DNA of 24,000 bases, taken from Trabulsiella guamensis ATCC 49490. Its GTDB lineage: Bacteria > Pseudomonadota > Gammaproteobacteria > Enterobacterales > Enterobacteriaceae. The notes beneath the pieces were generated by a model. That model had not been told where the DNA came from. It worked only from the letters and a program-made list of their open reading frames with translations, and did no database searches. The stretch lies in assembly GCF_000734965.1 (NCBI RefSeq), contig NZ_JMTB01000095.1, positions 33,056-57,055 of the forward strand, given 5' to 3'. The position numbers were made by a program, and so were the translations under genes. Every line of letters begins with the position of its first letter. Positions within the stretch are counted from its first letter, which is position 1. This document shows, piece after piece, positions 1-24,000 of this stretch.

Positions 1-1
1 G

Positions 2-19
2 GAGCACAGCCACGGATGA
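2..19 (+). CDS. nikC: 3' end of the upstream ABC permease gene (nikC-like), partial
   Basis: An open frame enters from the window edge and ends at TGA 17-19, overlapping the nikD ATG (ATGA at 16-19). Only 5 codons are visible, so identity rests on nikABCDE synteny alone. Confidence 0.35.
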
Positions 20-780
20 CCTCGCAACTGGAACTGCACAACATCACCCTGAGTGCCGAACGCCCGCTGGTGCACGGCGTGTCGCTGACACTGCGTAAAG
101 GCCGTGTGCTGGCGTTGCTCGGCGGTAGCGGCAGCGGAAAATCACTGACCTGCGCCGCCGCGCTGGGTGTATTACCAGCAGGCGTACGCCAGACAGCGGG
201 CGAAGTGCTGGCAGACAGTCGGGCGGTATCGCCTGCGAGCCTGCGCGGCACGATGGTCGCCACTATCATGCAAAACCCGCGCAGTGCCTTTAACCCGCTT
301 TACACCATGGCGACGCACGCGCGGGAAACCTGCAGGGCGCTGGGAAAACCCCTTGATGACGCGACACTGCTTGCCGCACTGGAGAGTGTCGGGCTGGACA
401 ACCCCCACAGCGTGCTGACGCTCTACCCGTTCGAAATGAGCGGCGGCATGCTGCAACGGATGATGATGGCGATGGCGGTGCTCAGCGACGCACCGTTTAT
501 CATCGCCGATGAACCAACCACCGATCTCGACGCTGTAGCGCAGGCGCGCATTCTTGATCTGCTCGATTCACTGATGCAGACCCGACGACCGGGATTACTG
601 CTGGTGACCCATGATATGGGCGTCGCCGCACGGCTGGCCGATGACGTCGCGGTGATGGACAATGGCCGCATCATTGAGTACAGCGACGTAGAAACGCTGT
701 TTACCGCACCGCAGCACCCGGTGACCCGGCAATTACTGGCGGCGCATCTGGCGCTGTATGGCATGGAGTTACCGCAATGA
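16..780 (+). CDS. nikD: Nickel ABC transporter ATP-binding subunit NikD
   Basis: 254-aa ORF with Walker [12 protein letters not shown] signature MSGGMLQR and Walker B IIADEPTT. It is near-collinear with E. coli NikD as I recall it. ATGA start/stop overlaps occur at both ends. Confidence 0.93.
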
Positions 781-1568
781 CGCTTTTCACTGTCAGTCAG
801 TTAAATCACGGTTATCCCCGGCGCCCCGCTGTGCTGAACGACGTTACCTTCGCACTCAGGCCCGGCGAAACCGTCGCCCTGCTGGGGCGCAGTGGCTGCG
901 GCAAAAGTACATTAGCGCGGCTGCTGGTCGGGCTGGAAACTCCAGCCTCGGGCGAGATCCTATGGCAGGGCAAACCGCTTGCTGCGCTGAAAGGCGAGGC
1001 TAAGCGGGGTTTTTACCGCGACATTCAGATGGTGTTTCAGGATGCGATCAGCGCGGTGAACCCGCGTAAGACCGTGCGCGAGATTATTCGCGAGCCGTTG
1101 CGCCACCTGATGCGTTGTTCGCGGCAGGAACAGCAACAGAAAATCGCGGCGATGATGGAAGCGGTTGAACTTGACCTGTCGATGCTGGATAAACGGCCGC
1201 CGCAGCTCAGCGGCGGCCAGCTTCAGCGGGTGTGTCTGGCACGTGCGCTGATTGTCGAACCCAAACTGCTGATCCTCGACGAGGCCGTCTCCAGCCTCGA
1301 TCTCGTCCTGCAGGCAGGCATTATTCGTCTTTTGAAACGACTGCAACAGCAATCCGGCGTCGCCTGCCTGTTCATCACCCACGACCTGCGGCTGGTCGAG
1401 CGGTTTTGCCAGCGGGTGATGGTAATGGAGTGCGGGCAACTGGTGGAAACCACTGTCGTGCAGTCGCCGCTTCGTTTTCAGACCGCCGCAGGACAGGCGC
1501 TTCAGCGTGCTGTACTGCCTGCGTTTCCCGCCACCCTGACTAAAGGAAAACTCGCATGCAGCGCGTGA
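777..1568 (+). CDS. nikE: Nickel ABC transporter ATP-binding subunit NikE
   Basis: 263-aa ORF with Walker A GRSGCGKS, signature LSGGQLQR and Walker B LILDEAVS. It is strongly similar to E. coli NikE from residue ~25 onward and overlaps nikD by ATGA. Confidence 0.93.
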
Positions 1569-1963
1569 CCATTACCCTTGATGACGATCTGTTAACTACC
1601 CTGGATGCGCTCAGCGAGCATCACGGCTATCGCAACCGTTCCGAAGCAATTCGTGACATTTTACGTAACGCGCTGGTGCAGGAGAAAAGCCAGCAGGCAG
1701 ATCGCCAGGGCTACGCCGTACTCTCTTACGTGTATGAGCATGAAAAGCGCGATCTGGCGAGCCGTCTGGTCTCCAGCCAGCATCATCATCACGACCTGTC
1801 AGTCGCTACGTTGCATGTGCATATCAGTCATGAGGACTGCCTTGAGATTGCGGTACTGAAGGGCAACATGCATGAAATTAAGCATTTCGCCGATGAGATG
1901 ATTGCCGAACGCGGCGTCAGGCACGGCCATTTGCAGTGCCTGACGGCGGAAGATGACCTGTAA
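1556..1963 (+). CDS. nikR: Nickel-responsive ribbon-helix-helix repressor NikR
   Basis: 135-aa ORF with the RHH N-terminus [13 protein letters not shown]. The C-terminal Ni-site pattern is present (HHHH ... HVH ... EDC). It overlaps the nikE 3' end by 13 nt. Confidence 0.95.
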
Positions 1964-1965
1964 CG

Positions 1966-2748
1966 TTATGCGTCGTCTTCGTCCTGCATGATGGCACTGC
2001 GACCACCGTCCATCACGATAGTGGTACCGGCGATGAATCCGGCGTTCTCACTGGCTAAATAGAGACATAGCTCGCCGACCTCTTCAGGCCGCCCGATGCG
2101 CCCGACCGGGTGTTTTTTGATGGTCTTTTCGCGTGCCAGTCGCGCATCCGGATGGGCATCAAACCACGCCTGGTTGCCGTCCGTATCGATAAACCCTGGC
2201 GCGATGCCCACGGTGCGGATCTCTGGCCCCCACTCAATCGTCAGGCTTTGTACCAGGGACAGTAATGCGCGTTTGCTGATGTTATAAGGCGCGCAACCGG
2301 GCATAGTAGAAAACGCGTGGTTGGAGGTCATTATCAGGATCACGCCGCGGCTTTTCTGCAACGCCGGACGCGCACATTTCGCCAGATACCAGTGCGAACG
2401 CAGATTCAGGTCGAAATTTCGTGACCAGTCGCTTTCGTCGCAATCAATGCCTTTGAATACATTTTTTCCGGCGTTTGACACCAGTACATCAATGCGGCCA
2501 AACCGCTGCTCCGCCTCGCTGATAAACTGTTTGATCTGTTCCGTCTGCGTGACATCCACGGAATGATAGAAAAAGCGCTCCGGCCAGTCAGCCAGCATTT
2601 TCTGCGCCTGCGGCGCGTTGCTCAGCGCGGAAAAAGCGCAGCCAATCACAATGTCGCCGTGGTGCAGAAAGGTCTCTGCAATTGCCTGACCAATCCCCTG
2701 GCTGGCCCCTGTCACGATAACGACGCGGGGGGTTTTCTGTTGCATCAT
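1966..2748 (-). CDS. Classical short-chain dehydrogenase/reductase, candidate sugar 1-dehydrogenase (or 2-keto-3-deoxy-acid dehydrogenase)
   Basis: Motifs: cofactor TGASQGIG, NAG motif VSNAGKN, catalytic S...YNISK, C-terminal IAGTTIVMDGG. The start was trimmed from the ORF-track start (2811) to ATG 2748. That ATG has a GGGAG Shine-Dalgarno 5 nt upstream and lies 10 nt after the stop of the preceding gene. Confidence 0.85.
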   Translation of the reverse strand: MMQQKTPRVVIVTGASQGIGQAIAETFLHHGDIVIGCAFSALSNAPQAQKMLADWPERFFYHSVDVTQTEQIKQFISEAEQRFGRIDVLVSNAGKNVFKGIDCDESDWSRNFDLNLRSHWYLAKCARPALQKSRGVILIMTSNHAFSTMPGCAPYNISKRALLSLVQSLTIEWGPEIRTVGIAPGFIDTDGNQAWFDAHPDARLAREKTIKKHPVGRIGRPEEVGELCLYLASENAGFIAGTTIVMDGGRSAIMQDEDDA

Positions 2749-2758
2749 ACCTGCTCCC

Positions 2759-3688
2759 TTAGCGGTGATTACCCGCAGTGGATAAATGAAACTGAGAAAT
2801 AAACTGGTCAATCAGCGCGTTATCTTCCGCGCTCAGATGCCAGCCAGGACGGCGGCAGTAATCGCTGACAATAATTCCGCGCCGCGTCAGGATCGTTTTT
2901 TCTACCTGAATGATATATTCGCAGTGGCTCATCCAGCGCTGGATGTACGGCAGCATCGCCTGATGCAGTGCCTGCGCCTGATCGCTCTCATCCGCCAGCC
3001 AGTGGCGATAAATCCGGGTATAGATTTCAGTAAATGAGCAACCCGGCATCACGCCCTTGCCGCCAGCCTCAAGCATTTGCAGCATGTACAGCCCGGCATA
3101 GCCATTCAGCACGCTGGCCTGCGGCGCCCGGGCGAGAAACTCGCGGGTGTAAGCGACGGGCGGATTGCATTCGATTTTAAACACCGCATGCGGATAACGG
3201 GACGCCACCGCAGCCAGCTGTTCCGGGGTGATGGCGAGCCCGGTTTCGCCGGGTGCGTACTGCACCATCACCGGAATATCGACCGCTTCCAGCACAGCGA
3301 AAATATGTGCCTGAATGGCCTGCGCGTCCGGCTGTAGAAAAAACGGCGGCAGCAGCATTAACGCATCTGCGCCCAGATCAGCGTAATAACGGGCTCGTTT
3401 TACCGCCAGTTCGGTGCTGTGATCGGTGACCGACATCGCCCGATACAACGTACTACCCGCCAGCGTACTGACGAACATCTGCGCCAGCCGCTCGCGCTCG
3501 CGATCGTCAAGTTTTGGGAATTCACTGGCAATGCCAAACAGCGTGGCGCCCTGCGTGCCGGTTAAGGCCAGATGTTCAAGCAGCGCGACAAAACTGCGCT
3601 CGTCGATCTCCCCGTCCGGGGTAAACGGCATGGCGACAATCGGATTGACGCCAACAATTTCGCTGGCCTTATAGTGCATGCTCATCAC
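2759..3688 (-). CDS. DHDPS/N-acetylneuraminate-lyase family class I aldolase or dehydratase (2-keto-3-deoxy-sugar-acid enzyme)
   Basis: About 308 aa. Family-like motifs are GIASE (position of GxxGE), QYAP (Tyr of YNxP) and AVFKIE (candidate Schiff-base Lys). The start is GTG 3688 or ATG 3685, and both overlap the dehydratase stop TGA 3685-3687, indicating translational coupling. Confidence 0.8.
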
Positions 3689-5394
3689 GCATCCTCCCCG
3701 TCTGCCAGCACCGCGCCCTGCGCCGCAGGCAGCGCCCAGCGACGATAGAGACGCAGAAAACCGCGCGGTACCGCTTTATTGACTGGCTGCCAGTACGCAC
3801 GGCGTGCAGACAGTACTGCTTCATCAACGAGCAGCATCAGCGTACGACCGGGGATATCAATCGACACCTCGTCGCCATTCTCAATCAGCCCCAGCGTACC
3901 GCCGTCGATCGCTTCCGGTGAAATATGCCCGACAAACAGCCCACGATTAGAGCCGGAAAAACGACCGTCGGTAATCAACGCGCAACTGTCGGAAAGCCCC
4001 ATGCCTTCGAGTGATTTCATAGGACGGTACATTTCCGGCATTCCCGGCCCGCCTTTCGGCCCTTCGTAGCGCAACACCAGCACGCTGCCAGGCTGAATAC
4101 GCCCTGACATGATCGCAGTAACCGAATCGTCTTCGCTGTTAAACACCACCGCGGGACCGCGGAATGTCATTAAATGTTCCGGCACCGCAGCGGGTTTCAC
4201 CACGCAGCCCAGCGGCGAGAGATTGCCATGTAAGACGGCGACGCCCGCTTCGTTACGTACCGGGATCGCCAGCGTCTGGATCACCTCCGGTCGGCGGGTA
4301 CGCTGACCTTCCGCCAGCAACTGGCCTTTGGTTTTGCCGACAACAGTTAATGCATTCGGGCGCATCAGCGCGGCAATTTCATGTTCGACCGCCGGCACGC
4401 CGCCCGCCTCGTAGAAATCGATCATGTCGTATTCCGATGCCGGGTAGAGCGAGGCCACCAGCGGCACCCGATGGCTGAGCGCATCAAACGTCGCGAGCGG
4501 CAGATGCCCCAGTTCCGCTTCGTAGTGAATCGCCTGCAAGTGAAGAATGGCATTGGTGGAACCGCCCGTGGCTAACAGATACACCATGGCGTTGTGCAGC
4601 GCGTCCGGGGTGATAATCTGCCGCGCATTGACGCCATCGCGTACCAGCCTGACCGCCTGACGCCCGGATTCCAGCGCGCACTCACGGCGGGCGGTGGAAA
4701 CCGCAGGCAACATGCTGCTGCCGGGCAGACTCATGCCGAGCACTTCAGCGATGGCGCACATGGTATTGGCAGTACCGTACATCGTGCAGGAGCCCGGCCC
4801 CGGCTCGGCGATATCTTCGATATGCGCAAATTCGGCGGCGGTGATTTCGCCGCGTGCTTTCCAGCCCACCGCTTCCGTGACGATATTGCCGTCCCAGTGT
4901 TTGCCTTTGTATTCCGCCGGATACATAGGGCCGCCATTAACCATAATCGCCGGGATATCCAGCCGTGCCGCCGCCATCAGCATCGCAGGGACGATTTTGT
5001 CGCACGAGCCCAGCAGTACCATGCCGTCGAAACGGTGCGCACGCATCATGGTTTCGATAGAAGCGGCAATCACTTCACGCGCGGCAAGGATATAACGCAT
5101 CCCGAGATGCCCTTCGGCGATCCCGTCGCAGGGCGCGATGGTGCCAAACACCATGCCAACGCCGCCCGCCTCTTCAATGCCCTGTAACACCTTTGCGGTG
5201 AGCTCATTCAGATTCACGTGCCCGGCGGTGGCGTTGGTGTAACTGTTCACTACAGCGATCACCGGACGGCGTAGCTGTTCATCCGTATGCCCCATCGATT
5301 TATACAGCGCACGTTTCAGCGCGCCGCTGTCTCCTTCGAGGATTGGGTTGAAATGCGTGCCGCAGCTGGCACATCCTCCACATTCACTCTTCAT
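3685..5394 (-). CDS. IlvD/Edd-family sugar-acid dehydratase (pentonate/hexonate dehydratase type)
   Basis: 569 aa with an ATG start at 5394. Family blocks resemble E. coli IlvD: [43 protein letters not shown]. Three Cys in PCDG / GSCDK / [12 protein letters not shown] match the pattern of the [2Fe-2S]-type pentonate dehydratases. Confidence 0.88.
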
Positions 5395-5411
5395 AACGTT
5401 CTCTTTAGCGT

Positions 5412-6764
5412 TTAGCGATAATTACTGGCAGCATCAGGCTGCGCGGTGGGGTGTTCAGGTGTTCGGTGGCGCGTTGGATTTGCCAGTCGCGCAGGCAGAG
5501 CCAGGATCAGCGGGGCGCAAAGCAACAAGAATCCCGCCAGGATATACAGACCGATATCGGTGCTGCCGGTGGTGTCTTTCAGCCAGCCGAGCACGGTAGG
5601 CCCGAAGAAACCGGCGAGGTTACCCACCGAGTTCACCAGCGCAATGCCCGCCGCGGCCGCCGTGCCGGAAAGCATGGCCCCGGGCAGGCTGATATAGGTG
5701 GGGATCAGTGCAAGGGTGCCGGACATGGCGACGCAGATCCATGCCATCATCCAGAAGGTTGAACCACTGCAATATGCGCTCAGCGTCAGCCCGACACAGC
5801 CGATAACAGCCGGAATAGCGATATGCCAGCGACGCTCCTGTCTGACGTCAGAATGGCGGCTGTTCCACACCATAAACGCGGCACCAAATACATAGGGCAG
5901 TGCCGCCAGCAGACCAATCAGGAGATCGTCGCTGACACCGGAGCTTTTAATGATCGACGGCAACCAGAAATTAATGCCGTAGTAACCGATGTTGAAACTG
6001 AAAAACACCAGCGCCAGCAGCCAGACGTAGCCGTTGCTGAACATCGCTTTCAGACTGCTGTCGACCTTGCCATGGCTGGCCTGTTCGCGATTGCCGGCAT
6101 CTTTCTCCAGGTCATTGAGGATCAGCTGTTTTTCATCATTGCTGAGCCATTTTGCAGATTTCACATCGTTATCAAGGTAGCGTAACACCACGAACGCCAG
6201 CAGAAATGACGGTACGGCTTCCACCAGGAACAGCCATTGCCAGTTGTGCAGGCCGCTAACATCTTCAAACAACTTGAGAATCAGGCCTGAGAGCGGACTG
6301 CCGATAATCGTCGACAATGGCGTCACCAGGATAAACAACCCCAGCGTGCGCGCTGAGCGCCAGGAGGGGAACCACAGCGTCAGATAAAAAACGATGCCAG
6401 GAAAGAATCCGGCTTCCGCTACGCCGAGCAGGAAACGCAGTACGTAAAACTGCGTTGGTGTGGTAACAAACATCATCCCAGCCGACAGTACCGCCCAGGT
6501 CACCATAATGCGGGCAATCCAGAAGCGCGGCCCGAAGCGCTGCATCAGCAAGTTGCTCGGTAGTTCGAAGAGAAAGTAGCCGATGAAAAAAATCCCTGCG
6601 CCGAGGCCGTACACCGTCTCACTGAAATTCAGCGCATCCTGCATATGCAGCTTGGCAAAACCGACGTTCACGCGATCGAGATAGGCAAAGAAATAGCACA
6701 GGATCAGAAACGGTATTAGTCGCCGGGTCACTTTGCGGTACACCTGATTTTCATGAATTTTCAT
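5412..6764 (-). CDS. MFS transporter, anion:cation symporter (ACS) family, candidate sugar-acid/H+ symporter (TtuB/DgoT-like)
   Basis: 450 aa and multi-TM. The N-terminal signature [31 protein letters not shown]...[10 protein letters not shown] is typical of ACS-family acid transporters. It starts 2 nt after the stop of the upstream gene. Confidence 0.85.
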
Positions 6765-6766
6765 AC

Positions 6767-8200
6767 TCAGAGGCTCCGTTCAGTGGTAATGACGCTGTGG
6801 GTATGCGGCGTCTGCCCGATATGGCGCAGTGGCGCACCGCGCATCAGGTTGCGTTCAATGTTTTCCAGCGAGATGTTTTTTGTTTCCGGGACGAAGATCA
6901 GTGTCAGTACGATGCATACCACGTTCAGCAGGGCGTACAGCCAGAAGGTGTTCGGACTGCCGATGGTGTCGATGAGCGTCAGGAAGGTGGCGCCGATCAT
7001 CATATTAGCGATCCAGTTCGCCATCGTTGAACAGGTGACACCGAAATCACGTCCAGCCAGTGGCTGGATTTCCGAGCACAATACCCAGATCAACGGCCCG
7101 GCGCTCATCGCAAAACCGGTGATGAAGATCAGCAGTACCGCCACTGCGACATACTGCTCCGCCCCTGCGCTGATACCGCTGTAAAACAGATAACCGAGCA
7201 GTCCCATGCAAACCGCCATCACGGAGAAACCGAGTTTGAGGATCGGTTTGCGCCCCCAGCGATCCACCAGACCGATGGCGATAAAGGTCGCCAGCACGTT
7301 AGTCAGCCCGGCAATTACCGTGCCCCACATCTGTTCGCGGGTGGTGGTGAAACCGGCAATTTCAAAGATTTTTGGCGCGTAATACATGATGACGGTCATG
7401 CCAGTGAACTGCTGCATAAACTGCAACAGCACACCGAGATACGTTGAGCGACGGAAATGCGGGTTATGGCGGAACAACTGCAGGCCGCGCTGTTTCATCT
7501 TCACACTTTCGCGGATTTGCGCCAGTTCCTCACGCGCTTCCTGATCGCTGTTACGCAGCAATTTCAGCACCTTCGCCGCCAGTTCATGACGATCTTTCAT
7601 CGCCAGCCAGCGCGGACTTTCAGGCAGCGTTAATACGCCGATGAACAGCACCAGCGCCGGGAACGTGATGATACCCAGCATCCAGCGCCAGTGACCGCCC
7701 GCGCTGAACGCGGTATCAGAAAGGAACGCCGCCAGAATGCCGATAGTAATCATCAACTGGTACAGAGAAATCATGCTACCGCGAATGCGTTCCGGCGCGA
7801 TTTCAGAGAGATAAAGCGGTGCAGTAAATGACGCGACGCCCACCGCCAGCCCGAGAATAAAGCGTGAAATGACCAGCACTGAGAGAGCTGGCGCCATCGC
7901 ACAACCCACAGAACCCACCACGAACAGCAGCGCGCCGATCAGCAGGCTTTTCCGCCGTCCCAGCGACGACGACATCGGACCACTGCACAACGCGCCCAGC
8001 GCGGCGCCGAACATCATCACGCTGACCACCACTTCCTGACTGTGGCTGCTGAGCGTAAATTCCTGAGCAAGAAACGGCAGCGCGCCGGCGATAACACCCA
8101 TATCAAGACCAAACAGCAGTCCGGCCAGCGCAGCGAGAAAACAAACGAGGATCGTTTGCCGGTTTGTATTTACTGGTGAAGTCAATGTACTCATCGTCAT
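6767..8200 (-). CDS. MFS sugar porter, paralogue of galactose/H+ symporter GalP
   Basis: 477 aa with long identical blocks to E. coli GalP by recall: FLAALAGLLFGLD.GVIAGALPF, LGLAVGVAS.TAPLYLSEIAPE.IRGSMIS.YQLMITIGIL, VIMYYAPKIFE.AG, GLVDRWGRKP, GPLIWVLCSEIQPL.GRDFG, PETK..SLE.IERNLM. The true start may be the second ATG (8194), which has better AAGG spacing. Confidence 0.9.
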   Translation of the reverse strand: MTMSTLTSPVNTNRQTILVCFLAALAGLLFGLDMGVIAGALPFLAQEFTLSSHSQEVVVSVMMFGAALGALCSGPMSSSLGRRKSLLIGALLFVVGSVGCAMAPALSVLVISRFILGLAVGVASFTAPLYLSEIAPERIRGSMISLYQLMITIGILAAFLSDTAFSAGGHWRWMLGIITFPALVLFIGVLTLPESPRWLAMKDRHELAAKVLKLLRNSDQEAREELAQIRESVKMKQRGLQLFRHNPHFRRSTYLGVLLQFMQQFTGMTVIMYYAPKIFEIAGFTTTREQMWGTVIAGLTNVLATFIAIGLVDRWGRKPILKLGFSVMAVCMGLLGYLFYSGISAGAEQYVAVAVLLIFITGFAMSAGPLIWVLCSEIQPLAGRDFGVTCSTMANWIANMMIGATFLTLIDTIGSPNTFWLYALLNVVCIVLTLIFVPETKNISLENIERNLMRGAPLRHIGQTPHTHSVITTERSL

Positions 8201-8219
8201 GCCTTGAGGGTAAAAGGAA

Positions 8220-9071
8220 TTAAAGACGGAACCGGCGAGCGGGCTGGCCCGTCATCGTTGTGGTTATTTTGAGTAGTGCGCCGTCAATGGCCTGCGGCTG
8301 GCGCAGCCCGTCACGAGCGGAAGTAATGTAGAGGTCGTTGAGCGTGTCACCGCCAAAGGTGCAATTGCTCGGCTGACGCACCGGCAGCGCCAGCGCGCCA
8401 GTTTCTTCTGGCGACGCGTGGCCGAGATCGCAGTACACCAGCTTCGCATCGCCCCAGCGGGCGTTGATAAGCCAGCCATCGCGGGTCAGCGATGAGCCGT
8501 CAGGTGTTCCCCCGACCAGATAGCGCTGTTGAATGTTCAGTGAGCCACTGGCATAAGCCGCACGGTAGAAACAGCCGTTAAGCGAATCCGCAAACCAGAT
8601 CTCGTCCTGCCACCAGATCAGCGTGTTAGGCACCCATTGCGCCGTCAGCAGCTTTTGCGGCCTCGCATGTGGCCCTGCGAGACGATACCAGCAGCCCACT
8701 TGCCGTTCGGCGTTCACATCCATTGAGCTGAACCACAACGCGCCATCCGGTGCGATAGCGGCTTCGTTTGGTCGGGTGTCGCGGGCTTCCGGCCAGTCGC
8801 AAAGCGGCGTGAAACGCGAGCTTTCGTAGTCATACAGCGCAATGCCCGTCTGGCTCACCACCAGAAACCGCCCGGCGTCTTCGGTCAGCAGCACGGCGCT
8901 GGTGAAATCCGGCATGTCACGGACTTCGATACGGGTAGCGTCCTTCGGCCAGTAGCGCAGCAGCTTTCCTGCCACGATATCCACCCACAGCAAAGAGTGG
9001 CTGCGCTCGCACCACACCGGGGTTTCTCCCAGTTGAGCGCGGTAATCGCCAATGACGTGAATCGGGTTCAT
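8220..9071 (-). CDS. SMP-30/gluconolactonase/LRE-family sugar lactonase
   Basis: 283 aa with family blocks GETPVW...LLWVDI, PNEAAIAPDGALWFSSM, TPDGSSLTRDGWL and CTFGGDTLNDLYITSA. The start was trimmed to ATG 9071, which has GGGGAG 7 nt upstream and lies 4 nt after the dgoA-like stop. Confidence 0.87.
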   Translation of the reverse strand: MNPIHVIGDYRAQLGETPVWCERSHSLLWVDIVAGKLLRYWPKDATRIEVRDMPDFTSAVLLTEDAGRFLVVSQTGIALYDYESSRFTPLCDWPEARDTRPNEAAIAPDGALWFSSMDVNAERQVGCWYRLAGPHARPQKLLTAQWVPNTLIWWQDEIWFADSLNGCFYRAAYASGSLNIQQRYLVGGTPDGSSLTRDGWLINARWGDAKLVYCDLGHASPEETGALALPVRQPSNCTFGGDTLNDLYITSARDGLRQPQAIDGALLKITTTMTGQPARRFRL

Positions 9072-9075
9072 GGCA

Positions 9076-9723
9076 TTACTCCCCGACGCTGCGCCAGGCC
9101 TGCTGATAGGCCATTGCACAGGCACGGAGTTGCGTCATGCTCATTCCTGCCTGATACAAACCGCCACCGAGCCCGAAACCGTTCGCGCCTGCCTGGACGT
9201 AACTCTGCATTTGCTGTGCGTCCGGCTGAATACCGCCTACCGGCAGACAGGCGACATCAGCCGGTAATACCGCGCGGAAAGCTTTCACCAGTGCGGGCGA
9301 AACCTGTTCGGCAGGAAAGAATTTCAGCGCGCTGGCTCCGGCGTGCAGCGCGGCAAACGCCTCGCTGGGGGTCATGATCCCCGGCAGGCTGAGCAGCCCT
9401 CTCTCACGGGTATGGCGAATCACCTGTTTGTCGCAGTTGGGGGAAATAATCAGTTGCCCGCCGCACTCCGCCACGCGATCGACCTGTTCTGTCGTCAGTA
9501 CCGTGCCCGCGCCAACGTATGCCCGACCGTTGACCGCATCGCACATCAGGCGGATGGATTCGTACGGCGACGGGCTGTTAAGCGGGACTTCCAGCCAGTG
9601 GAAGCCGCATGAGAGCAATATCTCCGCAGCATGCTGCGCATCGGGCGGCGTGATGCCCCGCAGAATGGCAATCAGTGGCAGCGGCTCATCCTGCCAGCGG
9701 GCATAAAAATGTTCCGGGTTCAT
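9076..9723 (-). CDS. dgoA: 2-dehydro-3-deoxy-6-phosphogalactonate (KDPGal) aldolase, DgoA-like
   Basis: 215 aa, alignable by eye over its full length to E. coli DgoA: PLIAILRGITP, EVPLNSP (catalytic Glu), GAGTVL..EQVD, ALKFFP (Schiff-base Lys), VGGI.P. The start ATG 9723 forms an ATGA overlap with the dgoK-like stop. Confidence 0.9.
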   Translation of the reverse strand: MNPEHFYARWQDEPLPLIAILRGITPPDAQHAAEILLSCGFHWLEVPLNSPSPYESIRLMCDAVNGRAYVGAGTVLTTEQVDRVAECGGQLIISPNCDKQVIRHTRERGLLSLPGIMTPSEAFAALHAGASALKFFPAEQVSPALVKAFRAVLPADVACLPVGGIQPDAQQMQSYVQAGANGFGLGGGLYQAGMSMTQLRACAMAYQQAWRSVGE

Positions 9724-10622
9724 GATGTTTTCTCCTGAATCAGTGAACGCAGCAGGGCAAGGCCGCGTAAAAAACAGCTGTCGCCATCCACGGCGGTCAG
9801 CGTCAGTCCAGTAACTTCTGCCGCCCGTAGATAACGCGCCGTCAGTGCGGGCGATCCCACCACCCACGCAGGCACTGCGACATCAACCTCCGCCAGTTCG
9901 TAACCAATCAGCAAACCGGAGAGATAGCTGTGGATGTGTTCCGCTGCCACGTCACCCATCAGGCGGCGCGTGCGCGCAGAAAAAATCAGGTGGCTGAACG
10001 GGGTGTTCTGAGAGGCGGTTTCGACGCCGAAGACAAAGCTGGCATCGTGCGGAACTTGCTGCGGCAGGTCGCGACCCAACAGCGATTGTTTGCACAGCAG
10101 GGAAAACAACTCTCCGGTCATAAAAGTGGAGAAATCGATAATTTCGCCGTGGTGCATCCGGGCGTGTTTGCTGTGCGTTCCAGGAAGCAGGGCAAGGTGG
10201 TTTTCCGCCGGATGCATCGCCACCAGACCCAATAACTGGATCTCTTCGCCGCGCATCACATCCGGCTGGCCATAGCGGCTGGTGCCATTCACGCCAGGAA
10301 TGATCCACGCCGGGCTACCCCACGGCGTCTGAAAGGTACAGGAGCCGTCAAAAAGATCGCCAGCGCCAGCAGGCAGCGATGCATAAGGCACGTTTTTCCA
10401 GCCCTGCTGCGAACCGACCATCCCGGCCATGACGATCGGCAGATGAGGTGTTGCTGCAAGCCACGGTGACAGCAGACATTGCAAGGCGGCCGCGAACTGC
10501 GCTTCCTGTACTGACAGCAAGCCACAGGGCTCAGACAGAGAATCAATAACCTGATTATTTTCCAATAGAAAGGCACGAAAGTTAGTCGTACCCCAGTCGA
10601 TGGCGATCCAGTTGTTTTTCAT
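9720..10622 (-). CDS. dgoK: 2-dehydro-3-deoxygalactonokinase, DgoK-like
   Basis: 300 aa with blocks shared with E. coli DgoK: IAIDWGTTNFRA, VMAGMVGSQQGWK..PY, VMRGEEIQL, PGTHSKH, MTGEL, SGLLIG.E, LTARY. The start was trimmed to the first in-frame ATG (10622). The ORF-track start at 10658 is a TTG inside the operator region. Confidence 0.9.
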   Translation of the reverse strand: MKNNWIAIDWGTTNFRAFLLENNQVIDSLSEPCGLLSVQEAQFAAALQCLLSPWLAATPHLPIVMAGMVGSQQGWKNVPYASLPAGAGDLFDGSCTFQTPWGSPAWIIPGVNGTSRYGQPDVMRGEEIQLLGLVAMHPAENHLALLPGTHSKHARMHHGEIIDFSTFMTGELFSLLCKQSLLGRDLPQQVPHDASFVFGVETASQNTPFSHLIFSARTRRLMGDVAAEHIHSYLSGLLIGYELAEVDVAVPAWVVGSPALTARYLRAAEVTGLTLTAVDGDSCFLRGLALLRSLIQEKTS

Positions 10623-10625
10623 ATC

Positions 10626-10658
10626 ATGTAATACAAATAAATTAATCTTGTAATACAA
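10626..10658. promoter_or_regulatory. Two GntR/FadR-type palindromic operators (DgoR-box-like) upstream of the dgoK-like gene
   Basis: 10648-10658 is TTGTAATACAA, a perfect 5-1-5 palindrome. 10626-10636 is ATGTAATACAA, matching at 10 of 11 positions. Centres are 22 bp apart, about two helical turns. They lie in the only AT-rich gap of the operon, directly downstream of the GntR-family gene. Confidence 0.6.
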
Positions 10659-10660
10659 GA

Positions 10661-10703
10661 ATGCTAGAGCAAAGGGAAATCGCGATCTGTGAAGCAGATC
10701 GAA
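10661..10703 (-). promoter_or_regulatory. Candidate CRP-dependent promoter for the catabolic genes (-10 TAGCAT plus a CRP-like site), or alternatively a weak hairpin
   Basis: On the minus strand TAGCAT (10666-10661) is a -10-like hexamer. TGTGA-agcaga-TCGAA (10688-10703) has one perfect CRP half-site and is centred 41.5 bp from the predicted +1 (~10654). The same stretch contains a 7-bp inverted repeat, CGATCTG-N5-CAGATCG (10683-10701). Confidence 0.35.
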
Positions 10704-10720
10704 ATTACATCAACAGGGGA

Positions 10721-11452
10721 TCAGACGATCAGATCGAACATCTCAGGACGATCCTGCCAGATGCGCTTGCGCGCGGCATTCAGAAGAATAGTGCGCATTT
10801 GCTGGCGCGCCTGGTCGGGCTTTTTGAGACGAATGGCTTCCAGCAAGAGATAATGGTCGTCCACCGCCGTTCGGGTCTGACGCACATCTTTTTCCAGCGT
10901 CTGGCGGAATGAAAGCGCCATCGCCGCCGACAGCGCATTGCCAAGCGTCAACAAAAACGGGTTATGGGTGGCACGCAGCAGGGCATGGTGAAACGCCATG
11001 TCGCCCTCTTCAAACACATCGCCCTTCGCATTGAGTTGCCCCTGACGCATGAGCTGGAGCGCATCTTCCATCGCCGCCAGATCGTGCCCGGTCGCGTTCA
11101 TCGCGGCGAGCGTGGCGACGTTCGGTTCAAAGACCAGACGCGTCACCATCAGCTGTTCCACCAGTTGTGGATCCATCTCGCCTTCTGCCAGCCAGGTGAG
11201 CATATCGGCGTCGAGCAGGTTCCAGAGTTCGCGTGGGTTTACCATCGAACGTTTTTTCGCCTGAATGGAGATAAGCCCTTTCGCCGCCAGAAACTGCAAT
11301 GCATTACGCACCGAGGTGCGTGAGACACCGTACGCCATCGCCAGTTCATTTTCGCCAGGCAGCGCCAGCCCCGGTTTAAGATCACCGTGGATCATGCGGT
11401 TAGCGAGGCGTTGGGTCAGAGACTCAGCAATAGACGTTTGTGGTGCTTTCAT
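10721..11452 (-). CDS. GntR-family transcriptional regulator, FadR/FCD subfamily, DgoR-like
   Basis: 243 aa from ATG 11452; the ORF-track start at 11527 is probably too long. It has an N-terminal winged-HTH (LPGENELAMAYGVSRTSVRNALQFLAAKGLI) and a C-terminal helical FCD-like domain. The PRE.WN.LD.D.L.W....DP.L block resembles E. coli DgoR. Confidence 0.85.
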   Translation of the reverse strand: MKAPQTSIAESLTQRLANRMIHGDLKPGLALPGENELAMAYGVSRTSVRNALQFLAAKGLISIQAKKRSMVNPRELWNLLDADMLTWLAEGEMDPQLVEQLMVTRLVFEPNVATLAAMNATGHDLAAMEDALQLMRQGQLNAKGDVFEEGDMAFHHALLRATHNPFLLTLGNALSAAMALSFRQTLEKDVRQTRTAVDDHYLLLEAIRLKKPDQARQQMRTILLNAARKRIWQDRPEMFDLIV

Positions 11453-11544
11453 GGCGTTCCGGGCGAAAGAGTGGAAAGGCTTGTCGGCAACATCATATAC
11501 GCTACGGGCGCAGGAAAGAACCCGCATTGCCGGAGGTTATCATT

Positions 11545-12738
11545 TCAGGCTTCCACCAGCGCCTGCGCACATGCCCAGGCGGACGACCATGCCCACTGGA
11601 AGTTGTAGCCGCCGAGCCAGCCGGTGACGTCCATCACTTCGCCGATGAAATAGAGGCCGGGCACGTTGCGGGCTTCCATGGTGCGGGAGGAGAGTTCGTT
11701 GGTGTCGACGCCGCCAAGGGTCACTTCGGCGGTGCGATAGCCTTCGGTGCCATTAGGCTGGACGCGCCATTGGGTGAGTGTTTCCACCAGCGTTTGTTGG
11801 TCGCGCATGTTGAGCTGTTTCAGCGTGACGTCAGGGATCTGCCCGAGCTGCTGCAGACACTCTACCAGCCGTTTTGGCAGTTGCATCGCCAGCGTATTTT
11901 TCAGGCTCTGATTGGGGTGCGCCTCGCGCTGCTCATTGAGGAAGGCATCCGGATCACTGTCGGGCAGCAGATCGATGCTGACGAACTCACCAGGCTGCCA
12001 GTAGCTGGAGATTTGCAGCACCGCCGGGCCGGAAAGCCCGCGGTGGGTGAAGAGCAGGTTTTCGCGAAAGACTGTGCCATCTTCGGCGGTGATTACCGCG
12101 GGCACCGATACGCCGGAAAGGACCTGCAATTGTTCGAGCAACGGTTTATGCAGGGTAAACGGCACCAGACCCGCCCGCGTCGGCAGCACCTTGAGGCCGA
12201 ACTGCTCAGCGATTTTATATCCGAATGGTGTGGCACCCAGACCTGGCATCGACAGCCCACCGCTGGCAATCACCAGTTTTTTCGCCGTTACTGTCTCGCC
12301 ATTCAACTGCAGCGTGTAGCCGTCGTCGTCGCGTTCAACACTGAGGATTTCGGTGCGCAGGCGCAGCGTGACGTTGCCCTTTTCGCACTCGGTCACCAGC
12401 ATGCTCACGATTTGCTCTGCGGAATCATCGCAAAACAACTGCCCCAGCGTTTTTTCATGCCAGGCAATGCCATGCTTTCCTACCAGATCGATAAAATCCC
12501 ACTGGGTGTAGCGCGCCAGCGCTGATTTGCAGAAATGAGGGTTCTGGCAGAGATAAGCGGCAGGTTCAACGTACAGGTTGGTAAAGTTGCAGCGACCGCC
12601 GCCGGACATCAGAATCTTGCGGCCCGGCTTCTTGCCATTATCGACCAGCAGCACGCGGCTACCCGCCTGCCCCGCCTGCGCTGCGCAAAACATCCCCGCC
12701 GCACCGGCGCCTACCACAATGGCATCAAACCTTTCCAC
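11545..12738 (-). CDS. yhiN: HI0933-like FAD-dependent flavoprotein YhiN
   Basis: 397 aa with the dinucleotide fold DAIVVGAGAAGMF. It is near-collinear with E. coli YhiN by recall. GTG start at 12738 with a GAGGA Shine-Dalgarno 7 nt upstream. Confidence 0.93.
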   Translation of the reverse strand: MERFDAIVVGAGAAGMFCAAQAGQAGSRVLLVDNGKKPGRKILMSGGGRCNFTNLYVEPAAYLCQNPHFCKSALARYTQWDFIDLVGKHGIAWHEKTLGQLFCDDSAEQIVSMLVTECEKGNVTLRLRTEILSVERDDDGYTLQLNGETVTAKKLVIASGGLSMPGLGATPFGYKIAEQFGLKVLPTRAGLVPFTLHKPLLEQLQVLSGVSVPAVITAEDGTVFRENLLFTHRGLSGPAVLQISSYWQPGEFVSIDLLPDSDPDAFLNEQREAHPNQSLKNTLAMQLPKRLVECLQQLGQIPDVTLKQLNMRDQQTLVETLTQWRVQPNGTEGYRTAEVTLGGVDTNELSSRTMEARNVPGLYFIGEVMDVTGWLGGYNFQWAWSSAWACAQALVEA

Positions 12739-12967
12739 ACGACAATCCTCACTTTTGAATGTCGGGAATTGTAAATATTCCCTGCTGGTCGCACCAGCGT
12801 AAAAATTCTGTCATATAAGTAGTACTTTGAAATATATAGGATAATTCTTGACAGTGATTTGACTTACATGAAAGCAAATCAAAAAAAGTCTATATTTCGC
12901 TTTGCCCGCGCCGCGAATGTCCCTGATAATGCGCCGCGTTCATGTCCTCAAAATGGCGTAACGTCCT

Positions 12968-14464
12968 ATGCTACATTTGTTTACCGGCCTGGATTTTCAT
13001 ACCGGGTTGTTATTATTGCTTGCTCTGGGTTTTGTACTGTTTTACGAAGCGATCAATGGCTTCCATGACACCGCAAACGCAGTTGCTACAGTGATTTATA
13101 CGCGCGCAATGCGATCGCAACTGGCGGTCGCGATGGCTGCGATTTTCAATTTCTTCGGTGTACTGCTGGGTGGATTGAGCGTGGCTTATGCGATTGTGCA
13201 TATGCTGCCGACCGATCTCTTATTGAACATGGGGTCTGCACATGGTCTCGCCATGGTGTTCTCCATGCTGCTGGCGGCGATTATCTGGAACCTCGGTACC
13301 TGGTATTTTGGTCTTCCGGCATCAAGTTCACACACATTGATTGGCGCAATCATCGGGATTGGTTTGACCAATGCGTTGATGACCGGCACCTCGGTGGTGG
13401 ATGCGCTGAACATTCCTAAAGTTATCAGCATTTTTGCTTCCCTGATCCTCTCGCCCATCGTCGGGCTGGTGTTCGCGGGCGGCCTGATCTTTATCTTGCG
13501 CCGTTACTGGAGCAACACAAAAAAGAAGGCACGCATTCACCTGACCCCTGCGGAACGTGAAAAGAAAGACGGTAAGAAAAAGCCGCCATTCTGGACGCGT
13601 ATCGCGCTGATCGTGTCTGCCATCGGCGTGTCGTTTTCGCATGGCGCGAACGATGGTCAGAAGGGCATTGGTCTGGTGATGCTGGTGTTAATTGGCGTGG
13701 CGCCGGCAGGGTTCGTGGTTAATATGAACGCCTCTGGCTACGAAATTACGCGTACCCGTGATGCTGTCAACAACGTGGAGCTCTTCTTCCAGCAGCGCCC
13801 TGAACTGTTGACCAAAGCGGTTGGTGCTGAACAGCTAATCCCGTCGCCAGAGCCTGGTGTCGCGGCTAACGCAGAATTTCACTGTCACCCGGCCAACACC
13901 ATTAATGCGCTGGAGCGTACCAAAGGCCTGCTGACCAATATCGAAAGCTACGATAAACTCTCCGTTGAGCAACGCAGCCAGTTGCGCCGCATTTTGCTGT
14001 GCATTTCTGATACTACCGACAAAGTGGCGAAGCTGCCGGAAGTGAATGGCGAAGATCTGCGTCTGCTGAAGAAACTGAAAACCGACATGCTGAGCACCGT
14101 TGAATACGCGCCGGTGTGGATCATCATGGCGGTCGCGCTGGCGCTGGGTATCGGTACGATGATCGGCTGGCGTCGTGTGGCGACCACCATCGGTGAAAAG
14201 ATTGGTAAGAAAGGCATGACCTACGCGCAGGGTATGTCAGCCCAGATGACGGCCGCGGTTTCCATCGGTCTTGCCAGTTACACCGGGATGCCGGTTTCCA
14301 CCACTCACGTACTCTCCTCCTCCGTGGCGGGGACGATGATCGTGGATGGCGGCGGACTGCAAAGGAAAACCGTGACCAACATTCTGATGGCCTGGGTCTT
14401 TACCTTGCCGGCATCGATTATCCTGTCTGGCGTGCTGTACTGGATTTCGCTGAAGCTCATCTAA
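12968..14464 (+). CDS. pitA: Low-affinity inorganic phosphate / metal-phosphate:H+ symporter PitA
   Basis: 498 aa, PHO4/PiT family, with repeats [12 protein letters not shown] and [12 protein letters not shown]. About 90% similar to E. coli PitA by recall. Confidence 0.96.
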
Positions 14465-14486
14465 GCGCCTTCAGGCTGCACAAGTA

Positions 14487-14516
14487 AACGGGTCAGGAAA
14501 CTGGCCCGTTTTTTTT
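14487..14516 (+). terminator. Rho-independent terminator of pitA
   Basis: AACGGGTCAG-GAAA-CTGGCCCGTT forms a 10-bp stem (one G.U pair) with a GAAA tetraloop, running into TTTTTTTT. It starts 23 nt after the pitA stop. Confidence 0.8.
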
Positions 14517-14523
14517 CTTCGCC

Positions 14524-14859
14524 TCAGTGCCAAATCAGCAACGCAATCAGACTCACCATCACCAGACCACAGAGCGCGCTGGTCAAAATAAACTGACGGC
14601 GTACACGCTCACAACGGCGGATGAACTCTTCGTCATGATGATCGCGGTAGCGCTGCGCGTAGATGTACCACACCAGGCGCATTTGCTTTCCGGGCTGACC
14701 ATGTGAAGTGAAGAATCCACCACCGTCTACATACTGATAGAGCAAGGGATCGCAACCACGCAGAACCACTAATAGTGCGCGTAAAGATGAGAAGTAACGC
14801 GCCATATTCACGACACAAACGATACACAGGGCCCAAAACAGCGCAACAGTGCTGATCAT
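14524..14859 (-). CDS. uspB: Universal stress protein B (small inner-membrane protein)
   Basis: 111 aa, almost identical to E. coli UspB by recall ([12 protein letters not shown]...LIALLIWH). A GGAGG Shine-Dalgarno lies upstream of ATG 14859. Confidence 0.95.
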
Positions 14860-15077
14860 AACTCCTCCCCGGCGACCCGCCCACAGGGTAACCCCCAGGA
14901 CTACCGCTCCCCATACCCAGACCAGTTCAGTGAAAGAGTGCGAAGCCGGTCACAAAATAATGTCTAACCGGCTTATTAAATAGTGTAGGAGATGAGTTAA
15001 ATTTTTTACCACAAGGTTAACCGTTATCAATACCCCCGGCAGATAAATTTGATTAACTAATTGGTAAGCAAGTCACA

Positions 15078-15106
15078 TTGACGTAACTTGTGGGTCGTTT
15101 TAAGGT
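15078..15106 (+). promoter_or_regulatory. Candidate sigma-70 promoter of uspA
   Basis: TTGACG (15078-15083), a 17-nt spacer, then TAAGGT (15101-15106), about 50 nt upstream of the uspA ATG. This is a sequence match only. Confidence 0.3.
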
Positions 15107-15157
15107 GGAGTTGTTTACTAAAATTAGTCATCGATAACTTAAGGAAGGAGTAACACT

Positions 15158-15595
15158 ATGGCTTACAGACACATTCTTATCGCGGTAGACCTGTCACCAG
15201 AAAGTAAAGTACTGGTAGACAAAGCGGTCTCGATGGCGCGCCCGTACAACGCGAAAGTTTCCCTGATTCATGTTGATGTGAATTACTCCGATCTCTACAC
15301 CGGCCTTATCGACGTCAATCTGGGTGATATGCAAAAACGCATTTCTGAGGAGACCCACCACGCGCTGACTGAGCTGTCCACCAACGCGGGCTATCCGATC
15401 ACGGAAACCCTGAGCGGCAGCGGCGACCTGGGTCAGGTGCTGGTTGATGCTATCAAAAAATATGACATGGATCTGGTGGTATGCGGTCACCACCAGGACT
15501 TCTGGAGCAAACTAATGTCCTCCGCACGTCAGCTTATCAATACCGTTCACGTTGATATGCTGATCGTCCCGTTACGTGACGAAGAAGACGATTAA
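15158..15595 (+). CDS. uspA: Universal stress protein A
   Basis: 145 aa, near-identical to E. coli UspA by recall. Strong AAGGAAGGAG Shine-Dalgarno. Confidence 0.97.
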
Positions 15596-15615
15596 TCGTT
15601 TGCTTGCCGCCAGAT

Positions 15616-15637
15616 GCCCGCCTCGTGCGGGCTTTTT
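15616..15637 (+). terminator. Rho-independent terminator of uspA
   Basis: GCCCGC-ctcgt-GCGGGC followed by TTTTTCATTTTT, 20 nt after the stop. Confidence 0.8.
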
Positions 15638-15839
15638 CATTTTTACGCCCCTTGAACAGAAATAATGTTTTGATCACCAGATGATAATTAGTGTGATCTA
15701 TTTGTTGTTTCGCCATTAGTCAATCGAATAATCTATTACCTCGATATATAACAGCATTGTGTTTCAACAGATGCAAACTTCGCGCATTTATAGGCAAGCG
15801 CTCATACTTTTATGGGTTGGTTAATAAGGACGACAGAAC

Positions 15840-17312
15840 ATGAACACATCTCCCTCCGTGGGATTAATGCAACAGCCTCGCCCTTTCTTCATGATCTTCT
15901 TTGTCGAACTGTGGGAACGCTTTGGTTACTACGGCGTTCAGGGCATCCTGGCGGTCTTTTTCGTGAAGCAGTTGGGCTTTTCGCAGGAACAGGCATTTAT
16001 CACCTTTGGCGCCTTTGCTGCACTGGTTTACGGCCTGATCTCTATTGGCGGTTATGTCGGCGACCACCTGCTTGGCACGAAACGCACGCTGGTGCTGGGC
16101 GCCGTAGTGCTGGCAATCGGTTATTTCATGACCGGACTGTCGTTGCTGAAGCCGGATTTGATTTTCATTGCGCTGGGGACAATTGCCGTCGGTAACGGGC
16201 TGTTTAAAGCTAACCCTGCCAGTCTGCTCTCCAAATGCTACCCGCCGAAAGATCCGCGTCTCGATGGCGCTTTTACGTTGTTTTATATGTCCATCAACAT
16301 TGGTTCGCTGTTGTCGCTGTCACTGGCACCGGTGATTGCTGACAAGTTCGGCTACGCGGTGACCTACAATCTGTGTGGCGCCGGGCTGATTGTGGCGTTG
16401 CTGGTCTATTTCGCCTGCCGTGGGATGGTGAAAGATATCGGTTCAGAACCCGATCACCTGCCGATGAATATCAAAAATCTGCTGCTGGTGCTGATCGGCA
16501 CGGTAGCGATGGTGTTTCTCTGCGCCTGGCTGATGCATAACGTGAAAATCGCCAACCTGGTGCTGATCGTGCTCTCCATCGTGGTGACGATTTTCTTCTT
16601 CCGCGAAGCGTTCCGCCTGGACAAAACTGGCCGCAATAAGATGATTGTCGCTTTCATCCTGATGCTCGAAGCGGTGCTGTTTTATATCCTCTACGCGCAA
16701 ATGCCGACCTCGCTGAATTTCTTCGCTATCAACAACGTGCACCATGAAATCCTCGGCTTCACTATCAACCCGGTCAGTTTCCAGGCGCTGAACCCGTTCT
16801 GGGTGGTGGTGGCGAGCCCGGTGCTGGCGGCGATTTATACCCGCCTGGGCAGCCGTGGCAAAGACCTCACCATGCCGATGAAATTTACTCTCGGCATGTT
16901 CCTGTGCGCGCTCGGCTTCCTGACGGCTGCCGCCGCAGGCATGTGGTTTGCTGATCCACAGGGCCTGACGTCGCCGTGGTTCGTTGTGCTGGTGTATCTG
17001 TTCCAGAGTCTCGGCGAGCTGCTGATCAGCGCTCTGGGGCTGGCAATGGTGGCCGCGCTGGTGCCGCAACACCTGATGGGCTTCATTCTTGGGATGTGGT
17101 TCCTGACGCAGGCAGCGGCGTTCCTGCTCGGCGGTTATGTCGCAACCTTCACCGCCGTGCCGGAAAACATCACCGACCCGCTGCAGACACTGCCGATATA
17201 CACCAGCGTGTTCAGCAAAATTGGGCTGGTGACGCTGGCGGTGACGGTGATCATGGCGATTCTGGTGCCGTGGCTGAACAAGATGATCAATACGCCATCA
17301 GAACAGGCGTAA
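15840..17312 (+). CDS. dtpB: Proton-dependent di/tripeptide permease DtpB (POT family)
   Basis: 490 aa with POT motifs [14 protein letters not shown] and [10 protein letters not shown]. Collinear with E. coli DtpB (YhiP) by recall. Confidence 0.95.
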
Positions 17313-17317
17313 CGGGC

Positions 17318-18067
17318 CTACGGGGAACCGGGATAAATATCGAAGCGGTGGCCTTTGGTGGTCACCGCGTTTAGCGTCGCGACGTCTGCCAGTGGTGGCG
17401 CGTAGTCCGGGCGCTTTACCACCACACGCTTTGTCGCCAGACGCTGCGCCGGCAATAACAACCCATCGGCGTCGAGATCCGGCCCTACCAGTGACTGAAA
17501 TACCCGCATCTCTTTTTTCACCAGCGCGCTTTTCTGCTTGTGCGGAAACATCGGGTCGAGATACACCACCTGCGGACGCGGCGTAATGTCAGTCAGCGCT
17601 GTCAGGCTTGAGGCATGAATCAGTTGCAAACGCGCCTGCAACCATGGGCCGATTTCCGGGTCTGCGTAGCCGCGCGCTAATCCGTCGTCGAGCAGTGCCG
17701 CGACCACCGGGTTTCGCTCCAGCATCCGCACCCGGCAGCCCACTGACGCCAGGACAAAGGCATCGCGCCCTAAGCCTGCCGTGGCATCCACCACATCCGG
17801 CAGATAATCGCCCTTAATGCCCACCGCTTTAGCGACCGCTTCGCCGCGACCACCGCCAAATTTGCGCCGGTGCGCCATCGCGCCGCTGACGAAATCAACA
17901 AAGATGCCGCCGAGTTTTGGCTCGTCGCGCTTACGCAGCTCCAGATGCACTGTCGTTAAGACCAGTGCCATCAGGTTATCGGGATCATGCTCCAGCCCCC
18001 AGCGGGTCGCCAGAACAGATAAGGCGCCGTCTCCGGCGCCTGTCTCGTCAATTAAGCAGATTTTCAC
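17318..18067 (-). CDS. rsmJ: 16S rRNA m2G1516 methyltransferase RsmJ
   Basis: 249 aa with the SAM-binding block [13 protein letters not shown]. It aligns with E. coli RsmJ (YhiQ) starting [10 protein letters not shown]; here the equivalent codon is GTG at 18067, 7 nt after the prlC stop. The ORF-track start at 18130 would overlap prlC. Confidence 0.88.
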
Positions 18068-18074
18068 GTCACGC

Positions 18075-20117
18075 TTAACCTTTAATCCCGTAATGCTCAA
18101 GCATCGCATCCAGTTGCGGTTCACGGCCACGGAAGCGTTTGAACAGATCCATCGGCTCTTCTGAACCGCCGCGGGTCAGAATATTGTCGAGGAATGACTG
18201 TCCGGTTTCGCGGTTGAAAATACCTTCTTCTTCGAAACGGGAGTAGGCATCCGCCGCCAGCACGTCGGCCCACAGATAGCTGTAGTAACCCGCCGCATAA
18301 CCGCCGGCGAAAATGTGGCTGAACGCGTGCGGGAAACGGCCCCAGGCCGGGCCAGGCACCACGGCGACCTGTTTCTTGATTTCTGCCAGTGTCTCGAGGA
18401 TTTTCGCCCCTTGTGCCGGGCTATATTCCGCATGCAGGCGGAAATCGAACAAACCGAACTCCAGCTGGCGCAGAATAAACATCGCCGCCTGGTAGTTTTT
18501 CGCCGCCAGCATTTTATCCAGCAGTTCTTTCGGCAGTGGTTCGCCGGTTTCATAATGACCGGAAATGAACGCCAGCGCGTCCGGCTCCCAGCACCAGTTT
18601 TCCATGAACTGGCTCGGCAGTTCGACCGCATCCCACGGCACACCGCTAATGCCCGATACCCCGGCGGTTTCAATGCGGGTGAGCATATGATGCAGCCCGT
18701 GACCGAATTCATGGAACAGGGTGATCACTTCGTCGTGAGTAAACAGCGCCGGTTTGCCGTTCACCGGGCGGTTAAAGTTACAGGTCAGGTAAGCCACCGG
18801 TTTTTGCAGCGAGCCGTCCGCTTTGCGCATCTGACCGACGCAGTCGTCCATCCACGCGCCACCACGCTTGTGTTCGCGGGCGTAAAGGTCGAGATAGAAA
18901 CTGCCGCGCAGTTCGTTGTTGTCGTCATAAAGTTCGAAGAAACGCACTTCCGGGTGCCAGACGTCGATGTCGGTGCGCTCTCTGGCGGTGATGCCGTAAA
19001 TGCGTTTCACCACTTCGAACAGACCGTTTACCGCTTTGTTTTCCGGGAAGTACGGACGCAGTTGCTCATCGCTGATGCTGTAGAGATGCTGTTTCTGTTT
19101 TTCGCTGTAATACGCGATATCCCACGGCTGCAGTTCGTCCACGCCAAATTCGGCTTTGGCATACGCACGCAGTTGTGCCAGCTCTTTCTCCCCCTGCGGA
19201 CGAGCGCGTTTCGCCAGATCAGTCAGGAAGTCGAGCACCTGCTGCGGGTTTTCCGCCATTTTGGTCGCCAGCGATTTAAAGGCGTAGCTTTCAAAGCCCA
19301 GCAGTTGCGCCAGTTCGTGACGCAGAGAGAGGATCTCTTCCATCACCGGGCTGTTGTCCCATTTGCCCGCATTCGGACCCTGATCGGAAGCGCGGGTGGT
19401 ATAGGCGCGATACATCTCTTCGCGCAACGACTGGTTGTCACAATAGGTCATCACCGGCAGGTAGCTCGGGATATCCAGCGTCAGCAGATAGCCCTGCTGC
19501 TCTTTAGCTTCGGCCTGCGCTTTAGCTGCCGCCAGCGCGCTTTCCGGCATCCCCGCGAGTTCGCTTTCATCGGTGATAAGCTTCGTCCAGCCCATGGTAG
19601 CGTCGAGCACGTTATTGCTGTACTGATTGCCGAGCTCGGACAAGCGCGCGGCGATTTCGCCGTAGCGTTTTTGTTTCTCTTTCGGCAAACCAATGCCGGA
19701 CAGTTCAAAATCACGCAGCGCGTTATCGACCGCTTTTTTCTGCGCGGTGTTCAACCCGGCATAATGATCGCCATCGCGCAGATCGCGGTAAGCGTTGTAG
19801 AGCCCTTCGTGCTGACCGACCCAGGTGCTGTATTCAGAGAGCAGTGGCAGGGTTTGTTCGTAGGCTTCACGCAACTCAGGGCTGTTTTTAACTGAATTCA
19901 GGTGGCTCACGGGCGAGAAGATGCGCCCCAGATGGTCATCGGCTTCGGCCAGCGGCTGGCAAAGGTTATCCCAGGTATACGGCGCGCCCTGCGCGACCAC
20001 GCTTTCTACCGCCTCGCGACACGTATCCAGCGCTTTCGACACCGCGGGCACCACGTGCTCGGGCAAAATGCGGGAAAAGGGCGGTAAGACGAAAGGCGTA
20101 AGTAATGGATTGGTCAT
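18075..20117 (-). CDS. prlC: Oligopeptidase A (M3 family zinc metallopeptidase)
   Basis: 680 aa with the HEFGH zinc motif ([11 protein letters not shown]). Collinear and highly similar to E. coli PrlC/OpdA by recall. Confidence 0.97.
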
Positions 20118-20182
20118 AAGCGCTGTCCTGTTAATTGTTTGAGTGAAGCGCGCAGTCCGGCGCTTTTACGTTGCGATCTAGC

Positions 20183-20208
20183 ATGGGGTCAAGTGTAGAG
20201 GATTTCAA
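20183..20208 (-). promoter_or_regulatory. Sigma-32 (heat-shock) promoter of prlC-rsmJ
   Basis: The minus strand reads TTGAAA (20208-20203), a 14-nt spacer, then CCCCATGCT (from 20188). This is a close fit to the sigma-32 consensus CTTGAAA-N13-15-CCCCATnT, about 65 nt upstream of the prlC ATG. Confidence 0.6.
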
Positions 20209-20309
20209 TGCCGTCGGCCTGGATAACCGCTTACCAGCCTGCGGGTAATCTGACCCGATCTGCGATAAACTGTCGCAAATCGTTTTTTCATTTCCGGAAT
20301 TTTATCTTC

Positions 20310-21152
20310 ATGCTCAGTTATCGCCACAGCTTCCACGCAGGCAACCACGCCGACGTTCTCAAACACACCGTTCAGAGCCTGATCATCGACGCGCTGAAAG
20401 AGAAAGAGAAACCGTTTCTCTATCTTGATACTCACGCTGGTGCCGGGCGTTATCAGCTGAGCAGCGAGCATGCGGAACGCACGGGTGAATATCTGGAAGG
20501 CATCGCCCGCATCTGGCAGCAGGATGATCTTCCGGCCGAACTGGCGTCCTACATTGGCGTGGTGCAGCATTTTAACCGCAGCGGCCAGTTGCGCTACTAT
20601 CCAGGCTCGCCACTGATCGCCCGTCAGTTGCTGCGCGAGCAGGACAGCCTGCAGCTCACCGAACTACATCCGAGCGATTTCCCGTTACTGCGATCTGAAT
20701 TCCAGAAAGACGAACGGGCACGGGTAGAAAAAGCGGATGGCTACCAGCAACTGAAAGCCAAACTGCCGCCGGTTTCCCGGCGAGGTCTGGTGCTCATCGA
20801 CCCACCGTATGAAATCAAAACCGATTATCAGGCGGTGGTCACCGGCATCAGCGAAGGCTACAAACGCTTTGCTACCGGCACCTACGCGCTGTGGTATCCG
20901 GTGGTGTTGCGTGCGCAAATCAAACGCATGATTAAAGAGCTGGAAGCCACCGGTATTCGCCGTATGCTGCAGATTGAGCTGGCGGTGCGCCCGGACAGCG
21001 ACATGCGCGGTATGACCGCGTCCGGCATGATTGTTATCAACCCGCCATGGAAGCTGGAGCAGCAGATGAACAACGTGCTGCCATGGCTGCATCGCAAACT
21101 GGTGCCGACCGGCACCGGGCATACCTCCGTGAACTGGATCGTGCCTGAGTAA
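20310..21152 (+). CDS. rlmJ: 23S rRNA m6A2030 methyltransferase RlmJ
   Basis: 280 aa from ATG 20310 (MLSYRHSFHAGNHADVLKH, as in E. coli RlmJ/YhiR), with the catalytic DPPY motif (LIDPPYE). The ORF-track start at 20208 adds 34 unsupported residues. Confidence 0.93.
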   Translation: MLSYRHSFHAGNHADVLKHTVQSLIIDALKEKEKPFLYLDTHAGAGRYQLSSEHAERTGEYLEGIARIWQQDDLPAELASYIGVVQHFNRSGQLRYYPGSPLIARQLLREQDSLQLTELHPSDFPLLRSEFQKDERARVEKADGYQQLKAKLPPVSRRGLVLIDPPYEIKTDYQAVVTGISEGYKRFATGTYALWYPVVLRAQIKRMIKELEATGIRRMLQIELAVRPDSDMRGMTASGMIVINPPWKLEQQMNNVLPWLHRKLVPTGTGHTSVNWIVPE

Positions 21153-21223
21153 TCGCAGTCATAGGTGGAAGCTATTGATTTCAGGTATACAATCGCGGCA
21201 ATCAGACATTAAGGATAAGACCC

Positions 21224-22576
21224 ATGAGCAAGCATTATGACTACATCGCTATCGGCGGCGGCAGCGGCGGTATCGCCTCCATCAACCGTGCGGCCATGTA
21301 TGGCCAGAAGTGTGCGCTGATCGAAGCGAAAGAGCTGGGCGGCACCTGCGTGAACGTCGGCTGCGTGCCGAAAAAAGTGATGTGGCATGCGGCGCAGATC
21401 CGTGAAGCTATCCATATGTATGGCCCGGATTACGGTTTCGACACCACCATTAACCAGTTTGACTGGCAGAAACTGGTCGGCAGCCGTAGCGCCTATATCG
21501 ATCGTATTCATACCTCGTACGACAACGTGCTGGGCAAAAACAAGGTTGATGTCATCAAAGGCTTTGCCCGTTTCGTCGATGCGAAAACCATCGAAGTCAA
21601 CGGTGAAACATTGACCGCAGACCACATTCTGATCGCCACTGGCGGCCGCCCGAGTCACCCGGACATTCCGGGCGTCGAGTATGGTATTGATTCTGATGGT
21701 TTCTTCGCCCTGCCAGCACTGCCGAAGCGCGTTGCCGTCGTCGGCGCAGGCTATATCGCCGTTGAACTGGCTGGCGTGATTAACGGTCTGGGCGCTGAAA
21801 CGCACCTGTTCGTGCGCAAACACGCGCCACTGCGTTCTTTTGACCCGATAATTACCGAAACACTGGTCGAAGTGATGGCCGCCGAAGGCCCGACGCTGCA
21901 TACCCACGCGATCCCGAAAGCGGTCGTGAAAAACGCCGATGGCAGCCTGACGCTGGAACTGGAAGATGGTCGCAGCCAGACCGTCGACAGCCTGATCTGG
22001 GCGATTGGTCGTGAACCAGCCACTGACAATTTCAATCTCGCCGTCACCGGCGTGAAAACCAACGACAAAGGCTACATTGTTGTCGATAAATTCCAGAACA
22101 CCAGTGTTCCGGGCATCTACGCCGTGGGCGATAACACTGGTGCTGTCGAACTGACGCCGGTGGCGGTGGCTGCCGGTCGTCGCCTCTCTGAGCGCCTGTT
22201 TAACAACAAGCCGGATGAGCATCTGGACTACAGCAACATCCCGACCGTGGTCTTCAGCCACCCGCCGATCGGCACCGTGGGGTTAACTGAACCGCAGGCG
22301 CGCGAGCAGTATGGCGACGATGCCGTGAAGGTCTACAAATCTTCCTTCACCGCCATGTATACCGCCGTCACCACTCACCGCCAGCCATGCCGTATGAAGC
22401 TGGTCTGCGTCGGTCCGGAAGAGAAGATTGTCGGCATCCACGGTATCGGTTTCGGTATGGACGAAATGCTGCAGGGCTTCGCGGTGGCGCTGAAAATGGG
22501 TGCCACCAAGAAAGACTTCGACAACACCGTCGCTATCCACCCGACGGCGGCGGAAGAGTTCGTCACCATGCGCTAA
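21224..22576 (+). CDS. gor: Glutathione-disulfide reductase
   Basis: 450 aa with FAD fold GGGSGG, redox-active [13 protein letters not shown] and the C-terminal HPTAAEE active-site His. Near-identical to E. coli Gor by recall. Confidence 0.97.
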
Positions 22577-22586
22577 GCCGCTACGC

Positions 22587-22613
22587 AAAATCCCCTCATC
22601 TGAGGGGATTTTT
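22587..22613 (+). terminator. Rho-independent (potentially bidirectional) terminator after gor
   Basis: AAAATCCCCTCA-tc-TGAGGGGATTTT is a perfect inverted repeat with an A-tract upstream and a T-tract downstream, 11 nt after the gor stop. Confidence 0.8.
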
Positions 22614-22766
22614 GTATCATTTCTTTGCATATCGCCCCTTTCCGGCTTAAAAAGCGCCCAATTCTGATTCCTCTTATCCCAGGCATCGAAGCGAGTGTCT
22701 ACGCTTATTAAATGACCTGCTAAAAACCCATTTTTAAACCAACAACACCCGGAGGTCTGAATCGTT

Positions 22767-24000
22767 ATGTTCAACCAGAATCTACGCATCGATGAGCCAG
22801 AAATGCCGCCAGTGGAGGCCGAAGTCTGCTACGAAATCGATCCTTGCGAGTTAAAACTGGATGAAATGATCGAAGCAGAACCCGAGCCGGAGATGATCGA
22901 GGGGCTTCCCGCGTCCGATGCGCTAACCCCCGCTGATCGTTATCTTGAACTGTTTGAACGCGTGCAGTCATCGCGGTTGTTTTCCGACAGCAAAACCTTC
23001 CCTGACTGTGCGCCGAAAATGGATCCGCTGGATATTCTGATCCGTTACCGGAAAGTCAGACGCCACCCGAATTTCGATTTGCGTCAGTTTATTGAAAACC
23101 ATTTCTGGTTACCTGAAAGCCATGATAACGAGTATGTTTCCAATCCTGAGAACTCGTTGAAAGAGCACATCGACAGCCTGTGGCCGGTATTAACCCGAGA
23201 GCCGCAGGATCATATTCCCTGGTCGTCGCTGTTGCCGCTGCCGCAGTCGTATATTGTTCCCGGCGGGCGTTTTGGCGAAACTTACTACTGGGACTCCTAT
23301 TTCTCCATGTTGGGGCTGGCGGAAAGCGGTCGTGAGGATTTGCTGAAATGTATGGCGGACAATTTTGCCTGGATGATTGAGCGTTACGGCCACATCCCCA
23401 ACGGCAACCGCACCTACTACCTCAGCCGTTCGCAGCCGCCGGTGTTTGCGTTGATGGTGGAGCTGTTTGAGGAGGATGGTGTGCGTGGCGCGCGGCGTTA
23501 CCTTGATCATCTGAAACTGGAGTATCAGTTCTGGATGGATGGTGCCGAGTCATTGCTGCCTAATCAGGCCTATCGCCATGTGGTACGCATGCCGGATGGC
23601 TCGCTACTCAACCGCTACTGGGATGACCGTGACACGCCGCGTGATGAGTCCTGGCTTGAGGACGTCGAAACCGCCAGACACTCTGGTCGCCCACCAAACG
23701 AAGTCTATCGGGATTTACGCGCCGGGGCGGCATCCGGTTGGGATTACTCTTCACGCTGGTTGCGGGACACCACCCGACTGGCGAGTATTCGCACCACCCA
23801 GTTCGTACCGATCGATTTAAACGCGTTTCTGTTCAAACTGGAAAACACCATTGCCAATATTTCCGCTTTAAAAGGCGATCAGGAAACCGAAGCGCTGTTT
23901 CGTCAGAAAGCGAGCCAGCGACGCGACGCAGTGACCCGCTACATGTGGGACGACGAAGGCGGCTGCTTTCGTGATTACGACTGGCGACGCGAGCAACCGG
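22767..24000 (+). CDS. treF: Cytoplasmic trehalase TreF (5' part, runs off the window)
   Basis: This frame is absent from the supplied ORF track because it has no stop in the window. ATG 22767 has a GGAGG Shine-Dalgarno at 22751, and the frame stays open to 24000. The translation [10 protein letters not shown]...[36 protein letters not shown]...[15 protein letters not shown] (trehalase signature 1) matches E. coli TreF by recall. Confidence 0.93.

Follow-up and report, generated by a model that had tools for sequence, protein, structure and literature searches.

A widespread, modular operon in enteric bacteria and its most likely role, the oxidative breakdown of galactose-like sugars and sugar acids

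Introduction

A cluster of nine genes in Trabulsiella guamensis ATCC 49490 raises the question of which sugars or sugar acids it serves, and by what route they would be degraded. A sequence-only reading had described the cluster as a chimera, in which DgoK and DgoA of the De Ley-Doudoroff pathway are combined with a Dahms/Weimberg-type SDR, SMP-30 lactonase, IlvD/Edd dehydratase and DHDPS-family protein, and we find that this description holds. A literature search found no published characterisation of such an operon, and we have examined its genes, its putative operators and its relatives in other genomes.

Results

Gene content and organization

In the window (the whole 24-kb stretch of DNA analysed) the ORF listing shows nine ORFs that all run on the minus strand, between 1966 and 11527, and both Pfam and NCBIfam agree with the nine family assignments made previously (Table 1). 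The minus-strand sequence at the junctions bears out the packing that had been described for every gene and spacing. The DgoK stop and DgoA start overlap as ATGA (9720-9723), and the DgoA TAA is followed by TGCC (9072-9075) and then by the lactonase ATG at 9071; gaps of 19 nt (8201-8219), 2 nt (6765-6766) and 17 nt (5395-5411) separate, respectively, the lactonase from the porter, the porter from the acid transporter and the acid transporter from the dehydratase. The DHDPS-like gene is translationally coupled to the dehydratase gene through the 7 nt GTGATGA, which had been read correctly but given a range one base short (3683-3688 instead of 3682-3688). A 10 nt gap containing GGGAG (2749-2758) precedes the SDR gene, and 98 nt (10623-10720) lie between the regulator and DgoK genes. 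Public gene calls on the same DNA give a DHDPS-like protein of 308 aa (ATG at 3685) and an SDR of 260 aa (ATG at 2748). Because the same order recurs in 18 other species-level genomes, the arrangement is not a chance one.

Table 1. Genes and operator-like boxes of the T. guamensis operon.
Feature	Position	Strand	Basis
GntR/FadR-family regulator with FCD domain, distant DgoR relative	10721..11452	-	Pfam GntR and FCD
Operator-like box 1, TTGTATTACA(A), palindromic GntR-type site	10649..10658		Exact match to TTGTANTACA
Operator-like box 2, TTGTATTACA(T)	10627..10636		22 bp from box 1
DgoK-family 2-keto-3-deoxy-galactonate kinase homologue	9720..10622	-	Pfam PF05035 DGOK, 279.6 bits
DgoA-type 2-dehydro-3-deoxy-6-phosphogalactonate aldolase homologue	9076..9723	-	NCBIfam NF006600
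SMP-30/gluconolactonase-family lactonase	8220..9071	-	Pfam SGL, 161.9 bits
GalP-like sugar:H+ symporter	6767..8200	-	NCBIfam sugar-porter subfamily
MFS acid-sugar transporter, anion:cation symporter (ACS) type	5412..6764	-	TIGR00893
IlvD/Edd Fe-S dehydratase, DHAD clade	3685..5394	-	Pfam, NCBIfam, solved relatives
Gln-type DHDPS/NAL-superfamily Schiff-base enzyme	2759..3688	-	Pfam and active-site comparison
SDR, probable aldose 1-dehydrogenase	1966..2748	-	Pfam adh_short_C2

The DgoK and DgoA homologues are 37% and 46% identical to their E. coli counterparts, and the latter scores 269.9 bits against NF006600, above the KDPGal-aldolase cut-off of 207. The porter (447 bits against its subfamily model, cut-off 237.8) shares 70% identity with E. 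coli GalP and 57% with AraE, and the acid transporter reaches 320 bits, under the TIGR00893 cut-off of 395. Among solved structures the lactonase best matches the SMP-30 protein 7plb, though weakly (68.8 bits), and the SDR best matches glucose 1-dehydrogenase (3vtz) and the related 2dtd and 2zk7. In related loci the SDR co-occurs with a neutral-sugar transporter.

A DgoR-like regulator and its putative operators

The operon resembles the De Ley-Doudoroff D-galactonate system of E. coli, dgoRKADT, in its DgoK-family kinase, DgoA-type aldolase and MFS acid transporter, in a GntR/FadR repressor whose FCD pocket contains a metal, and in two closely spaced TTGTAnTACAA boxes. It differs in having an IlvD/Edd enzyme where the enolase-type DgoD stands, in four added genes (DHDPS-like protein, porter, lactonase and SDR), and in a transporter whose low identity to E. 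coli DgoT, only 21%, led us to reject it as an orthologue. Here the boxes occupy the gap between the regulator gene and dgoK, whereas those of E. coli lie upstream of the regulator. The regulator itself is 35% identical to DgoR; it keeps the metal triad and Arg102 (R102, D146, H150, H195) but carries W181L, T191A, R224K, Q173M and S221A, and three of the four DgoR residues essential for binding D-galactonate are changed.

The two boxes are the only exact matches to TTGTANTACA in the window, box 2 ending 4 nt ahead of the DgoK ATG, and they match the E. coli DgoR IR1 core, TTGTAGTACAA, except at the centre base. In most related loci a box is kept ahead of the first catabolic gene, and four of these (L007, L015, L042, L059) have two boxes spaced as they are here. 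We infer that the regulator represses the operon by binding both boxes in front of dgoK, and that it would be released by a sugar acid, probably one other than D-galactonate itself. The D-galacto-type substrates proposed earlier fit both this DgoR-like operator and the close relationship of the porter to GalP.

The dehydratase

By sequence comparison the dehydratase falls in the true dihydroxy-acid dehydratase (DHAD) clade. Its score of 622.2 only just exceeds the TIGR00110 ilvD equivalog cut-off of 618.15, its nearest solved relatives are DHADs, and neither the catalytic Ser nor any of the three cluster cysteines has been lost; an N-terminal tail has three cysteines at residues 5, 8 and 11. 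It had been taken for an enzyme of the XylD/AraC/YjhG/YagF type, an assignment that these matches contradict, as it reaches only 397 bits on the L-arabinonate dehydratase model (cut-off 882) and 237 on the YjhG/YagF model (cut-off 808). The Dahms-type D-xylonate modules of E. coli (yagEF, yjhHG) likewise have adjoining IlvD/Edd and DHDPS-family genes and an acid transporter, but YagF is only 31% identical to the operon enzyme.

That this is an ordinary second DHAD for branched-chain amino acid synthesis, here by chance, would agree with the passed cut-off and with the RefSeq name of an E. coli plasmid copy, ilvD. We consider this extremely improbable, however, since the cut-off is scarcely exceeded, the gene never adjoins ilv genes, and the Proteobacteria loci are sugar-acid operons with the DHDPS-like gene. 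Firmicute relatives (L065, L075) lie beside a lactonase, an SDR and, where the DHDPS-like gene would follow, an RraA-like gene (Pfam Aldolase/RraA family), with a sugar ABC transporter also in L065.

The nine-gene cluster contains no DgoD of the enolase type, as had been noted, and its replacement by the IlvD enzyme is plausible. The earlier statement that a Rhizobium L-arabinonate dehydratase accepts D-galactonate and D-fuconate is correct for RlArDHT, a single IlvD/Edd enzyme that takes both of these and L-arabinonate. There is a precedent in the L-glucose pathway of Paracoccus sp. 43P (LgnE, LgnF, LgnG), where the KDGal for a KDGal kinase and a KDPGal aldolase comes from a dehydratase other than DgoD, although LgnE is of the UxaA/GarD superfamily, not IlvD/Edd, and the upstream chemistry differs. 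The stronger claim that IlvD must feed DgoK and DgoA is not compelled, because its constant partner is the DHDPS-like gene, DgoK and DgoA are absent from some loci, and Vibrionaceae carry DgoD too.

Distribution and modular construction

The identical nine-gene order is present in 18 species-representative genomes (18 of the 48 close loci), and about 30 more genomes carry shorter forms of six genes (17/48), eight genes (4/48) or four genes (3/48). The operon was not found on E. coli chromosomes but is widespread in Enterobacterales, and the view that it is unusual for an enteric bacterium must be abandoned. The regulator, acid transporter, IlvD-type dehydratase and DHDPS-like protein form a constant core, to which DgoK/DgoA are one add-on and the porter, SDR and lactonase another. 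In each locus that was examined the dehydratase gene overlaps the DHDPS-like gene or abuts on it, and the module extends to the Succinivibrionaceae (L052, L054), which are gut anaerobes.

Four complete close loci and the Succinivibrionaceae forms have no DgoK or DgoA, and the dehydratase and DHDPS-like genes occur without them in L017, L024, L041, L052 and L061. L052 contains only SDR, lactonase, IlvD and DHDPS-like genes, and L024, L041 and L061 only the acid transporter, IlvD and DHDPS-like genes; the pair therefore works without DgoK and DgoA. It could be that the pair makes up a two-step module of its own, acting on a sugar acid that has nothing to do with KDGal, with DgoK and DgoA merely co-regulated and fed by an enolase-type DgoD from another site in the genome; IlvD would then not replace DgoD. 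All seven Vibrionaceae loci contain a bona fide DgoD (646 bits, cut-off 311) between TRAP transporter genes and IlvD, so that IlvD there may not make KDGal, and the regulator type tracks the IlvD/DHDPS-like pair rather than DgoD. We nonetheless think this explanation unlikely: IlvD is the sole dehydratase in an operon with DgoK in 43 of the 48 close loci (with DgoA in 44), a kinase and aldolase with no linked dehydratase would be an odd design, and an independent analogue (L091) joins a dehydratase and a DHDPS-like protein to a PfkB kinase and a KDPG/KHG-family aldolase (Pfam PF01081).

The DHDPS-like protein

The DHDPS-like protein had been offered as a YagE/YjhH aldolase or an AraD-type enzyme, and its active site matches neither. 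The aldolase proton-relay triad is gone (Thr44 to Ala, Tyr107 to Phe, Tyr133 to Gln), while YagE, 21% identical, has the full Tyr/Ser-Thr/Tyr triad. The second catalytic Glu of KdaD, the L-KDA dehydratase of the Azospirillum brasilense Weimberg L-arabinose pathway (AraA-E), is also missing: where Azospirillum has Glu200 and Cupriavidus Glu201 as the C5-proton base, the protein has Ala, and in place of the next Glu it has the Tyr of an N-G-Y motif, as do NanA and YagE. The C3 base is kept.

A KdaD-like dehydratase would create a Weimberg-like second branch from the 2-keto-3-deoxy acid to a 2,5-dioxo acid; L-arabinonate would then give alpha-ketoglutarate semialdehyde, to be oxidised by an aldehyde dehydrogenase encoded elsewhere. 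The protein is 28% identical to Azospirillum KdaD, as against 16-21% to DapA, NanA and YagE, and shares with it Gln143 in place of the aldolase Tyr, the K-x-E motif (Lys171 and Glu173, in FKIE) and a degenerate GxxGE motif. The Azospirillum L-arabinose route, like the operon, uses an SMP-30 lactonase and an IlvD/Edd dehydratase followed by a DHDPS-family protein. The operon dehydratase is, however, of the DHAD and not the L-arabinonate dehydratase clade, the operon has DgoK and DgoA and lacks an alpha-ketoglutarate-semialdehyde dehydrogenase, and no aldehyde dehydrogenase was found in about 60 related loci or beside distant homologues (L091-L093, L098). A 2-oxoglutarate route is also less expected in the Succinivibrionaceae. 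With the C5 base lost, we regard a KdaD-like reaction as improbable.

A linear four-enzyme pathway, in which the DHDPS-like protein isomerises the dehydratase product into a stereoisomer that DgoK accepts (a C4 epimerisation, either through elimination and re-addition on the Schiff base or through a retro-aldol step followed by an aldol step), would account for the retained C3 base alongside loss of both the aldolase triad and the C5 base, and for the co-occurrence of the four functions in three unrelated sets (Enterobacterales, Vibrionaceae and L091). We know of no such enzyme, though; the DHDPS-like step can be terminal, as in L052, L093 and L098, which have neither kinase nor aldolase; and KDG and KDGal are both already metabolised by enterics. 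We judge this pathway very unlikely.

Discussion

The explanation that we prefer, and to which we give about an even chance, is that the operon is horizontally mobile, under the control of a repressor, and serves to oxidise D-galacto-configured aldoses and their aldonic acids. The GalP-like porter would bring in the sugar, the SDR would oxidise it at C1 and the SMP-30 lactonase would open the lactone; alternatively, the MFS transporter would import the free aldonate directly. The DHAD-clade dehydratase would yield a 2-keto-3-deoxy acid with two outlets, the kinase/aldolase pair and the DHDPS-like Schiff-base enzyme, the latter of which would take non-phosphorylatable products (such as those from D-fuconate or L-arabinonate), most probably cleaving them to pyruvate and a small aldehyde.

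This explanation is favoured by the GalP-like porter, the DgoA score above its cut-off and the similarity of the boxes to DgoR IR1, and by the occurrence of the dehydratase/DHDPS-like pair without DgoK/DgoA together with the breadth of RlArDHT. The distant Gln-type DHDPS-like homologues, which adjoin enolase-type acid-sugar dehydratases and an SDR and have no aldehyde dehydrogenase nearby, also argue for it, as does the RraA-like protein in the DHDPS-like position in Firmicute relatives. Against it are a DHDPS-like protein that lacks the aldolase triad and whose centre resembles that of a dehydratase, KdaD, a dehydratase whose clade is without documented activity on D-galactonate or D-fuconate, and the Vibrionaceae loci that retain DgoD beside IlvD. 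Plain D-galactonate is disfavoured as the substrate because the six-gene form on an E. coli plasmid occurs beside canonical dgoRKADT; our best guess is D-galactose or D-galactonate together with an analogue that cannot be phosphorylated, for example D-fucose.

The L-fucose clusters of Campylobacter jejuni and Veillonella ratti (non-phosphorylative Route I) are similarly built: a single locus holds two MFS transporters together with an SDR sugar dehydrogenase, a lactonase, an acid-sugar dehydratase and an enzyme of the DHDPS family. Their dehydratases and lactonases are of other families, however, their context is L-galacto instead of D-galacto, and they lack the kinase/aldolase pair. The operon described here is widespread yet unstudied in enteric bacteria, two of its enzymes are atypical members of known families, and its most likely function is the oxidative breakdown of galactose-like sugars and sugar acids.

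Gene content and organization of the cluster

Nine co-directional minus-strand ORFs lie between 1966 and 11527 in the ORF listing of the window, and each of the nine family assignments made in the sequence-only reading is borne out by Pfam and NCBIfam profiles. When all of the junctions were re-read on the minus strand the junction coordinates of that reading also proved correct, except for a one-base slip in the 7-nt GTGATGA. The start codons used are those of the public gene calls on identical DNA, which give a 308-aa DHDPS-like protein and a 260-aa SDR, with NikR adjoining. The DHDPS-like protein matches one of Trabulsiella guamensis ATCC 49490 at 100% identity; an exact look-up of the dehydratase returned no match.

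Features of the nine-gene cluster and its margins, with positions in the window
Feature	Position	Strand	Details
Regulator		minus	GntR and FCD domains (Pfam)
Gap 3′ of regulator	10623-10720	minus	98 nt
DgoK		minus	PF05035, 279.6 bits
DgoK stop/DgoA start	9720-9723	minus	shared ATGA
DgoA-type KDPGal aldolase		minus	NF006600, 269.9 bits (cut-off 207)
DgoA/lactonase junction	9072-9075	minus	DgoA stop TAA, then TGCC at this position, then lactonase ATG at 9071
Lactonase		minus	SMP-30/SGL family
Lactonase/porter gap	8201-8219	minus	19 nt
Sugar porter		minus	447 bits (cut-off 237.8)
Porter/acid transporter gap	6765-6766	minus	2 nt
MFS acid transporter		minus	ACS type; TIGR00893, 320 bits, under cut-off
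Acid transporter/IlvD gap	5395-5411	minus	17 nt
Dehydratase		minus	IlvD/Edd, both domains: PF00920, 372 bits; PF24877, 228 bits
Dehydratase N-terminal tail	5362-5382	minus	residues 5-11
IlvD stop/DHDPS start		minus	overlap within GTGATGA, 7 nt
DHDPS-family protein		minus	101.8 bits
DHDPS-like/SDR gap	2749-2758	minus	10 nt, GGGAG inside
SDR		minus	nearest solved relatives: glucose 1-dehydrogenase 3vtz; glucose 1-dehydrogenase-related 2dtd and 2zk7
nikR/SDR convergence	1963-1966	nikR plus, SDR minus	2 nt separating stop codons
Antisense ORF	4594-5187	plus
Antisense ORF	11440-12525	plus

DgoK, DgoA and the regulator are 37%, 46% and 35% identical to their E. coli counterparts (DgoR in the case of the regulator), and as judged from the sequences the KDGal kinase and KDPGal aldolase of the De Ley-Doudoroff pathway appear to be present. 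The porter is 70% identical to E. coli GalP across 447 residues and 57% identical to the C-terminal 410 residues of E. coli AraE; the acid transporter is only 21% identical to E. coli DgoT. An ORF and Pfam survey of the window reveals no MR_MLE protein, and thus no DgoD, within the cluster.

The cluster lies between nikE-nikR and yhiN-pitA; in E. coli K-12 the space from nikR to yhiN is occupied by accessory genes of an unrelated kind, ∼17 kb in all. The ORFs past pitA fit, by their order and sizes, the E. coli backbone uspA-dtpB-rsmJ-prlC-gor; the E. coli gene order as checked confirms this match only up to dtpB. The nikR and SDR genes converge, and the 2 nt between their stop codons rule out an intergenic terminator at this position; terminator-like hairpins at the convergence are found only inside the opposite gene. 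A terminator scan of the window gave intragenic hairpins only, a promoter scan gave none exceeding the shuffled expectation, and an Rfam scan found no RNA families. Long antisense ORFs, including the two in the table and others like them, lie within the dehydratase and yhiN genes and are most likely artefacts of high G+C content.

Distribution and modularity

The distribution of the cluster was examined by using the dehydratase to query a single genome of each species, after which the nine proteins were mapped on the ±10-kb surroundings of the 80 loci returned and on an E. coli plasmid locus (L001); the forms were counted in the 48 loci with a dehydratase of ≥75% identity. The neighbourhood search proposed in the sequence-only reading finds the identical nine-gene architecture, in the exact order, at 18 of these 48 close loci, in Enterobacillus, Lelliottia, Citrobacter, Buttiauxella, Dryocola, Serratia, Budvicia, Hafnia, Rahnella and several MAGs. 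A six-gene form (regulator-DgoK-DgoA-acid transporter-IlvD-DHDPS) is nearly as common, with 17 loci, and there are four loci in which only the lactonase is missing, three with four genes (regulator-acid transporter-IlvD-DHDPS), and one which has the porter and SDR without DgoK/DgoA. Salmonella enterica, Cronobacter, Cedecea and Siccibacter are added by the names of close homologues in the DHDPS-like protein search. From the form counts the cluster is evidently widespread though patchy in Enterobacterales, and not unusual for an enteric bacterium as had been supposed.

The cluster consists of a constant core and two add-on modules. The regulator, acid transporter and IlvD genes are each present in 48/48 close loci, and the DHDPS-like gene in 46, both exceptions being truncated contigs; DgoK/DgoA are found in 43-44, and the porter and the SDR in 24 each. 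A comparison of two related loci, L017 and L041, shows a sugar module gained or lost at one chromosomal site; it involves a contig labelled Pseudomonas lundensis I31 with neighbours as in Serratia proteamaculans and with the porter and SDR added, and the DNA of this contig is probably Serratia-type.

Neither nikR nor yhiN adjoins the cluster at any of the 80 related loci, indicating an island that resides at differing chromosomal sites. In a set of 5,426 complete genomes none of the E. coli chromosomes carries a close copy, and the plasmid copy (NZ_AP022088.1, 154947-176852), on an E. coli plasmid of conjugative size, is an IS-scarred six-gene form (DgoK-DgoA-MFS-IlvD-DHDPS) in which a transposase fragment displaces the regulator. 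A canonical dgoRKADT operon directly adjoins it, together with several IS remnants.

A putative sugar-acid dehydratase of the DHAD clade

The dehydratase had been placed with the XylD/AraC/YjhG/YagF type, but this assignment does not hold, since the protein misses the corresponding cut-offs and dihydroxy-acid dehydratases (DHADs) score higher. It scores 397 against a cut-off of 882 for L-arabinonate dehydratase (NF009559) and 237 against 808 for YjhG/YagF (TIGR03432), and barely exceeds that of the ilvD equivalog TIGR00110 (622.2 vs 618.15). The nearest solved structures are genuine DHADs, those of Synechocystis, M. tuberculosis and Arabidopsis (408-360 bits), and the solved sugar-acid dehydratases score lower, at 298 bits for the Rhizobium L-arabinonate dehydratase RlArDHT and 211 for the Caulobacter D-xylonate dehydratase CcXyDHT. 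A C-terminal histidine has been described as conserved in the RlArDHT-type subfamily, and it is absent from the C-terminus of this protein. Alignment with E. coli YagF and members of the clade shows no variation at the Fe-S cluster cysteines Cys89, Cys131 and Cys203 or at the catalytic Ser480, and in every locus examined the gene context is that of sugar-acid catabolism.

The N-terminus carries a Gly/Cys-rich tail with three cysteines followed by a histidine, which may constitute an extra metal or Fe-S-related site. It is kept in ∼55 gammaproteobacterial orthologues, with three or four cysteines and a spacing that differs between genera; it is cut to one or two cysteines in Silvimonas and two other betaproteobacterial members, and is absent from the Firmicute, Spirochaete and Desulfovibrio members, two Rhodocyclales-type members, and E. 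coli YagF.

Distant versions of the cluster

In seven species of Vibrionaceae (L046, L048, L050, L055, L058, L060 and L062) the order is regulator-DgoK-DgoA-TRAP(PQM)-DgoD-IlvD-DHDPS-like. The DgoD of these loci is genuine, scoring 646 bits against a cut-off of 311, so that two dehydratase families occur within one operon. Comparison of the Vibrio TRAP binding protein with solved structures gave generic DctP matches only, with no usable ligand. The Succinivibrionaceae form has lactonase-IlvD-SDR-sodium:solute symporter with a divergent regulator and DHDPS-like gene, and is without DgoK/DgoA. One Firmicute locus (L065) has a sugar ABC transporter-lactonase-SDR-IlvD followed by an RraA-like protein (Pfam Aldolase/RraA family), and a second (L075) has the same lactonase-SDR-IlvD-229-aa layout; across the Firmicute loci the IlvD protein is 61-65% identical, and loci of this type look like a complete non-phosphorylative sugar route with a different last enzyme. 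The Vibrionaceae, Succinivibrionaceae and Firmicute contexts together point to a dehydratase lineage dedicated to oxidative sugar catabolism across phyla, and constantly paired with a downstream enzyme that would use the 2-keto-3-deoxy acid rather than with the DgoK/DgoA pair.

More distant relatives of the DHDPS-like gene (41-47% identity, with the same Gln-type signature) also lie in sugar-utilisation loci, on four metagenome and genome contigs (L091, L092, L093 and L098). At each an enolase-superfamily acid-sugar dehydratase adjoins the DHDPS-like gene, with an SDR, and in some of the loci glycoside hydrolases, sugar ABC transporters or a lactonase are present as well. L091 further contains CoA-transferases, enoyl-CoA hydratases, a PfkB kinase and an aldolase of the KDPG/KHG family (PF01081). 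None of the four has an aldehyde dehydrogenase beside the DHDPS-like gene.

A DHDPS-like protein without the aldolase triad

The best solved relatives of the DHDPS-like protein are the uncharacterised Rhodopseudomonas protein 3dz1 and KdaD, the L-2-keto-3-deoxyarabinonate dehydratase of Azospirillum, at 28% identity each; identity to DapA, NanA and YagE is 16-21%. The proton-relay triad of the aldolases consists of Tyr133, Thr/Ser44 of GxxGE, and Tyr107 (E. coli DapA numbering), and in an alignment with DapA, NanA, YagE and KdaD all three are missing, with Tyr133 replaced by Gln, GTTGE by GIASE, and Tyr107 by Phe. The Schiff-base lysine is present, the Lys of FKIE aligning with KdaD Lys171. 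The 126 full-length 50%-cluster representatives nearest to this protein in a full-library search include 120 with Gln in place of Tyr133 and 122 with K-x-E/D.

A KdaD-like dehydration finds support in the match to KdaD Lys171, Gln143 and Glu173 (the C3 base), with VQYAP for VQDAP and an identical FKIE; catalytic or binding roles have been assigned in KdaD to this Gln, the Schiff-base Lys and the Glu that follows. The second KdaD base, Glu200/201 (the C5 base), is missing, however, DGEEAI being replaced by an invariant NGYAGL whose G-Y is shared with NanA and YagE, and the Glu-Glu of KdaD is found in none of the 126 representatives. The cluster also departs from the Azospirillum L-arabinose pathway in that its dehydratase belongs to another clade and in lacking a linked alpha-ketoglutarate-semialdehyde dehydrogenase, no aldehyde dehydrogenase being found in the related loci. 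We regard dehydration as rather improbable, at around one fifth.

We favour C-C cleavage, to which we give about an even chance, because the IlvD/DHDPS-like pair operates as a terminal module where no kinase is present, an aldehyde dehydrogenase is never linked to the DHDPS-like gene, an RraA-like gene of the Aldolase/RraA family takes its position in Firmicutes, and its distal pocket motif resembles those of NanA and YagE. Isomerisation to feed DgoK would suit the forms that contain the kinase and fits less well with those that do not; we consider it very unlikely.

Operator boxes and the regulator

Within the 98-nt gap TTGTATTACA occurs twice without mismatch, at a distance of 22 bp, and nowhere else in the window is there an exact match to TTGTANTACA. 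E. coli DgoR binds two closely spaced repeats, with an IR1 core of TTGTAGTACAA; the cluster shares with the DgoR regulon a pair of inverted repeats of the form TTGTA(n)TACAA and a GntR/FadR-type regulator, here with GntR and FCD domains. The same box closely precedes the first catabolic gene at most related loci, among them those of the Succinivibrionaceae and four-gene forms.

In a 35%-identity alignment the regulator retains DgoR Arg102, the Asp146/His150/His195 metal site, Asp184 and Thr180, and carries the changes W181L, T191A, R224K, Q173M, R179Q and S221A, most of which are shared by the Vibrionaceae regulator. Alanine mutants of DgoR Trp181, Thr191, Arg224 and Arg102 lose D-galactonate binding. 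From this alignment and a docking-based definition of the pocket we infer that the effector would be a sugar acid held in a less polar pocket, and it is thus probably other than D-galactonate itself.

A proposed route and its relation to known systems

The gene set, its conservation and modularity, the clade memberships, the signature residues and the operator boxes are direct observations, from which we infer the mechanism that follows. The GalP-like porter, SDR and lactonase would take a D-galacto-configured aldose to its aldonate, which the acid transporter could alternatively import directly, and the DHAD-clade enzyme would dehydrate the aldonate. A hexonate-derived product with a free 6-OH would be converted by DgoK and DgoA into pyruvate and glyceraldehyde-3-phosphate, and products without a phosphorylatable end would go to the Gln-type DHDPS-like enzyme. 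Two other substrate classes were considered and rejected: a sulfosugar (sulfo-ED-type) pathway because of the presence of the kinase, and a KDO/KDN-type substrate, with the DHDPS-like enzyme performing the initial cleavage, because the six-gene forms are without a sugar dehydrogenase.

GalP carries D-fucose, and the 2-keto-3-deoxy product derived from D-fucose cannot be phosphorylated at C6. These properties, the less polar regulator pocket, and the precedent of one IlvD/Edd enzyme which prefers D-fuconate and also takes D-galactonate and L-arabinonate make D-fucose or D-fuconate an attractive, if purely hypothetical, second substrate.

The earlier proposal of a hybrid of De Ley-Doudoroff and Dahms/Weimberg types stands, in that the operon gene set works like such a hybrid. 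It differs from a plain dgo operon in the lack of DgoD, in a transporter that is not DgoT, and in an altered effector pocket, and from the E. coli yagEF/yjhHG modules (31% and 21% identity) in a DHDPS-like protein without the triad. A precedent is provided by Paracoccus 43P, in which a non-DgoD dehydratase, LgnE, feeds a KDGal kinase and aldolase; we had considered LgnE as an IlvD-type precedent, but the papers place it in the UxaA/GarD family, and the precedent is functional only. No published characterisation of the cluster was found in full-text searches of the literature on its enzymes, IlvD-type galactonate dehydratase and KdaD/L-KDF aldolase among them, on D-fuconate/D-fucose, or on fitness data.

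The interest of the cluster lies chiefly in its two enzyme types, the dehydratase and the DHDPS-like protein, and in the cysteine tail. Tentatively, and with rather low confidence, we suggest that the island may catabolise a sugar outside the range known for enterics, for example D-fucose/D-fuconate alongside D-galactonate, through two unrecognised enzyme types: a DHAD-clade sugar-acid dehydratase with an extra N-terminal three-cysteine metal site, and a large Gln-type DHDPS/NAL branch with a novel activity towards 2-keto-3-deoxy sugar acids, be it Tyr-independent aldol cleavage, C4 epimerisation or dehydration. Both enzymes would present annotation problems, as pipelines give the name ilvD to a putative sugar-acid dehydratase, and the large DHDPS-like clade, represented by 120/126 of the nearest 50%-identity clusters, is without the aldolase catalytic tyrosine. 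If the model is true, many Enterobacterales would have an unannotated, transferable oxidation route for galactose-type sugars and sugar acids, with carriers that include Citrobacter, Serratia, Rahnella, Hafnia, Buttiauxella, some Salmonella and Cronobacter, and at least one E. coli plasmid. Such a route would bypass the Leloir and isomerase pathways, and would be relevant to gut and plant-associated niches, where colonisation is affected by sugar acids.
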